Source: Escherichia coli (lineage in GTDB: Bacteria; Pseudomonadota; Gammaproteobacteria; Enterobacterales; Enterobacteriaceae). From it: a DNA stretch of 64,000 nucleotides. The translations under genes and the position numbers were made by a program. Location of the stretch: NCBI RefSeq assembly GCF_022846255.1, contig NZ_AP025682.1, one strand, 5' to 3'. This document shows positions 1 to 64,000 of this stretch, one piece after another; the first letter of the stretch is position 1; each line of letters begins with the position of its first letter. The notes under the pieces were generated by a model. It was given only the letters and a program-made list of their open reading frames with translations, ran no database searches and was not told the DNA's origin.

Positions 1-918
1 CTCCACGTGCCAGTGGTTTCGGATTGCTGTGGCGAACTTCTCTGCGGTTAAATCAGCAGAACTGATATAATATCTGACCGTCATTTCTGGCTATTTCTTT
101 TGTTCTGCTATTATGGACCGAAAGGAGACTGCCACGCATAATTTCTTCAGTCCTTTCCATTCAAACGTGAAATCAATAAGTTCATCAGGGACATCGCAAA
201 CAATATGAAGACGGATTTCTTCTCTGCCGTGACTTTTTTCACTAATTGCGTAACTGTCATGCTCTGGATTATTCAATTCTTTCAGCGGAAATTTTTCCTC
301 GAAGGCTTTATTTAGCCGCCCCTGGTTTCCTTTTACAGCGAATAAATAATCACCTCCCTGTTTTTGTATCTTCTCTGCAATATCTTTCTGGCAACCCATC
401 GCATCAGTTGTGATGATTTTTCCTTTAATATCCAGCATGTTAAGAAGTTCAGGGATAGCTGTAATTTCATTGGATTTCTCATCCGTCCTGATCTGTCCGA
501 TGACCAGACTGTGCATTGTTGAGAACGCACTAATGACATGAATCGCTCCCCTGCGGCGACTCTTGTCATAAGAATGTCGGAGCGTTTTTCCATCAATTGC
601 AATAACGTCTTTATCATCTGAAGAATGGCAGTCACGCATCCAGTTAATAAAGCACTCGTGAAATTTTGCAGGACTGATACAGGATACAACTCTGGCAATG
701 GTATCGTGAACAGGAATACCATTTTCAAAATCACCATATTGCTTCAAAAAATCGAGATGTGTTTCCCCAAAATCCTCTATATCTTCCCAGCCTTCTGCAC
801 CAGAAATAACGGCACAAATAGTCAACAGTAGAATATCCGATAATTTATGTTCCACTTTCCAGGCTTGTCTGTAATCGGGGATAATAGAAATATGTTCCAT
901 CAATTTTTTAAGTACCAT
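1..918 (-). mobile_element. ISAs1-family (H-repeat-associated) transposase gene, disrupted: in-frame TAG at 91-93, homologous reading frame continues to the window edge
   Basis: 275-aa [29 protein letters not shown]... matches the N-terminal three-quarters of E. coli H-repeat/ISAs1 transposases. Reverse-complement of 1-90 continues in frame as [30 protein letters not shown] after the stop. Confidence 0.7.
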
Positions 919-1147
919 TTTGTTCTCCTTAATTATGTAAGGAGTATTTGATCATGTATAAGCAATAAAAAACAGCTTCAGGTAATGAGGAATATCTCAA
1001 TTTTTAAACATAAAATGCGAATTATTTAGTACAAAAAAGCAGCGTTACGTGATCTTTCCCTGACTGTGTAGGAAAACAGGTTTCCAAGCCCTTCCGAACC
1101 ATTCATGCCTGCAAACAAAAGCAGCTGCGGCGGCACCGCACTACCAC

Positions 1148-1468
1148 TTACTGTGACGTTATGCGCCCCGGACCACCGGCAGCAAGCGACGCCGCCGCAT
1201 CCTGAACTGCACCAGCCATATCCGAGATCCCTGCTGCTGCAGCGGCAGCCTGCGCAGCAGCTACTGCTGCTTTAACCAGACCTGACGGTTCCGGCAACGC
1301 ACCAAACAGGTCCGCCGCTGCCTGTTCTGCCATCTCCTCGGCGGCACCAGATACATCGGTTACGGCTGAACCTGTGCTCATACCGCCACTTTCGCCAGCT
1401 ATTGGTGGTGTGGTGATGACGGGTCCACCGTTTCCAGCTGGTTTGTTACCCGTAGATACAAAACTCAT
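1148..1468 (-). CDS. hypothetical small Ala/Gly-rich protein (106 aa), no recognisable domain
   Basis: ORF with an AGGA-containing putative RBS upstream of the ATG; low-complexity A/G-rich translation; GC-rich relative to AT-rich flanks; lies just downstream of a putative immunity gene. Confidence 0.3.
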
Positions 1469-1492
1469 GATATTTATTCCTTTAATATCGGA

Positions 1493-1864
1493 TTAGAATT
1501 TAGCGCCCGGCTGCCAGAAAAAATAAGAAATAACCCGCCACTGTCCATCTTTATAATGAAAAAAACATGTCAGATTTAAATCCCCCCGCAAATGCCAAAA
1601 CATTTCTTTGATGGGAATATTTCTGAATTCAGTATTCGTTGAGCGATAGGTGTTTTCAATTTCTATATAATACTCACCGACAAATTTATAACGAGGCTTT
1701 ATAAATTCATACGCTGGCTGACCATAGTTATTTAATAGAACATTCTCTTCAACTCCATTATACACACCACTCGCATTCAGATAAGCATGCCCAGGAATAT
1801 CAGACATGCTATTTTTCGCCCCACCCACTATCAAAAAAATTATCACAGCGTATATTAGTTTCAT
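1493..1864 (-). CDS. putative periplasmic immunity protein (signal peptide), partner of the upstream HExxH protein
   Basis: N-terminal hydrophobic signal-like segment MKLIYAVIIFLIVGGAKN; start overlaps the stop of the upstream gene by 4 nt (translational coupling); no recognised domain. Confidence 0.4.
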   Translation of the reverse strand: MKLIYAVIIFLIVGGAKNSMSDIPGHAYLNASGVYNGVEENVLLNNYGQPAYEFIKPRYKFVGEYYIEIENTYRSTNTEFRNIPIKEMFWHLRGDLNLTCFFHYKDGQWRVISYFFWQPGAKF

Positions 1865-2601
1865 TTTTTTACGCTTTTCACAAAAAAATTAGAACCCGGA
1901 ACCATTCTATTTAACCGCTCAATGACATTTCTCATATAACGAGAGCGCAGTTCCATACCAATATTCATTAACGCACTGGCGTCCCCGGAGAATGGTGTAG
2001 TTGCTTTATCTGCATCATCACTATAGTATTCATCAGCAAGATATCCAATAATATGCCCAAGCTCGTGAGACAGCCCTATTTGCTCATGGCAAACTTTTGA
2101 TGAGCCAAGACATTTAGCTGCTGCAACTATATCTTTAGAGTCAAGTTCAACGTATCGACTATTCCAGACAATGGAACTCTGTCGAAAACTATTTGGATCA
2201 TCATTATCAATTTTAAACACCACCACATCCCAATACCCATGACGATCAGTCTGAATTATTTCTATTGAGAAAGATAAATCCTTACCATTAAACTTACTGG
2301 CAAACTCAGACTTCCCAGAAACGGATAAAAAAATCTTATTATTCCATGTTTGATTAATGACAAAAATAACTTTCCCATGAAAGGCATTTTTCTCCAAATC
2401 TGTCCAGTCAGTTTTTGCATCCCATCTTTTTATCCAATTATATTTCCATCTCAGCAACAATGAGATTGCACCATTTTCACGGTCAATTCTTAAATCTCCC
2501 CAGGCATCATTGTCCCTGATATATCGTTTATCCAGCATTAAGTCGTCATAAGCATCGTATGCCTGCTGAATAGCTTCATCATGAGAGTCACCCATGTTCA
2601 C
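1861..2601 (-). CDS. putative zinc-metallopeptidase-like protein (HExxH motif), candidate T6SS effector
   Basis: 246-aa ORF with strong RBS (AAGGAGG) and motif SHELGHIIGYLADEY; no signal peptide; followed by an overlapping signal-peptide ORF; located in the effector-rich tail of the T6SS island. Confidence 0.4.
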   Translation of the reverse strand: MNMGDSHDEAIQQAYDAYDDLMLDKRYIRDNDAWGDLRIDRENGAISLLLRWKYNWIKRWDAKTDWTDLEKNAFHGKVIFVINQTWNNKIFLSVSGKSEFASKFNGKDLSFSIEIIQTDRHGYWDVVVFKIDNDDPNSFRQSSIVWNSRYVELDSKDIVAAAKCLGSSKVCHEQIGLSHELGHIIGYLADEYYSDDADKATTPFSGDASALMNIGMELRSRYMRNVIERLNRMVPGSNFFVKSVKK

Positions 2602-2801
2602 CTCCTTATATTGCTATATATCCAATAAACCTGAAGATGCTTGCTTACCCACCAACGCAGACGGGACCAAGGGTAGCCTGAAGTCAACAGATAGCAGTCA
2701 ACTTGAAGTTCATGGGGATATTTGTTTCCCCATCTACACGTTTATCGTCATATTTTTGTATAGCTATTCTCAGCATTCGTGGGTAGATTATTTTTTTCCA
2801 A

Positions 2802-2906
2802 CCGCAGCGCATCCACATACCGCCCCTCGCTGTTCTGCTGCCACAACCAGCCCTGCCCCTGCTGCGCCTGCGTTAACATTTTTGCTAGCCAGCACGGTCA
2901 CGGCAG
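2802..2906 (-). repeat. degenerate ~105-bp copy of the 3' end of tagF (direct repeat of 3902-4007)
   Basis: Read by eye: ccgcagcgcatccacataccgcccctcgctgttctgctgccacaaccagccctgcccctgctgcgcctgcg... aligns with 3902-4007 at roughly 90% identity; the copy lacks the tagF stop context and sits between two effector/immunity modules. Confidence 0.8.
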
Positions 2907-2924
2907 GCAATTCCATGACAGGTA

Positions 2925-3398
2925 CTACTCATCCGTACAACCCAGCCCCCGGCGCTGAACCACTTCACTGGCAAACGTAGCTCCGGTTTTTTTCATTATT
3001 CCTTTTTGTATTTTTTGCAGCGCGGGAAATGAGATTCTCCTGCATGAATCCTCTTCCCATATATCACCAGTTACAGGACTAACTGAAAATAGTCCCCACA
3101 CATCTGTCGCTCCGGCGGAAGGAGAATCATAACCTACCCCAAAACTAAAATACCCAGGATGATACAGGTTACCTTTTTTATCTTTCAGAGAACCGTCAAG
3201 AAAAAACCCAGACAATTCCACATTATATTTTTCATTTTTTAGTGAAAAAACCAATAATGCCTGCGCCTGTATTTCAGTAAGACCTGACTGGTTAACAGTC
3301 GTTAGATCAAACCGCGGCACATTCCTGATAAGAATTTCAGCACAACAATTCACGGACACGACCATGAAAAGCAATACTGATATTAATTTACAGGACAT
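2925..3398 (-). CDS. putative periplasmic immunity protein (signal peptide) for the upstream GH73-like protein
   Basis: N-terminal signal-like segment MSCKLISVLLFMVVSVNCCA; overlaps the upstream gene by 16 nt; no recognised domain. Confidence 0.4.
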   Translation of the reverse strand: MSCKLISVLLFMVVSVNCCAEILIRNVPRFDLTTVNQSGLTEIQAQALLVFSLKNEKYNVELSGFFLDGSLKDKKGNLYHPGYFSFGVGYDSPSAGATDVWGLFSVSPVTGDIWEEDSCRRISFPALQKIQKGIMKKTGATFASEVVQRRGLGCTDE

Positions 3399-3853
3399 GT
3401 TATTCTCCGCTTAACCATATTAATCACCCACACTAACTCACTAGCATAACCGGTATGGCCGCCATTACTGTTTTTACCTGAATTAAAACCAGAATCAATC
3501 AATGCCTGCGCAAATTGCTCCGGAGATTTTTTATTTCTGACCGCATTACCAAATCGGATTGCAAAGGACTTTCCGCTAGTTGAAAAAAAGGTATAAGTGG
3601 CAACCCACACTTGATTACTCCCCAGCGGGTGAACCTGTCCTGACTGTAAAGGTGCCGGACCATGCATGGAAAAGTAGTTATTGTATTCTGTCGCGATTCT
3701 ACCCTGCCCGTAAAAGGACTCCTTTGCAGCAAGCCCCAGGATATTTTCCACAGGCACATCAAGTTGCTTAGCGATTAATTCACATTCTTTCAGATATTGC
3801 TGTACAAACCTGACTGCACCAGTGTTATTACAGGCTTTATCATAAGACCCCAT
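3383..3853 (-). CDS. GH73-like (FlgJ-type) N-acetylglucosaminidase-like protein, candidate peptidoglycan-targeting T6SS effector
   Basis: 156 aa, no signal peptide, RBS AAGGAG; motif LGLAAKESFYGQG...YNNYFSMHG resembles the GH73 catalytic region (AQAALESGWG...NNLFGIK) recalled from memory; immediately downstream of tagF. Confidence 0.45.
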   Translation of the reverse strand: MGSYDKACNNTGAVRFVQQYLKECELIAKQLDVPVENILGLAAKESFYGQGRIATEYNNYFSMHGPAPLQSGQVHPLGSNQVWVATYTFFSTSGKSFAIRFGNAVRNKKSPEQFAQALIDSGFNSGKNSNGGHTGYASELVWVINMVKRRITCPVN

Positions 3854-3880
3854 GATTCACTACTCCTTGTCTGATTATTT

Positions 3881-4651
3881 TTAATGCGGCCGGATATCCA
3901 GCCGCAACGCATCCACATACCGCCCCTCGCTGTTCTGCTGCCAGAACCAGCCCTGCCCCTGCTGCGCCTGCGTCAGCATTTTGTCCGGCCAGCCCGGCCA
4001 CGGCAGGTGGCGCACACCGGGCAGTTCCACTACCGGCACGTCCGGCAGGCCGGTGAGTTCCCGGCTACGCTGCGGTACACGTCGTAAGCCGCGTAGCCAC
4101 TGCGCCCAGCGCGGCCCCGGTCGCCACATCGCCCAGAGCTGGTCTGTCTGCTCCGCCAGTCGACCGCAGCGTTCTGTCTGTGGTGAGACATGAGCTGCCG
4201 TCAACTGCGCCAGCCAGTACAGCCAGCCCTGTGTGTCATCCAGGCTCTCTTCCAGCCATTCCCGCCCGACACGCTGGTAAATCACCAGTGGCCACGGCCT
4301 GCCCGTACTGTCACGCGAGGCGGTCAGGACCCCGGTCAGCCACTCATCGCGCCCGCCAATGGGGAGAAATCCCGGCGACAGCACAAAACTCCACGGCAAT
4401 GGGTGGTGCTCCGGTAGTGCCGTTTTCTCACGTGGTGACAGGTGCATCCAGCCGTCATTTGTTCCGGCCTTCGCAGCATCCGTTCCTTCCGGCAGAACAA
4501 TATGCCGTCCCTGTCCCAGCCACGTTTGCTGGTTCAGCCACGCCTGCCACACCTGCCCTTCGTTCGCGCTCACTCGCCAGCGCACATAGTCCCGCTGGTC
4601 CGGCAGTCTGCCGAACATCGCCGGGGCCGATATCTCTGCCCGGCGCATCAC
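3881..4651 (-). CDS. tagF: T6SS-associated protein TagF (ImpM family)
   Basis: N-terminal FGRLPDQRDYVRW matches the TagF signature (FGKLPxxGDFVxR); W-rich, GC-rich ORF downstream of the tssM/tae4 block. True start may be the internal Met of AMFGRLP. Confidence 0.6.
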   Translation of the reverse strand: MMRRAEISAPAMFGRLPDQRDYVRWRVSANEGQVWQAWLNQQTWLGQGRHIVLPEGTDAAKAGTNDGWMHLSPREKTALPEHHPLPWSFVLSPGFLPIGGRDEWLTGVLTASRDSTGRPWPLVIYQRVGREWLEESLDDTQGWLYWLAQLTAAHVSPQTERCGRLAEQTDQLWAMWRPGPRWAQWLRGLRRVPQRSRELTGLPDVPVVELPGVRHLPWPGWPDKMLTQAQQGQGWFWQQNSEGRYVDALRLDIRPH

Positions 4652-4836
4652 AACGTCCTTACCGGACAGGTGAAGTTTTTCAGCAATTCCCGGTAATACA
4701 GAACATAATTCTTCATTTCAATAATAAAGTCAGATATCAGGATTAATTTTCTTCCACAGGAATCAGAGCATTTATAATAAAATCGCTCAGGCATCCCCCC
4801 AACAAAGAGAACAGGAATCAGCTTCCAATAAAATTG

Positions 4837-5313
4837 TTAATTCAGTTCCCAGAACCAGATTTCCTTGCAGCTAAAATAGCAATGTGAATGACATATAGCA
4901 CCTGTGGTAGAAGGCTCAATAAGATCTATATGACCGCCACCGTAACCCGTAATTTTCCAGAAAAAGACCACTCCTCTTTTATTACTGGTGTCTGTTTTAA
5001 ATTTTTCTGAGTCACACCAGATAACTGGTCTTCCAAAAACATCAGCTCGGGAAAGCTGATCTGCCAGTAATTTCGCACCGGTTTCTATTTTCTTCCCTTT
5101 CCAGTCACCACTTTTGATCGTCAGTCGCCCGTTAAAGCTGACGCCTGATTTAATCAGCGCCAGACTCATACGTGTGGCACAGGTATTTACATAACCAGCA
5201 TTTTGCTGTTGCAGTGCTTCATAGTTATAACCCACTTCACTGTACAAAACATCACCATCAATCTGAACTGATGAGTAATGGTTTTTTTTAAGTGTGAAAA
5301 ATGAAGGTTTCAT
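4837..5313 (-). CDS. tae4: Tae4-family peptidoglycan amidase effector
   Basis: 158 aa; motif NTCATRMSLALIKSG matches the Tae4 catalytic Cys region (NACPIRMSYVLN) and GGGHIDL the His region, by recall of Salmonella/Enterobacter Tae4; no signal peptide; start overlaps the stop of the upstream signal-peptide gene. Confidence 0.65.
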   Translation of the reverse strand: MKPSFFTLKKNHYSSVQIDGDVLYSEVGYNYEALQQQNAGYVNTCATRMSLALIKSGVSFNGRLTIKSGDWKGKKIETGAKLLADQLSRADVFGRPVIWCDSEKFKTDTSNKRGVVFFWKITGYGGGHIDLIEPSTTGAICHSHCYFSCKEIWFWELN

Positions 5314-6005
5314 TTATTATTTCCTTTATCACAGGAGTGTTTACTTAGTGCCTCAATAATAATATTTGCAGCCCGTTCATTCAGTTTATCTGACGTTTTT
5401 TTTCTGAAATACCAGTAAATAATCTCATCCAGTGTAACTGTTTTAATCGTTTTATAATCGCACCATGTTTTTCTTTCCGTGGCATCTTCTATACCCAAAA
5501 GATAGATTTTCGCATTAAGCCTATCCTGCCTGTTATCTGACTGCCAGAAGCGGAAAAAATCATCTCCGTTCAGATCGAACGCGCCAGAGGTCAGGTGTGA
5601 AACAGATGAATGCCGGGGAGATTTTTTTTCCGGTGATGCCATATCCGGGCAGGGAAACAGCCTGACCATCGCTTGTTCAATCAGAGTTGAAGCTCGCATA
5701 TTCATATCGTTAACCGACTGCTGATTAAGATATGTCAGTACCGATGAATAAAGTTCTATTTCATTAATCTTATTATATCCACACCAGGTTTTACTTTCTG
5801 TCGCATCACTCACACCAAGGACATACATCAGAACATTTTCTTTTTCCTGTGACGTTCCACGAGCATAAAATGACAAAAATTCCTGCGCACTGAGATTAAT
5901 ATAATCGGGGTCAATAGTTCCTGTGTTTTTTCTGATATCAGCAAAAACATTTCCTGACATGGCATATAACAAAAAAATAATAAAAAAACGCGTATATTGT
6001 TGCAT
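5310..6005 (-). CDS. tai4: Tai4-like periplasmic immunity protein, internally tandem-duplicated (two homologous domains)
   Basis: Signal peptide MQQYTRFFIIFLLYAMSGNVFA; the two halves are visibly homologous (…VLMYVLGVSDATESKTWCGYNKI… versus …KIYLLGIEDATERKTWCDYKTI…); 4-nt overlap with tae4. Confidence 0.5.
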   Translation of the reverse strand: MQQYTRFFIIFLLYAMSGNVFADIRKNTGTIDPDYINLSAQEFLSFYARGTSQEKENVLMYVLGVSDATESKTWCGYNKINEIELYSSVLTYLNQQSVNDMNMRASTLIEQAMVRLFPCPDMASPEKKSPRHSSVSHLTSGAFDLNGDDFFRFWQSDNRQDRLNAKIYLLGIEDATERKTWCDYKTIKTVTLDEIIYWYFRKKTSDKLNERAANIIIEALSKHSCDKGNNK

Positions 6006-6251
6006 ATCATGCTTCCTGAATCACGGTAGTAGGATGGTCGCTATAACGTCGGTTTAAGAAAGTTTATAGTTTTGTTGCGTCGTTGCCCTGCCATCTCAGT
6101 ATATAAGTGACATTAATGGTGCCTTTTTGCTCACCTGGTGTAACGGCCTGTTTTAGCATACAACTCCACGTCAAGACATCCGTGAATGCAGCCTTTAGCA
6201 TAGTCACATGGGTCCGGTAGTCTGCCAACGATACTGCCGCCGCCCGGCGTA

Positions 6252-9200
6252 TCACAGCGCTCGCTCCGGGCAGGCGAAGCGTTGTAATAGTCCGCGATCC
6301 ACTGGGTCAAAATCCCGTCCGGCGGTGATTTCCAGTATCACCCGCCGCCCGTCAAAGCTGTACTCCACCTGCTGTGTTCCCCGTACCGCCGTTTCTTGCG
6401 CTTTTCCCGCATCCAGCAGGTGAAACAGCGCCCACGGTCCATTAGTCAGCAGCGTCGAGGTGTCCTGGCGGATGCGCGGGCTGGCGGTTATTTCCGCCAT
6501 TGAGCCGTTGCGCGGACCCGGCCAGTTCACTTTCAGCGGCCTGACCGGGCCGTGAGCGTAACGCAGTACCTGGCCGTCAATGTCAATCACCAGTTCGGTG
6601 ATGGCCGGGTCCATATCCACGACGCGGACCTGCATCGCCCATGAGAACTTTTTCCCTCCGTCGCCGTTAAAAAACACGCTGCGGATCTGTTTCGCCTCCT
6701 GAAACGGCGTCAGGTCTGGACCCTGTAAGGTCATGTTGCCTTCGGTCGGTTTGTAGCGCCACGGGTTGCTGGCGGTATCCGCCAGTGGGGCCAGTTGCTT
6801 CGTCCAGAAGGCATCCAGCACGCCGCCGCTGGCAAAGATACGGTTAAAATCGTCCGCGCTGACCTCCTGCGGGCTGTCGGTGAAGGGGTAGCGCCCGTCG
6901 ATGGCGTCGCGGCACTCATCACCGATCACCGCCTCCATCTGCGCGTTCAGCACTTCACCGGTGCCGGCGTTGATTTTTCGCGTTCCCTGCTGCGTGAGAT
7001 CCAGCAGAATATTTTTCAGCGGCGCGGGCAGTTTTGCCGCCTCCAGTTGCAGTTTATCCGCCGCAGAAATGCGCCCCGGCAGAGTGCTCGCAGCCAGCGC
7101 ACTGTCGGCAATGGTGAGCTGGGTGTAGTACTCATTGAGCATCGTCAGCAGCGAATTTAATTGCGGCACGCCGCCGCCCTGCCCGCTGTCCGTCTGCCCG
7201 GAAACCACTTCCCGCAGGGCGGCGAAACGGTCATCCACCAGTGATTTTTCCAGCCGCTCTTCCGGGTGAATGTCCTGCAACAGCTTCGCCGTCTGCACCG
7301 CTTTTCCCGCATTGCCGGAGAGCCGGTCCTGCGCGCGCTGGGCCATCTGCTTTTGTCTGGCCTGCGCATTCAGCGGCGGCACCAGCGTGGTCTGCTCCAC
7401 CACCGCTTTACTCAGGCGCATCAGCGGGGAATCCGGCGAGGCCAGAGTACGCAGCACCTGAAGGTCATACGCTAGTCCAGGGCTACCGTCCTCCCCGGCG
7501 CTGTTGATGCTGTGAATGCTTGCCAGAAAATCCTGCCATCGGCGAGCATATTCAGCCAGGTACAGACGACGTACCTCACGGGTAACCGGGAGTTCCTGCC
7601 CCGGCAACTGGCTCATCACAATATCAGTCGTTTTTTTTTGCGCACTTTCCCGGCCCATCACCCAGGCGTCGTCCGCTGATGCGGCGGCGACAAACTCCGA
7701 CAGCCGTTTGTCGAACAGTTCCCGGTAGCCTTCGCGGGTGAAGATGCCGGGCACGCCCCTGTCCAGCGGCGCGCCATCCGTGCGGACAAAAACTGTTCCC
7801 GCATCCGCGCCCACAGCGCGAACCAGCGAAAACTCCTGCGGTGCTTCGCTCTCCATGGAAGCCAGGGCTCGAGTGTAGATACGCTCAGTGCTGGTATGGC
7901 CGTCAAGGAAGGCCCGCGCCTGGCGGATCAGCCCCTCATCTTTTTCCCAGGGCGAATGCACCACGCGGCTGCCGTCAAACAGGGCGTCAATATGCTCCAG
8001 CACGGCTGCGCGACCGCCAAACTCCGCTACGCTGTCGCGGTTGTCCAGATCGTTCAGCACCCAGGCGTGGATCTCCGCCGCGTTGTATTTGTCCTCGTGG
8101 TCCTTATCGAGGTTCAGCAGCAGATAAACATGCAGGGCGTCATAGGCGGCTTTGCTGTCCTGACGCGCAATCGCATCTGAAAGCACGTATTCCATTCGTT
8201 TCACCAGCGGAGGGAGCAGTAGCTGGTCCAGCAGGCGGTCATACAGGGATGCGACACTCTCCATCACCGGCGGGACGCTGTAAAGACCATAACGCCAGGC
8301 CAGCGGCGGCGAGTCCGGGTCCAGCCCCGGCCAGGCAGAGAGCGCCCGCGCCTGGTTCAGCAGGGCCGGAACAGGCTGCATAGCAGGTTTTCCGGTATAG
8401 GCTTTGACATCACCATCCAGTTGGGTCGTCCGGCTGGCGATTTCATTCAGATAACCGCTGTTACCCTGCTGGCTACCCTGCATTCCCTGCCACAACCAGA
8501 AAGCCAGCGCCAATACCAGCAGATGCCCGCCGGTACGCAGCAGGCGATAACGCCAGGCCCATTGAAGATTCGGCTCCACCAGGTGCGCTTCGCGGAAGAT
8601 AAACTGCGTCAGTAGATCGTGCAGGAAATAGCTGCGGTTGCCGTCCGGCAGGGTATGGGATGGGGAATCCGCCTTCCCTTTGATCGCCCGGACAAAACGC
8701 TGCCAGATGCCCGTCTGATCGGCCACCGCGTCTGCCTGCGCCTGCGCGGCACTGGTGAAAAATACGCCGCGCAGGGTGTTGTTAAGCTGGGTAGCATCAA
8801 ATTTTGAATCGAGGAAAATCTGTTCAATAGCTTCCAGCAGCGGCGCACCCAGCGCGGCAAATTCACGCGGGAAGCGGTAGAGCCGCTGACGGCTTTTAAG
8901 GTCATATTCTTCCTGCAACCGGGTATCCAGCCCCTGATCCAGCCGCTGTGTCAGGTTTGCCAGTTCCCGGCCACAGAGCGCATGCAGCGACTGCGGATCG
9001 CTGGCGTGACGCCTGCGGCTGTAAGGCAGGGTGAAGCCCCAGACCTGGGCTCGCAGGTGACTGGTCAACCCACGGAAATACTCCGTAAAGCCCGGCAGCA
9101 GATCCATCTTGGTGACAACCAGATAGACCGGAAAACGAATGCCCAGCGTCTCCCGCAGTTCCGCCAGCCGCGCACGCAGAGCTGCACAGGCAGCCAGCCG

Positions 9201-10118
9201 TTCCGCCGGGGACTGCGCGGTCAGATCCGCCACGTTCAGCGTCAGGATCACGCCGTTGAGCGGTGCGCCGGGGCGGTGTTTACGCAGCAGTCCCAGAAAC
9301 CCCTGCCACTCCCCGGCGTTGCGCTGGGTCGCGCTGATTTCGCCACCGTCATCGTGGCGAGCATAGCGCCCGGCGGTGTCAATAAGCACTGCTTCGTTGG
9401 TAAACCACCAGTCGCAGTGCAGCGTGCCGCCGCCCGGCACGGTGAGAATATGCGCGGTTTGCTCCATCTGCTCCGCCAGCGGAAACTGTAGCCCGGTGTT
9501 AAGCAGCGCGGTGGTTTTACCATCGCCGGGGCTGCCGATAACCATAAACCACGGCAGCTCGTACAGAAAACGCTTTCCTTCCAGGACTTTTCGCCAGCCA
9601 GGAAGATCCACACGCAGTTGTTTCAGTTGCCGGATGGCGCGGTTGACAATATGGCTGACGGTACGCAGGTCGGCTTTAATTTCCCCCTCCACCGGTACGT
9701 CTTCCCCACGCGGATGCAGGAAACGGCGCAGCAGTTGTTCATCCAGACGCAGCGCCCGCCACAGCCGGTACAGGCCATACAGCGCATAAGTCAGCAGGAT
9801 CAGACCGATAAGCGTCAGACGCAGCCACAGCGGCGCAAATGGATGAACATCACCGAGGGACAGCAGGGGTGAAACAAAACCGATGACCAGGCACAGAACC
9901 GTCACGCCAATGATGCTCATCGACCAGTTAACCAGCCACAGTGCGAGGAACATCAGTAACAGAACGATGGTGACTACCCGACTTCCCACAGACGCGAGCG
10001 GATGCACGGTGTCAAACGCCACCAGCGGCCCGATAAACCAGACCAGCAGCGCCAGTACCGCCACGCCGACAACAGCCAGCGCGCGGCGGGAAAACAGCAG
10101 ACTGAGAAATTTTTGCAT
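6252..10118 (-). CDS. tssM: T6SS membrane core protein TssM (IcmF family)
   Basis: 1288 aa; N-terminal transmembrane segments, Walker A GSPGDGKTT, large periplasmic C-terminal region; typical IcmF architecture. Confidence 0.9.
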   Translation of the reverse strand: MQKFLSLLFSRRALAVVGVAVLALLVWFIGPLVAFDTVHPLASVGSRVVTIVLLLMFLALWLVNWSMSIIGVTVLCLVIGFVSPLLSLGDVHPFAPLWLRLTLIGLILLTYALYGLYRLWRALRLDEQLLRRFLHPRGEDVPVEGEIKADLRTVSHIVNRAIRQLKQLRVDLPGWRKVLEGKRFLYELPWFMVIGSPGDGKTTALLNTGLQFPLAEQMEQTAHILTVPGGGTLHCDWWFTNEAVLIDTAGRYARHDDGGEISATQRNAGEWQGFLGLLRKHRPGAPLNGVILTLNVADLTAQSPAERLAACAALRARLAELRETLGIRFPVYLVVTKMDLLPGFTEYFRGLTSHLRAQVWGFTLPYSRRRHASDPQSLHALCGRELANLTQRLDQGLDTRLQEEYDLKSRQRLYRFPREFAALGAPLLEAIEQIFLDSKFDATQLNNTLRGVFFTSAAQAQADAVADQTGIWQRFVRAIKGKADSPSHTLPDGNRSYFLHDLLTQFIFREAHLVEPNLQWAWRYRLLRTGGHLLVLALAFWLWQGMQGSQQGNSGYLNEIASRTTQLDGDVKAYTGKPAMQPVPALLNQARALSAWPGLDPDSPPLAWRYGLYSVPPVMESVASLYDRLLDQLLLPPLVKRMEYVLSDAIARQDSKAAYDALHVYLLLNLDKDHEDKYNAAEIHAWVLNDLDNRDSVAEFGGRAAVLEHIDALFDGSRVVHSPWEKDEGLIRQARAFLDGHTSTERIYTRALASMESEAPQEFSLVRAVGADAGTVFVRTDGAPLDRGVPGIFTREGYRELFDKRLSEFVAAASADDAWVMGRESAQKKTTDIVMSQLPGQELPVTREVRRLYLAEYARRWQDFLASIHSINSAGEDGSPGLAYDLQVLRTLASPDSPLMRLSKAVVEQTTLVPPLNAQARQKQMAQRAQDRLSGNAGKAVQTAKLLQDIHPEERLEKSLVDDRFAALREVVSGQTDSGQGGGVPQLNSLLTMLNEYYTQLTIADSALAASTLPGRISAADKLQLEAAKLPAPLKNILLDLTQQGTRKINAGTGEVLNAQMEAVIGDECRDAIDGRYPFTDSPQEVSADDFNRIFASGGVLDAFWTKQLAPLADTASNPWRYKPTEGNMTLQGPDLTPFQEAKQIRSVFFNGDGGKKFSWAMQVRVVDMDPAITELVIDIDGQVLRYAHGPVRPLKVNWPGPRNGSMAEITASPRIRQDTSTLLTNGPWALFHLLDAGKAQETAVRGTQQVEYSFDGRRVILEITAGRDFDPVDRGLLQRFACPERAL

Positions 10119-10445
10119 TATTGTTCAGAACTCCACATTGTAATCATCAACAATAAAAGGCCACAAGCTGAAAATGTTTTCCCGATTCAGCACAAAAAAA
10201 TAGATGGCGATCCGAAACATCACTAAACCTGAAAAATAAAATTTCGCAGCATCATTTTATTTACATCATCACGCAACAACGTTGTCATTATAAGGTTTAT
10301 GCTCAATATTTTAATTTATATACAAAATCATTCGAGTTGCATCAAGGCGGCAAGCGAGAGGATCCCGAATCATTTATTCCGGTAAGTGACTCGGGTGAAC
10401 GAGTGCAGTCAACGCAGAGGCAACCTGAAGGATAAGGTGTATACA

Positions 10446-10901
10446 TCAAAATTCTCTGGATAGAATAATATAGCCATTGAATCTTACGGAACACTCATTT
10501 TCATTAATAAGGCCGGATGCAATAAAAACATCTTTCCCTCTGTCATTGTTAATATAGGTATATTTTGCCACAATAGACTTGGCATGATTTTCATAGTAGC
10601 TATCAAAATACGATTTTTCATCTAACATTGCCTTCTTATTTCTGGCTTTGTCCTTCTCATAATCAATCTTAGCCAGAGACTCTGCATAAAACTTAGACAC
10701 AGGAGAAACATCAAGAACTTCTACCCTTGTTTTATCTCTTAAAATAGTAGAAGAATTTATATTCAAATCACTTTTCATTGCATCAAATAACGACAACTCT
10801 ATTGAGGCTCCAACCGTAGCGCAACCATCATTTTGTGCATATGAAATTGCAGGTATGCCAGCTAACAGGCAGATTATTACCTTGAACATATTAGTCCTCA
10901 A
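10446..10901 (-). CDS. putative periplasmic immunity protein (Tldi-like) for the upstream L,D-transpeptidase-like effector
   Basis: 151 aa with signal peptide MRTNMFKVIICLLAGIPAISYA; AT-rich; overlaps the effector gene end by 11 nt. Confidence 0.45.
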   Translation of the reverse strand: MRTNMFKVIICLLAGIPAISYAQNDGCATVGASIELSLFDAMKSDLNINSSTILRDKTRVEVLDVSPVSKFYAESLAKIDYEKDKARNKKAMLDEKSYFDSYYENHAKSIVAKYTYINNDRGKDVFIASGLINENECSVRFNGYIILSREF

Positions 10902-11259
10902 CCACTAATATTTTATCAGTACTGGCAGCAATAACCTTGCGATAAGGTAAATCCAGAATTATACAGCCATCAGAGGCTTCTCCTGGATGGGCTGAACTCT
11001 CTCCGTGTATCATGAAACCGTCACGCCCGCACATTTGATTTTCGGGGTAAGGCGTGAGCCTCATCGTCCATGCTCTTGTTCTGGCATGAAAAAATGCAAG
11101 TCCAATTGTATATGTACCTCTTGGCAATGGTCCCTTATCTCTTACACACTCATTAACAGAGTCATCTTTAAAACCCGGTCTGCCAGAATATCTGGCATTG
11201 AACTGATAGCTACCATTTAAATAAAATGAACGTGCATTAATTTTGTATACCCAAGGCAT
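10891..11259 (-). CDS. Tlde1-like (DUF2778, L,D-transpeptidase-fold) T6SS effector
   Basis: 122 aa; motifs KGPLPRGTYTIG and FMIHGESSAHPGEASDGCIIL match the His-x(14-17)-S-x-G-C signature described for Tlde1/YkuD-like effectors; no signal peptide. Confidence 0.55.
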   Translation of the reverse strand: MPWVYKINARSFYLNGSYQFNARYSGRPGFKDDSVNECVRDKGPLPRGTYTIGLAFFHARTRAWTMRLTPYPENQMCGRDGFMIHGESSAHPGEASDGCIILDLPYRKVIAASTDKILVVED

Positions 11260-11350
11260 TACACAATCTCCTTTTTGTTAAAAAATAATAGTCAGATCAG
11301 AACACCATATTTTATTGTTAGTTTTCTGACCTAACCATAGTCATATTAAT

Positions 11351-12667
11351 TCACTCCACCACCAGAATTTCCACCCGACGGTTCTGCGCCCGTCCGGTTT
11401 TAGTGCGGTTATCGGTCACCGGTACGGTATCTCCTTTCCCGACAACCCGGATCCGGCGGGCCGGAATACCATCGGACGTCAGCAGTGAAGCCACTTCCGC
11501 CGCCCGTTTTTCCGACAATACCTGGTTGGACGGGAATTCAGCGGAGTGGATCGGCTGGCTGTCCGTGTGGCCGGTCACCGTCACCGCGCCCCCCACACGC
11601 GCAATCTCACGCGCGGCCTTGTCAATCACCGGGCGCAGCGCATCATTCACGGTTTTCTGCCCCGGTATAAACATCGTATCGCCACGAAAAATTACACGGC
11701 TGTGATGGTCATCTTCCTCCACCGTCAGCAGGCCACGGGCGATTTCGTTCGCCAGCAGGATTTTCAACCGCAGTTTATGCACCGGAACGGGTGGCGGAGG
11801 AAGATTTTTACCAATGGCGTCGATACGCTGTTGTACGGTTTCGGTGGCGAGGTTCATCCGGTGGCTGTAAAGGCCAAACAGCGTCAGCATCACCAGCAGG
11901 GCGATTCCGGCGCTCAGCCAGACCGGCACCCGGCGCATCCGCCGCATTCGCCCACTGACGGCACCGGCAAAACCCGGCGAGAGCGTCGGCGTGATCGGAT
12001 CGCGACGCTGGACCAGTTGAGTCAGCAGTTGCTGGCGGATATCGTCCAGTTGTTTACGCCCGTCAGGCCGTACACTGTAGCGGCCTTCAAAACCCAGTCC
12101 CAGAATGTGGTAAATGATTTCCAGTACATCGCTGTGCTCCTGGAAGCTGGCGGCCAGACGCCCGATTATCTGAAACAGCTTGATGCCGCCTTCACTTTCG
12201 CCATGAAAAGTCACCAGCAGGCTCTTCCCGGCCCAGACACCGCGTCGCCCCCAGACGGTGTTGTTGGCAGCTTCATCCAGCGCCGTGCACACGCAGTAAC
12301 GTACCGCCAGCACATGTTCGCGGCGCAGGTTTGCCTGGTCGCACAGCGTCTGATACCGGCGGACTTCACGCTCCAGTAGGGCGCGATAATGTTCGACAAA
12401 ACCAGGGGAAAGTTCACGGGGCATTTGCGCCAGCGCGCATAACAGAGGGCTGGCCGCCGCCAGAAGAGGATTCACAGCAGCAGTGATCTCAGCCAAGCGG
12501 AGCTTCAAATCTGGCCCGTCTTCAACCACCATTTTTATATCTTCCCTGCGAAGGCTGTCCTGGACGAGCGTATCGTAACCGTCATTATCAGGCGACCTTG
12601 TTCCCCTCATTGAAGGCTGTAATTGCAGGGTATTCACCGCAGGTTGCGTCAGAATATCGTCGGTCAT
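11351..12667 (-). CDS. tssL: TssL (DotU family) with C-terminal OmpA-like peptidoglycan-binding domain
   Basis: 438 aa; DotU-like N-terminal region, one transmembrane segment (VWLSAGIALLVMLTLFGLY), C-terminal OmpA/MotB-like motif GHTDSQ...NRRVEILV. Confidence 0.8.
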   Translation of the reverse strand: MTDDILTQPAVNTLQLQPSMRGTRSPDNDGYDTLVQDSLRREDIKMVVEDGPDLKLRLAEITAAVNPLLAAASPLLCALAQMPRELSPGFVEHYRALLEREVRRYQTLCDQANLRREHVLAVRYCVCTALDEAANNTVWGRRGVWAGKSLLVTFHGESEGGIKLFQIIGRLAASFQEHSDVLEIIYHILGLGFEGRYSVRPDGRKQLDDIRQQLLTQLVQRRDPITPTLSPGFAGAVSGRMRRMRRVPVWLSAGIALLVMLTLFGLYSHRMNLATETVQQRIDAIGKNLPPPPVPVHKLRLKILLANEIARGLLTVEEDDHHSRVIFRGDTMFIPGQKTVNDALRPVIDKAAREIARVGGAVTVTGHTDSQPIHSAEFPSNQVLSEKRAAEVASLLTSDGIPARRIRVVGKGDTVPVTDNRTKTGRAQNRRVEILVVE

Positions 12668-14007
12668 TTATCGCGAACTCCCCACAGCTCCAGCTCCAGC
12701 CCTGGAAACTCTCCGGCGGTATGCATTGCCATGCCACCATAGCGGGCGATATGTTCCCACAACACGCCGTCGCGGCGGATGTCGTAATAGATGTAACCGG
12801 ACTGGAACGGGATCTGACGCGGTGGCACTGGCAGCACCTGTAGAACAAGACCAGGAAGGTGCGAGCGAATCAGTTCCGGCAGGCGTTCTGATGGCCCTAT
12901 TTTGGTCTGAGCCGAAAAATGTTGTAGTAAGGTGTCGGCGGACATCTGTGCCTTCACCGCCAATACTAACGAGCTGAAATCTGACAGTTCGGTAGGTTCA
13001 ACCACCGCATTGAGAATACCGTAAGTTCCCTCTTCCAGAGGGATTCGCTGCGCCCCACGTATTAGCACAGCATTCAGCAGATACTGAACCTCGTCCACCA
13101 CCGATTTCAGCCCGGCATAGGGCGTCAGGTGCTTATATTCTTTATATTCTTCCGGACGACGTGTTTGCGGACGCACGTAGGTAGAGAGTTCTCCGGCCAG
13201 TGCGCAGAGGTTACGATAGAGTACTTCAGGCGATAGCGGCGTTTTCGACATATGGATCAATAAGGGGCCGAAACGATTAAGAACTTGCAGAAGCAGGTAA
13301 TCCGACACTTCCGCCGCTTCATGACCGTGTTTGTCGCTCCCCGTCAATCGTTCCGCCAGCGAATCTGCACGCATTTTTATCAGATCGTTAATCCACGACA
13401 GCCAGGTACATATCAGCGTACTGGCCTGGTAGTTCGCCACTGGCGGGATCAACTCTTTGTCTATATCGACCCGACCATCGGGATGCAGCGCCGTGATGCG
13501 CGTCAGCGGCAGGCCGATCCACGCGTCTGTCACCGCCTTTTCCGGTAACAGTCGCAAGCGCAGGTGGCTAAGTTGCAGCAGTTGCGCGCCTCGCCCCAGC
13601 GAATTGGCATCACGGATTTCACTTTCATGTACCGAAAAACGTGCCAGTGATTCAGGGTTATTGTCGAAACTGGTTTCTTCACTGTTCGGCGTACGTATTG
13701 GCACAGCCAGATAAATCAACTGGTTAAGATGTTCTGGAAGGATGGTCAGAGGCGGCGGGAGTGGTGTATGACCCGGCGCATTAAAAGGTGTACCGTCAGC
13801 AAATACCCCGGAAGCCTTCGTAAGTACCAGTTTTCCGATGTTCAGCGCCTCACTACCAATACCATACTCATTGAAGCCCCAGTAAAAAGGTGAAAGAGGC
13901 AAACTGCGATAATGAATGACATGTTCCAGATAGCGTTCCTGCTGCTGAAACATCTGTGGCAACAAAAATTGTCCTTCACTCCAGACCACCCGGTTATTCC
14001 AACTCAT
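12664..14007 (-). CDS. tssK: T6SS baseplate protein TssK
   Basis: 447 aa; N-terminus MSWNNRVVWSEGQFLLPQMFQQQERY typical of TssK; 4-nt overlap with tssL. Confidence 0.85.
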   Translation of the reverse strand: MSWNNRVVWSEGQFLLPQMFQQQERYLEHVIHYRSLPLSPFYWGFNEYGIGSEALNIGKLVLTKASGVFADGTPFNAPGHTPLPPPLTILPEHLNQLIYLAVPIRTPNSEETSFDNNPESLARFSVHESEIRDANSLGRGAQLLQLSHLRLRLLPEKAVTDAWIGLPLTRITALHPDGRVDIDKELIPPVANYQASTLICTWLSWINDLIKMRADSLAERLTGSDKHGHEAAEVSDYLLLQVLNRFGPLLIHMSKTPLSPEVLYRNLCALAGELSTYVRPQTRRPEEYKEYKHLTPYAGLKSVVDEVQYLLNAVLIRGAQRIPLEEGTYGILNAVVEPTELSDFSSLVLAVKAQMSADTLLQHFSAQTKIGPSERLPELIRSHLPGLVLQVLPVPPRQIPFQSGYIYYDIRRDGVLWEHIARYGGMAMHTAGEFPGLELELWGVRDK

Positions 14008-14010
14008 AAT

Positions 14011-14565
14011 TTACTCATCCCGTTCTTTAATCACTATGGCGCTTTGCTCTATGCCAGCATCCAGTTCGACTTTTTTCTTTGGCATAAAGCGGCTGTACCA
14101 ACTTTTTTCCGGTGGATCAGGAATTTTATATGTAGCCCGCCAGACCGATTTTCCCAGATTGCGGTATCCGGCGAGGATCCCCAGCGTGGTAGTTTCCTTA
14201 TTGAGGGCGCGGCGTAATTTTTTCTCCTCGCCCGGACGCAGGATAAAGCTGTCGCGGTGGAGTAAATCATCGGCAAGAACAGCCTTGTCATTGTCCTGAA
14301 GGGACCACCAGTCCGCCGCCGTGAAAGCTGCATCAATTTTCAGTTCATAAACGCGTATCTCTATGGGCGCGGCTTTTTTCTGATTGTCAGGATTCACCTT
14401 ATCGGAAGCCTTAATCACCAGATCGAGTCTTTGTGACATCAGGTCCGGCACGTCGTCGCTGTCAATGCTGCACCCGGAAAGCAGGAAGACAAAAGACAAA
14501 GCTACCGCACATAACCACCCACCGGGGTTACGCCATTTATTCACTGTAATTTCCTTTAAAATCAA
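14011..14565 (-). CDS. tssJ: T6SS outer-membrane lipoprotein TssJ
   Basis: 184 aa; lipobox LLSGC after a signal-like segment; size and position (between hcp and tssK) typical of TssJ/SciN. Confidence 0.75.
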   Translation of the reverse strand: MILKEITVNKWRNPGGWLCAVALSFVFLLSGCSIDSDDVPDLMSQRLDLVIKASDKVNPDNQKKAAPIEIRVYELKIDAAFTAADWWSLQDNDKAVLADDLLHRDSFILRPGEEKKLRRALNKETTTLGILAGYRNLGKSVWRATYKIPDPPEKSWYSRFMPKKKVELDAGIEQSAIVIKERDE

Positions 14566-14611
14566 ATAATAAAAACCGGCCAGGCTATATACCTGGCCGG
14601 GAAAATGTTGC

Positions 14612-15103
14612 TTAAATTTCTTTGTTAGCTTTGAAATCGTAACCTGCCGTGATAGTGCCGCCGCTGCCGCCCTGCTGGTTCTGCACCACGTATTCCTGCT
14701 TCACGGTGCTGAAAGATAGTTCGACTCTCTCGCGGGAGGCGATCTCACCCTCCTTACTACCACTGGGGGAAACAACAGCCACAATCAGGTCAGTGAAGGT
14801 ATATTTGAGGTATTCCAGCGGATTGCCGCCTGCTTTGCGCATGACAAGGATGGACTTCGGAATATGCTTACCAGAGGCGCAGTATTTGAACAGGTTCGGG
14901 CTAGCGCGATCGATGTAATGTTCAAACTCCAGGTTAGTCACGGAGACTTTGCCGGATCCCAGACCGCTACCTGCGTGCATGGTGGACTCCTGGTGGATAT
15001 TCCAGCGCCAGCTCAGCACCTCAATTTCATTTTTATGTTTGTCATCCATTGACTCGCCGTCAATGCCGTCAATTTTCAGAAAAATGTCATAAGCCATTTT
15101 CAT
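14612..15103 (-). CDS. hcp: Hcp (TssD) tube protein
   Basis: 163 aa; AYDIFLKIDGIDGES...LSWRWNIHQ is the characteristic Hcp N-terminus; start may be the third codon (MAYD). Confidence 0.85.
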   Translation of the reverse strand: MKMAYDIFLKIDGIDGESMDDKHKNEIEVLSWRWNIHQESTMHAGSGLGSGKVSVTNLEFEHYIDRASPNLFKYCASGKHIPKSILVMRKAGGNPLEYLKYTFTDLIVAVVSPSGSKEGEIASRERVELSFSTVKQEYVVQNQQGGSGGTITAGYDFKANKEI

Positions 15104-15276
15104 TTCCTTATTAAGAATTACTTAAAATAATCCCTGGTTTATCTTCGCATATGAATTCAGGTAAACCATGGCCGTACAGAACCCCCTCTCCTTAATTTCA
15201 GAAGAATAGAAGGCTGTATAATTTCCGGTAATGAGATACCGGCACGTCATTAATTCACAAAATGAATGTATTACCT

Positions 15277-15729
15277 CTATTTACATGTCACAGATACCGA
15301 TGACTCTCCTGGTACCCGCTGCCCCGGCAAAGAAGATGCCTGGCACTGTGTCGCCAATGCAGGGACCGGTTGTGATAACCAAACCTGTCCATGGTTATAA
15401 ATACAGGAAACCCAGTAACGTTCACTATTCTGATTACTGGCCATTGTGGTATCCCATATTTGCCTGGTTTCACCCTTTATTGTCTCTGTCTCTGGTTTTA
15501 GATCCACCCGATTTTCAGGTTTTCCCTGCGACATCCCTACCCCGTCCAACCACAGACGGGGTTCATAGCGGGAAGATCTCTGCCACGATGCAGATATATC
15601 TGGCTCCAGTACTGTTGTTGAGGATTTTATATTGATAAACACGGGGCAACTGACTTCCCACGCAGTAACAAATTGTGAATAAAACAACATAAAACCCAAC
15701 AACAGAGAAAAAATAAAACGTGTCCCCAT
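15277..15729 (-). CDS. secreted Cys-containing protein, putative immunity protein for the upstream small protein
   Basis: 150 aa with signal-like N-terminus MGTRFIFSLLLGFMLFYSQFVTA; AT-rich; directly downstream (13-nt gap) of a 135-aa cytoplasmic-type ORF. Confidence 0.35.
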   Translation of the reverse strand: MGTRFIFSLLLGFMLFYSQFVTAWEVSCPVFINIKSSTTVLEPDISASWQRSSRYEPRLWLDGVGMSQGKPENRVDLKPETETIKGETRQIWDTTMASNQNSERYWVSCIYNHGQVWLSQPVPALATQCQASSLPGQRVPGESSVSVTCK

Positions 15730-15741
15730 TGAATCTATCCT

Positions 15742-16149
15742 CTACTCAATAATATAAAAAGCTTCCGCATTATTACTGGCATCAGGATATGTTCCATCGC
15801 TGCGCATTCCACCTTTTCGGGAAATAGGGCGTGCAGAGACTTTCGTGGTTTTACCTGTCCACTGGTCCATAACATAAATATACTGACTATCCTGTTCCAG
15901 ATAGAAAGCGGCATGCTTATGCTCATTCTGCCTCGAGGGATACTTTCCGTTAACAAAAGTGGCAATTGCTGTTCCTCTGGGGATCGATTTATCCCCAAAA
16001 ACCTTTCGCCCCTGCTTCCAGGCTCCAGTATTCCCCACATGTGCATATACCTGAACTAAGAACACACATTCCTTTCTGTCTCCTGCCCCCGCCATTCCCA
16101 CCATGTCAGTGCCCTGCAATGAATCTACCAGTCCATAAACATATGCCAT
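15742..16149 (-). CDS. hypothetical small protein, candidate Hcp-dependent effector (possible Cys/His hydrolase)
   Basis: 135 aa, no signal peptide; Cys28 and a His cluster (EHKHAAFY) about 50 residues downstream; sits between tssC and hcp, followed by a signal-peptide ORF. No motif confidently recognised. Confidence 0.3.
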   Translation of the reverse strand: MAYVYGLVDSLQGTDMVGMAGAGDRKECVFLVQVYAHVGNTGAWKQGRKVFGDKSIPRGTAIATFVNGKYPSRQNEHKHAAFYLEQDSQYIYVMDQWTGKTTKVSARPISRKGGMRSDGTYPDASNNAEAFYIIE

Positions 16150-16199
16150 ATATCCCCCAGAGTATTACCCGGCATCATTCATTAAAATATTCATAAAAA

Positions 16200-17714
16200 T
16201 CAGGCATTACCCTGTTTTACTGACGGCAGTTTTGTCACCAGACGCAGTGATCCTGTTAACCCTTCAAGCTGAAAATGCGGGCGCAGGAAGAATTTGGCGT
16301 CGTAATAGCCCGGATTCCCCTCCACCTCTTCCACCACCACTTCAGCAGCTGCCAGCGGGCGACGAGCTTTGGTTTCCTGTGAGGAGTTCACCGGATCGGC
16401 ATCGACGTAGTTCATGATCCACTCATTGAGCCAGCGCTGCATATCTTCGCGCTCTTTGAACGAGCCGATCTTGTCGCGCACGATACATTTGAGGAAGTGC
16501 GCAAACCGTGAGCAGGCGAAAAGATATGGCAAACGAGCTGAGAGATTGGCGTTGGCCGTAGCATCCGGATCGTAATACTCCTGCGGTTTTTGTAGAGACT
16601 GCGCGCCAATAAAGGCGGCGTAATCAGAGTTTTTGCGGTGGATAAGTGGGATAAAACCATTTTTCGCCAGTTCAGCTTCACGACGGTCAGAGATGGCAAT
16701 TTCTGTCGGGCATTTCATATCCACGCCGCCGTCATCGGTCGGGAAGGTATGACAGGGCAGATTTTCCACCGCGCCACCAGATTCAACACCGCGGATCAAC
16801 GTACACCAACCGTAATGTTTGAAAGAGCGGTTGATATTTACACCCATTGCATAGGCGGCATTGCTCCAGACATATTTGCTGTGATCTGCGCCATCCGCAT
16901 CTTCTTCAAAATCAAACTCATCGACAGGGTTTGTTTTCGCACCATAAGGCAAACGGGAGAGAAAACGTGGCATCGTCAGGCCAATGTAGCGAGAATCCTC
17001 ACTTTTTCGCAGCGAGTTCCACGGTGCGTATTCGAGGTTTTGGGTCACAATTTTGGTCAGATCACGCGGGTTAGCCAGTTCCTGCCAGGAATCCATCTGC
17101 AACACTGATGGAGAGGCCCCAGCAATAAACGGCGCATGGGCTGAGGCTGCCACTTTGGCAATGGAGCCGAGCAGATCCACATCCGGTGGCGTGTGATCAA
17201 AATAATAATCCGCAATAATACAACCGTAAGGTTCTCCGCCTAACTGCCCATATTCGGCTTCATACAGCTTTTTGAACATGGGGCTTTGATCCCACGCGAT
17301 CCCTTTGTAACGCTTCATATTTTTCCGCAATTCATCCTTCGAAAGGTTCATAAAGCGGATTTTTAATTTTTCATCGGTTTCGGTGTTGTAAACCAAATGT
17401 TCCATCCCACGCCAGGAGGACTCCAGTTTCTGAAATTCCGGATGATTCAGGATTAGTTTGATCTGCTCAGTTAATTTGAAATCGATCTGCTCAATAATTG
17501 CAGCAATACTTTTATAAGCATCATCACTAACAGTGATCGTATTTGTCAGAGCCTGTTGGGCCAGCGTCTGAACTGCCGCCTCAACAGCCTTTGCAGCCTG
17601 AGGAGTCTTGGGACGGAAAGCTTTATCCAGCAGCGAATCAAATTCCGTTTCCTGATAGGCAGTGGTTTGCGCAGCAGAGAGGTCGCCAGTCGCCAGAAGA
17701 GTATCGTTTACCAT
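16200..17714 (-). CDS. tssC: T6SS sheath large subunit TssC
   Basis: 504 aa; highly conserved TssC/VipB-like sequence throughout. Confidence 0.9.
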   Translation of the reverse strand: MVNDTLLATGDLSAAQTTAYQETEFDSLLDKAFRPKTPQAAKAVEAAVQTLAQQALTNTITVSDDAYKSIAAIIEQIDFKLTEQIKLILNHPEFQKLESSWRGMEHLVYNTETDEKLKIRFMNLSKDELRKNMKRYKGIAWDQSPMFKKLYEAEYGQLGGEPYGCIIADYYFDHTPPDVDLLGSIAKVAASAHAPFIAGASPSVLQMDSWQELANPRDLTKIVTQNLEYAPWNSLRKSEDSRYIGLTMPRFLSRLPYGAKTNPVDEFDFEEDADGADHSKYVWSNAAYAMGVNINRSFKHYGWCTLIRGVESGGAVENLPCHTFPTDDGGVDMKCPTEIAISDRREAELAKNGFIPLIHRKNSDYAAFIGAQSLQKPQEYYDPDATANANLSARLPYLFACSRFAHFLKCIVRDKIGSFKEREDMQRWLNEWIMNYVDADPVNSSQETKARRPLAAAEVVVEEVEGNPGYYDAKFFLRPHFQLEGLTGSLRLVTKLPSVKQGNA

Positions 17715-17738
17715 GAAAGTTCCTTAATAAAATCGCAG

Positions 17739-18284
17739 TTAGTCTGCTGTTCCCGTTTCACCTGATAAGACACTTTCCTGTTGAGCGACAGGTTTTGGCG
17801 CGCTGGCCAGAGCTTTCAGTAACGTCGGGTCTTGTAATAGTTTGTTGATCAGATTTTCTGCTCCCGCTTTACCATCCATGTAGGTTTGCAGGTTGGCAAG
17901 CTGAGTACGTGCTTCCAGCAGCTGGTTCAGGGCATCCACCTTACGGGCAATCTGCGCAGGCGAGAAATCGTCCATATTCTCCAGCGTGATATCGACCATC
18001 AACTGCCCTTCGCCCGTCAGCGTATTGGGGACAGCAAACGCCACGCGCGGCGCAATGGCTTTCATCCTCTCGTTGAAGTTATCGATATCAATATCAAGGA
18101 ATTTACGATCGGTGACCGGCGGCAGCTCTTCACGCGGTTTACCCGCCAGGTCGGCCAGCACCGCCATGACAAACGGCAGTTCGATTTTTTTCTCGGAGCC
18201 GTAAATCTCAACGTCATACTCAATCTGCACGCGGGGCGCGCGGTTGCGGGCAATAAACTTCTGCGCGCTGTTGTTGATAGCCAT
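17739..18284 (-). CDS. tssB: T6SS sheath small subunit TssB
   Basis: 181 aa; APRVQIEYDVEIYGSEKKIELPFVMAVLADL is the TssB/VipA signature. Confidence 0.9.
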   Translation of the reverse strand: MAINNSAQKFIARNRAPRVQIEYDVEIYGSEKKIELPFVMAVLADLAGKPREELPPVTDRKFLDIDIDNFNERMKAIAPRVAFAVPNTLTGEGQLMVDITLENMDDFSPAQIARKVDALNQLLEARTQLANLQTYMDGKAGAENLINKLLQDPTLLKALASAPKPVAQQESVLSGETGTAD

Positions 18285-18345
18285 AATCCTTCATTTCCTT
18301 ATCAGTGAGCCGACGACCACCAGGGGAGCGGTTCGACGGTACAGT

Positions 18346-18636
18346 TTAAAAATCATACGCAGAGAGTATTTTTATAATCTCTTTGTTTTCTTTGTACTTT
18401 TCCCGCAGCACAGGGAGTGATTTCTTTGCCGGAGGACACCAGGTATCAACCCCCTTTTCGATGTCTCTTTTATCCTTCTCTGGTAAAGAACTGTCCCATT
18501 CACCAGCAAGATGCTGGCACATTTCCGCATTACTCAGAAAATGCTGCACATCCTGTGGTAAAGGCGGTTCCCCCTGAACACAGAAAGCGAAAATCATTAA
18601 CAGGAATGTCAACAACATCGGATAACGAAATGCCAT
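18346..18636 (-). CDS. small secreted protein, putative immunity protein for the upstream M15-like peptidase
   Basis: 96 aa with signal peptide MAFRYPMLLTFLLMIFAFCVQG; starts 2 nt after the stop of the peptidase-like gene. Confidence 0.35.
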   Translation of the reverse strand: MAFRYPMLLTFLLMIFAFCVQGEPPLPQDVQHFLSNAEMCQHLAGEWDSSLPEKDKRDIEKGVDTWCPPAKKSLPVLREKYKENKEIIKILSAYDF

Positions 18637-18638
18637 AC

Positions 18639-19202
18639 TTAATGTCCATCAATTGACCAGTGAGGTATATCTGTATTGCCGCCAACAAATTTTCTGACGC
18701 CGTAACCCAGACCTACCGCCTGAAGCTGGGCATTCATTCCGGTTCGAGGTAGTGTATTAATTGCAACATTCTGACCATTGCTCCCCGCAATTGTTAATGT
18801 TCCGCTCCAACTGATATTCATATCTATCGCAGTACCGCGTGTATGGTTGGAGCTCAGTGCAGGCGCGACATTCAGATTATTCATACCATAGGCCGTAACC
18901 ATAGCCTGCGCCGCTTCAAGCGAGGCTTGCTCAGTCGGGTGAACCCACTCAATATCCACCCCCTCCATCGCCGGGACGTTTTTTGCCTGAACGATTTCAT
19001 GAGCAATCAACCATGACCAGTGCATGAGATATGCTCTGGCGGGAGGGCGATATGTTGCAGAAATACTGACCCTTGCGCGTGCATTACCAAGCGCTCGCAA
19101 AAAATTATCTACCGATGCACGAAAAGTCCCCTGCAAATCATTAGTGGAAGAACTTCCAGGAAAGCGACTGACCCACAGTGCGCCACTTAATTCTTTTGCC
19201 AT
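18639..19202 (-). CDS. M15/LAS-family zinc peptidase-like protein, candidate peptidoglycan peptidase effector
   Basis: 187 aa, no signal peptide; motif SSNHTRGTAIDMN fits the M15 signature S-x-H-x-x-G-x-A-x-D, with a downstream His pair (DIPHWSIDGH); located between clpV and tssB. Confidence 0.45.
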   Translation of the reverse strand: MAKELSGALWVSRFPGSSSTNDLQGTFRASVDNFLRALGNARARVSISATYRPPARAYLMHWSWLIAHEIVQAKNVPAMEGVDIEWVHPTEQASLEAAQAMVTAYGMNNLNVAPALSSNHTRGTAIDMNISWSGTLTIAGSNGQNVAINTLPRTGMNAQLQAVGLGYGVRKFVGGNTDIPHWSIDGH

Positions 19203-19214
19203 AAGGATGCTCCA

Positions 19215-21848
19215 TTAATCCGTGTCAAAAATAATCTGTTCATCCTCATCAACACGAATGCGGATTTGCGTGATGGCCGTTTTCTCTGTCATCGCCTGCA
19301 GCCAATAACGGGACAGTTGTGGGAGGATATGTTGTTCGATATAGCCGATGAGCAAACGAGCGCCGGTTTCGTGCATCGGGCAGCGCGACACAATATGCGT
19401 AATCAGTTCATCGCCATACACCAGTGAAACGCCATGCTGCTCCGCCATCCGATCCATCAATCTGCCAAGATGCAGGCGGGCAATAACACCACGCGCGGTC
19501 TCATCCAGCGGTAAATAAGGAATAACCGTCACACGCCCCAGGAAAGCCGCCGGGAAGTGTTTACGTAACTCCGGCATTAACGCCTCTTTTAACCCTGCCG
19601 AATCGGGCATCAGCGCCGGATCCTCACAGAGCTGGCTGATAAGTTCCGCCCCCGCGTTAGTCGTCAACAACAGCGTGGTATTTTTGAAATCGATGTGGAC
19701 ACCTTCGCCATCTTCCATCGCCCCCTTATCAAACACCTGGAAGAACAGCTCGTGGACGTCGTGATGGGCTTTTTCAATTTCATCCAGCAATACCACGCTC
19801 CAGGGATGGCGGCGTACCGCTTCCGTCAACACGCCGCCTTCGCCATAGCCGACGTAGCCGGGCGGCGCGCCTTTCAGAGTGGAGACTGTGTGAGACTCTT
19901 GATACTCGCTCATGTTGATGGTGATCAGATTCTGTTCACCGCCATAGATTGCTTCTGCCAGTGCCAGCGCGGTCTCAGTCTTGCCTACTCCGGACGGCCC
20001 GGCCAGCAAAAAGACACCCACTGGCTTACGCGGGTCACCTAAACCCGCCCGCGCGGTCTGGATACGCTCGCCAATCTGCGCCAACGCATCCATCTGCCCG
20101 GTAACACGCTGCGCCAAACGGGTGGGCAATTCCAGTATCTGACTGGCTTCATCTTTCACCATCCGTCCGGCGGGAATACCGGTCCAGTCGGAGACAATCT
20201 CTGCCACCACGGTTGCACTGACTTCCGGGTACACGACGGGGTTTTCACCCTGCCAGCCTCTTAATGCCGTTTCTGCCTGTTGTAGAGTGATTTCGTCGCG
20301 CTCGCCAGGCGCTGCGCCGCGTTGCTCCTGTAAACTGCGAACCAACTCCAGTTCCTGCTGCCACCGCGCTTCGGTGTCAGAAAGATCGGCATTAAGCGAT
20401 ATAATCCGCGCCGTCAGTACATCGCCCCGCTCCGAGCGGATACCCATTTTTTCCTGCTTTAATAACAACTCCTGCTCCAGTTCGGCAGCGTTGAGCTGCT
20501 GGCGCAGATACTGGACTCTCGCAGGCGGGGTATGCAGCGACAGCGCTACACGGGCCGCCGCCGTATCCAGCAGGCTGATGGCCTTATCCGGTAGTTGCCG
20601 GGCCGGAATGTAACGGTGAGAAAGCTGTACAGCGGCGCGCACGGCCTCATCAAGAATCAGGACATCATGGTGTTCTTCAAGCGTGGTGACTAATCCGCGC
20701 ACCATCTCAACAGCCGCAACCTCTTCCGGCTCAGCAACCTGCAATACCTGAAAACGCCGGGTCAGCGCCGGATCCTTTTCGATATGGCGTTTGTACTCGC
20801 TCCAGGTGGTTGCGCCGATGGTGCGCAGAGTGCCACGCGCCAGCGCCGGTTTCAGCAGGTTGGCAGCATCCCCCGTACCGGATGTACCACCAGCGCCCAC
20901 CAGGGTGTGAACTTCATCAACAAAAAGTATCACCGGCTGCGCCGAGCGCGCGGCCTCTTCCAGCAAAGCTTTCAGGCGGGATTCAAATTCACCCTTCATG
21001 GACGCCCCAGCCAGCAGCGCTCCAACATCCAGTGACAGCAACCGCACGTTACGCAGTGAAGGCGGCACTTCCCCCCCGGCAATCGCCAGCGCGAATCCTT
21101 CCACCACTGCCGTTTTCCCGACCCCCGCCTCGCCGGTCAGCAGCGGATTGTTCTGGCGACGGCGCAGCAGAATATCCGTCATAGTACGGATCTCGTGTTC
21201 GCGTCCGGTGACCGGATCGATATTGCCTTCACGGGCCAGCGCAGTCATGTCCTGGCAGTATTTCGCCAGCGCGGATTTACTTCCGGTTGATTCGCCGGCA
21301 AAGACCTGGCTAGCTTCCCCCGGTACTGCAAAATTTAAATCCGAGCCGTCATAAGGTATTTCTGTTAATTCAGGAGATGAAGCGATTAAAGACGGAAGAA
21401 TATCTAATAGTTCATCTACCGGTAGCCCTGCCAATGGCGCACAGATATTTTTTAACACCCGATACAATTCTGGCGTGGTTAACCAGGCAAGTAATAACCA
21501 TCCACTACGAATTTTTTGATCACCAAAGCGGATACTTGCCAACATCCAGGCTTTTTCAACAGAAAGATCGATATGATGGGAAAAATCGTTAATTACACTC
21601 GCTCCGGCAGGCAATATATTCAATTGCTGAATTAACGCCTTCTCAACATCAGCAGATGTTATTTGATAATGTCGAAGCACATTGTGAATGTCATTCTCTG
21701 GTTGTTGTATTAACTGATGCAACCAATGCGTCAGTTCGACATAAGGATTAGCGCGTAATTTACAGAACGTCGTCGCAGATTCCAAAGATCTAAACAAAGA
21801 TTTGGTTAGCTTTCCATACAGTGCACTGCGCGAAACAGGAGTGTCCAT
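19215..21848 (-). CDS. clpV: ClpV (TssH) AAA+ ATPase
   Basis: 877 aa; two Walker A motifs (GEAGVGKTA, GPSGVGKTE); ClpB-like without middle-domain extension. Confidence 0.9.
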   Translation of the reverse strand: MDTPVSRSALYGKLTKSLFRSLESATTFCKLRANPYVELTHWLHQLIQQPENDIHNVLRHYQITSADVEKALIQQLNILPAGASVINDFSHHIDLSVEKAWMLASIRFGDQKIRSGWLLLAWLTTPELYRVLKNICAPLAGLPVDELLDILPSLIASSPELTEIPYDGSDLNFAVPGEASQVFAGESTGSKSALAKYCQDMTALAREGNIDPVTGREHEIRTMTDILLRRRQNNPLLTGEAGVGKTAVVEGFALAIAGGEVPPSLRNVRLLSLDVGALLAGASMKGEFESRLKALLEEAARSAQPVILFVDEVHTLVGAGGTSGTGDAANLLKPALARGTLRTIGATTWSEYKRHIEKDPALTRRFQVLQVAEPEEVAAVEMVRGLVTTLEEHHDVLILDEAVRAAVQLSHRYIPARQLPDKAISLLDTAAARVALSLHTPPARVQYLRQQLNAAELEQELLLKQEKMGIRSERGDVLTARIISLNADLSDTEARWQQELELVRSLQEQRGAAPGERDEITLQQAETALRGWQGENPVVYPEVSATVVAEIVSDWTGIPAGRMVKDEASQILELPTRLAQRVTGQMDALAQIGERIQTARAGLGDPRKPVGVFLLAGPSGVGKTETALALAEAIYGGEQNLITINMSEYQESHTVSTLKGAPPGYVGYGEGGVLTEAVRRHPWSVVLLDEIEKAHHDVHELFFQVFDKGAMEDGEGVHIDFKNTTLLLTTNAGAELISQLCEDPALMPDSAGLKEALMPELRKHFPAAFLGRVTVIPYLPLDETARGVIARLHLGRLMDRMAEQHGVSLVYGDELITHIVSRCPMHETGARLLIGYIEQHILPQLSRYWLQAMTEKTAITQIRIRVDEDEQIIFDTD

Positions 21849-22180
21849 CTGTTACACCTAATGATGTAAGAACATATAAATGATACATAAACATAACTGT
21901 ACCGATTAAAACTTCTAATTAATAGAATTATCAAAAAGGCCGAATGAAACAATGATGCATATCACAGAACACAATGTAATATAGCAGGTAGTATCTTTTT
22001 CATGGTGATATTCAATAGAGCAAGCCAATTTCATACATACAATGAATATATTAAATTAAAAATCGCCACTATATATTTCCGCGAAAACTTATATTGATAA
22101 AGTAAATTGATCAGCATTGCTTATCTAAAAATTTAGAAAACTTATTCTTTTGAAATAAACATTCTACACAGTGATACACA

Positions 22181-23095
22181 ATGAAACCAAATATTACGTG
22201 GGGACTCCAAAAAATACAGGCGCACGGGATCGCCGATAACACAATTTACGCGACTGAAGGAACCCAAATTATCTTCACCGTTACCTCACCCTGGATTCCT
22301 GTTTTTGAGGTGAATGATGATGTAAAGATTGCCCTCAGTCTGACCCGCCACGAAGAAGCATGGTGGATTATCAATCAGTCTACCGAATATTGCTGTACGG
22401 TAAACGACCAGATTGTGGAACCTCATCACCGTATGCGTCTGAATGAAGGCGACCTGATAGAATGGGGGTTATCTTCATGGTGCCTTGTGCACGGCAATCC
22501 ATCATCTCCGGACCTGAGCGCAGTAAAAACGACATCGCAGACTGCCACCATGTCGGAAACAATAACCGAATATCTGGATCTGGATTGGTTCAGGCAGCAG
22601 CATCTGACATCACAAAATCCATTCGATATCATTCCTGTTCATGGAGCCTCCTCCACTGGAGAAGATGCTAAAAAAGAAAATGCCCTGACTCGACTTTATC
22701 AGGAATACCGCGAGGCGTTGTTATCTCCTGAACAAGATCTTCATCGCCATGCTGATCCTTTTCCTTTTAACGAAGAGCCCTCCTCACAGGATCTGGATTC
22801 ATTGCGTGATCTGGTCACTGAAGCCGAGACATTGCAGGATATGGTCACTGGCGGGTTAAGCATTGACGCTATTCTCGATGTCCTGGACGCCACCGGCGAA
22901 GGGGAAACCGCCTGGCCTGCCGAAAAGACACCCCCAGATATCCTGCACCTGCTATCCCCGGAATGCGCACCGGAAACAGCGCATAACACCGTTCTACCCG
23001 ACCTGACACGCAAAGAGCATCGCATCATTGGCATTGACAGCCATTATCGGATAAACCCGGCACAACACGGAGAGATATCTCATGACAAACAATAA
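22181..23095 (+). CDS. FHA-like domain protein (TagH/Fha-like T6SS accessory protein)
   Basis: 304 aa; N-terminal region loosely fits the FHA pattern (…SLTRHEEAWWI…TVNDQIV…LNEGDLIEWG); first gene of the plus-strand T6SS operon. Domain call is tentative. Confidence 0.4.
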   Translation: MKPNITWGLQKIQAHGIADNTIYATEGTQIIFTVTSPWIPVFEVNDDVKIALSLTRHEEAWWIINQSTEYCCTVNDQIVEPHHRMRLNEGDLIEWGLSSWCLVHGNPSSPDLSAVKTTSQTATMSETITEYLDLDWFRQQHLTSQNPFDIIPVHGASSTGEDAKKENALTRLYQEYREALLSPEQDLHRHADPFPFNEEPSSQDLDSLRDLVTEAETLQDMVTGGLSIDAILDVLDATGEGETAWPAEKTPPDILHLLSPECAPETAHNTVLPDLTRKEHRIIGIDSHYRINPAQHGEISHDKQ

Positions 23096-23912
23096 CGAGC
23101 TACCGGCTACCCTGTCGGCGCTGCTGCGGGATTATTCCGTGGCGGAGGGCATTCAAATGGCAGAGCAGCAGGTCAGGATGTACCCGGCGCAGGCCTCCCG
23201 CCGCCACAGCCTATTTCAGTTATTGTGCGTGGCAGGCTACTGGTCGCGGGCACTGCAACAGATCCAGCTATGCGCCCGGATGGACGCAAATTATACCCGC
23301 GAAGCGCAGGTATTTGGCGAGCTGATACGCTGTGAGATATACCGCCACGCCTGCTTTCAGGGAGAACAGCGGCCCGATTTTATTCTCCCGCCGCCCGCCT
23401 GGATGGAGGATCTGCTGACCGCCCTCGCCTGTAACGCTCGTGGTGAAGCGCAGGAAGCTGACGCCCACCGCAGCCGCGCACTTGAGGCCATAACAGATAC
23501 TGCAGGGCAGTGGAATGGCGGCGCATTTGACTGGATTAGCGACAGCGACTCCCGTACCGGTCCGGTACTCGAACTCATCGCGGGCGGAGTATATATCTGG
23601 CTGCCGTTTTCACAAATCTGTTCGCTAAAATCGCCGCGGCCTGCGCATCTGACCGATTTGATCTGGAAACCCGTCAACGTCACACTGAATAATGGCGACA
23701 CACACAGTGCCTGGCTGTTTTCCCGCTACAGCGGCTCTGAAAAGGCTGCCGACTCCCTGCGTCTGTGCCGGGAAACGGTCTGGCAGGACGGGCCGGGAGA
23801 GACTCTGGTACAGGCGCTGGGTCAGAGGGTGTGGCTCACCGGTCACGGCGATATCAGCCTGCTGGATTTGTCCACCTGTACCTTTAACACCGCTGAAGGA
23901 AGCGACGCGTGA
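23082..23912 (+). CDS. tagJ: T6SS accessory protein TagJ (ImpE family)
   Basis: 276 aa; size and position directly upstream of tssE; ImpE-like composition; overlaps neighbours at both ends (operon coupling). Confidence 0.5.
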   Translation: MTNNNELPATLSALLRDYSVAEGIQMAEQQVRMYPAQASRRHSLFQLLCVAGYWSRALQQIQLCARMDANYTREAQVFGELIRCEIYRHACFQGEQRPDFILPPPAWMEDLLTALACNARGEAQEADAHRSRALEAITDTAGQWNGGAFDWISDSDSRTGPVLELIAGGVYIWLPFSQICSLKSPRPAHLTDLIWKPVNVTLNNGDTHSAWLFSRYSGSEKAADSLRLCRETVWQDGPGETLVQALGQRVWLTGHGDISLLDLSTCTFNTAEGSDA

Positions 23913-24403
23913 GCGCTTCCCGCCAGCGTCCGGGCAATCACCTGCTGCCCACGCTGTTTGACCGCCTGTGTGATGATGCCCCAAACCAGAAACGCGACCA
24001 CGATATCAGCGTCAGCCCGGTTCAGCTTAAGGAGATCATTCGCCGGGATTTGTCATTTCTGCTCAACACCGTCAGCCATGAAGATGATATTGATGCTGCA
24101 CGTTATCCGGACGCGGCAGCGTCCGTACTGAACTACGGCCTGCCGCCACTGGCGGGCAGCTTTCTGTATGAACACAAGTGGGACGATATTCGCAGGGCCA
24201 TTTTGCGTACCATCATCCGGTTTGAACCCCGGCTGAAAGCGTCCACCCTGCAAATCATCCCACTTCAGGATGAGCGCCACCAGAGCGGCCATAACACATT
24301 ACAGTTTGAAATTCGCGGCGAGATCCTCACGCAGCCCTACCCGATGGCATTCCGGGTACGCAGCGCGCTGGATATGGAACAGAGCCGCATTACGTTTTTT
24401 TAA
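23909..24403 (+). CDS. tssE: T6SS baseplate protein TssE (gp25-like)
   Basis: 164 aa; LLPTLFDRL...RRDLSFLLNT is typical of TssE/GPW-gp25 family. Confidence 0.8.
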   Translation: MSASRQRPGNHLLPTLFDRLCDDAPNQKRDHDISVSPVQLKEIIRRDLSFLLNTVSHEDDIDAARYPDAAASVLNYGLPPLAGSFLYEHKWDDIRRAILRTIIRFEPRLKASTLQIIPLQDERHQSGHNTLQFEIRGEILTQPYPMAFRVRSALDMEQSRITFF

Positions 24404-24418
24404 TTCAGAGAGAAACCG

Positions 24419-26302
24419 ATGGATCCACGGCTACTGGAATACTACAACCGCGAACTGAGCTATCTGCGGGAAACGGGAGCCGAATTTGCCGCCCGTCATC
24501 CTAAAGTCGCCGCCCGACTGGGTATGCAGGGAACGGATATTGCCGATCCGTATGTGGAGCGAATGGTCGAGGCCTTCAGCTTCCTGACCGCCCGCACGCA
24601 GCTAAAAATTGACGCTGAATTCCCCCGTTTCACCCAGCGTCTGCTGGAAGTGGTCAGCCCCAATTACGTCACACCCACGCCCTCAATGAGCGTGGCGCAG
24701 CTTCATCCCGATCCGGAAGAAGGCGATCTGGCGAAGGGATTCACCGTCCCGCGCAACACGGCCTTTTTTTCCGCCATTCCGGAAGGCGAAAGTACCGCCT
24801 GCCAGTTTCGTAGCAGCCAGAATGTGACGCTGTGGCCGCTTGCCATCGAAGAGGTGCGGCTGACCGCCGCGCCGCCGGATATGCCTGCCCTGCACCGCTA
24901 CCTGCCAGCCAACATTCACGTCGCTGGTGCGCTGCGTATTACCCTGCGCACCTTTGGTGAACTGACGTTCAGTCAGCTTGCAGGGCTGAACAAGCTGCCA
25001 TTTTATCTCTGCGGCGAGGAGCGCACGGCCTCACACCTGTTCGAACTACTGCATACCAGCGCCATCGCGAGCCTGGCTGGCATTCCGGGGCATTTTGACG
25101 GCGCACTGGATGTGAATCTGAAACAGCCCGTTATGTACGAAGGCCTGGATCCGGATCAGGGACTGTTGCCGCTGGCGTGGAATGTGTTTCACGGCCATAA
25201 CCTGCTACATGAATATTTTACCTGTCCGGAACGCTTCTTTTTTTTCACCCCGACAGGCCTGTCTGACGGGTTACAGAAAATTAACGGCGGCGTGGCGGAG
25301 ATTGTTATCCTGCTGAACCGCCTGCCGCCGGACTGGCTGATCCACCAGACAAACGCGGCACAGTTCAGCCTGTTCTGTACCCCGGTTATCAACCTGTTTC
25401 CCCGCGTCGCCGCCCGGATCGATGTCACGCACAGCACGACGGAACAGCATCTGGTGGTGGACAGAACCCATCCGCTGGATTATGAGGTGTTCTCGGTCCA
25501 AGAAGTGGAAGGGCTGGAAACTGACACCACACGGAAGATGGCCTTTCGCCCGCTCTACCACACCCGCAATAATGATGAAGGCAATCACGGACGTTATTTT
25601 TCCCTGCGCCGGGAGCCGCGCCGGTTGTCGGAAAATGCCCGCCGCTATGGCACCCGCACCTCCTATACAGGATCAGAAGTGTTCCTGTCGCTGGTTGACC
25701 AGTATGAAGCGCCGTACCCGGAAAATCTGCGCCATATCACCATCACGGCTATGGTCACCAACCGCGATCTGCCCTGTCTTATTGCCCGCAATGGACGGGA
25801 CGATCTGACCGTGGATGCGGCCATCCCGGTGGCGGGTGTGGGGCTTATCCGTCCGCCGCGTCCGCCGCAGCCTCCGCTGGCTGAACGTGAAATGGCCTGG
25901 CGGTTGATCCGCCAGTTATCCTTTAACTATCTGCCGCTGGCCGATCTGGATCACCGTACCGGTGGTCAGGCGCTGCGCGATCTGCTTAACCTGTTTATTC
26001 CGGCGCATGACAGTCCGCAGTCGCGCCAGGTGCGCAGCCTGATTGGCTGCAACACCACCCCGGTCACCCGCCGTCTGCCCGGTTCCGGGCTGCTGGTCTA
26101 TGGGCGCGGCGTCAGTTGTGAACTGACCGTGGATGAGGAGGGGTTCTCCGGTATCAGTCCGTATCTGTTCGGTCTGGTGTTGGAGCACTATATCGCCCGT
26201 CATGTTTCCATTAATACCTTCTCGCAGATGACGCTGCACAGCATGCAGCGCGGCAAAATTATGACCTGGCCTGCCAGGACGGGACAGCGGGGAAGCGTAT
26301 GA
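24419..26302 (+). CDS. tssF: T6SS baseplate protein TssF
   Basis: 627 aa; N-terminus MDPRLLEYYNRELSYLRETGAEFAARHPKVAARLG is the TssF signature. Confidence 0.85.
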   Translation: MDPRLLEYYNRELSYLRETGAEFAARHPKVAARLGMQGTDIADPYVERMVEAFSFLTARTQLKIDAEFPRFTQRLLEVVSPNYVTPTPSMSVAQLHPDPEEGDLAKGFTVPRNTAFFSAIPEGESTACQFRSSQNVTLWPLAIEEVRLTAAPPDMPALHRYLPANIHVAGALRITLRTFGELTFSQLAGLNKLPFYLCGEERTASHLFELLHTSAIASLAGIPGHFDGALDVNLKQPVMYEGLDPDQGLLPLAWNVFHGHNLLHEYFTCPERFFFFTPTGLSDGLQKINGGVAEIVILLNRLPPDWLIHQTNAAQFSLFCTPVINLFPRVAARIDVTHSTTEQHLVVDRTHPLDYEVFSVQEVEGLETDTTRKMAFRPLYHTRNNDEGNHGRYFSLRREPRRLSENARRYGTRTSYTGSEVFLSLVDQYEAPYPENLRHITITAMVTNRDLPCLIARNGRDDLTVDAAIPVAGVGLIRPPRPPQPPLAEREMAWRLIRQLSFNYLPLADLDHRTGGQALRDLLNLFIPAHDSPQSRQVRSLIGCNTTPVTRRLPGSGLLVYGRGVSCELTVDEEGFSGISPYLFGLVLEHYIARHVSINTFSQMTLHSMQRGKIMTWPARTGQRGSV

Positions 26303-27294
26303 GCGACGATTTCACTCAGGCGCAGGAACCCCCCTGGCGTTACGGTTTTCTGAACCTGATGCGCCGCGTGGATGTGCAGTTGTGTACTGTTCCGGCAGGC
26401 AACACCTGGCAACCACGGATGGAAAAATTTCGCCTCGGACAAACTCCCGCGCTGACCTTTGCGCCACGGGAAATCGCCAGTGTGAGCTGGCAGGAAGAGC
26501 GGCTGCACATCAGTTTGTACAGTCTCGGGCTGTGGGGGCCGAACGGTCCACTGCCGCTGCACTACACCGAACTGGCGCGCAACCGGACTGAAAGCCGAAG
26601 AGACCCGACGCTAACCCGTTTTTCTGATCTTTTTCATCACCGCTGGCTGACGCAGTTTTACCAGGCATGGCGCAGCGCCCAGTCCGCTGGGGGCGGTCTG
26701 GATAAACCACAACATGACCGTTTTGCCTTTTATATCGCCAGCCTCAGCGGGCAGGATTTGCGGGAGAGCGCCGACAGCCCGTTGCCGGATCACGCTCGCC
26801 TGGCGGCATCGGCCCATCTGGTGCGTGAGTCCCGCAATCCGGACGGTCTGGCCACCACGCTGGCGCACTATTTCGGTGTACCTTTCCGGATACAGGAGTA
26901 TGTCCTGCACTGGATAGCCGTGGCGGACGATGAGATCACCCGGCTGGGGATGCCAGCCCCCTCTTCCGTTATTGGCAACGGTGCACTCATCGGCCAGGCC
27001 GTGCCGGACATGCAGTATAAGTTCCGGCTGGTTATCGGCCCGCTGACGCTGGAGGATTACCGACGTTTTCTGCCTGGCGGCAATAACCTGCCAGTCCTGA
27101 CAGAACTGGTCCGCGCCTTTAGCGGTTTTGAATACTGCTGGGAAATTGAGCTACAGCTAAAGCCCCACGCCGCCCCTCCGGCTGTTACCGGTGGTTCGTA
27201 CCAACTGGGCTGGACCGCATGGGCGGGTAAAGCCATGCACGAAAACCCGGTGACGGGCATGATTTTCGAACCAGAACACTACCTGGCGCACTGA
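26299..27294 (+). CDS. tssG: T6SS baseplate protein TssG
   Basis: 331 aa; 4-nt overlap with tssF; conserved TssG N-terminal region (WRYGFLNLMRRVD). Confidence 0.85.
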   Translation: MSDDFTQAQEPPWRYGFLNLMRRVDVQLCTVPAGNTWQPRMEKFRLGQTPALTFAPREIASVSWQEERLHISLYSLGLWGPNGPLPLHYTELARNRTESRRDPTLTRFSDLFHHRWLTQFYQAWRSAQSAGGGLDKPQHDRFAFYIASLSGQDLRESADSPLPDHARLAASAHLVRESRNPDGLATTLAHYFGVPFRIQEYVLHWIAVADDEITRLGMPAPSSVIGNGALIGQAVPDMQYKFRLVIGPLTLEDYRRFLPGGNNLPVLTELVRAFSGFEYCWEIELQLKPHAAPPAVTGGSYQLGWTAWAGKAMHENPVTGMIFEPEHYLAH

Positions 27295-27304
27295 GGATAA
27301 TTTA

Positions 27305-28351
27305 ATGGATACATCCCTGTCTGACCCAATTTCGGAAGAATGCCCCTGCGGCCCGGATCTGGAGTACGATCCGGAATACCTGCTACTGTTCACGCGCGCC
27401 GCACAGCGTGAAGAAGCGCAATACGGCGATTTTGTCAGTACGCCGGAAACCATTAACTGGGCGGAGCTTGAGCGGGATGCCTGCCGCCTACTGACGCGCA
27501 GCAAAGATATCCGCATTCTGGTTGTCCTGCTGCGCTGCCGTATCCAGCAGGCCGGTGTCAGGGGACTGGCGGAGGCGCTCGCGCTGCTGGAAACGTTGTG
27601 CGCTACGTACCCGAACGCCATCCACCCGCAACTGCTCGCGACTGAAGATATCACCGCCGAAGAGGCGGCAGTGGCACGTAGTAACGCCCTGGCGGCGTTG
27701 CTGGACCATGAAGGCGTAATAGCGGATATTCGTGGCATTACACTGTCAAACAATGCTGCCATACGCCTTCAGGTACGGGATGTGGAGCGTTCGCTGTCTG
27801 CATCACGCCCGGCGGATGCGCTGGCACCAGAATCGGTACGCCAGCAACTGGCCGACCTGGAGGCGCGCGGCACACTGCCGCTGGATGCCTTTCGCCAGGC
27901 CGCAGAGACCACTGAGCGGCTGCAACGCCATGCGCGTGAAACGCTGAATGACCAGGCACCGAACCTATCCCGTCTGACACAATTGCTGGCCCTGTTGCCG
28001 GGAGCGATACGGACCACCACGCCGGAGATCCTGCCACAACCAGTGGCTGAACAGGCGGAGAGCACCACCATCGTTCATACTGAACAGATATCATCAGAGC
28101 AGATTGCGCTACCGGTGCATATCGCGGAGGAAATATCACCGATGTCCGGCGCAGAACCCCGGCAGATCCGCGACCGGAACGACGCGCTGGAACGCCTGCG
28201 TGTCATCCGTCGCTGGTTTGAGCACAGCGAACCGAGCAGCCCGACCATTCCTTTGCTGCGCCAGGCAGAACGCCTGGTCGGAAAACGCTTCTCGGAGGTA
28301 ATAAATGAAATTCCAGTAGAACTGCTGGAAAAATGGGATGCGCTGGAGTAA
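27305..28351 (+). CDS. tssA: TssA (ImpA N-terminal domain protein)
   Basis: 348 aa; ImpA_N signature ECPCGPDLEYDPEYLLL...; last gene of the operon before aspV. Confidence 0.8.
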   Translation: MDTSLSDPISEECPCGPDLEYDPEYLLLFTRAAQREEAQYGDFVSTPETINWAELERDACRLLTRSKDIRILVVLLRCRIQQAGVRGLAEALALLETLCATYPNAIHPQLLATEDITAEEAAVARSNALAALLDHEGVIADIRGITLSNNAAIRLQVRDVERSLSASRPADALAPESVRQQLADLEARGTLPLDAFRQAAETTERLQRHARETLNDQAPNLSRLTQLLALLPGAIRTTTPEILPQPVAEQAESTTIVHTEQISSEQIALPVHIAEEISPMSGAEPRQIRDRNDALERLRVIRRWFEHSEPSSPTIPLLRQAERLVGKRFSEVINEIPVELLEKWDALE

Positions 28352-28357
28352 CAGAAG

Positions 28358-28389
28358 TGGCCAGAATTTATATTATCTGGCCATTTTTT
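28358..28389 (+). terminator. rho-independent terminator downstream of tssA
   Basis: Inverted repeat tggccaga / tctggcca (28358-28365 and 28376-28383) followed by TTTTTT. Confidence 0.6.
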
Positions 28390-28443
28390 AAATCATATTC
28401 GTTTTACTTGCGGAGTGAAAAATTCTCGCTTCACCAAAACGAC

Positions 28444-28475
28444 GAAAGCCCGAATCAGTAATGATTCGGGCTTTC
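28444..28475 (-). terminator. hairpin downstream of tRNA-Asp (aspV)
   Basis: Perfect inverted repeat gaaagcccgaatc / gattcgggctttc immediately 3' of the tRNA on the minus strand, followed by a short T-run. Confidence 0.55.
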
Positions 28476-28482
28476 TGAATAT

Positions 28483-28559
28483 TGGCGGAACGGACGGGAC
28501 TCGAACCCGCGACCCCCTGCGTGACAGGCAGGTATTCTAACCGACTGAACTACCGCTCC
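28483..28559 (-). tRNA. aspV: tRNA-Asp (GUC)
   Basis: Reverse complement reads GGAGCGGTAGTTCAGTCGGTTAGAATACCTGCCTGTCACGCAGGGGGTCGCGGGTTCGAGTCCCGTCCGTTCCGCCA; adjacent to dnaQ as in E. coli. Confidence 0.92.
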
Positions 28560-28691
28560 GCGTTGTGTTCCGTTGGGAACGAGGCGAATATTACGGATTG
28601 CCTCACCCTTCGTCAACGGTTTTTCTCATCTTTTGAATCGTTTGCTGCAAAAATCGCCCAAGTCGCTAATTTTAGCGCCTTTTACAGGTAT

Positions 28692-29423
28692 TTATGCCCG
28701 CCAGAGGCAGCTTCCGCCCTTTTTCTGCACCAGATCGAGACGGGCTTCATGTGCTGCAAGCTCTTCATCTGTCGCAAAAACAACGCGTAACTTACTTGCC
28801 TGACGCACAATGCGCTGAATTGTTGTTTCACCTTGTTGCTGTTGTGTCTCTCCTTCCATCGCAAAAGCCATCGACGTTTGACCACCGGTCATCGCCAGAT
28901 AAACTTCCGCAAGGATCTGGGCATCGAGTAATGCCCCATGCAGCGTTCGTTTACTGTTATCTATTTCGTAGCGGGCACATAACGCATCGAGGCTGTTGCG
29001 TTTACCGGGAAACATTTTCCTCGCCACCGCAAGGCTATCGGTGACCTTACAGAAGGTATTGGTCTTCGGAATATCGCGCTTAAGCAACGAAAACTCGTAG
29101 TCCATAAAGCCGATATCGAACGTTGCGTTATGGATCACCAGCTCCGCGCCGCGGATATAGTCCATGAACTCATCGGCGACCTCGGCAAACGTGGGCTTAT
29201 CGAGCAAAAATTCATCGGCAATACCATGTACGCCAAAGGCTTCCGGATCCACCAGCCGATCGGGTTTGAGATAAACATGGAAGTTATTGCCCGTCAGGCG
29301 ACGGTTCACCACTTCAACGGCACCAATCTCAATGATCTTGTGGCCTTCATAGTGCGCACCAATCTGGTTCATACCGGTGGTTTCGGTATCGAGAACGATC
29401 TGGCGTGTAATTGCAGTGCTCAT
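28692..29423 (-). CDS. dnaQ: DNA polymerase III epsilon subunit (proofreading exonuclease)
   Basis: [19 protein letters not shown]... recognised as E. coli DnaQ; start taken at the fourth codon of the ORF. Confidence 0.93.
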
Positions 29424-29487
29424 AGCGGTCATTTATGTCAGACTTGTCGTTTTACAGTTCGATTCAATTACAGGAAGTCTACCAGAG

Positions 29488-29955
29488 ATGCTTAAACAGG
29501 TAGAAATTTTCACCGATGGTTCGTGTCTGGGTAATCCTGGACCTGGGGGTTACGGCGCTATTTTACGCTATCGCGGACACGAGAAAACCTTTAGCGCTGG
29601 CTACACCCGCACCACCAACAACCGTATGGAGTTGATGGCCGCTATTGTCGCGCTGGAGGCGTTAAAAGAACATTGCGAAGTCATTTTGAGTACCGACAGC
29701 CAGTATGTCCGCCAGGGTATCACCCAGTGGATCCATAACTGGAAAAAACGTGGCTGGAAAACAGCAGACAAAAAACCAGTAAAAAATGTCGATCTCTGGC
29801 AACGTCTTGATGCTGCGCTGGGGCAGCATCAAATCAAATGGGAATGGGTTAAAGGCCATGCCGGTCATCCAGAAAACGAACGTTGCGATGAACTGGCTCG
29901 TGCCGCAGCGATGAATCCCACACTGGAAGATACGGGCTATCAAGTCGAAGTTTAA
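29488..29955 (+). CDS. rnhA: ribonuclease HI
   Basis: [26 protein letters not shown]... is E. coli RNase HI; internal start within the longer track ORF; divergent from dnaQ. Confidence 0.93.
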
Positions 29956-30674
29956 GCCTGTGGTTTACGACATTGCCGGGTGGCTCCAACCGCCTGGCGA
30001 ATTCGTGGCTTGTTTTTACTCTGTTTCATCGGATTTAGCGTTAAAGGAATAGTCCGTTTCCGGGCGACAATAAGTTGTAAGCAACCAAGCGCAGGAATAT
30101 GCGCATTCAATAGTTTTCCACCGTGTTTGTTCCACGGGAGAACGTGGAAACGGCTGGCGTGTAGCACTTCAAAATTCAACAAAGAGAGCCAGTCCAGCTG
30201 CCGCATCAGAGTAAACATCCGGCTGTTATAGGGCGATGTTTTGCGCAATACCGGCACAAGTTTGCGTAATCCCATTAAACTGATGGGATTGAAGCCACTA
30301 ATCACCAGCCAACCATCATCAATCAGTACCCGATCGGCTTCACGCAATAAACGATGCGGATCAGTGCACCACGGCAATGTATGTGCCAGTAGACAAACAT
30401 CAACGGATTTATCGGCAAAAGGAAGATGAAGTGGGTCCGCCTGCACCTGGACGGGCATTCCTTGCGCAGAAACATTCACTTGATGAGAAACCGCGCACGC
30501 TTCGCAATTGATTTCTGCGCTTAAATTGCCAATCTTAAGCAGATGAAAACCATACATTTTAGTGAACCACGGGTTGAGCTGACGCTCCAGCGCCTTGCGA
30601 TAAAGCTCTCCCCAGGGCAAATCGCCCCAGCAATCAGGAGCCACGACAGTTTGAGGGACTCTTGCCGGTTTCAT
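29952..30674 (-). CDS. yafS: SAM-dependent methyltransferase YafS
   Basis: Translation matches E. coli YafS from [22 protein letters not shown]...; conserved synteny. Confidence 0.85.
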
Positions 30675-30704
30675 CACAACCTTCCGTTTCACACTGAGAG
30701 GTAA

Positions 30705-31463
<759 letters not shown>

Positions 31464-31534
31464 TAAAACTTTCTTGTCATCGGCTCCGTTCGCCGTTATG
31501 ATCGGTCGTCTTTTAAGCAACTATTGACACACAC

Positions 31535-32893
31535 ATGAAGGCAAAAGCGATATTACTCGCCTCTGTCCTGCTCGTGGGTTGCCAGAGCACCGGCAACGTT
31601 CAACAGCACGCACAGAGCCTTTCTGCAGCTGGTCAAGGGGAAGCAGCAAAGTTTACAAGTCAGGCACGATGGATGGACGATGGGACGTCTATCGCGCCAG
31701 ATGGTGACTTGTGGGCTTTCATTGGCGACGAGCTAAAGATGGGAATTCCGGAAAACGACCGGATTCGCGAACAGAAACAGAAATATTTACGCAATAAGAG
31801 CTATCTCCACGATGTAACTTTACGGGCAGAGCCGTATATGTACTGGATAGCCGGGCAAGTTAAAAAACGTAACATGCCTATGGAACTGGTACTACTACCC
31901 ATAGTGGAGAGCGCTTTTGATCCTCACGCAACGTCTGGCGCCAATGCCGCAGGCATCTGGCAGATCATTCCGAGCACGGGGCGCAATTATGGTTTGAAAC
32001 AGACCCGCAATTATGACGCGCGTCGCGATGTTGTTGCTTCAACAACTGCCGCGCTGAACATGATGCAGCGTCTGAACAAGATGTTTGACGGCGACTGGCT
32101 TCTGACCGTAGCGGCTTATAACAGCGGCGAAGGTCGGGTCATGAAGGCAATTAAAACGAACAAAGCGCGTGGGAAATCCACGGACTTCTGGTCGTTACCG
32201 TTGCCGCAGGAAACGAAGCAGTACGTGCCTAAAATGCTGGCATTGAGTGATATTCTCAAAAACAGCAAGCGTTATGGCGTACGTCTGCCAACGACCGATG
32301 AAAGCCGTGCTCTGGCGCGTGTGCACCTGAGCAGCCCGGTTGAAATGGCGAAGGTTGCAGATATGGCGGGGATTTCCGTCAGCAAGCTGAAGACATTCAA
32401 CGCAGGCGTAAAAGGCTCCACGCTGGGCGCGAGTGGTCCGCAGTACGTGATGGTGCCAAAGAAGCATGCAGATCAACTGCGTGAATCTCTGGCTTCAGGC
32501 GAAATTGCTGCTGTACAGTCGACGCTGGTTGCTGACAATACGCCGCTTAACAGCCGTGTTTACACCGTACGCTCTGGCGACACGCTTTCAAGTATCGCTT
32601 CACGTCTCGGCGTAAGCACCAAAGATTTGCAGCAGTGGAACAAACTGCGCGGATCTAAGCTGAAGCCAGGCCAAAGTTTGACGATTGGTGCAGACAGTAG
32701 CGCACAGCGACTGGCAAACAACAGCGATAGCATTACGTATCGTGTGCGCAAAGGCGATTCGCTTTCAAGCATTGCTAAACGCCACGGCGTGAACATCAAA
32801 GATGTAATGCGCTGGAACAGCGATACTGCGAATCTGCAACCAGGCGATAAGCTGACGTTGTTTGTGAAAAACAACAGCATGCCAGACTCCTGA
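31535..32893 (+). CDS. mltD: membrane-bound lytic murein transglycosylase D
   Basis: 452 aa; lipoprotein signal (LLVGC), SLT domain and C-terminal LysM repeats (YTVRSGDTLSSIA, YRVRKGDSLSSIA). Confidence 0.9.
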   Translation: MKAKAILLASVLLVGCQSTGNVQQHAQSLSAAGQGEAAKFTSQARWMDDGTSIAPDGDLWAFIGDELKMGIPENDRIREQKQKYLRNKSYLHDVTLRAEPYMYWIAGQVKKRNMPMELVLLPIVESAFDPHATSGANAAGIWQIIPSTGRNYGLKQTRNYDARRDVVASTTAALNMMQRLNKMFDGDWLLTVAAYNSGEGRVMKAIKTNKARGKSTDFWSLPLPQETKQYVPKMLALSDILKNSKRYGVRLPTTDESRALARVHLSSPVEMAKVADMAGISVSKLKTFNAGVKGSTLGASGPQYVMVPKKHADQLRESLASGEIAAVQSTLVADNTPLNSRVYTVRSGDTLSSIASRLGVSTKDLQQWNKLRGSKLKPGQSLTIGADSSAQRLANNSDSITYRVRKGDSLSSIAKRHGVNIKDVMRWNSDTANLQPGDKLTLFVKNNSMPDS

Positions 32894-32941
32894 CAAACCA
32901 GATAATAAAAAAGGCACCGATTCCCCCGGTGCCTTTTTTAT

Positions 32942-33712
32942 TTATGCCGCTTTATGTGCTTCTAGCATGATGATATCACTGGTGAAAGAGCCATCATTCT
33001 GCAAGGCAAAATACGTTTTCACCTCTGTCGATGCGCTCTGTTGGTAAATGCGAATAGCGTCTACTAACGCTTCTGGCGTACGCATTCTCGCTACCCATGA
33101 AGAAAATTCCAGCGGTAACTTATCTGTAATTAAATTATCAACTATCAGATTGGCTTCATTGATTAACTTCAACCACTCACCGCTGGCGTAGTTTCGTACG
33201 TGAGAGGTATCGCGTAATGCTTCTACCGTCTGTAACCAGATGTCGCGCACTGGATGACCCGGAGACATTACGTCCATCACAATCAGCCTACCGCCGGGTT
33301 CCAATACCCGATTCACTTCACGCAGTGCTGCACCAACATCATGCCAGTGATGGGCAGAATAACGGCTGATAACAATATCAAATGCGTTATCGGCAAATGG
33401 CAGACTTTCGGCATAACCCTGGCGGGTGGTGATATTTTTCAGTTGCCGGGCTTCGGCAGCTTGTGCCACGACATCCAGCATTTGGGCAGATAAGTCATAC
33501 GCCACCACCGCGCTCACGTTCTGCGCAGCGACAAAGCTGGCATGCCCTGCTCCGCAGCCCATATCAAGTACACTTGCATCAGGATAATCAGCCAGACGCA
33601 CCGCCAGGCGCTGTAAATCTCGCCCGGATGCATGTACGGTACTGGTTAAATACTCACTGGCCTGCGAGCTAAACTGCTTTTCTACGTGGTCATGGTGGGA
33701 TTGTGTTGTCAT
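32942..33712 (-). CDS. yafE: SAM-dependent methyltransferase YafE
   Basis: Methyltransferase motif VLDMGCGAGH; synteny. True start may be internal to the track ORF. Confidence 0.8.
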   Translation of the reverse strand: MTTQSHHDHVEKQFSSQASEYLTSTVHASGRDLQRLAVRLADYPDASVLDMGCGAGHASFVAAQNVSAVVAYDLSAQMLDVVAQAAEARQLKNITTRQGYAESLPFADNAFDIVISRYSAHHWHDVGAALREVNRVLEPGGRLIVMDVMSPGHPVRDIWLQTVEALRDTSHVRNYASGEWLKLINEANLIVDNLITDKLPLEFSSWVARMRTPEALVDAIRIYQQSASTEVKTYFALQNDGSFTSDIIMLEAHKAA

Positions 33713-33788
33713 TGCGCTGTCCTTTTATTGTTTGATTAAAAAGGGCAGCGCCAAACGTTGGTCTGCCCTGTGGCAGACCTGACATACC

Positions 33789-34640
<852 letters not shown>

Positions 34641-34829
34641 CTACTGTTATAGGGATTTTAGCTCACTCTTTCAACGAGCAATTGTATATTGCTATGTAAG
34701 CAAGTGCTTACACCGGTCAGAAATTTGCTCATTATTGAGAACATTAAATCGGATGACATATCTCGCATCCTGATGGTTTAATGACAATTAAATTCAAAAT
34801 ATCTCTTCTATTTTGCAACAGGAGCAAAA

Positions 34830-35744
34830 ATGAAAGCCACGTCGGAAGAACTCGCCATTTTTGTTTCAGTCGTCGAAAGCGGCAGCTTTAGCCGGGCAGC
34901 GGAACAATTAGGGCAAGCAAACTCAGCGGTAAGCCGGGCGGTGAAAAAGCTGGAGATGAAACTTGGCGTTAGCCTGCTTAATCGGACCACGCGGCAACTT
35001 AGCCTGACGGAAGAAGGCGAGCGTTATTTTCGTCGCGTACAGTCAATTTTGCAGGAGATGGCAGCGGCAGAATCAGAAATTATGGAGACGCGTAATACAC
35101 CGCGTGGACTGTTACGGATCGATGCCGCAACTCCAGTGGTGCTGCACTTTCTGATGCCGTTGATTAAGCCTTTTCGTGAACGCTATCCGGAAGTCACTTT
35201 ATCGCTAGTCTCCTCCGAAACGATTATTAATTTGATCGAAAGAAAAGTGGATGTCGCGATACGCGCCGGTACGTTAACGGATTCCAGCTTACGTGCCAGG
35301 CCGTTATTTAACAGTTATCGAAAAATTATCGCCTCCCCCGATTATATTTCCCGCTACGGGAAGCCAGAAACGATCGACGATTTAAAGCAACATATTTGCC
35401 TGGGATTCACTGAACCCGCTTCCCTCAATACCTGGCCGATAGCCTGTAGCGATGGACAATTACATGAGGTGAAGTACGGTTTGTCATCCAATAGTGGGGA
35501 AACACTGAAACAGCTTTGCCTGAGTGGCAACGGGATTGCGTGTTTGTCCGACTACATGATCGACAGAGAAATCGCTCGCGGAGAATTGGTGGAGTTAATG
35601 GCAGATAAAGTATTGCCAGTGGAAATGCCATTCAGTGCCGTATATTACAGCGACCGTGCGGTAAGTACACGCATCCGGGCTTTTATCGATTTCCTTAGCG
35701 AGCATGTAAAAACAGCTCCCGGAGGAGCTGTCAGAGAGGCTTAA
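34830..35744 (+). CDS. yafC: LysR-family transcriptional regulator YafC
   Basis: N-terminal HTH ([23 protein letters not shown]), LysR substrate-binding region; synteny. Confidence 0.88.
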
Positions 35745-36544
35745 TCCCATTCAGGAGCCAGACCTTCCGGGCTAACCAGGCGGTCGTTGCAATCCAGTGC
35801 GGCGATCGCTTTTTTATCTTCGGCATCAAGCTGTAAATTTTGTGCCTTAAGATTACTTTCCAGGTTTTTACGTTTAGTAGAAGAAGGAATTACGGAGTAA
35901 CCTTCCCCCATAGCCCACGCCAGAATCACTTGTGCCGGAGTCGCATTGTGTTTAGCTGCGATACGAGCAATAACCTCATCTTTCAGGGCCTTACCATACG
36001 CCAGCGTCATATAGGAAGTAATATGGATGCCGTGCTGTTTAGCCCAGGCGACCACTTTACGGTTTTGCAGATAAGGTGAGAGTTCAATCTGGTTAGTAGC
36101 GATGTTTTCAGCGCCAACAGCAGCAATCGCCTTTTCCATCAATGGGATCGTGAAGTTGGAAATACCGATCTCACGCGTCAGCCCTTGTTTTTTGGCTTCC
36201 AGCAGCGCCTGCATAAACTCTTCAACAGAGACTTCATCGTTTGGTGACGGCCAGTGGATTAGCGTCAGATCAACATAATCGATACGCAATTTTTGCAGGC
36301 TCTCTTTCAGACTCGGGATCAATTTGTCTTTGCTGAGATTTTCAATCCAGATTTTAGTGGTGATGTAGAGTTCATGACGTGGCACGCCACTTTCTGCAAT
36401 CGCCTGACCTACTGCGGCTTCGTTATCATAGATTTGTGCGGTATCAATTGCGCGATAACCAAGTTCTAGCGCCGTTTTCACAGATGAAATAACAACGTCG
36501 TCTTTCAGACGGAAAGTACCTAAACCAAATGCAGGGATAGCCAT
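35741..36544 (-). CDS. dkgB: 2,5-diketo-D-gluconate reductase B (aldo-keto reductase)
   Basis: 267 aa AKR-family sequence [16 protein letters not shown]...; immediately downstream of rrnH aspU as in E. coli. Confidence 0.9.
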
Positions 36545-36665
36545 AATATGCCTCTTTTAATGCTATTTTCGTTAACTGAAGTGATTATGGGCTTTAGAAT
36601 GTTGCGGAAAAAGGGCGTAAAACGCAGAGGATTTTTGCGATTTAAGCAATAATAGAAATATAGAC

Positions 36666-36697
36666 GAAAAAAAACCTCGAGCGTTAACTCGAGGCTT
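36666..36697 (-). terminator. rho-independent terminator of the rrnH operon (after aspU)
   Basis: Inverted repeat cctcgag / ctcgagg with loop cgttaa, followed on the transcribed strand by a T-tract (plus-strand run aaaaaaaa). Confidence 0.75.
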
Positions 36698-36706
36698 CTT
36701 AATAAG

Positions 36707-36783
36707 TGGCGGAACGGACGGGACTCGAACCCGCGACCCCCTGCGTGACAGGCAGGTATTCTAACCGACTGAACTACCGCTCC
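36707..36783 (-). tRNA. aspU: tRNA-Asp (GUC), distal tRNA of rrnH
   Basis: Sequence identical to the aspV copy at 28483-28559. Confidence 0.92.
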
Positions 36784-36835
36784 ACCGAATTCTTTTACAA
36801 CCACCGGTTTTATGACCGGCTTACTGCTTAATTTG

Positions 36836-36955
36836 ATGCCTGGCAGTTCCCTACTCTCGCATGGGGAGACCCCACACTACCATCGGCGCTACGGCGTTTC
36901 ACTTCTGAGTTCGGCATGGGGTCAGGTGGGACCACCGCGCTACGGCCGCCAGGCA
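36836..36955 (-). rRNA. rrfH: 5S ribosomal RNA
   Basis: 120 nt; reverse complement begins TGCCTGGCGGCCGTAGCGCGGTGGTCCCACCTGACCCCATGCCGAACTC (E. coli 5S). Confidence 0.95.
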
Positions 36956-37054
36956 AATTCTGTTTTATCAACACGTCTCGTTATGACCTGTCGATTTAAT
37001 CTGTATCAGGCTGAAAATCTTCTCTCTATCCGCCAAAACATCTTCGGCGTTGTA

Positions 37055-39957
<2,903 letters not shown>

Positions 39958-40140
39958 TCACAACCCGAAGATGTTTCTTGCGATCCATCATCGTGTTGCG
40001 AAAATTTGAGAGACTCACGAACAACTTTCATTGTTCAGTGTTTCAATTTTCAGCTTGATCCAGATTTTTAAAGAGCAAAACTTCGCAGTGAACCTTTGCA
40101 GGTACACTCTGAAGTATTTTTTATTTAATCACTACAGAGA

Positions 40141-40216
40141 TGGTGGAGCTATGCGGGATCGAACCGCAGACCTCCTGCGTGCAAAGCAGGCGCTCTCCCA
40201 GCTGAGCTATAGCCCC
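40141..40216 (-). tRNA. alaV: tRNA-Ala (UGC), spacer tRNA
   Basis: Reverse complement reads GGGGCTATAGCTCAGCTGGGAGAGCGCCTGCTTTGCACGCAGGAGGTCTGCGGTTCGATCCCGCATAGCTCCACCA. Confidence 0.92.
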
Positions 40217-40258
40217 ATAACATGTAGTTAAAACCTCTTCAAATTTGCGGTGCAAATT

Positions 40259-40335
<77 letters not shown>

Positions 40336-40403
40336 GTAGAGGTTTTACTGCTCATTTTCATCAGACAATCTGTGTGAGCACTTCAAAGAACGCTTCTTTA
40401 AGG

Positions 40404-41945
<1,542 letters not shown>

Positions 41946-42076
41946 AAAAGTTTGATGCTCAAAGAATTAAACTTCGTAATGAATTACGTGTTCACTCTTG
42001 AGACTTGGTATTCATTTTTCGTCTTGCGACGTTAAGAATCCGTATCTTCGAGTGCCCACACAGATTGTCTGATAAA

Positions 42077-42089
42077 TTGTTAAAGAGCA
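42077..42089 (-). promoter_or_regulatory. boxA antitermination element in the rrn leader
   Basis: Reverse complement is TGCTCTTTAACAA, the canonical rrn boxA. Confidence 0.8.
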
Positions 42090-42129
42090 GTTGCGACGCG
42101 GCTTTCAGCTCACTGTCGCGAGGTGGCGT

Positions 42130-42157
42130 ATATTACGCTTTCCTCTTTCAGAGTCAA
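42130..42157 (-). promoter_or_regulatory. rrnH P2 promoter (-35 TTGACT, -10 TAATAT, 16-bp spacer)
   Basis: Hexamers read directly on the reverse complement, about 110 bp downstream of P1 as in rrn operons. Confidence 0.7.
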
Positions 42158-42239
42158 TCCTGAATTTCAGGATTTTTCTCTTCAACCGAACCGGCTGTTT
42201 GTGTGAAGTGATTCACATCCGCCGTGTCGATGGAGGCGC

Positions 42240-42290
42240 ATTATAGGGAGTCGGCTCAGGAAGACAAGCGAAAAAATGCATTTTTATTTC
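42240..42290 (-). promoter_or_regulatory. rrnH P1 promoter with upstream AT-rich UP element (-35 TTGTCT, -10 TATAAT)
   Basis: Reverse complement reads GAAATAAAAATGCATTTTTTCGCTTGTCTTCCTGAGCCGACTCCCTATAATGCGCCTCC, closely resembling rrnB P1. Confidence 0.75.
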
Positions 42291-42310
42291 AACTGCTCAT
42301 CTTTTAATCA

Positions 42311-42883
42311 TTACGCCAGTTTTTGCTGCTTTTTTATCGCTTGCGGCAGGTCTGCCAGGCTATTTAACACCCAATCCGCCGCGTTTTCTGCTTCAGGCGT
42401 AACAGGTTTACCCGTACGCACCAGCACTTTTGTTCCCACGTTCGCCGCAGCCGCTGCCTGCATATCTTCTAATTTATCGCCCACCATATAAGAAGCGGCC
42501 ATATCAATATGCAAATAATCCCGTGCTGACAAAAACATCCCCGGATGTGGTTTGCGGCAGTCGCAGACCTGGCGAAACTCTTCAACACTACCCTGCGGAT
42601 GATGCGGGCAATAATAGATACCATCCAGATCGACATCGCGGTCCGCCAGCGACCAGTCCATCCACTCGGTCAGCGTTTCAAACTGTGCTTCAGTAAATTT
42701 ACCGCGAGCAATGCCAGACTGGTTGGTTACTACCACCAGCGCAAAGCCCATTTTTTTTAGCTCGCGCATGGCGTCAATAACACCGTCGATAAATTCAAAG
42801 TTGTCGATCTCATGGACATAGCCGTGATCGACATTAATGGTGCCATCACGGTCAAGAAAAATTGCGGGTACGCTCTTCGCCAC
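42311..42883 (-). CDS. gmhB: D-glycero-beta-D-manno-heptose-1,7-bisphosphate 7-phosphatase
   Basis: 190 aa HAD-family protein with DRDGTIN motif; divergent from metN as in E. coli. Confidence 0.9.
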
Positions 42884-42964
42884 CTTTTATAGCTCCTTAA
42901 TAAGGCATGTGACGCTAGTATCGCATGTTTCGACCTGCAAGAAAGTGCTCTTCGCATAAACCTG

Positions 42965-42988
42965 ATTGATTTAGACGTCTGGATGCCT
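42965..42988. promoter_or_regulatory. candidate MetJ operator (met boxes) upstream of metN
   Basis: Perfect AGACGTCT octamer at 42973-42980 flanked by degenerate octamers; metNIQ is a known MetJ target. Confidence 0.5.
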
Positions 42989-43070
42989 TAACATCCATTT
43001 CATTGACGGCGTTGCCCGTTCCAGGCATTCGAAATGCCACGACTAACTTAATGACGATAATAAATAATCA

Positions 43071-44102
43071 ATGATAAAACTTTCGAATATCACCAAAGTG
43101 TTCCACCAGGGCACCCGCACCATCCAGGCGTTGAACAACGTCAGCCTGCATGTGCCAGCTGGACAAATTTATGGCGTTATCGGTGCCTCAGGCGCGGGTA
43201 AGAGTACGCTTATACGTTGTGTAAACCTGCTGGAGCGCCCAACCGAGGGTAGCGTGCTGGTCGATGGCCAGGAACTGACCACGCTGTCAGAATCCGAGTT
43301 GACCAAAGCTCGTCGCCAGATTGGTATGATTTTCCAGCATTTTAACCTGCTCTCTTCGCGTACTGTTTTTGGCAACGTGGCTCTGCCGCTGGAGCTGGAC
43401 AACACACCGAAAGACGAGATCAAACGTCGCGTGACGGAATTGCTGTCATTGGTTGGTCTTGGCGATAAGCATGATAGCTACCCGTCGAATCTTTCCGGTG
43501 GGCAGAAACAACGTGTGGCGATTGCCCGTGCATTAGCCAGCAATCCCAAAGTATTGCTGTGTGATGAAGCCACCAGCGCGCTGGACCCGGCAACGACACG
43601 TTCTATTCTCGAACTGCTTAAAGACATCAACCGCCGTCTGGGTTTGACGATTCTGTTGATCACCCACGAAATGGACGTTGTGAAGCGCATTTGTGATTGC
43701 GTGGCGGTTATCAGTAATGGCGAACTGATCGAGCAGGACACGGTAAGTGAAGTGTTCTCGCATCCGAAAACGCCGCTGGCGCAGAAGTTTATTCAGTCGA
43801 CCCTGCATCTGGATATCCCGGAAGATTATCAGGAGCGTCTGCAAGCGGAACCATTCACTGACTGCGTGCCGATGCTGCGTCTGGAGTTTACCGGTCAATC
43901 GGTCGATGCCCCACTGCTTTCTGAAACCGCGCGTCGTTTCAACGTCAACAACAACATTATTAGCGCGCAGATGGATTACGCCGGTGGCGTTAAGTTCGGC
44001 ATCATGCTGACTGAAATGCACGGCACACAACAAGATACGCAAGCCGCCATTGCCTGGCTGCAGGAACACCATGTAAAAGTAGAGGTACTGGGTTATGTCT
44101 GA
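43071..44102 (+). CDS. metN: methionine ABC transporter ATP-binding protein
   Basis: 343 aa; Walker [13 protein letters not shown] signature LSGGQKQR. Confidence 0.93.
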
Positions 44103-44748
44103 GCCGATGATGTGGCTGCTGGTTCGTGGCGTATGGGAAACACTGGCAATGACCTTCGTATCCGGTTTTTTTGGCTTTGTGATTGGTCTGCCGGTTGGCG
44201 TTCTGCTTTATGTCACGCGTCCGGGGCAAATTATTGCTAACGCGAAGTTGTATCGTACCATTTCTGCGATTGTGAACATTTTCCGTTCCATCCCGTTCAT
44301 TATCTTGCTGGTATGGATGATTCCGTTTACCCGCGTTATTGTCGGTACATCGATTGGATTGCAGGCAGCGATTGTTCCGTTAACCGTTGGTGCAGCACCG
44401 TTTATTGCCCGTATGGTCGAGAACGCTCTTCTGGAGATCCCAACCGGGTTAATTGAAGCTTCCCGCGCAATGGGTGCCACGCCAATGCAGATCGTCCGTA
44501 AAGTGCTGTTACCGGAAGCGTTGCCGGGTCTGGTGAATGCGGCAACTATTACCCTGATTACCCTGGTTGGTTATTCCGCGATGGGTGGTGCAGTCGGTGC
44601 CGGTGGTTTAGGTCAGATTGGCTATCAGTATGGCTACATCGGCTACAACGCGACGGTGATGAATACGGTACTGGTATTGCTGGTCATTCTGGTTTATTTA
44701 ATTCAGTTCGCAGGCGACCGCATCGTCCGGGCTGTCACTCGCAAGTAA
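44095..44748 (+). CDS. metI: methionine ABC transporter permease
   Basis: 217 aa polytopic membrane protein; 8-nt overlap with metN. Confidence 0.93.
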
Positions 44749-44787
44749 CGTTCAACACAACATAAATAATTGAAGAAGGAATAAGGT

Positions 44788-45603
44788 ATGGCGTTCAAAT
44801 TCAAAACCTTTGCGGCAGTGGGAGCCCTGATTGGATCACTGGCACTGGTAGGCTGCGGTCAGGATGAAAAAGATCCAAACCACATTAAAGTCGGCGTGAT
44901 TGTTGGTGCCGAACAGCAGGTTGCAGAAGTCGCGCAGAAAGTTGCGAAAGACAAATATGGCCTGGACGTTGAGCTGGTAACCTTCAACGACTATGTTCTG
45001 CCAAACGAAGCATTGAGCAAAGGCGATATCGACGCCAACGCCTTCCAGCATAAACCGTACCTTGATCAGCAACTGAAAGATCGTGGCTACAAACTGGTCG
45101 CAGTAGGCAACACATTTGTTTATCCGATTGCTGGTTACTCCAAGAAAATCAAATCACTGGATGAACTGCAGGATGGTTCGCAGGTTGCCGTGCCAAACGA
45201 CCCAACTAACCTTGGTCGTTCACTGCTGCTGCTGCAAAAAGTGGGCTTGATCAAACTGAAAGATGGCGTTGGCCTGCTGCCGACCGTTCTTGATGTTGTT
45301 GAGAACCCAAAAAATCTGAAAATTGTTGAACTGGAAGCACCGCAGCTGCCGCGCTCTCTGGACGACGCGCAAATCGCTCTGGCAGTTATCAATACCACCT
45401 ATGCCAGCCAGATTGGCCTGACTCCAGCGAAAGACGGTATCTTTGTCGAAGATAAAGAGTCCCCGTACGTAAACCTGATCGTAACGCGTGAAGACAACAA
45501 AGACGCCGAAAACGTGAAGAAATTCGTTCAGGCTTATCAGTCTGACGAAGTTTACGAAGCAGCAAACAAAGTGTTTAACGGCGGCGCTGTTAAAGGCTGG
45601 TAA
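44788..45603 (+). CDS. metQ: methionine-binding lipoprotein
   Basis: 271 aa; lipobox LVGC; NlpA-family. Confidence 0.93.
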   Translation: MAFKFKTFAAVGALIGSLALVGCGQDEKDPNHIKVGVIVGAEQQVAEVAQKVAKDKYGLDVELVTFNDYVLPNEALSKGDIDANAFQHKPYLDQQLKDRGYKLVAVGNTFVYPIAGYSKKIKSLDELQDGSQVAVPNDPTNLGRSLLLLQKVGLIKLKDGVGLLPTVLDVVENPKNLKIVELEAPQLPRSLDDAQIALAVINTTYASQIGLTPAKDGIFVEDKESPYVNLIVTREDNKDAENVKKFVQAYQSDEVYEAANKVFNGGAVKGW

Positions 45604-45720
45604 TATTTAGGCTGTTTCCACAATTTGTAATATCATTCAGGACGGGCGCTTGCCCGTCTTGTCATTTTTACAAGCGCCTGATTCAATATTGACGTTTTGA
45701 TCATACATTGAGGAAATACT

Positions 45721-46125
45721 ATGCGTGCTTTACCGATCTGTTTAGTAGCACTCATGCTAAGCGGCTGTTCCATGTTAAGCAGATCCCCTGTCGAACCCGT
45801 TCAAAGCACTGCACCCCAGCCGAAAGCGGAGCCTGCAAAACCGAAAGCGCCGCGCGCCACGCCGGTCCGAATTTATACCAATGCAGAAGAATTAGTCGGC
45901 AAACCGTTCCGCGATCTCGGTGAAGTCAGTGGCGACTCTTGCCAGGCCTCTAATCAGGACTCTCCGCCGAGCATTCCAACCGCACGTAAGCGGATGCAAA
46001 TCAACGCCTCGAAAATGAAAGCCAATGCGGTATTACTGCATAGCTGCGAAGTCACCAGCGGTACGCCAGGTTGCTATCGTCAGGCTGTATGTATCGGTTC
46101 TGCGCTTAACATCACGGCGAAATGA
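45721..46125 (+). CDS. rcsF: outer-membrane lipoprotein RcsF (Rcs phosphorelay sensor)
   Basis: 134 aa; lipobox LSGC, Pro-rich linker, C-terminal Cys pairs. Confidence 0.9.
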   Translation: MRALPICLVALMLSGCSMLSRSPVEPVQSTAPQPKAEPAKPKAPRATPVRIYTNAEELVGKPFRDLGEVSGDSCQASNQDSPPSIPTARKRMQINASKMKANAVLLHSCEVTSGTPGCYRQAVCIGSALNITAK

Positions 46126-46829
46126 GCAGTTTCCAGTTCGAGCAAATAGGCGTTATTCGCTCGCCCTATAAAGAAAAATTCGCCGTTCCGCGCCAGCCAG
46201 GTCTGGTAAAAAGCGCCAACGGCGAACTACATCTCATTGCTCCCTACAACCAGGCCGACGCCGTTCGCGGCCTGGAAGCATTCAGCCATTTATGGATCCT
46301 TTTCGTCTTTCATCAAACGATGGAAGGCGGCTGGCGTCCGACTGTGCGTCCGCCTCGTCTCGGCGGTAATGCCAGAATGGGTGTTTTCGCTACGCGCTCC
46401 ACTTTTCGCCCTAACCCGATTGGTATGTCGCTGGTAGAGCTGAAAGAGGTTGTTTGCCATAAAGACAGCGTGATTCTGAAGCTCGGCAGTCTGGATCTGG
46501 TCGATGGTACGCCGGTAGTGGATATCAAACCGTATCTCCCCTTTGCTGAATCGCTTCCCGATGCCAGTGCCAGCTATGCGCAAAGTGCGCCAGCGGCAGA
46601 AATGGCGGTGTGTTTTACCGCAGAGGTCGAAAAGCAGCTTTTGACGCTGGAGAAGCGTTATCCGCAGTTAACGCTGTTTATCCGCGAAGTACTGGCGCAG
46701 GACCCGCGCCCGGCCTATCGTAAAGGTGAGGAAACGGGCAAAACCTATGCCGTCTGGCTGCATGATTTTAACGTTCGCTGGCGCGTCACCGACGCAGGTT
46801 TTGAAGTCTTTGCGCTGGAACCGCGTTAA
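46122..46829 (+). CDS. tsaA: tRNA (adenine37-N6)-methyltransferase TsaA (YaeB)
   Basis: 235 aa; 4-nt overlap with rcsF; synteny. Confidence 0.88.
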   Translation: MSSFQFEQIGVIRSPYKEKFAVPRQPGLVKSANGELHLIAPYNQADAVRGLEAFSHLWILFVFHQTMEGGWRPTVRPPRLGGNARMGVFATRSTFRPNPIGMSLVELKEVVCHKDSVILKLGSLDLVDGTPVVDIKPYLPFAESLPDASASYAQSAPAAEMAVCFTAEVEKQLLTLEKRYPQLTLFIREVLAQDPRPAYRKGEETGKTYAVWLHDFNVRWRVTDAGFEVFALEPR

Positions 46830-46939
46830 ATTCACGCCCTTCTCTTTTGACATTTCTTTTGCACTGGTAAACTAAATCACTTTTTTTGTCCCAGGCTCGC
46901 CTTGAGCCTGTTCTACCTTCCAACTGGAACCGTAACAAC

Positions 46940-48658
46940 ATGCGTACTAGCCAATACCTGCTCTCCACTCTCAAGGAGACACCTGCCGACGCCGAGGTGA
47001 TCAGCCATCAGCTGATGCTGCGCGCCGGGATGATCCGCAAGCTGGCCTCCGGGTTATATACCTGGCTGCCGACCGGCGTGCGCGTTCTGAAAAAAGTCGA
47101 AAACATCGTGCGTGAAGAGATGAACAACGCCGGTGCGATCGAGGTGTTAATGCCGGTGGTTCAGCCATCTGAACTGTGGCAAGAGAGTGGTCGTTGGGAA
47201 CAGTATGGCCCGGAATTGCTGCGTATTGCTGACCGTGGTGACCGTCCGTTCGTACTCGGCCCAACTCATGAAGAAGTGATTACAGACCTGATTCGTAACG
47301 AGCTGAGCTCTTACAAACAGCTGCCGCTGAACTTCTATCAGATCCAGACCAAGTTCCGCGACGAAGTGCGTCCGCGTTTCGGCGTCATGCGTTCCCGCGA
47401 ATTCCTGATGAAAGATGCTTACTCTTTCCATACTTCTCAGGAATCCCTGCAGGAAACCTACGATGCAATGTATGCGGCCTACAGCAAAATCTTCAGCCGC
47501 ATGGGGCTGGATTTCCGCGCCGTACAGGCCGATACCGGTTCTATCGGCGGTAGCGCCTCTCACGAATTTCAGGTGCTGGCTCAGAGCGGTGAAGACGATG
47601 TGGTCTTCTCCGATACTTCTGACTACGCAGCGAACATTGAACTGGCAGAAGCTATCGCGCCGAAAGAACCGCGCGCTGCTGCTACCCAGGAAATGACGCT
47701 GGTTGATACGCCGAACGCGAAAACCATCGCGGAACTGGTTGAACAGTTCAATCTGCCGATTGAGAAAACGGTTAAGACTCTGCTGGTTAAAGCCGTTGAA
47801 GGCAGTAGCTTCCCGCTGGTTGCGCTGCTGGTGCGCGGTGACCACGAGCTGAACGAAGTTAAAGCAGAAAAACTGCCGCAGGTTGCCAGCCCGCTGACTT
47901 TTGCGACCGAAGAAGAAATTCGTGCCGTGGTTAAAGCCGGTCCGGGTTCACTGGGTCCGGTAAACATGCCGATTCCGGTGGTGATTGACCGTACCGTTGC
48001 GGCGATGAGTGATTTCGCTGCTGGTGCTAACATCGATGGTAAACACTACTTCGGTATCAACTGGGATCGCGATGTCGCTACCCCGGAAATTGCTGATATC
48101 CGCAACGTGGTGGCTGGCGATCCAAGCCCGGATGGTCAGGGTACGCTGCTGATCAAACGTGGTATCGAAGTCGGTCACATCTTCCAGCTGGGTACCAAGT
48201 ACTCCGAAGCACTGAAAGCCTCCGTACAGGGTGAAGATGGCCGTAACCAAATCCTGACGATGGGTTGCTACGGTATCGGCGTAACGCGTGTGGTAGCAGC
48301 GGCGATTGAGCAGAACTACGACGAACGCGGCATCGTATGGCCTGACGCTATCGCGCCGTTCCAGGTGGCGATTCTGCCAATGAACATGCACAAATCCTTC
48401 CGCGTACAGGAACTTGCTGAGAAACTGTACAGCGAACTGCGCGCACAAGGTATCGAAGTGCTGCTGGATGACCGCAAAGAGCGTCCGGGCGTGATGTTTG
48501 CTGATATGGAACTGATCGGTATTCCGCACACTATTGTGCTGGGCGACCGTAACCTCGACAACGATGATATCGAATATAAATATCGTCGTAACGGCGAGAA
48601 ACAGTTAATTAAGACTGGTGACATCGTCGATTATCTGGTGAAACAGATTAAAGGCTGA
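46940..48658 (+). CDS. proS: prolyl-tRNA synthetase
   Basis: Class II aaRS; start taken at [20 protein letters not shown] within the longer track ORF. Confidence 0.93.
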
Positions 48659-48664
48659 TGCCAG

Positions 48665-48700
48665 AAAGGGTCCTGAATTTCGGGGCCCTTTTTTACATGG
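48665..48700 (+). terminator. rho-independent terminator after proS
   Basis: Hairpin aagggtcc...ggggccctt followed by TTTT. Confidence 0.5.
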
Positions 48701-48710
48701 ATTGTATAAA

Positions 48711-49535
48711 ATGGATAAACCAAAGGCGTACTGCCGCCTGCTTCTCCCCTGCTTTCTTTTACTTTCGGCCTGTACCGTTGATATCAGCCAGCCAGACTCA
48801 TCAGCCACAGTGGTAAATGCCGAGGCGAAAACATGGGCTGTTAAATTCCAGCATCAAAGCTCTTTCACCGAACAATCAATAAAAGAAATAACGGAACCAG
48901 ATCTCAAACCCGGCGATTTGCTTTTCTCCTCAAGCCTTGGGGTAACCTCATTTGGTATCCGCGTATTCAGCACTTCCTCTGTGAGTCACGTTGCAATCTA
49001 TTTGGGAGATAATAACGTTGCCGAAGCGACAGGCGCTGGCGTCCAGATTGTTTCCCTTAAAAAAGCCATAAAGCATAGTGATAAGCTTTTCGTCTTACGA
49101 GTCCCGGATCTTACCCCGCAACAAGCCACAGAAATCACCGCGTTCGCCAACAAAATTAAAGATAGCGGTTACAACTATCGCGGCATTGTCGAATTTATTC
49201 CATTTATGGTGACTCGCCAGATGTGCTCACTAAATCCGTTCTCCGAGGATTTTCGTCAACAGTGCGTCAGCGGCCTGGCGAAAGCGCAGTTAAGCAGTGT
49301 GGGCGAAGGAGACAAAAAGTCGTGGTTTTGTTCGGAATTTGTCACTGATGCATTTGCCAAAGCCGGGCATCCGCTTACGCTGGCGCAATCAGGCTGGATT
49401 AGCCCTGCCGATCTGATGCATATGCGTACTGGCGATATCTCTGCGTTTAAGCCAGAAACGCAGTTACAGTATGTTGGGCACATGAAGCCTGGGATTTATA
49501 TCAAGACAGGCCGCTTTGTTGGGCTGACTCAGTGA
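48711..49535 (+). CDS. yaeF: lipoprotein YaeF (NlpC/P60-like fold)
   Basis: Lipobox LLSAC; synteny between proS and nlpE. Confidence 0.85.
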   Translation: MDKPKAYCRLLLPCFLLLSACTVDISQPDSSATVVNAEAKTWAVKFQHQSSFTEQSIKEITEPDLKPGDLLFSSSLGVTSFGIRVFSTSSVSHVAIYLGDNNVAEATGAGVQIVSLKKAIKHSDKLFVLRVPDLTPQQATEITAFANKIKDSGYNYRGIVEFIPFMVTRQMCSLNPFSEDFRQQCVSGLAKAQLSSVGEGDKKSWFCSEFVTDAFAKAGHPLTLAQSGWISPADLMHMRTGDISAFKPETQLQYVGHMKPGIYIKTGRFVGLTQ

Positions 49536-49560
49536 TAAAAGCCAGCCTCGTGCGCAAAAT

Positions 49561-49594
49561 GCCGGATGCGGCGTGAACGCCTTATCCGGCCTAC
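49561..49594. repeat. REP (repetitive extragenic palindromic) element
   Basis: gccggatgcggcgtgaacgccttatccggcctac is a canonical E. coli REP. Confidence 0.8.
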
Positions 49595-49690
49595 AAAATT
49601 GTGCTAATTCAAAATATTGCATTGTATGCTTTAGGACTGATAAGCGCAGCGCATGAGGCAATATTTCATTTGTTTCTGTCTCAAGACGGG

Positions 49691-50401
49691 TTACAGCCCC
49701 AAACTACTGCAATCCTGGTTCGGGTAAAATTTACCTGCCGTATCGGGCGCTAATACTTTGGTTGGCGCACCGGTATCCGGATTAGCCTCAAGCGTAAAGT
49801 GACCTTCTACTGACAGTAACATCGGTTTTTCACTATGACCGCGCGCAGCCAGGTAGCTACGCTCCAGCTCTGCATTATTCGCTACCATGAAACGTTTTCC
49901 GGTCGCGCAATCAGTGAAGGTCGCCGCATCAGCCATATAAAAATACATGCCCCGCAGGGTCATCGGCGTCATGGGTAAACTGGATTGCGCCGGTTCCAGC
50001 GTATAGTTGAACTGCGATTCAATCGGATTACCTTCACGATCGAGCATCTCCAGCGCATCGCCTTTCGCCCGATAATATGACTTTTCACCTTTGCTGTCGG
50101 TTAATACCAGCTTGTCAGCGGTTCGCGCCCATGTACCGTAGGAAGCGAAAGAGGAAGGCTCTTCACGCGCACCAAGATAGCGTTCATTCATCACCCAGGT
50201 TCCATCTTTTTCGAGGAACAAAGAGGTTTCGATCCCTTCGCAATCGGCACACGGCAGCACGCCGCGCCAACTTTGCGGCATCGGTTTCAGTTCGGCAGCC
50301 TGCGCCGGAGAAAGCGTGTCGACTTCGGCCCGATTATTACATCCCATCAGAGTAAAGAGGCTGATTACAGCCATCGCTGTCACTATCGCTTTTTTCACCA
50401 T
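49691..50401 (-). CDS. nlpE: copper-resistance/envelope-stress lipoprotein NlpE (CutF)
   Basis: 236 aa; lipobox LMGC; CxxC motif (CADCEG). Confidence 0.9.
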   Translation of the reverse strand: MVKKAIVTAMAVISLFTLMGCNNRAEVDTLSPAQAAELKPMPQSWRGVLPCADCEGIETSLFLEKDGTWVMNERYLGAREEPSSFASYGTWARTADKLVLTDSKGEKSYYRAKGDALEMLDREGNPIESQFNYTLEPAQSSLPMTPMTLRGMYFYMADAATFTDCATGKRFMVANNAELERSYLAARGHSEKPMLLSVEGHFTLEANPDTGAPTKVLAPDTAGKFYPNQDCSSLGL

Positions 50402-50414
50402 CCATTCCTTCTTT

Positions 50415-50837
50415 TTATTCCCGACCGCTGCGCACTTTGCCGCGCATCGCCTTCACGCTTGATTTTTGTGCTTTCGATGCCAGCCTGCGCTCTTTTGATG
50501 CGCGGGTGGGCCGCGTGGGTCGTCGGGCTTTTTGTTCTGTTGTTAAATCTTTAATCACTGCCACCAGCCGGGCCAGCGCCGCTTCGCGGTTCAGTTCCTG
50601 ACTGCGGTATTCCTGTGCCTTAATGACAATCACGCCATCACTGCTGATCAAATGATGGCTGGCGGCGAGCAGACGCTCTTTGTAATACTCTGGCAGGCTG
50701 GACGCCCGAATGTCAAAACGCAGATGAATAGCCGTTGAGGTCTTATTAACATGCTGCCCGCCCGCGCCCTGCGCACGAATGGCGGTGATCTCAAGCTCAC
50801 CATCGGGGATAGCAACATGTCGGGAAATCACAATCAT
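50415..50837 (-). CDS. arfB: peptidyl-tRNA hydrolase ArfB (YaeJ), ribosome rescue factor
   Basis: 140 aa; GGQ motif ([10 protein letters not shown]) and basic C-terminal tail. Confidence 0.92.
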
Positions 50838-51379
50838 GAAGGTTGTTGCCAGACGGTTAAGTTCACTTCCAGATTATTCTTATCATCCGATAACCAGATC
50901 ACGCCATCCTGAATCGTTGCCTGCAGCGTCATGGTACGATCGGCAAAGGCGCTTACTTTCGCCAGTTGTTCATCGTCCAGATACCAGACGGAAAGATTGG
51001 CAAACTGCGCACATTTGCTCTGATTTTGCTGCCACCAGATTTGCGCCGCCCGACTATTATAGGCAAACAGCGCTACTTCTGCGGCCTGGGTGCAGGCTTT
51101 CTTAATCCGCCGCTCATCCGGCAGCCCCAGCTCAATCCACAAATCAATACCCAAATGATCGTTACGCAGCCACGCTTCCGGCTCATCATCGGCACACAAA
51201 CCACGGGTAAATTGCAGACGTTCATCGGCATATTTTAGCCACGCCAGCAGGCGCAGCATCATGCGCTCCTGGGTTTCTGAAGGATGGCGCGCCAGCGTCA
51301 GAGAGGCATCGAGAAACTGGTTGCGGTCGAGATCGGCCACATTAACCGTCGCTTTATAAATTGTCGCTTTAAGCGCCAT
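50834..51379 (-). CDS. yaeQ: YaeQ-family protein
   Basis: 181 aa; 4-nt overlap with arfB; synteny. Confidence 0.88.
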
Positions 51380-51544
51380 AAGAAAACTCCTTTCGAATCA
51401 GGAGGCCATTGTAACGGAATACGTGCAGTTGCGGCGCTGATATTGCAGAAATGAGTGAGGTATAGTCACCTTGCGAAACAGAGTTTATCTTCGTAGGCTT
51501 AGACTTGCATCCACGGTTAAGTCAGAGTGCTGACAGGAGGGCAT

Positions 51545-51745
51545 GTGGAAAAATATTGTGAGTTAATACGCAAGCGGTACGCGGAAATCGCCAGCGGAGA
51601 CTTAGGATACGTTCCGGACGCGCTGGGCTGCGTTTTGAAAGTGCTGAATGAAATGGCTGCCGACGACGCCCTTTCTGAGGCTGTCAGGGAAAAAGCAGCA
51701 TACGCTGCGGCAAACTTACTGGTGAGCGATTATGTCAATGAATGA
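51545..51745 (+). CDS. yaeP: UPF0253 protein YaeP
   Basis: Translation from a GTG start gives [28 protein letters not shown]...; preceded by AGGAGG. Confidence 0.85.
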
Positions 51746-51992
51746 TACGTATCAACCAATCAATTGTGATGATTACGATAATCTTGAGCTCGCCTGCCAG
51801 CATCATTTAATGCTGGCACTTGAGCTGAAAGATGGCGAAAAATTGCAGGCGAAGGCCAGCGATTTAGTCTCCCGCAAAAATGTGGAGTATCTGGTCGTCG
51901 AGGCCGCTGGTACAACCCGCGAGCTGCGTCTGGATAAAATTACCAGCTTTAGCCACCCGGAAATCGGTACGGTGGTGGTGAGCGAGTCCTGA
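51738..51992 (+). CDS. rof: Rho-binding antiterminator Rof (YaeO)
   Basis: [26 protein letters not shown]... recognised as Rof; overlaps the yaeP 3' end. Confidence 0.88.
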
Positions 51993-52001
51993 TTGACTTT
52001 C

Positions 52002-52034
52002 GCCGGATGCGACGTTTGAAGCGTCTTATCCGGC
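52002..52034. repeat. REP-like palindromic element
   Basis: gccggatgcgacgtttgaagcgtcttatccggc, REP-like, between rof and tilS. Confidence 0.6.
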
Positions 52035-52040
52035 TTTCAC

Positions 52041-53339
52041 TTAACTAAGCGTTTTCTTCCAGACAAAACTGACGCCATTCTCACCTTCAGCCACACCTTC
52101 TTGCGTCACAAATACCCCTGCCGCCGCAATCAACGTTTCGCCATAAAACAGCAGTGGCGTGGTGTCACGTAGCCACGGCGGCACGCCCAGCTCTTGCCAG
52201 ATTTTCTTCAGCTTACGTCCGCCGTTGCGCCCGATAATATGCAGCAATCCTGGCGCTTTGAAACGCACGCTGACCGCTTCGTCTGCACGCGGAGGGCGAA
52301 TATCGCCTCCCGCAGTAAGCTGTACACTTCCCAGTCCCGCCGGTAATTCCAGCGGTTGTAGCCACGTCTGCCACGGCACAATGGTTTCGCTTTGCCCGGC
52401 AACGGATTTAATCCACCACAGTTGCGACTGATAGCGGCGGATTTCAAACGCGCCCAGACGTAAACAGGGGGAAGCATCTTCCCGCGCCAGCGCCACTTCC
52501 TGCCAGATCCTCACCAACGCGTCGCGGGAAGGCATCGGTGCATTCTTCCCTGCCAGCCAGCGGCGGATAATCGCCGCGCGGCGGGCATCACTCATCGCCA
52601 GCATTGGCGCAATCTGCAGCGTCCCCTGCGACGTTTGACAGTGCGCTATATCATCCGCCAGCAGTTCATCTAACAGGCTCTCTTGTTCAGCGCAAAGCGC
52701 AGCGCTGCGGGCCGTTGCTTCGGCAAAATGCGGCCAACGCTGCTGCAATAACGGCACCACGCGCAGGCGCAGGAAGTTACGATCGTAGCTATCATCCTGA
52801 TTACTTTCGTCTTCAATCCAGCGTAAATCATACTGACGCGCCCACTGCTCCAGTTCCCCCCGCGTGCGGGCAAGCAACGGGCGGATAAGCCGCGTTCCGG
52901 CAAACGCCGAAACTTCCGCCATAGCCGAAAGCCCGGCAGGGCCGCTACCGCGTTTTAGCGCCAGCAGAAAGGTTTCACATTGATCGTCGAGATGTTGCGC
53001 TGTAACCAGCACTTCACCGGGCAACAAGGTGCGGGCAAATGCCTGATAACGTGCCTGCCGCGCCTGGGCCTCAATACCTAGCCCCTCTTGCGCAAGTTGT
53101 ACGCGCTCGACCACCAGCGGCACCTGCCACTGTTGGCAGATGTTTTCGCAATGCGTAACCCAGGCGTCGGCATTGGCACTTAAACCGTGATGCACATGGA
53201 TAGCGCGCAGAGTGACGCCCGGATTTTCCGCCCGCCACTGCACCAACTGATGCAGCAGAACGGTAGAGTCAAGCCCGCCGCTAAAGGCCACCAGAATCTG
53301 GCGTGAGGTGAGAAGTTGTCTATTGAGCGTGAGTGTCAT
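52041..53339 (-). CDS. tilS: tRNA(Ile)-lysidine synthetase
   Basis: 432 aa; PP-loop motif SGGLDS near the N-terminus. Confidence 0.92.
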
Positions 53340-53403
53340 GATGATGCGATTTTACAGTAGCAATGCCCGGCACGTTACCGGGCAAATGCGGCGATGACAA
53401 GCC

Positions 53404-53793
53404 TTACTGCTCATACAGTTCCAACGGCAGCCCGTCCGGATCGTTAAAGAACGTGAAGCGTTTTTGCGTGTATGGATCGACACGGATGGCTTCACACTTC
53501 ACGTTATGGCTTTCAAGGTGCGCCACTGCCGCATCGATATCATCAACGCTAAAAGCCAGATGACGCAGGCCGCAAGCTTCCGGTCGGCTGGGGCGCTCCG
53601 GCGGGAACGGAAATGAGAAAAGCTCAATCACATATTGCCCATTAAGCGCCAAATCCCCTTTCCACGAGTCGCGCGCTTCGCGATAGACTTCGCTTTGCAG
53701 CGTGAAACCAAGAATATCGCAGTAGAACGCTTTGCTCATCGCATAATCCGTCGCAATAATCGCAATATGGTGAACCTGTTTTAAACCCAGCAT
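53404..53793 (-). CDS. yaeR: glyoxalase/VOC-family protein YaeR
   Basis: Start taken at MLGLKQVHHIAIIATDY within the longer track ORF; synteny. Confidence 0.85.
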   Translation of the reverse strand: MLGLKQVHHIAIIATDYAMSKAFYCDILGFTLQSEVYREARDSWKGDLALNGQYVIELFSFPFPPERPSRPEACGLRHLAFSVDDIDAAVAHLESHNVKCEAIRVDPYTQKRFTFFNDPDGLPLELYEQ

Positions 53794-53849
53794 AACGTCT
53801 CCTTTATTTGTTAACAGCACGTTACTCGCCCGGAAGCCGCTCTGGCAAG

Positions 53850-55991
53850 TTATCCTGCCATTTTTAGGACTCGTACGCGGTAAACGCCGTCTTCGTCCTG
53901 TTTCGCGCCGTGAATATCCGTTTCAAAACCGGGGTAATGTTGCCCTACGGAACAAAGCATCAGTAGAAAATCGAGTACCGTGCGGCTCTCTTCGGTAAGC
54001 ATTTCTCCCGGCATCAGCAGCGGTACGCCGGGTGGATAAGGCAGGATCATATTTGCCGATACTCTACCGACCAGTTGTTCCAGCGCAATGGTTTCTACTT
54101 CGCCTTTAATCTGTCTCTGCCATGCCTGATGCGGCGTCATGATCATCTCCGGCAAGGTATCAAATGCCCGCAACATCAAACCGGGAAGATCGTGTTTACG
54201 AATCAGCTTATGGATCCCTTGCGCCAGATCCTGAATACGCATATTGCGGTAGAAATCAGGATCTTCTGCATAGAGATCGGGCAGCATATTTTTGATCCGC
54301 AGGTTGAGATCATAAGAGCGCTTAAATTCCGTCAACCCACGCAATAATCCCATTGCTTTGGTTTTATCGATGCCAATACTAAAAAGAAACAGCAGGTTAT
54401 ACGGGCCGGTTTTCTCTACTACGATCCCACGTTCGTCGAGGAATTTTGCCACCAGCGCCGCCGGGATCCCCTCCTCGCTCATATTGCCCTGCTCGTCCAT
54501 CCCCGGTGTCAAAATAGTGACTTTAACCGGATCGAGAAACATATGATCCGCATCCGCATCGTTAAAGCCGTGCCACTGTTCGCCAGGCGCAACGGGCCAG
54601 CATTCGGCTTCATCCACCTGCGGCGGTTGCCAGATATCGAAAAACCAACCGTCAGACTCTTCCCGCAGCCGCTGGACCTCTTTGCGAAAATGCAGCGCCC
54701 GCTCCACCGAACGGTTAATCAGCCGTTTGCCCGGATTACCACGCAGCATCGCCGCCGCCGTCTCAACCGAAGCAACAATGGGATAACTGGGCGAGGTGGT
54801 GGTATGCATCATAAAGGCTTCGTTAAACGCCTCTTCGTCATACTCGCCTTTAATGTGGATCAGCGAAGCCTGCGATAGCGCCGCCAGCATTTTGTGAGTC
54901 GATTGCGTTTCGAAGATCACTTTTCCCGCAACACGCTCGCCGCTCATACCACTTTTACCCTGGTAGATCGGATGAAAATGGGTGTACGGCACCCAGGCGG
55001 AATCGAAGTGGATCGACGGGACATCCAGCGTCTGTTTGATCCAGTCGGTGTTGTAGAGCAAGCCATCATAGGTGGAGTTGGTAATCACCGCATGAACCGG
55101 CCATTGTGCCTGCGTGGTGGCAGCGACTTTCTCTTCGATGCTGTCGCGAGTAAATTCACGGCGCGGGATCCCACCAAGAATCCCCAACGCATTACGCGTC
55201 GGTTTCAGCCAGACTGGCACTACATCGTTCATCATCAACAGATGCGCCAGTGATTTATGGCAGTTGCGGTCGATCAACAGCGTACTGCCGGATGGCGCGG
55301 CGTACATACCCACAATTTTGTTCGACGTCGATGTTCCGTTGGTAACGATATAACTCTGTTCCGCGCCAAACGTCCGCGCGATGTACTCTTCCGCTTCCAG
55401 GTGTGGCCCGGTGTGGTCGAGCAACGAACCAAGCTCGGTGACCGAAATAGAGACGTCCGCCTTGAGGGTATTCCCGCCGAAAAAATCATAAAACAGACAG
55501 CCAACCGGGCTTTTTTGATATGCGGTGCCGCCCATATGCCCCGGCGTACAAAAGGTGTACTTCCGCTCTTTGACGTAGGTAAACAAGGCTTTCGTGAACG
55601 GCGGTGTAATGTTATCAAGATATTCGTCGGTGTACTGACGCATACGAATGGCGATATCTTCCGCCTGCCCCAGCGCATATTCAAAAAACCAGAGCGCCAT
55701 CCGCATATCCTGCACGCTGACATCCATCGTCGAGTGGGTGTTGATGAAGGCATAAAGCGGGAGATATTCATTAAGCTGATTGATATCGCTACATAAATCG
55801 AGACTGTACTCATCCCAGTCAAAAATCACGCCGCAAATTCGAGGGTTATGTTCGATAAATTTCAGCAAATCAACGCTGTTTTGTGGCCAGATAATCTGAA
55901 AGCCTTGCGCCACCAGCGCCGACTCCAGTTCTTTGATGGGCTCATCTTTATAAAAGACGCCATGCGGTCCCATAATGGCAATGATGTTCAT
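53850..55991 (-). CDS. ldcC: constitutive lysine decarboxylase
   Basis: 713 aa Orn/Lys/Arg decarboxylase-family protein; position next to accA indicates ldcC rather than cadA. Confidence 0.92.
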   Translation of the reverse strand: MNIIAIMGPHGVFYKDEPIKELESALVAQGFQIIWPQNSVDLLKFIEHNPRICGVIFDWDEYSLDLCSDINQLNEYLPLYAFINTHSTMDVSVQDMRMALWFFEYALGQAEDIAIRMRQYTDEYLDNITPPFTKALFTYVKERKYTFCTPGHMGGTAYQKSPVGCLFYDFFGGNTLKADVSISVTELGSLLDHTGPHLEAEEYIARTFGAEQSYIVTNGTSTSNKIVGMYAAPSGSTLLIDRNCHKSLAHLLMMNDVVPVWLKPTRNALGILGGIPRREFTRDSIEEKVAATTQAQWPVHAVITNSTYDGLLYNTDWIKQTLDVPSIHFDSAWVPYTHFHPIYQGKSGMSGERVAGKVIFETQSTHKMLAALSQASLIHIKGEYDEEAFNEAFMMHTTTSPSYPIVASVETAAAMLRGNPGKRLINRSVERALHFRKEVQRLREESDGWFFDIWQPPQVDEAECWPVAPGEQWHGFNDADADHMFLDPVKVTILTPGMDEQGNMSEEGIPAALVAKFLDERGIVVEKTGPYNLLFLFSIGIDKTKAMGLLRGLTEFKRSYDLNLRIKNMLPDLYAEDPDFYRNMRIQDLAQGIHKLIRKHDLPGLMLRAFDTLPEMIMTPHQAWQRQIKGEVETIALEQLVGRVSANMILPYPPGVPLLMPGEMLTEESRTVLDFLLMLCSVGQHYPGFETDIHGAKQDEDGVYRVRVLKMAG

Positions 55992-56089
55992 GTGTTCCTC
56001 CTGGAAAATCCTTCCTTAATCATAGCCTGCTCAAACCGTGGCGATAAAAAAGGGCCACCGAAGTGACCCTTTTTCAGAACTTTTGCGAA

Positions 56090-57049
56090 TTACGCGTAAC
56101 CGTAGCTCATCAGGCGCTGATAACGACGATTTTTTAAATCTTCAGTGCTTAACACGTCGAGATCGGCCAGATCCGCCAGCAGTTGCGCTTTCAACGATGC
56201 CGCCATCGCTTCCGGGTTACGGTGAGCGCCGCCCAGCGGTTCCGGGATGATGGAGTCGATCAGTTTTAGTTCTTTCAGACGCGGAGCAATGATACCCATC
56301 GCTTCAGCCGCCAGCGGCGCTTTGTCAGCGCTCTTCCACAGAATGGACGCACAACCTTCCGGCGAGATAACGGAATAGGTGCTGTATTGCAGCATATTCA
56401 CTTTATCGCCCACGCCAATCGCCAGCGCGCCGCCAGAACCACCTTCACCGATAACGGTACAAATAGTCGGTACGCTAAGGCGAGACATTTCACGCAGGTT
56501 GCGTGCAATGGCTTCAGACTGACCGCGCTCTTCTGCGCCCACGCCCGGATAAGCCCCCGGGGTGTCGATAAAGGTGATGATTGGCATCTTAAAGCGTTCA
56601 GCCATTTGCATCAGACGCAGTGCTTTGCGGTAACCTTCTGGCGCTGGCATACCAAAGTTACGGCGAATTTTTTCTTTGGTTTCACGACCTTTTTGATGAC
56701 CAATGATCATCACCGGACGACCATCGAGACGGGCGATACCACCGACGATAGCTTTATCGTCTGCATACGCGCGGTCGCCAGCCAGTTCGTCAAATTCATC
56801 AAATGCCAGGCGAACGTAATCCAGGGTATAAGGACGCTGTGGATGGCGTGCCAGTTGCGCAATCTGCCATGCACCGAGATCGGCGAAGATTTTACGCGTC
56901 AGTTCTACGCTTTTTTCACGCAAACGATGCACTTCTTCATCGATGTTAATATCCAGTTTCTCATCCTGACGGCTAACCGCAGTCAGAGAATCGATTTTCG
57001 CTTCCAGCTCTGCAATCGGCTGTTCAAAATCAAGGAAATTCAGACTCAT
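56090..57049 (-). CDS. accA: acetyl-CoA carboxylase carboxyltransferase alpha subunit
   Basis: 319 aa; [22 protein letters not shown] is the AccA N-terminus. Confidence 0.95.
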
Positions 57050-57061
57050 AGTATTCCTGTA

Positions 57062-60000
57062 TTAGTCAAACTCCAGTTCCACCTGCTCCGAACCAATGAG
57101 GCCACGGAGATCGTTTAATAAACGATCGCTCGGAGAGACACGCCACGTCGCGCCAAAACGCAATCGCGCGCGTGCATCCGCCCTCTGATAGTAGAGATGT
57201 ACTGGAATTGTCCCAGAGCGGTGGGGTTCCAGAGACTGACGGAGTCGGTTTAAAAGCTGGTCATCAATTTGCCTGTCCGTCAGCGAGATAGCAAGCCCGC
57301 GAGCATATTTTTCCCGGGCTTCGTCAATATCCATCACTTCGCGAGCGGTCATTTTAAGCCCACCGCTGAAGTCATCAAAGCTGACCTGTCCGCTGACGAT
57401 AAGTATGCGGTCTTTTTCCAGCAATTGCTGGTATTTATCCAGGGCGTCAGTAAACAACATCACTTCCAGCCGCCCGGAACGGTCATCCAGCGTGCAGATA
57501 CCGATACGATTGCCGCGCTTGGTGACCATAACCCGCGCGGCAACAACGAGCCCCGCAGCCGTGATGACTTTACCACGTTCTGTCGGGTGCATGTCTTTCA
57601 GCCTTACGCCTCCGACATAACGCTCAATCTCTTTTAAATACTGGTTGATAGGGTGTCCCGTCAGGTACAGACCTAACGTTTCACGTTCCCCATCTAATAC
57701 CACCTGCTCCGGCCACGGTTGGCAGCTGGCGTAGGATTGTTCAATTTGTTCCGGCTCTTCGGCCAGCACGCCGAACATATCGGCCTGACCGATAGCTTCC
57801 GCTTTCGCGTGTTGATCTGCCGCTTTTAACGCATCGCCCAGCGAGTTCATCAGCGCCGCGCGGTGTGGCCCAAGACGGTCAAACGCCCCGGACATGATCA
57901 GTTTTTCCAGCACCCGCCGGTTTAACTTTTTGGTGTCGGTACGGGCGCAGAGATCAAACAGTTCGCGGAAGTAGCCGCCTTTATTACGGGCTTCGATGAT
58001 GGCCTCAATCGGGCCTTCACCTACCCCTTTGATCGCGCCAATACCATACACGATTTCGCCGTCGTCGTTGACGTGGAAATGGTAAAGACCGGAGTTTATA
58101 TCTGGTGGCAGGATTTTCAGCCCCATCCGCCAGCACTCATCCACCAGGCCCACCACCTTCTCGGTGTTGTCCATATCGGCGGTCATTACCGCCGCCATAA
58201 ACTCCGCCGGATAGTGCGCTTTCAGCCATAACGTTTGATATGACACCAAAGCATAGGCCGCAGAGTGCGATTTGTTAAATCCGTAACCCGCGAATTTCTC
58301 CACCAGGTCGAAGATTTTCATCGCCAGTTCGGCGTTGATTCCGTTCTTTTCTGCACCTTCAGCAAATACAGAACGCTGCTTAGCCATCTCTTCCGGCTTT
58401 TTCTTACCCATCGCACGACGCAGCATATCCGCGCCACCGAGGGTATAACCAGAAAGCACCTGGGCAATCTGCATGACCTGTTCCTGATACAGGATGATGC
58501 CGTAGGTTGGCTCCAGTACCGGTTTCAGGCTTTCATGCTGCCACTGCACGTCCGGATAGGAGATCTCTTCGCGACCATGTTTACGGTCGATAAAGTTATC
58601 CACCATCCCTGATTGCAACGGACCGGGGCGGAAAAGTGCCACCAGTGCGATCATATCTTCGAAGCAGTCAGGTTGCAGACGCTTGATTAGGTCTTTCATG
58701 CCGCGCGATTCAAGCTGGAATACCGCCGTGGTTTCCGAGCGTTGCAGCATGTCGAAGCTTTTCTTGTCATCCAGCGGGATCGCGGCGATATCCAGAGGCG
58801 GCTCGCCATTCTTCGCCCGCCGCTTGTTGATCATCTCCAGCGCCCAGTTGATGATGGTGAGCGTACGCAAACCAAGGAAGTCGAACTTCACCAGTCCGGC
58901 GTATTCAACGTCGCTTTTATCAAACTGGGTGACCGGATGTTTGCCCTCTTCATCGCAGTAAAGCGGCGCAAAATCGGTAATTTTGGTCGGTGCGATAACC
59001 ACCCCACCGGCGTGCTTACCGGCGTTACGGGTGACCCCTTCCAGTTTGCGCGCCATGTCGATCAGCGCCTTAACTTCTTCATCCGCTTCGTAGATTTCCG
59101 GCAGCTGCGGCTCGGCTTCAAACGCTTTCGCCAGCGTCATCCCCGGATCGGGCGGGATCAGTTTCGAGATACGGTCGACAAAGCCGTACGGATGCCCCAG
59201 CACGCGGCCTACGTCGCGGATCACCGCTTTCGCCGCCATCGTACCGAAGGTGATAATCTGCGATACCGCATCACGACCGTACATGTCCGCTACGTGCTCG
59301 ATAACCTGGTCGCGTTTCTCCATACAGAAGTCAACGTCGAAGTCAGGCATGGAGACACGTTCCGGGTTAAGGAAACGTTCGAACAGCAGGTCAAATTCCA
59401 GCGGATCGAGATCGGTGATTTTTAACGCGTAGGCCACCAGTGACCCTGCACCAGAACCACGGCCTGGCCCTACCGGTACACCGTTATCTTTCGACCACTG
59501 GATAAATTCCATAACGATGAGGAAGTAACCCGGGAAGCCCATCTGGTTGATAACCTGAAGTTCAGTATCCAGACGTTCGTCATATTCCGGGCGGCGCTTA
59601 ACACGTTCTTCCTCGTCAGGGAATAAAAAGGCCAGACGCTGTTCCAGGCCCTCTTTTGCACGCTTGACCAGATAATCTTCGGTGCTCATGTCCCCGGTCG
59701 GGAACTGCGGCAGGAAGTATTCACCAAGGCGCACGGTCACGTTACAGCGTTTGGCGATCTCAACGGTGTTGGCAAGGGCTTCGGGGATGTCGGCAAACAG
59801 CTCACACATCTCCTCTTCGCTACGCATATATTGCTGCGGCGAATAGTTACGAGGGCGTTTAGGATCGTCGAGGGTAAAGCCGTCGTGGATCGCGACGCGG
59901 ATTTCGTGTGCGTCAAAGTCGCTGCTGTCGATAAAGCGCACGTCGTTGGTCGCCACGACGGGCAAACCGCGCGCTTCCGCCAGTTCCACCGCCGCGTGCA

Positions 60001-60544
60001 GATAGCTTTCTTCATCCGGCCTGCCGGTGCGGATCAGCTCGAGAAAATAGCGATCCGGGAAGTGTTCTTCATAAAACGCGACACACTCATCTACCAGCGC
60101 GCTGTTACCACGCAAAAGACTGCGTCCAACGTCGCCCATGCGCCCGCCGGAAAGAAGGATCAACCCTTCGTTTAATTCGATAAGCCAGTCGCGATCGATG
60201 ATCGGCCCGGCGGCACCGTACCCGCGCTGATACGCTTTTGAGATCAGCAACGTCAGATTCTGATAGCCGGTATTGTTCGCCGCCAGCACCGTCAGGTGGG
60301 TTAACTCATCACCCAGCAGGTCACACTGGACATTAAAATCTGCCCCGACGATAGGCTTAATCCCTGCGCCATGTCCCGCTCCGTAGAACTTCACCAGACC
60401 ACAAAGGTTGGTGAAATCGGTGATCGCCAGTGCTGGCATACCCAACGCCGCCGCCTTTTTTACCAGCGGTGCGGTTTTGGCCAGGCCATCGATCATCGAG
60501 TAGTCGCTGTGCACCCGCAGGTGTACGAAACGTGGTTCAGACAT
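57062..60544 (-). CDS. dnaE: DNA polymerase III alpha subunit
   Basis: 1160 aa; [23 protein letters not shown] (PHP domain) and synteny. Confidence 0.95.
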
Positions 60545-60580
60545 CTTCAGATTCCGGTTTACTTAATCTCGACACAAGAA

Positions 60581-61177
60581 TCAGGACGCAAGTCCCAGTG
60601 CGCGTTTGACAGGCCCAAAGCTGCGACGATGATGTTCAGTCGCGCCATATTCAGCCAGTTTTTCCAGATGAAAAGCGGTTGGATACCCTTTATGTTGGGC
60701 AAAACCATATTGCGGGAAAACAATATCCAGCGCCGCCATTTCGGCGTCACGCGTCACTTTCGCCAGGATAGACGCGGCACTGATTTCCGGTACGCGGCTA
60801 TCGCCTTTCACCACAGCCATTGAAGGCATCGGTAATTTCGGGCAGCGGTTACCATCAATCAACACATATTCCGGCGCAATATGCAGTCCAGCGACGGCAC
60901 GCTGCATCGCCAGCATGGTCGCATGTAAAATATTCAGTTCGTCGATTTCGTGAGGTTCCGCGCGGCCCAGACTCCAGCTCAACGCTTTCTCTTTGATCTC
61001 TTCACAGAGCGCCAGACGGCGTTTTTCGCTCAGCTTTTTGGAATCATTCAGCCCGGCAATTGGGCGCGCCGGGTCAAGGATCACCGCAGCGGTGACGACC
61101 GCACCAACTAACGGCCCGCGCCCGACTTCATCCACACCCGCAACCAGCTGCGTGTGCGGATAGACAAATTCGATCAT
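60581..61177 (-). CDS. rnhB: ribonuclease HII
   Basis: 198 aa; [15 protein letters not shown] motif. Confidence 0.93.
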
Positions 61178-62322
61178 TGTGCTAACTCCAGAACGGCTTG
61201 TGCCGCCTGCTCATCGGCATTGCAGCGGATCTGCTGATGCAGCTCGCGGAAGGTGTCGTGCATCGCATGGCTGGTTTTCCCGTTCGCCAACAGCGGTAAC
61301 AGCGCCGCAGCCAATTTTTGCGGCTCACACTCTTCCTGCAATAACTCTTTGACTAACTCTCTGCCCGCCAGCAGATTTGGCAGCGAGACATAATCAGTTT
61401 TCACCAGTCGCTTCGCCAGCCAGAAGGTGAAAGGCTTCATGCGATATCCCACTACCATCGGGCATTTAGCCAGCATACACTCCAGTGCTGCCGTACCCGA
61501 CGCCAGTAGCGCCGCATCACTGGCGACCATCGCCTCACGGCCCATTCCATCCAGCATATGAACCGACAGGTCTGGCGCGACTGCAGCTTTGATGCGTTCA
61601 AACTGCTCGCGGCGTTTGGCATTCACCAGCGGCACCACGATTTCGAGATCCGGATATGTCTGGCGCAAAAGCTGGGCCGTTTTCAGGAAATCGGCACTAA
61701 GCATTTCGACTTCTGCACCACGGCTGCCCGGCAACAATGCCAGACAGTGGGCATCGTGAGGGATCCCCAGCACATCACGGGCACCATTTTTATCTGGATC
61801 TAATGGCATGGCATCAGCCATGGTATGACCGATAAAGCGGCACGGTACGTTGTATTTGTCATAAAACGCTTTTTCGAAAGGCAGAAATGCGAGCACCAGA
61901 TCGGTGGCTCTGCCTATTTTGAAAACGCGTTTCTGTCGCCACGCCCAGACGGACGGACTGACGTAATGAATGGTTTTGATACCCTGCTTTTTGAGGTTAC
62001 CTTCAAGAGTAATATTGAAGTCTGGCGCATCAATACCGACAAAAACATCTGGCTTCAGTTCGCCAAAACGCTTTGTCAGATCGGCACGAATATGCAGTAA
62101 GCGACGCAGACGCCCGAGCACTTCAACAATGCCCATCACTGCCAGTTCTTCCATTTCGTACCAGGCTTCGCAGCCTTCAGCCTGCATTCGTGGCCCGGCA
62201 ACACCAACAAAGCGGGCGTTGGGCACACGTTCTTTCAGAGCGCGGATTAAACCGGCCCCCAGGATATCGCCGGAGGTTTCTCCGGCGACCAGGGCAATCG
62301 TTAATGGACGCTGTTCAGTCAT
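61174..62322 (-). CDS. lpxB: lipid-A-disaccharide synthase
   Basis: 382 aa; synteny lpxA-lpxB-rnhB. Confidence 0.93.
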
Positions 62323-63110
62323 TAACGAATCAGACCGCGCGTTGAGCGTGCAAAGAAATCGGTAAAGGCTTTCACTTCCGGATATGTTTCCGCCAGTTCA
62401 GCAATTTCCGGTTTCACTTCATCGAGCGTTTTACCGCTACGATAAATTAGCTTATACGCATTGCGGATAGCGGTAATCGCCTCACGGCTGAATCCGCGGC
62501 GCTTCAGCCCTTCGATATTGACACCGAACGGCGTTGCGTGGTTACCCTGCGCAATGACATAAGGAGGGACATCCTGCGCCACACCGGAGCAGCCGCCAAC
62601 CATCACATGCGCACCAATGATGCAGAACTGATGGACTGCGGTCATGCCGCCGATAATCGCGAAGTCGTCAACCGATACGTGACCCGCCAGCGTTGCGTTG
62701 TTGGCGAGGATGCAGCGGTTACCTACCGTACAATCGTGCGCAATGTGCGCATTGATCATCAGTAAGTTGTCGCTGCCCACCTTCGTCAATCCACCGCCCT
62801 GGACTGTGCCACGATGAATGGTGACGCTTTCGCGAATGCGGTTACGATCGCCGATTTCCACGCGGGTCGGTTCGCCAGCATATTTCAGATCCTGGTTAAC
62901 TTCGCCGATGGAGGCGAACTGATAAATCTCATTATCGCGGCCAATTTTAGTATGACCATTCACGACAACGTGAGATTTCAGTACGGTACCCTCACCAATT
63001 TCGACATGGGGTCCAACGATACAAAAAGGACCAATGTGAGCGTTCGCGCCAATCGACGCGCCCTCTTCCACAATGGCGGTTGGATGCACAAAGGCGGATT
63101 TATCAATCAC
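62322..63110 (-). CDS. lpxA: UDP-N-acetylglucosamine acyltransferase
   Basis: 262 aa; left-handed beta-helix hexapeptide repeats; [18 protein letters not shown]. Confidence 0.95.
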
Positions 63111-63113
63111 GTA

Positions 63114-63569
63114 TCAGGCCTCCCGGCTACGAGCACACATCATCGTTGCTTCGCAAACTACTTTACCGTCGACCAGAGCAACCCCTTTAAAACGGGTCAG
63201 GCCGCGGCGCGTTTTTTCGAAAGTGACTTCCATGATCATTTGATCGCCAGGCACGACCGGGCGCTTAAAGCGCGCTTCGTCAATACCGGCGAAGTAGTAC
63301 AGCTCACCCGGTTCCAGTTTTCCTACGCTTTTAAACGCCAGAATACCTGTTGCCTGTGCCATTGCTTCCAGAATCAGCACACCCGGGAAAATCGGTTTTC
63401 CAGGGAAATGGCCCTGGAAGAATGGCTCATTGACAGAGACATTTTTTACTGCGCGCAGAAAACGACCTTCTTCAAAATCCAGCACGCGATCCACCAGTAA
63501 GAACGGGAAACGGTGCGGCAGAAGTTCTAAAATCTCTTCAATCTGCAGAGTATGAGTGTTAGTAGTCAA
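63114..63569 (-). CDS. fabZ: 3-hydroxyacyl-ACP dehydratase FabZ
   Basis: Translation from a TTG start gives (M)[28 protein letters not shown]...; the longer track ORF is an upstream read-through. Confidence 0.92.
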
Positions 63570-63673
63570 GATACTCTTCCTGTCAAAATATAAGAAACGA
63601 CAATAATAACACGGCCTGCCGCAATCGTAAGAATGAGACAGGCCGTAAAGTTTGGCGAACAAAAGATGGAACG

Positions 63674-64000
63674 TTAGTCTTGTTGATTAACCTTGCGCTC
63701 AAGCGATTTCAGACGCTTGCTCATGTCATCAATGTTCATCACCAGTGCAGCGGTTTTGCGCCAGACTTTGTTGGGTTGCAGCGGAATGCCTGAGGAATAG
63801 ACGCCTGGTTCAGTGATGGGACGCATCACCATACCCATGCCCGTAACCGTCACTTTGTCGCATATTTCCATATGCCCGTTGATTACGCTGGCTCCGCCGA
63901 TCATGCAGTAACGACCAATTTTCAGGCTGCCCGCCATAATGACGCCACCGGCAACTGCCGTATTGTCGCCAATCACGACGTTATGTGCAATCTGGCACTG
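63674..64000 (-). CDS. lpxD: UDP-3-O-acylglucosamine N-acyltransferase LpxD, 3' portion (gene continues past the window end)
   Basis: C-terminal hexapeptide-repeat region; synteny upstream of fabZ. Confidence 0.85.

Follow-up and report, generated by a model that had tools for sequence, protein, structure and literature searches.

The SPI-6-like T6SS island of Escherichia coli carries on its minus strand two small ORFs inserted between the core genes tssH/clpV and tssB, raising the question of whether they serve the secretion apparatus, the metabolism of the producer's own cell wall or the attack on neighbouring cells. T6SS effector-immunity pairs directed at peptidoglycan are familiar, and the concept is not new. 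Our reading, to which we assign a probability of about 0.8, is that the two genes form such an antibacterial pair, with a divergent zinc peptidase as the effector, and it was built on the computed fold, on the conservation of the motifs, on the genomic linkage and on the behaviour of the partner as an orphan. The initial annotation had likewise proposed an effector cleaving peptidoglycan stem peptides with a periplasmic immunity protein, and this proposal is largely supported by the predicted fold and motifs, the linkage to the T6SS and to the partner, and the occurrence of the partner as an orphan.

In the window (the whole stretch of 64,000 nt that was analysed, contig NZ_AP025682.1), the putative effector gene occupies positions 18639-19202 of the minus strand and encodes 187 aa (WP_042102250.1, 'hypothetical protein' in RefSeq), while the putative immunity gene lies at 18346-18636 on the same strand and encodes 96 aa (WP_042102251.1). 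Two nucleotides (18637-18638) separate the first ORF from the second, and the arrangement and lengths first described for the locus were confirmed. Upstream stands tssH/clpV (19215-21848, minus strand) and downstream tssB (17739-18284, minus strand), and the gene order is the same in the RefSeq annotation of a strain that is 100% identical across positions 17700-21900. A ribosome-binding site, GGAG, could be read on the minus strand at 19210-19213, 7 nt upstream of the effector ATG and directly after the tssH stop codon (19215-19217). Scanning for promoters and terminators from tssH to tssB returned no signal exceeding that of shuffled sequences, which fits co-transcription of the pair with the core genes. 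The pair is slightly AT-richer than its surroundings (about 46-51% GC vs. 54-62% in the flanks), a difference that is uninformative.

Curated sequence models for M15 peptidases (PF13539, PF02557, PF01427 and related models, and those of NCBIfam) do not recognize the 187-aa protein. The comparison with the Peptidase_M15 families suggested in the initial annotation gave nothing significant in Pfam: the best match was Peptidase_M15_4 (PF13539), with an i-E of 0.12 over 16 residues, and the other matches (three in all, none better than i-E 0.12), K1-lyase_N and Caudo_bapla_RBP among them, were dismissed as noise. No NCBIfam model matched over threshold, and membership in the VanX/DdpX D-Ala-D-Ala dipeptidases (M15D) was rejected on a DdpX score of 14.3 bits against an equivalog cutoff of 176. 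Searching PHROGs yielded nothing for the protein, phmmer found no match in the PDB, and a profile of 84 sequences run against the PDB by hmmsearch retrieved only chance matches to Ubp8 (E ~1). Among the same 84 relatives, eight matched Pfam VanY weakly and only two at E ≤ 1e-3. As the Pfam match to M15 is insignificant, the kinship is visible solely at the level of fold and motifs. At that level, the AF2 model of the protein (pLDDT 97.3) presents the alpha/beta fold common to VanX, VanY, Ply500, MepA and the Shh N-domain, by which the LAS group, or MEROPS M15, is recognized. The top 20 Foldseek hits were all M15 (Ply500 at E 9e-5, ChiX at rank 15), and the structure matches were M15/LAS zinc peptidases only, with Ply500, VanY and LysB4 ranking above VanX and LdcB also present. 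The model and the motifs thus indicate that the 187-aa protein is most likely a highly divergent member of the LAS/MEROPS M15 'Hedgehog/DD-peptidase' fold.

The zinc-ligand pattern of the group, H-x(3-6)-D followed by a distal H after the catalytic acid ([D/E]-x-x-H), is expected to hold family-wide, and at the sequence level it is reproduced by H120, D127, D178 and H181. The segment SSNHTRGTAIDMN, effector residues 117-129, matches the signature S-x-H-x-x-G-x-A-x-D that had first drawn attention to the gene; the codons of S118-D127 (18822-18851, minus strand) include those of the first two predicted zinc ligands, H120 and D127. The codons of D178-I-P-H181 (18660-18671, minus strand) specify the predicted catalytic base and the third ligand. 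Across 84 diverse homologues none of the four residues of H120-x6-D127 and D178-x-x-H181 varies, nor does S183, and the family counts 926 relatives at E ≤ 1e-3 among 1.84 billion representatives. The metal-ligand motif, whose absence from homologues had been named as grounds for abandoning the peptidase assignment, is therefore present throughout this sample. Of the C-terminal His pair originally pointed out, H181 stands as a putative ligand and H187, which is H, R, A, G or T among homologues, is not a conserved one. A further conserved block, 'SATYRPPERAYLMHW', contains R52-P53-P-A-R56 (codons at 19035-19049, minus strand), in which R52, P53 and R56 are at least 90% conserved; it appears to resemble the S-x-Y-R motif of VanY-type enzymes, and a parallel block, 'SGYRSLAEQQAIW', is found in the VanY-like N-domain of the protein P0133. 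Aligned by hhalign with a single VanY-like sequence, H120 and D127 fall on the H and D of 'HLSGLAVD' and D178-x-x-H181-W on E-P-W-H-W, in an alignment that is weak (E 0.026, probability 1.9%) and was used for residue correspondence alone.

The two proteins differ in the compartment for which they are equipped. The effector begins with MAKELSGALWVSRFPGSSS, which is hydrophilic, and no hydrophobic or transmembrane segment occurs anywhere in its 187 aa, as expected from the absence of a signal peptide that was noted at the outset. The adjacent partner, instead, starts with MAFRYPMLLTFLLMIFAFCVQG followed by EPP, a typical Sec signal (residues 1-22) that bears out the earlier description, and its relatives carry either a signal peptide or a lipobox. 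The mature part, of about 74 aa, is predicted to form three helices. The partner family comprises 133 clusters, has no Pfam domain and is encoded directly after the peptidase gene in 30 of the 80 species sampled. Conservation on this scale, of the effector family and of the pair as a unit, goes well beyond chance. Its sole invariant residues across 31 pairs are C40 and C67 (codons at 18517-18519 and 18436-18438, together spanning 18436-18519 on the minus strand), which presumably form a periplasmic disulfide, and G45-E46 (18499-18504) is near-invariant, at least 90% conserved. H42, considered as a zinc-binding residue, was dropped, being H, Y, S, T or R across the wider family. A thioredoxin-like StoA/ResA match in NCBIfam (E 1e-6) proved spurious: its 28.5 bits fall far short of the cutoff of 210, the 'WCPPA' of the partner lacks the second Cys of CxxC and is unconserved in relatives, and a thioredoxin fold would need a longer chain than the mature protein offers.

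The partner diverges faster than the effector (mean identity 32 vs. 52%), and the two co-vary (Mantel r 0.64, 0 of 2000 permutations). Such co-diversification, together with the retention of the partner as an orphan described below, is what would be expected of an immunity protein both cognate and separable, and in other clades at least two unrelated types of signal-peptide partner take the place of this family. An AF2 model of effector and partner fused through a linker gave a pTM of 0.84 (0.88 when the effector was modelled by itself) and pLDDT values of 92-96 in the partner helices; as a sign of complex formation, the pTM of a fused chain is suggestive only.

Genomic context ties the family to the T6SS in several ways. 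In Escherichia and Salmonella the tssH-tssB operon houses the pair, a PAAR gene lies immediately upstream of the effector-domain gene in about 19-22 of 80 species, and in Rhodanobacter the effector domain is fused to PAAR. Some homologues are found far from T6SS core genes, adjoining PAAR genes or alone with the partner, and those of Gram-positive bacteria have Sec signals. Within proteins of 379-5317 aa the domain comes last, at the very C-terminal end, and homologues join it to SLT, pesticin-type lysozyme, PGRP, GH19, M15B, M23 or PG_binding_1 modules. In PAAR-linked relatives, the coding sequence of a conserved 24-aa leader overlaps the end of the gene for a dedicated PAAR protein by 58 nt, which would be read in two frames; this could represent a second mode of loading the toxin domain.

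Within enterobacteria the effector shows signs of loss. An in-frame deletion in Salmonella removes effector residues 12-166 and one in E. coli GF4-3 removes residues 64-183; the two are independent, both take away the catalytic core and both leave the partner intact. Moreover, position 127 is Asn in 90 of the 107 full-length E. coli copies (84%), an allele split of GAT and AAT at the D127 codon (18822-18824), which may point to decay of the weapon in the species. Apart from this substitution the N127 ORFs show no damage and keep their full length, and the window allele has D127 and every other conserved residue, from which we predict that the window copy is active. Taking these observations with the leader overlap and with the published Salmonella effector, itself one of the deletion remnants (see below), we tentatively propose, at somewhat less than even odds for the whole, that a LAS-peptidase toxin clade invisible to Pfam, with a second loading mode and a new family of disulfide-bonded three-helix immunity proteins, is being disarmed in enterics, which retain the antidote. 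Provided that Asn127 really abolishes activity, the majority of carriers would maintain a dud weapon and its shield within a core T6SS operon, and the natural D127N allele series and the deletion series offer material for studying effector loss with retention of immunity.

These data bear on three other explanations of the locus. An accessory M15-type hydrolase that opens the producer's own wall for T6SS assembly, with the partner as a regulator, would have precedents in TagX, an L-Ala-D-Glu endopeptidase of the M15/VanY superfamily whose gene belongs to a T6SS cluster and without which Hcp is not secreted (PMC5061870), and in TagY of S. fredii, proposed to act likewise (PMC11872809); the location of the 187-aa gene between two core genes and its sole Pfam lead, PF13539 of the same family, would agree with such a role. 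However, two transmembrane helices place the TagX domain in the periplasm, whereas the 187-aa protein has neither a transmembrane segment nor a signal peptide and hence cannot reach the producer's own wall. A TagX-type protein should, besides having the membrane anchor, be a conserved and indispensable part of every cluster of its T6SS type, and here the gene is dispensable: no more than 18 of 60 SPI-6 clusters have the locus (PMC10469887), many clusters of Salmonella and some of E. coli have lost the catalytic core, and homologues occur at a distance from T6SS core genes, beside PAAR or with the partner alone. Since the polymorphic partner families and the C-terminal, toxin-like architectures also fit an effector, we regard an apparatus role as very improbable. 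Equally improbable is a cytoplasmic D-Ala-D-Ala dipeptidase like VanX or DdpX, either as a housekeeping enzyme or as a toxin that depletes the precursor dipeptide of peptidoglycan in the prey cytoplasm. Apart from the DdpX score, far below its cutoff, and the rank of VanX behind Ply500, VanY and LysB4, the partner is periplasmic, as its signal peptide or lipobox and invariant Cys pair indicate, and this places the toxic activity in the periplasm; the Sec signals of the Gram-positive homologues and the fusion of the domain with extracytoplasmic wall hydrolases are equally at odds with a cytoplasmic target.

A third explanation, unlikely in our view and yet somewhat less so than the former two, is that the enzyme is a decaying relic that has ceased to work as a weapon in E. 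coli, and that the locus is kept for its immunity gene against relatives that still fire. It draws on the prevalence of Asn at the invariant Asp127, on the independent in-frame deletions that spare the partner and on the state of vgrG in the cluster of the window strain, which is frameshifted, its similarity to vgrG stopping about 420 nt in, beside an ISAs1 element; delivery may accordingly not occur in that strain. Strain 2014C-3338 has an intact cluster with a whole vgrG. Nevertheless, the window allele retains Asp127 with all other conserved residues, and the full-length, undamaged state of the N127 ORFs may mean residual function. The effect of the substitution cannot be borrowed with confidence from D287N of TagX, as D287 could not be equated with D127 with certainty, and the 90 genomes with N127 may come from a small number of lineages.

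The effector-immunity reading implies a course of events in which we infer that zinc is bound, which substrate and bond are attacked, how the effector is loaded and that the partner inhibits it by binding directly. The effector would be made in the cytoplasm and, having no signal peptide, would have the T6SS as its sole route of export; at about 20 kDa it is probably a cargo of the Hcp lumen in E. coli, and its beta- and gammaproteobacterial relatives probably travel as PAAR-tip cargo. In the periplasm of a Gram-negative neighbour, the enzyme would hold one zinc through H120, D127 and H181, with D178 as the general base, and hydrolyse peptidoglycan stem peptides, weakening the wall. Our leading guess for the bond is L-Ala-D-Glu, in the manner of endolysins, and DD- or LD-carboxypeptidase or DD-endopeptidase cleavage are the alternatives. 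The 96-aa protein would be exported by Sec to the periplasm of the producer, where its disulfide-stabilized three-helix form may bind and block the enzyme arriving from sister cells.

Literature searches by accession and with the terms M15, VanY, PAAR with carboxypeptidase, and LAS returned no experimental study and no secretion, toxicity or muropeptide data, nor was the family found, under the names searched, in a 2026 census of Salmonella effectors (PMC12994826), a structural-bioinformatics pipeline (PMC11148199) or a survey of the E. coli T6SS (PMC12282107). The closest relative in print is a Salmonella SPI-6 locus in which Blondel et al. (2023, PMC10469887) recognized in silico a candidate effector-immunity module with an L-Ala-D-Glu endopeptidase as its effector, and for which Amaya et al. 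(2024, PMC11669294) are also cited. It shares with the window pair the location between tssH and tssB, the partner family (96 aa, 81% identical) and the functional prediction, but the published effector is an ORF of 32 aa as compared to 187 aa in the window. This short ORF consists of residues 1-11 of the 187-aa protein joined to residues 167-187 and has no catalytic residue; it is thus a deletion remnant beside an orphan immunity gene, while the full-length effector gene is present in E. coli (the window) and in a Salmonella-type cluster. S. Typhi and S. Paratyphi A are examples of serovars with the Salmonella partner. The published effector call is corrected accordingly, and serovar effector counts based on the 32-aa ORF become counts of orphan immunity genes.

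Among characterized proteins, TagX of Acinetobacter (PMC5061870) resembles the 187-aa protein as an M15/VanY-superfamily zinc peptidase of a T6SS cluster, with Ply500 as the nearest solved structure for both; TagX is membrane-anchored, not secreted, essential for the apparatus and devoid of an immunity partner, whereas the 187-aa protein is soluble, dispensable, polymorphic and paired with a periplasmic partner. The phage and bacterial L-Ala-D-Glu endopeptidases of MEROPS M15C (Ply500 2VO9, LysB4 6AKV, T5 Lys 8P3A, ChiX 5OPZ) share 12-15% identity with it at TM 0.3-0.45; the 187-aa protein is about 50 residues longer, an N-terminal helical segment included, and is missed by the Pfam M15 models. 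The VanY, LdcB and VanXY carboxypeptidases (M15B) serve resistance or housekeeping, are not toxins, have no immunity partner and are related in sequence below family thresholds. Predicted M15 payloads of the T6SS have precedents in the WHIX (PMC12135965) and VgrG-linked Neisseria (PMC10210955) effectors, whose M15 domains are recognizable by Pfam or CDD, while the window family is a separate clade with no Pfam domain and its own immunity family. Tae2/Tai2, Tae4/Tai4 and Tlde1/Tldi1, of the same island, likewise combine a small leaderless cargo effector acting on stem peptides with a following signal-peptide immunity gene; they differ in fold, papain-like amidase or YkuD-like L,D-transpeptidase instead of zinc LAS peptidase, and are located in variable regions already described, VR1 and VR2, which follow tssC and tssM. 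The tssH-tssB interval is a fourth variable slot of SPI-6-like clusters, and a zinc LAS/M15 family overlooked by domain libraries (annotated as 'hypothetical' or 'peptidoglycan-binding'), with a matching new immunity family, would join Tae and Tlde1 among the stem-peptide effectors of SPI-6-type systems. Should the bond be L-Ala-D-Glu, this specificity would be without precedent among the T6SS effectors of enterobacteria, a point that Blondel et al. make with regard to Salmonella (PMC10469887).

The stretch at 17700-21900 of the window, a piece of E. coli chromosome, is 100% identical to several complete genomes, e.g., that of strain 2014C-3338, where RefSeq places a SPI-6-like T6SS island beside tRNA-Asp/dnaQ. 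According to the ORF reading, the genes succeed one another on the minus strand as tssH (19215-21848), the 187-aa ORF (18639-19202), the 96-aa ORF (18346-18636) and tssB (17739-18284), followed by tssC; a GGAG ribosome-binding site (19210-19213, same strand) lies inside the 12-nt spacer between tssH and the 187-aa ORF, while gaps of 2 and 61 nt separate the 96-aa ORF from its upstream neighbor and from tssB, respectively. RefSeq labels both small genes as 'hypothetical protein', and a near-identical allele as 'peptidoglycan-binding domain-containing protein'. The island also holds BPSL0067-family (Tae2-like)/STY0301, Tlde1 and Tae4/Tai-like pairs, hence such effector-immunity modules are the norm here. 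The BPSL0067-family protein (135 aa, E 8e-50) and the STY0301-family signal-peptide protein (150 aa) are encoded between tssC and hcp (15277-16149, minus strand) and constitute the Tae2/Tai2-type pair of variable region VR1. Downstream of tagF, in a stretch unlike strain 2014C-3338, two ORFs of about 156 aa (2925-3853, minus strand), one of them (3383-3853, minus strand) weakly matching a FlgJ-type glucosaminidase (E 6e-4), may represent a Tge2/Tgi2-like pair.

The initial annotation had recognized an M15-type zinc peptidase signature in the 187-aa protein, and the motif SSNHTRGTAIDMN indeed occupies its residues 117-129; likewise, a signal peptide is absent from this protein and present on the 96-aa partner. 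The HMM search proposed against the Peptidase_M15 families was less favorable, the best Pfam match being Peptidase_M15_4 with an i-E of only 0.12 over 16 residues. The best NCBIfam model was DdpX (14 bits vs. a cutoff of 176), and searches of PDB sequences and PHROGs returned no match. Relatives amounted to 926 representatives (E ≤ 1e-3) among 1.84 billion proteins, and the 405 clusters of this large and well-conserved family in a 90%-identity database all lack Pfam domains; the protein cannot be shown to belong to a curated M15 sequence family. The predicted metal-ligand motif is nevertheless kept in homologues: H120, D127, D178, H181 and S183 are among the residues invariant in an alignment of 84 sequences, with R52, P53, R56, H61, H88 and W182 conserved at ≥90%. 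Of the C-terminal histidine pair noted initially, H181 belongs to the invariant set, while H187 is not conserved. Aligned by hhalign with the canonical VanY-like domain that in the homologue P0133 is fused N-terminally to the family domain, H120 and D127 fall on 'H-LSGLAV-D' and D178-x-x-H181-W on 'E-P-W-H-W', a weakly scoring register that corresponds to the exact M15 pattern H-x6-D ... [D/E]-x-x-H. Pfam VanY was touched by 8 of the 84 relatives at E ≤ 0.1. By fold and by active-site pattern, we place the 187-aa protein with the M15/LAS enzymes.

A first search with the partner found matches only in Escherichia, Salmonella and Citrobacter. The gene after the peptidase in Pectobacterium, Intestinirhabdus and Herbaspirillum is clearly related to it, and by profile search the partner family, which lacks a Pfam domain, counts 133 clusters in Enterobacterales and Betaproteobacteria. 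Gene neighborhoods were scanned in one genome per species at the best 80 loci of 211 relatives, where ORFs were called and compared with HMM or phmmer seeds for the effector, the partner, 12 T6SS core proteins of the window and PAAR (the vgrG seed was mis-located); within these best 80, the partner gene comes directly after that of the peptidase in 30 species. Across 31 pairs, C40 and C67 are the sole invariant partner residues, G45 and E46 being near-invariant, and the partner changes at a higher rate than the enzyme (mean pairwise identity 32 vs. 52%). The two proteins co-diverge (Mantel r 0.64, 0 of 2000 permutations), a correlation to which shared phylogeny contributes. In other enzyme clades the partner position is taken by signal-peptide proteins of at least two unrelated types, with lengths of about 189 and about 170-180 aa, which is a polymorphic-immunity pattern. 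When the effector and the mature partner were modeled as one chain through a (GGGGS)5 linker, from the 31 paired sequences, the pTM was still 0.84, the linker was disordered (pLDDT <50) and the partner adopted three helices (pLDDT 92-96), suggesting that the two may form a defined complex. In a metagenome-assembled genome of an uncultured Erwinia (L022, 7998-8855), both HMMs match one 285-aa ORF, probably due to an assembly or sequencing error that removed a stop codon.

The survival of the partner after loss of the enzyme is the most telling evidence for immunity. In Salmonella enterica the tssH-tssB gap contains a 32-codon ORF, MPKELSGAQWV|YGVTKFVGGNTDKPHWSIDGH (L003 and L004, 5900-5998), and then the intact 96-aa gene; the short ORF joins in frame residues 1-11 and 167-187 of the full-length Salmonella-type protein P0003, and is a catalytic-core deletion remnant next to an orphan immunity gene. 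E. coli GF4-3 and others carry a different in-frame deletion (...LMHWS|IDGH), where residues 64-183 are gone and the partner is intact; this remnant (L005, 1501-1704) has 67 aa, i.e., 1-63 plus 184-187, joined at a repeated HWS motif. The deletions in the two species are independent events. In E. coli XJ5.2 (L006, 1501-2470) IS1A and a partial IS256 transposase come after the 67-aa remnant, in place of the partner and tssB, and the T6SS cluster is broken at this point.

Among 5426 complete E. coli genomes 116 carry the pair, full-length in 107, and since 118 genomes have a tssH-tssB junction of this type, essentially all of these possess it. Typing of codon 127 (window 18822-18824; L007 479-481) with allele-specific 45-mers gave 17 genomes with GAT (Asp127), the window among them, and 90 with AAT (Asn127), as genome counts uncorrected for kinship. 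Because Asp127, a predicted zinc ligand, is invariant across the 84 diverse homologues, the majority of E. coli copies may have reduced function or none. The in-cluster spike gene vgrG of the window strain is disrupted: starting at 1468 on the minus strand, its ORF has only 106 codons (1148-1468), as compared to 2014C-3338 a 1-nt deletion occurs in a G-run at about codon 101, and vgrG similarity stops about 420 nt in, beside an ISAs1-family transposase gene (91-918, minus strand). Effector delivery in this strain is therefore doubtful.

The family domain always forms the extreme C-terminus of its host proteins, whose lengths span about 180-5317 aa; members from other phyla join it to SLT, pesticin-type lysozyme, PGRP amidase, GH19, M15B, M23 or PG_binding_1 domains, and in Rhodanobacter it is fused to PAAR. 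Paenibacillus homologues (L061, L064, L066-L068, L072, L074, L080, L084) have a Sec signal peptide, MKKLLISAMVTLTLMAPTNIFA..., and neither a partner-family gene nor PAAR was found at these loci; there, this domain apparently works as an ordinary wall hydrolase that the cell secretes. Among the 80 best loci a PAAR gene immediately precedes that of the peptidase in about 19-22 species, from genera including Ralstonia, Pseudomonas, Collimonas, Massilia, Rubrivivax and Dechloromonas, Hcp is nearby at 2 loci, and T6SS core genes surround the Escherichia locus. Individual look-ups in Ralstonia and Herbaspirillum gave the order PAAR, effector, small ORF. PAAR-linked homologues share a conserved 24-aa N-terminal leader, M-A-T-x-Q-A-T-L-T-P-T-x-D-x-T-P-A-V-V, missing from enterobacterial forms, which suggests a separate, tip-bound loading route for these relatives. 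Its coding sequence overlaps, typically by 58 nt and in another frame, the C-terminal tail of the upstream PAAR (...APYYGDxxSDxxSxxGSDxCxC) in L029, L031, L048, L059, L077 and L092, near locus position 7940-8000, in a segment that begins about 58 nt before the effector domain and runs into it; both frames look conserved across genera.

These data bear on other possible roles of the 187-aa protein. A TagX-like accessory hydrolase is contradicted by the lack of a membrane anchor, by the dispensability of the gene, given the deletions and its presence in 18 of 60 SPI-6 clusters, and by copies that lie at a distance from core genes, either linked to PAAR or on their own. A cytoplasmic dipeptidase resembling VanX/DdpX is at odds with a periplasmic partner and extracytoplasmic relatives. 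The pair may be a decaying relic at the species level, a reading inapplicable to the window copy, whose allele is intact.

The effector-immunity interpretation advanced initially is supported by fold, motif, genomic context and the orphan behavior of the pair, all established computationally. By analogy with LAS enzymes and Tae/Tlde1-type effectors, the effector would bind one zinc through H120, D127 and H181, would use D178 as its general base, would be exported via the T6SS only, and would attack the stem peptides of peptidoglycan in the periplasm of the prey, while the disulfide-bonded partner would neutralize it in the periplasm of the producer. Loading in E. coli is predicted to follow, probably, the Hcp route, since the effector lacks a leader and has a mass of about 20 kDa. 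L-Ala-D-Glu endopeptidase cleavage is our leading candidate, at a rough probability of about 0.4, as Ply500 and LysB4 are the top structural neighbors and the domain partners are endolysin-like; DD- or LD-carboxypeptidase activity is a somewhat weaker candidate, because VanY and LdcB score equally well, and DD-endopeptidase activity seems unlikely on a rough estimate.

In the literature searched we found no experiments on this protein family. In 18 of 60 Salmonella genomes, Blondel et al. (2023; PMC10469887) found an 'unannotated 32-aa ORF' between tssH and tssB; they reported similarity to ChiX and an immunity protein with a signal peptide encoded downstream, and put the ORF forward as a new candidate effector with L-Ala-D-Glu endopeptidase activity. 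It was later counted across serovars (Amaya et al., 2024; PMC11669294), so that both the locus and its proposed function are already published. That published candidate is the Salmonella deletion remnant (PMC10469887), and its recognition as a catalytic-core deletion beside an orphan immunity gene is new, as are the full-length protein together with its family, the assignment at the level of the fold, the family of immunity proteins, the link to PAAR and the D127N polymorphism. M15-type domains have already been predicted on WHIX effectors (PMC12135965) and on VgrG-linked effectors (PMC10210955); the feature is real, and is an uncharacterized protein of a well-known system type.

What the first reader, a model, noticed from the sequence alone, without database searches (positions are those of the whole stretch)
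21849..22180. AT-rich divergent control region between the clpV-side and fha-side T6SS operons
About 330 bp of strongly AT-rich DNA separates the divergently transcribed minus-strand operon (clpV onward) and plus-strand operon (fha-like gene to tssA). It is a likely site of promoters for both operons and of nucleoid-protein silencing. A GATC site lies at about 22110. No unambiguous sigma-70 hexamers or Fur box could be fixed by eye.
Basis: inference. Interest (0 to 1): 0.35.

Follow-up and report, generated by a model that had tools for sequence, protein, structure and literature searches.

The report
AT-rich T6SS divergent promoter region
This 332-bp, very AT-rich spacer between two back-to-back type VI secretion operons in E. 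coli is the counterpart of a Salmonella control region known to be silenced by the nucleoid protein H-NS, so it is an ordinary regulatory region that happens to contain one sharply conserved, so far undescribed promoter-like element.

Summary
Window 21849-22180 is exactly the 332-bp gap between tssH/clpV (minus strand) and tagK (plus strand). At 27.1% GC it is the most AT-rich stretch of the 64-kb window. The locus is a Salmonella SPI-6-type T6SS inserted at tRNA-Asp, found in about 2% of complete E. coli genomes.

In Salmonella, H-NS binds the same tssH|tagK gap in vitro and in vivo, and occupancy falls inside macrophages. A fragment spanning that gap drives clpV-lacZ.

Motif scans for sigma-70, Fur, H-NS, sigma-54, CRP and FNR sites do not exceed chance in this AT-rich DNA. 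The GATC at 22109 is expected by chance and was lost twice within Escherichia, so a Fur/Dam switch like that of EAEC sci1 is not supported.

The new detail is an invariant block, AAACAATGAT-N4-ATCA (21947-21964), found in 13 of 13 orthologous gaps from four genera. It lies about 100 bp upstream of clpV. It coincides with the only conserved promoter-like site, on the clpV strand (predicted start near 21945). Its geometry would also allow a shared bidirectional -10. The tagK promoter remains unlocated.

Verdict: a new member of a known kind, of modest interest.

The parts
21849..22180 (.). tssH(clpV)|tagK intergenic region, 332 bp, 27.1% GC: the reported feature
   Evidence: No feature is annotated here in the 119 E. 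coli genomes that carry it.
21300..22300 (.). Wider low-GC zone: the first ~500 nt of clpV (39-42% GC), the gap, and the first ~150 nt of tagK (43% GC). Predicted H-NS platform.
   Evidence: Its size is comparable to the 810-bp H-NS region at the Salmonella orthologue. H-NS binding here is inferred, not shown.
21942..21969 (.). Conserved block. Its core, AAACAATGAT-N4-ATCA, lies at 21947-21964 and is invariant in 13 of 13 orthologous gaps.
   Evidence: Permutation test: an invariant run of 10 against a mean of 2.7, and 14 of 18 invariant against 6.6, with 0 of 20000 permutations reaching either. None of the 6 other Escherichia alleles has a substitution in 21947-21969. The block is unique in the window.
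21952..21980 (-). Predicted sigma-70 promoter for clpV: -35 ATTACA (21980-21975), 17-bp spacer, -10 CATCAT (21957-21952), predicted start near 21945, leader about 97 nt
   Evidence: This is the only promoter-like position conserved in 13 of 13 loci. Outside Escherichia it reads TTGnnn-16-TATCAT in 8 of 9 loci (8-12 bits) and GTTCCA-17-TATCAT in C. amalonaticus (6.4 bits). In Escherichia it scores 5.1 bits. The invariant AA at 21978-21979 matches the TT of a -35 at 16-bp spacing. This is a prediction; no start site has been mapped.
21928..21956 (+). Possible divergent partner promoter: -35 TTATCA (21928-21933), -10 AATGAT (21951-21956), predicted start near 21963. It shares the A-N3-T core with the clpV -10.
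   Evidence: the predicted starts are 18 bp apart in 13 of 13 loci. The geometry is that of published bidirectional promoters. The -35 is weak (whole-promoter score 0.8-6.3 bits). Speculative.
21988..21995 (.). Small conserved island (TTA.TAT), at -43 to -50 from the predicted clpV start
   Evidence: invariant positions 21989, 21990, 21993, 21994.
21852..21869 (-). Small conserved hairpin in the clpV leader, UUACAUC-AUUA-GGUGUAA. Its 3' arm contains the Shine-Dalgarno (plus-strand CACCT, 21855-21859).
   Evidence: 97.6% of cells are paired, against 32-54% when the partner is slid. Two stacked pairs change on both sides in the Salmonella-like sequences. Covariation is reached by 3 of 500 shuffles. 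The hairpin is weak (-5.5 kcal/mol) and the change is probably one evolutionary event.
21914..21932 (.). Best Fur-box-like sequence (13/19), a quasi-palindrome TCTAATTAATAGAATTATC shared by the Escherichia lineages only
   Evidence: (I6). It does not exceed chance (P = 0.37) and is not at a position conserved in other genera.
22109..22112 (.).
   Evidence: It is destroyed by 22110A>T in E. coli E69 and by 22109G>A in Escherichia sp. E1V33.
19215..21848 (-). tssH/clpV, first gene of the minus-strand unit
22181..23095 (+). tagK, with an FHA-like N-terminus; first gene of tagK-tagJ-tssE-tssF-tssG-tssA

Best explanation
The interval is the shared 5' control region of the two divergent core units of an SPI-6-type T6SS, tssH/clpV... 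on one side and tagK-tagJ-tssEFG-tssA on the other. Its extreme AT content, together with the AT-rich starts of both genes, makes it a nucleation platform for H-NS. H-NS would keep the horizontally acquired cluster silent until the silencing is relieved; in Salmonella that happens inside macrophages or when c-di-GMP rises in response to bile or L-arginine.

Within the gap, the clpV-proximal 150 bp carries the constrained elements:
- a sigma-70 promoter for clpV, with its -10 and discriminator forming the invariant block at 21947-21964 (predicted start near 21945);
- a short upstream island;
- a ~97-nt leader ending in a weak hairpin that includes the Shine-Dalgarno.

The tagK-proximal 180 bp is free to vary in sequence but not in AT content, so it acts mainly as H-NS substrate and/or leader.

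What is shown here: anatomy, composition, orthology and conservation. What is shown only in the Salmonella orthologue: H-NS binding, its relief, and promoter activity toward clpV. What is inferred: H-NS binding in this E. coli, the exact promoter and start site, and the role of the hairpin.
For: Anatomy and composition.

Orthology to SPI-6: the gene order is the same, the cluster is inserted at tRNA-Asp, and it carries Tae4/Tai4 and Tlde1 genes.

Conserved gap: a 330-423-bp, 23-30% GC gap is present in 14 of 14 related loci.

Salmonella experiments:
- H-NS_Region_036 is 810 bp, with log2FC -3.2 in macrophages, and the authors call it the promoter region of the tagKJ-tssEFGA and tssH units.
- H-NS EMSA and ITC (Kd 0.29-0.46 uM) used a probe that I mapped to L008 3127-3311, equivalent to window ~21843-22023.
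- The ChIP-qPCR amplicon runs from the clpV ATG to the block.
- PclpV::lacZ contains the whole gap plus 129 nt of tagK, and it is induced by bile, L-arginine and c-di-GMP.

Footprinting: the invariant block gave 0 of 20000 permutations. The only promoter-like site conserved in 13 of 13 loci has its -10 in that block. Within Escherichia, the clpV-proximal half changes far less than the tagK-proximal half: 12 against 46 differences between the window and E69.
Against: - There are no expression, start-site or binding data for this E. coli or for any Escherichia carrier.
- In the window itself the predicted clpV promoter is weak (ATTACA-17-CATCAT, 5.1 bits). No site in the gap beats shuffled DNA.
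- Conservation of TGAT in the spacer and TGTTT in the discriminator is more than a plain promoter needs, so an overlapping operator is likely and remains unidentified.
- The H-NS 10-mer motif is not enriched (best 8/10, P = 0.66). The H-NS inference therefore rests on composition and orthology.
- The two primary Salmonella papers with footprints and the Fur site (Brunet 2015, Wang 2019) could not be read.
Confidence: 0.7

Rival explanations
1. The invariant block is mainly an operator for a sequence-specific regulator, either an unknown factor or a CRP/FNR-family protein recognising TGAT-N4-ATCA. On this reading it is not the core promoter itself. The regulator would repress clpV transcription or counter H-NS silencing from that site.
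For: The palindromic arms TGAT/ATCA are invariant although they fall in what would be a promoter spacer. The 5 bases after the -10 are invariant too. On the minus strand, E. coli reads TGTGA-N6-TCATT, which is 8/10 of the CRP core.
Against: The CRP and FNR core matches (8/10 each) are no better than shuffles (P = 0.21 and 0.54). The CRP-specific G is replaced in Salmonella and L013, which read CCTGA and CATGA. The block does not recur upstream of other T6SS genes in the window. It matches no consensus I could recall, including Fur, LexA, PhoP, RcsB, Cra and NsrR; that is from my own knowledge and is not a database test.
Confidence: 0.25
2. A Fur/Dam epigenetic switch like that of the EAEC sci1 T6SS promoter. 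Iron-loaded Fur would bind a box overlapping the -10 and a GATC, so that Fur binding and Dam methylation exclude each other.
For: Fur is reported to bind the Salmonella clpV promoter directly (Wang 2019, as cited). The gap has one GATC (22109) and a 13/19 Fur-like site (21914-21932), the same nominal match as the proven sci1 fur1 box. In all 9 non-Escherichia loci the conserved block itself contains a GATC.
Against: - The 13/19 match is expected by chance (P = 0.37).
- It lies 177 bp from the GATC and does not overlap the predicted -10.
- No site of 12/19 or better overlaps either the GATC at 22109 or a position conserved across genera.
- The GATC at 22109 was lost twice in Escherichia.
- One GATC in 332 bp is the chance expectation, whereas sci1 has three.
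- All Escherichia alleles lack the GATC in the block.

Fur repression on its own, without Dam, remains plausible (about 0.3).
Confidence: 0.08
3. One shared, symmetric -10 element inside the block drives both operons as a bidirectional promoter. The plus-strand AATGAT (21951-21956) and the minus-strand CATCAT (21957-21952) use the same A:T pairs at 21952 and 21956. The predicted starts are near 21963 (plus strand) and 21945 (minus strand).
For: The predicted starts are 18 bp apart in 13 of 13 loci. That is the commonest spacing at published shared -10 bidirectional promoters. No conserved promoter-like element exists in the tagK-proximal 200 bp. In Salmonella, tagK and tssH rise together when H-NS leaves.
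Against: The plus-strand -35 is poor (whole-promoter score 0.8-6.3 bits). tagK would need an unconserved leader of 216-305 nt. Any A-N3-T pentamer allows this geometry, so the fit is weak evidence. Promoter turnover in AT-rich DNA could equally explain why there is no conserved tagK-proximal promoter.
Confidence: 0.25
4. A passive AT-rich spacer without its own promoters. Both gene sets would be transcribed from elsewhere, and the low GC would be a leftover of horizontal transfer.
For: No statistically distinguishable promoter motif exists in the window's gap.
Against: The two genes diverge, so each needs a promoter upstream of its start, and that upstream DNA is this gap. In Salmonella, a fragment spanning the gap has promoter activity toward clpV. 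The block is under strong purifying selection.
Confidence: 0.03

Closest known systems
Salmonella enterica SPI-6 T6SS tssH(clpV/sciG)|tagK(sciF) intergenic region (PclpV; H-NS_Region_036)
   Same: It occupies the orthologous position in a syntenic cluster at tRNA-Asp. The architecture is the same: divergent genes separated by a 367-368-bp gap at 26-27% GC. It carries the same invariant block about 100 bp from the clpV ATG and the same leader hairpin.
   Different: Outside the conserved islands the sequence has diverged, and TagK is only 56% identical. Salmonella has a better promoter match (TTGCTA-16-TATCAT, 9.8 bits, against ATTACA-17-CATCAT, 5.1 bits) and a GATC inside the block that Escherichia lacks. 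In Escherichia the AT-rich shoulder extends about 500 nt into clpV, whereas in Salmonella it hardly does (54-56% GC). No experiments exist for the E. coli version.
EAEC sci1 T6SS promoter (Fur/Dam epigenetic switch; Brunet 2011, PMC3145626)
   Same: It is an E. coli T6SS promoter region, with weak Fur-like boxes of 11-13/19 and GATC present.
   Different: It belongs to a different T6SS family and is a unidirectional promoter. The sci1 switch has three GATCs, one inside the Fur box at the -10. Here there is a single, non-conserved GATC that overlaps neither a Fur-like site nor the predicted -10.
EHEC T6SS-2 tssB|hcp3 divergent ('bidirectional') promoter repressed by H-NS (PMC13141884)
   Same: A divergent intergenic promoter region of an E. 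coli T6SS island, bound by H-NS, silent in vitro, and with several start sites reported.
   Different: A different T6SS family, different flanking genes and no sequence relationship. In EHEC, additional downstream elements limit expression even when the promoter is replaced.
Shared -10 bidirectional promoters (Warman/Grainger; PMC12825309)
   Same: Overlapping -10-like hexamers on opposite strands, offset by 1 nt, which predicts divergent starts 18 bp apart.
   Different: Here the starts are only predicted, and the plus-strand -35 is weak.

Membership tests
SPI-6-type T6SS tssH|tagK H-NS-silenced control region | Lies between divergent tssH and tagK in a syntenic SPI-6-type cluster at tRNA-Asp | tested here: met
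   SPI-6 lies adjacent to aspV.
SPI-6-type T6SS tssH|tagK H-NS-silenced control region | Strongly AT-rich relative to the flanking genes | tested here: met
   27.1% GC against about 59% in the clpV body. It is the lowest-GC 332-bp stretch in the 64 kb. All 14 related loci show the same.
SPI-6-type T6SS tssH|tagK H-NS-silenced control region | Sequence homology to the Salmonella fragments used in the experiments | tested here: met
   The EMSA, ChIP and lacZ primers were mapped on L008 and projected onto window ~21843-22023 and the whole gap. The shared block is invariant.
SPI-6-type T6SS tssH|tagK H-NS-silenced control region | H-NS occupancy, and derepression in an hns mutant or at high c-di-GMP | not testable with these tools
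   Shown only for Salmonella.
Fur/Dam epigenetic switch (EAEC sci1 type) | Fur box overlapping the -10 element | tested here: not met
   The best Fur-like site (13/19, 21914-21932) lies 20 bp or more from the predicted -10 (21952-57) and is at chance level.
Fur/Dam epigenetic switch (EAEC sci1 type) | GATC inside the Fur box, with several GATCs in the promoter | tested here: not met
   There is a single GATC at 22109. No Fur-like site of 12/19 or better overlaps it, and it was lost in two Escherichia lineages. sci1 has three.
Fur/Dam epigenetic switch (EAEC sci1 type) | Iron/Fur-dependent and Dam-dependent expression | not testable with these tools
   Needs fur and dam mutants. Fur binding is reported for Salmonella PclpV only.
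Shared -10 bidirectional promoter | -10-like hexamers on opposite strands overlapping so that A-11 and T-7 of one pair with T-7 and A-11 of the other | tested here: met
   AATGAT 21951-56 on the plus strand and CATCAT 21957-52 on the minus strand, in 13 of 13 loci.
Shared -10 bidirectional promoter | Observed divergent start sites about 18 bp apart | not testable with these tools
   Only predicted.
CRP or FNR binding site | Match to TGTGA-N6-TCACA or TTGAT-N4-ATCAA above background, with conserved specificity bases | tested here: not met
   8/10 for each, with P = 0.21 and 0.54. The CRP G is lost in Salmonella and L013, and no half-site has the FNR TTGAT.
Sigma-54-dependent T6SS promoter | TGGCAC-N5-TTGCW element | tested here: not met
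   No match with 3 or fewer mismatches inside the gap.
Known RNA family (Rfam) | Covariance-model hit | tested here: not met
   Only a sub-threshold snoRNA hit, lying inside clpV.

The most novel reading that the evidence does not exclude
A single 5-bp A-N3-T core inside an 18-bp block kept invariant across Escherichia, Salmonella, Citrobacter and Enterobacter would be the shared -10 of a bidirectional promoter. That promoter would fire both halves of the T6SS core (clpV side and baseplate side) from starts 18 bp apart, under an H-NS blanket and an unidentified operator protein that reads the TGAT-N4-ATCA arms. Outside Escherichia, the block also carries a Dam site in the spacer.
Probability: 0.2. 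Interest if true: 0.5.

Novelty: new member of a known kind. Interest (0 to 1): 0.3.

Why it matters
Practically, it tells anyone who wants to switch on this rare E. coli T6SS where to look. The T6SS is SPI-6-type, carries Tae4/Tlde1 effectors, and occurs in about 2% of complete genomes. The control DNA is the clpV-proximal 150 bp, and two base pairs (21952, 21956) and one 28-bp block are the obvious targets for mutagenesis. Conceptually, it adds a cross-genus footprint to a region that has so far been treated as generic AT-rich H-NS substrate. If the shared -10 reading holds, it would be a clear natural case of a bidirectional promoter coordinating the two halves of a secretion machine. Otherwise this is an expected regulatory region of a known type.

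Tried and rejected
- Simple sigma-70 and terminator scan: nothing inside the gap and no terminators.
- My own sigma-70 PWM on the window alone: best 9.4 bits against a shuffle mean best of 10.25, and 28 hits of 5 bits or more against 35 +/- 6 in shuffles. The single sequence is therefore uninformative. The top hit (TTGATA-18-TTTAAT) lacks the A at -11 and was dismissed.
- Fur 19-mer, the H-NS TCGATAAATT motif and sigma-54: all at chance level.
- Fur-like sites across the orthologues: no conserved position.
- CRP and FNR cores: at chance level.
- Rfam: no family.
- Repeats and small ORFs in the gap: only short chance-level repeats and unconserved ORFs of 48 aa or fewer.
- Whole-leader RNA fold: z = -0.12, so no global structure.
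- Recurrence of the block elsewhere in the 64 kb: none beyond chance.
- Literature search for the literal block sequence and for sciG/sciF promoter work: nothing.
- Brunet 2015 and Wang 2019 are not in the held library, so the published H-NS footprints and the Fur site could not be compared.
- The genome-collection scan with TagK patterns returned only 6 loci and no Salmonella. Salmonella, Citrobacter and metagenomic loci were fetched by exact-protein look-up instead.
- A distant relative (L012, TagK 30% identical) keeps the AT-rich gap but not the block.

Full report
OBSERVATION

The window is E. coli chromosome. It is 100% identical to strain 2014C-3338, and the locus occurs in 119-120 of 5426 complete genomes, always in single copy. 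The ORF list places tssH/clpV at 19215-21848 on the minus strand and a 304-aa ORF at 22181-23095 on the plus strand.

Pfam and RefSeq identify ClpV, then two small unknown genes, TssB, TssC and further genes running leftwards. TagK, TagJ, TssE, TssF, TssG and an ImpA-family TssA run rightwards and end at a tRNA-Asp next to dnaQ-rnhA.

The gap is 27.1% GC against 51.6% for the window. It contains the lowest-GC 332-bp stretch of the whole 64 kb, and only 0.05% of such stretches are as low. The GATC is at 22109-22112, and composition alone predicts about 0.8 GATC in a gap this size.

WHAT THE LOCUS IS

Three things mark this as a Salmonella SPI-6 / Enterobacter cloacae T6SS-1 type cluster, not one of the usual E. 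coli T6SS-1 or T6SS-2 types:
- the gene order;
- the insertion next to tRNA-Asp;
- the Tae4/Tai4 amidase pair and a Tlde1-domain gene.

Its N-terminal 113 residues, scanned alone, just reach the Pfam FHA threshold (21.8 bits against a 20.7 cutoff), so the label is defensible at domain level.

MOTIFS IN THE SINGLE SEQUENCE ARE UNINFORMATIVE

- The simple sigma-70 scan finds nothing in the gap and no terminators.
- With a position-weight matrix built from textbook hexamer frequencies, the best site scores 9.4 bits. Dinucleotide shuffles of the gap average 10.25 for their best site.
- The best Fur-box match is 13/19 (P = 0.37). The best match to the H-NS high-affinity 10-mer is 8/10 (P = 0.66). 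There is no sigma-54 element.
- Rfam finds no RNA family.
- Repeats and small ORFs are at chance level.

COMPARATIVE EVIDENCE

I collected 13 orthologous tssH|tagK gaps:
- the window itself;
- three other Escherichia lineages;
- two Enterobacter loci;
- two Citrobacter loci;
- two Salmonella loci;
- three metagenomic loci.

I also collected one distant relative, L012. All have a 330-423-bp gap at 23-30% GC. The flanking clpV body is 55-62% GC in the 13 orthologues and about 46% in the low-GC L012. TagK is only 56-58% identical between genera, so unconstrained DNA should be scrambled, and most of the gap is. Four islands survive:
1. 21849-21880, next to the clpV start.
2. 21942-21969, whose core AAACAATGAT-N4-ATCA (21947-21964) is invariant in 13 of 13 loci and sits 98-102 bp from the clpV ATG (131 bp in C. 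koseri, which has a 30-nt insertion).
3. A short TTA.TAT island at 21988-21995.
4. The few bases before the tagK ATG.

A column-permutation test gives a longest invariant run of 10 against a mean of 2.7, and 14 of 18 invariant against 6.6. Neither value was reached in 20000 permutations. Six further Escherichia alleles have no substitution anywhere in 21947-21969. The clpV-proximal half of the gap changes far less than the tagK-proximal half: 12 against 46 differences between the window and E69. The block is unique in the 64 kb, and its sequence is not printed in any held paper. The distant locus L012 (TagK 30% identical) keeps the AT-rich gap but not the block.

WHAT THE BLOCK PROBABLY IS

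Scoring all 13 gaps with the sigma-70 matrix and projecting the hits onto the alignment shows one standout position. It is on the clpV strand, with its -10 inside the block, and it is present in 13 of 13 loci:
- TTGnnn-16-TATCAT in 8 of the 9 loci outside Escherichia (8-12 bits), and GTTCCA-17-TATCAT in C. amalonaticus (6.4 bits);
- ATTACA(21980-21975)-17-CATCAT(21957-21952) in Escherichia (5.1 bits).

The invariant AA at 21978-21979 corresponds to the TT of the -35 at 16-bp spacing. The predicted start is near 21945, which gives a ~97-nt leader.

A plain promoter does not explain why TGAT in the spacer and TGTTT after the -10 are also invariant, so an overlapping operator is likely. I could not name the protein. 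The arms fit the generic CRP/FNR pattern at 8/10, which is no better than chance, and the CRP-specific G is lost in Salmonella. Fur-like matches are weak and fall at different places in different genera.

A further possibility follows from geometry. The plus-strand AATGAT (21951-21956) and the minus-strand CATCAT overlap with a 1-nt offset. This is the arrangement of published shared -10 bidirectional promoters and predicts divergent starts 18 bp apart in all 13 loci. That would also explain why no conserved promoter exists nearer to tagK. Against it, the plus-strand -35 is poor, and tagK would need a long, unconserved leader. I rate this at about 0.2-0.25.

EXPERIMENTAL SUPPORT FROM THE ORTHOLOGUE

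A ChIP-exo study of S. Typhimurium lists H-NS_Region_036 (311285-312094, 810 bp), assigned to tagK...tssA / tssH. Its H-NS signal falls from 0.998 outside macrophages to 0.117 inside them (log2FC -3.2). [quoted passage not shown]

Li et al. 2023 show several things for 'PclpV': H-NS EMSA and ITC (Kd 0.29-0.46 uM), ChIP-qPCR, derepression in delta-hns, and induction by bile salts, L-arginine and c-di-GMP. I mapped their primers onto the Salmonella locus:
- The EMSA probe is the clpV-proximal ~185 bp, equivalent to window ~21843-22023.
- The ChIP amplicon runs from the clpV ATG to the conserved block; the forward primer starts inside the block.
- The lacZ fusion contains the whole gap plus 129 nt of tagK.

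Promoter activity toward clpV and H-NS binding are therefore demonstrated for the homologous DNA. Fur is reported to bind the Salmonella clpV promoter (Wang 2019, cited), but that paper and Brunet 2015 were not available.

THE GATC AND FUR/DAM IDEA

The EAEC sci1 switch has three GATCs, one of them inside a Fur box that overlaps the -10. Here there is one GATC, as chance predicts. It is 177 bp from the best Fur-like site and far from the predicted -10. Two different substitutions destroyed it in two Escherichia lineages.

All nine non-Escherichia loci have a GATC inside the conserved block, whereas every Escherichia allele has TATC there. If Dam plays a role anywhere in this family, it is at the block and not in E. 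coli.

Fur repression on its own cannot be excluded, because proven Fur boxes can be as poor as 11-13/19.

OTHER FEATURE IN THE GAP

RNAalifold on the predicted clpV leader finds one small hairpin, UUACAUC-AUUA-GGUGUAA (21869-21852 on the minus strand). Its 3' arm contains the Shine-Dalgarno.
- 97.6% of cells pair, against 32-54% when the partner is slid.
- Two stacked pairs change on both sides in the Salmonella-like sequences.
- The covariation score is reached by 3 of 500 shuffles.

The hairpin is weak (-5.5 kcal/mol), it is not the minimum-energy fold in every species, and the compensatory change is probably a single event. It would explain why about 30 nt upstream of the ATG is conserved. 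I treat it as a lead.

VERDICT

The region is a new member of a known kind: the H-NS-silenced divergent control region of an SPI-6-type T6SS, here in E. coli. The undescribed details are the invariant promoter/operator block and the possible shared -10. The tagK promoter, the identity of any protein binding the block, and all in vivo behaviour in E. coli remain open. Interest is modest, at 0.3.

Noticed in passing
window 21350-21848 (5' ~500 nt of clpV): The first ~500 nt of clpV are 39-42% GC, against ~59% for the rest of the gene. This shoulder is present in all four Escherichia lineages but is weak or absent in Salmonella, Citrobacter and Enterobacter (44-56%). The AT-rich patch is therefore about 1 kb in Escherichia.
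   Followed up: partly
window 21852-21869 (minus strand): A small conserved hairpin in the clpV leader includes the Shine-Dalgarno, with two stacked compensatory pairs in the Salmonella-like sequences. It may be a translational control element.
   Followed up: partly
alignment A2 / igr13, columns matching window 21957-21964; loci L005-L008, L010, L011, L013-L015: All nine non-Escherichia loci have a GATC (Dam site) inside the invariant block (ACAGATCA). Every Escherichia allele has CATATCA there instead. This is a lineage-specific loss of a conserved methylation site.
   Followed up: partly
window 22181-22520 (TagK residues 1-113): The TagK N-terminus reaches the Pfam FHA threshold only when scanned alone (21.8 bits). 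The full-length protein gave no Pfam hit at E <= 0.001.
   Followed up: partly
window 18346-18636 and 18639-19202 (minus strand): Two small genes of unknown function lie between clpV and tssB. The 96-aa product has a weak thioredoxin-like CxxC hit (StoA_CxxC, 28 bits, far below its cutoff), and a 96-aa gene is also called at the same position in Salmonella. The 187-aa product has no family.
   Followed up: no
whole T6SS cluster, window ~1600-28400; L001: This is an SPI-6 / E. cloacae-type T6SS (Tae4/Tai4, Tlde1, TagF-domain gene) at tRNA-Asp next to dnaQ. It is present in only ~2.2% of complete E. coli genomes. Divergent versions (TagK 75-76% identical) occur in E. coli E69 and Escherichia sp. 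E1V33.
   Followed up: partly
L005 (Enterobacter sp. kpr-6) and L014 (metagenome): In these loci clpV is truncated (539 aa) or its place is taken by an Rhs/YD-repeat ORF. The AT-rich gap, the clpV leader sequence and the invariant block are nevertheless retained intact.
   Followed up: no
window 561-1173, 1361-2673, 10061-11043, 30961-31603: These are other low-GC patches (32-34% GC) in the window. Several lie inside the T6SS cluster and may be further H-NS-bound internal promoter regions, as in Salmonella, where eight H-NS regions were mapped in SPI-6.
   Followed up: no
protein P0001: One database TagK relative is 351 aa (83% identical), about 47 residues longer than the rest. It may reflect an upstream start call reaching into the gap.
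   Followed up: no
window 51737-51754: This is the only other near-match to the block in the window (AATGAATGATACGTATCA, 2 mismatches), far outside the T6SS cluster. It is probably chance.
   Followed up: no
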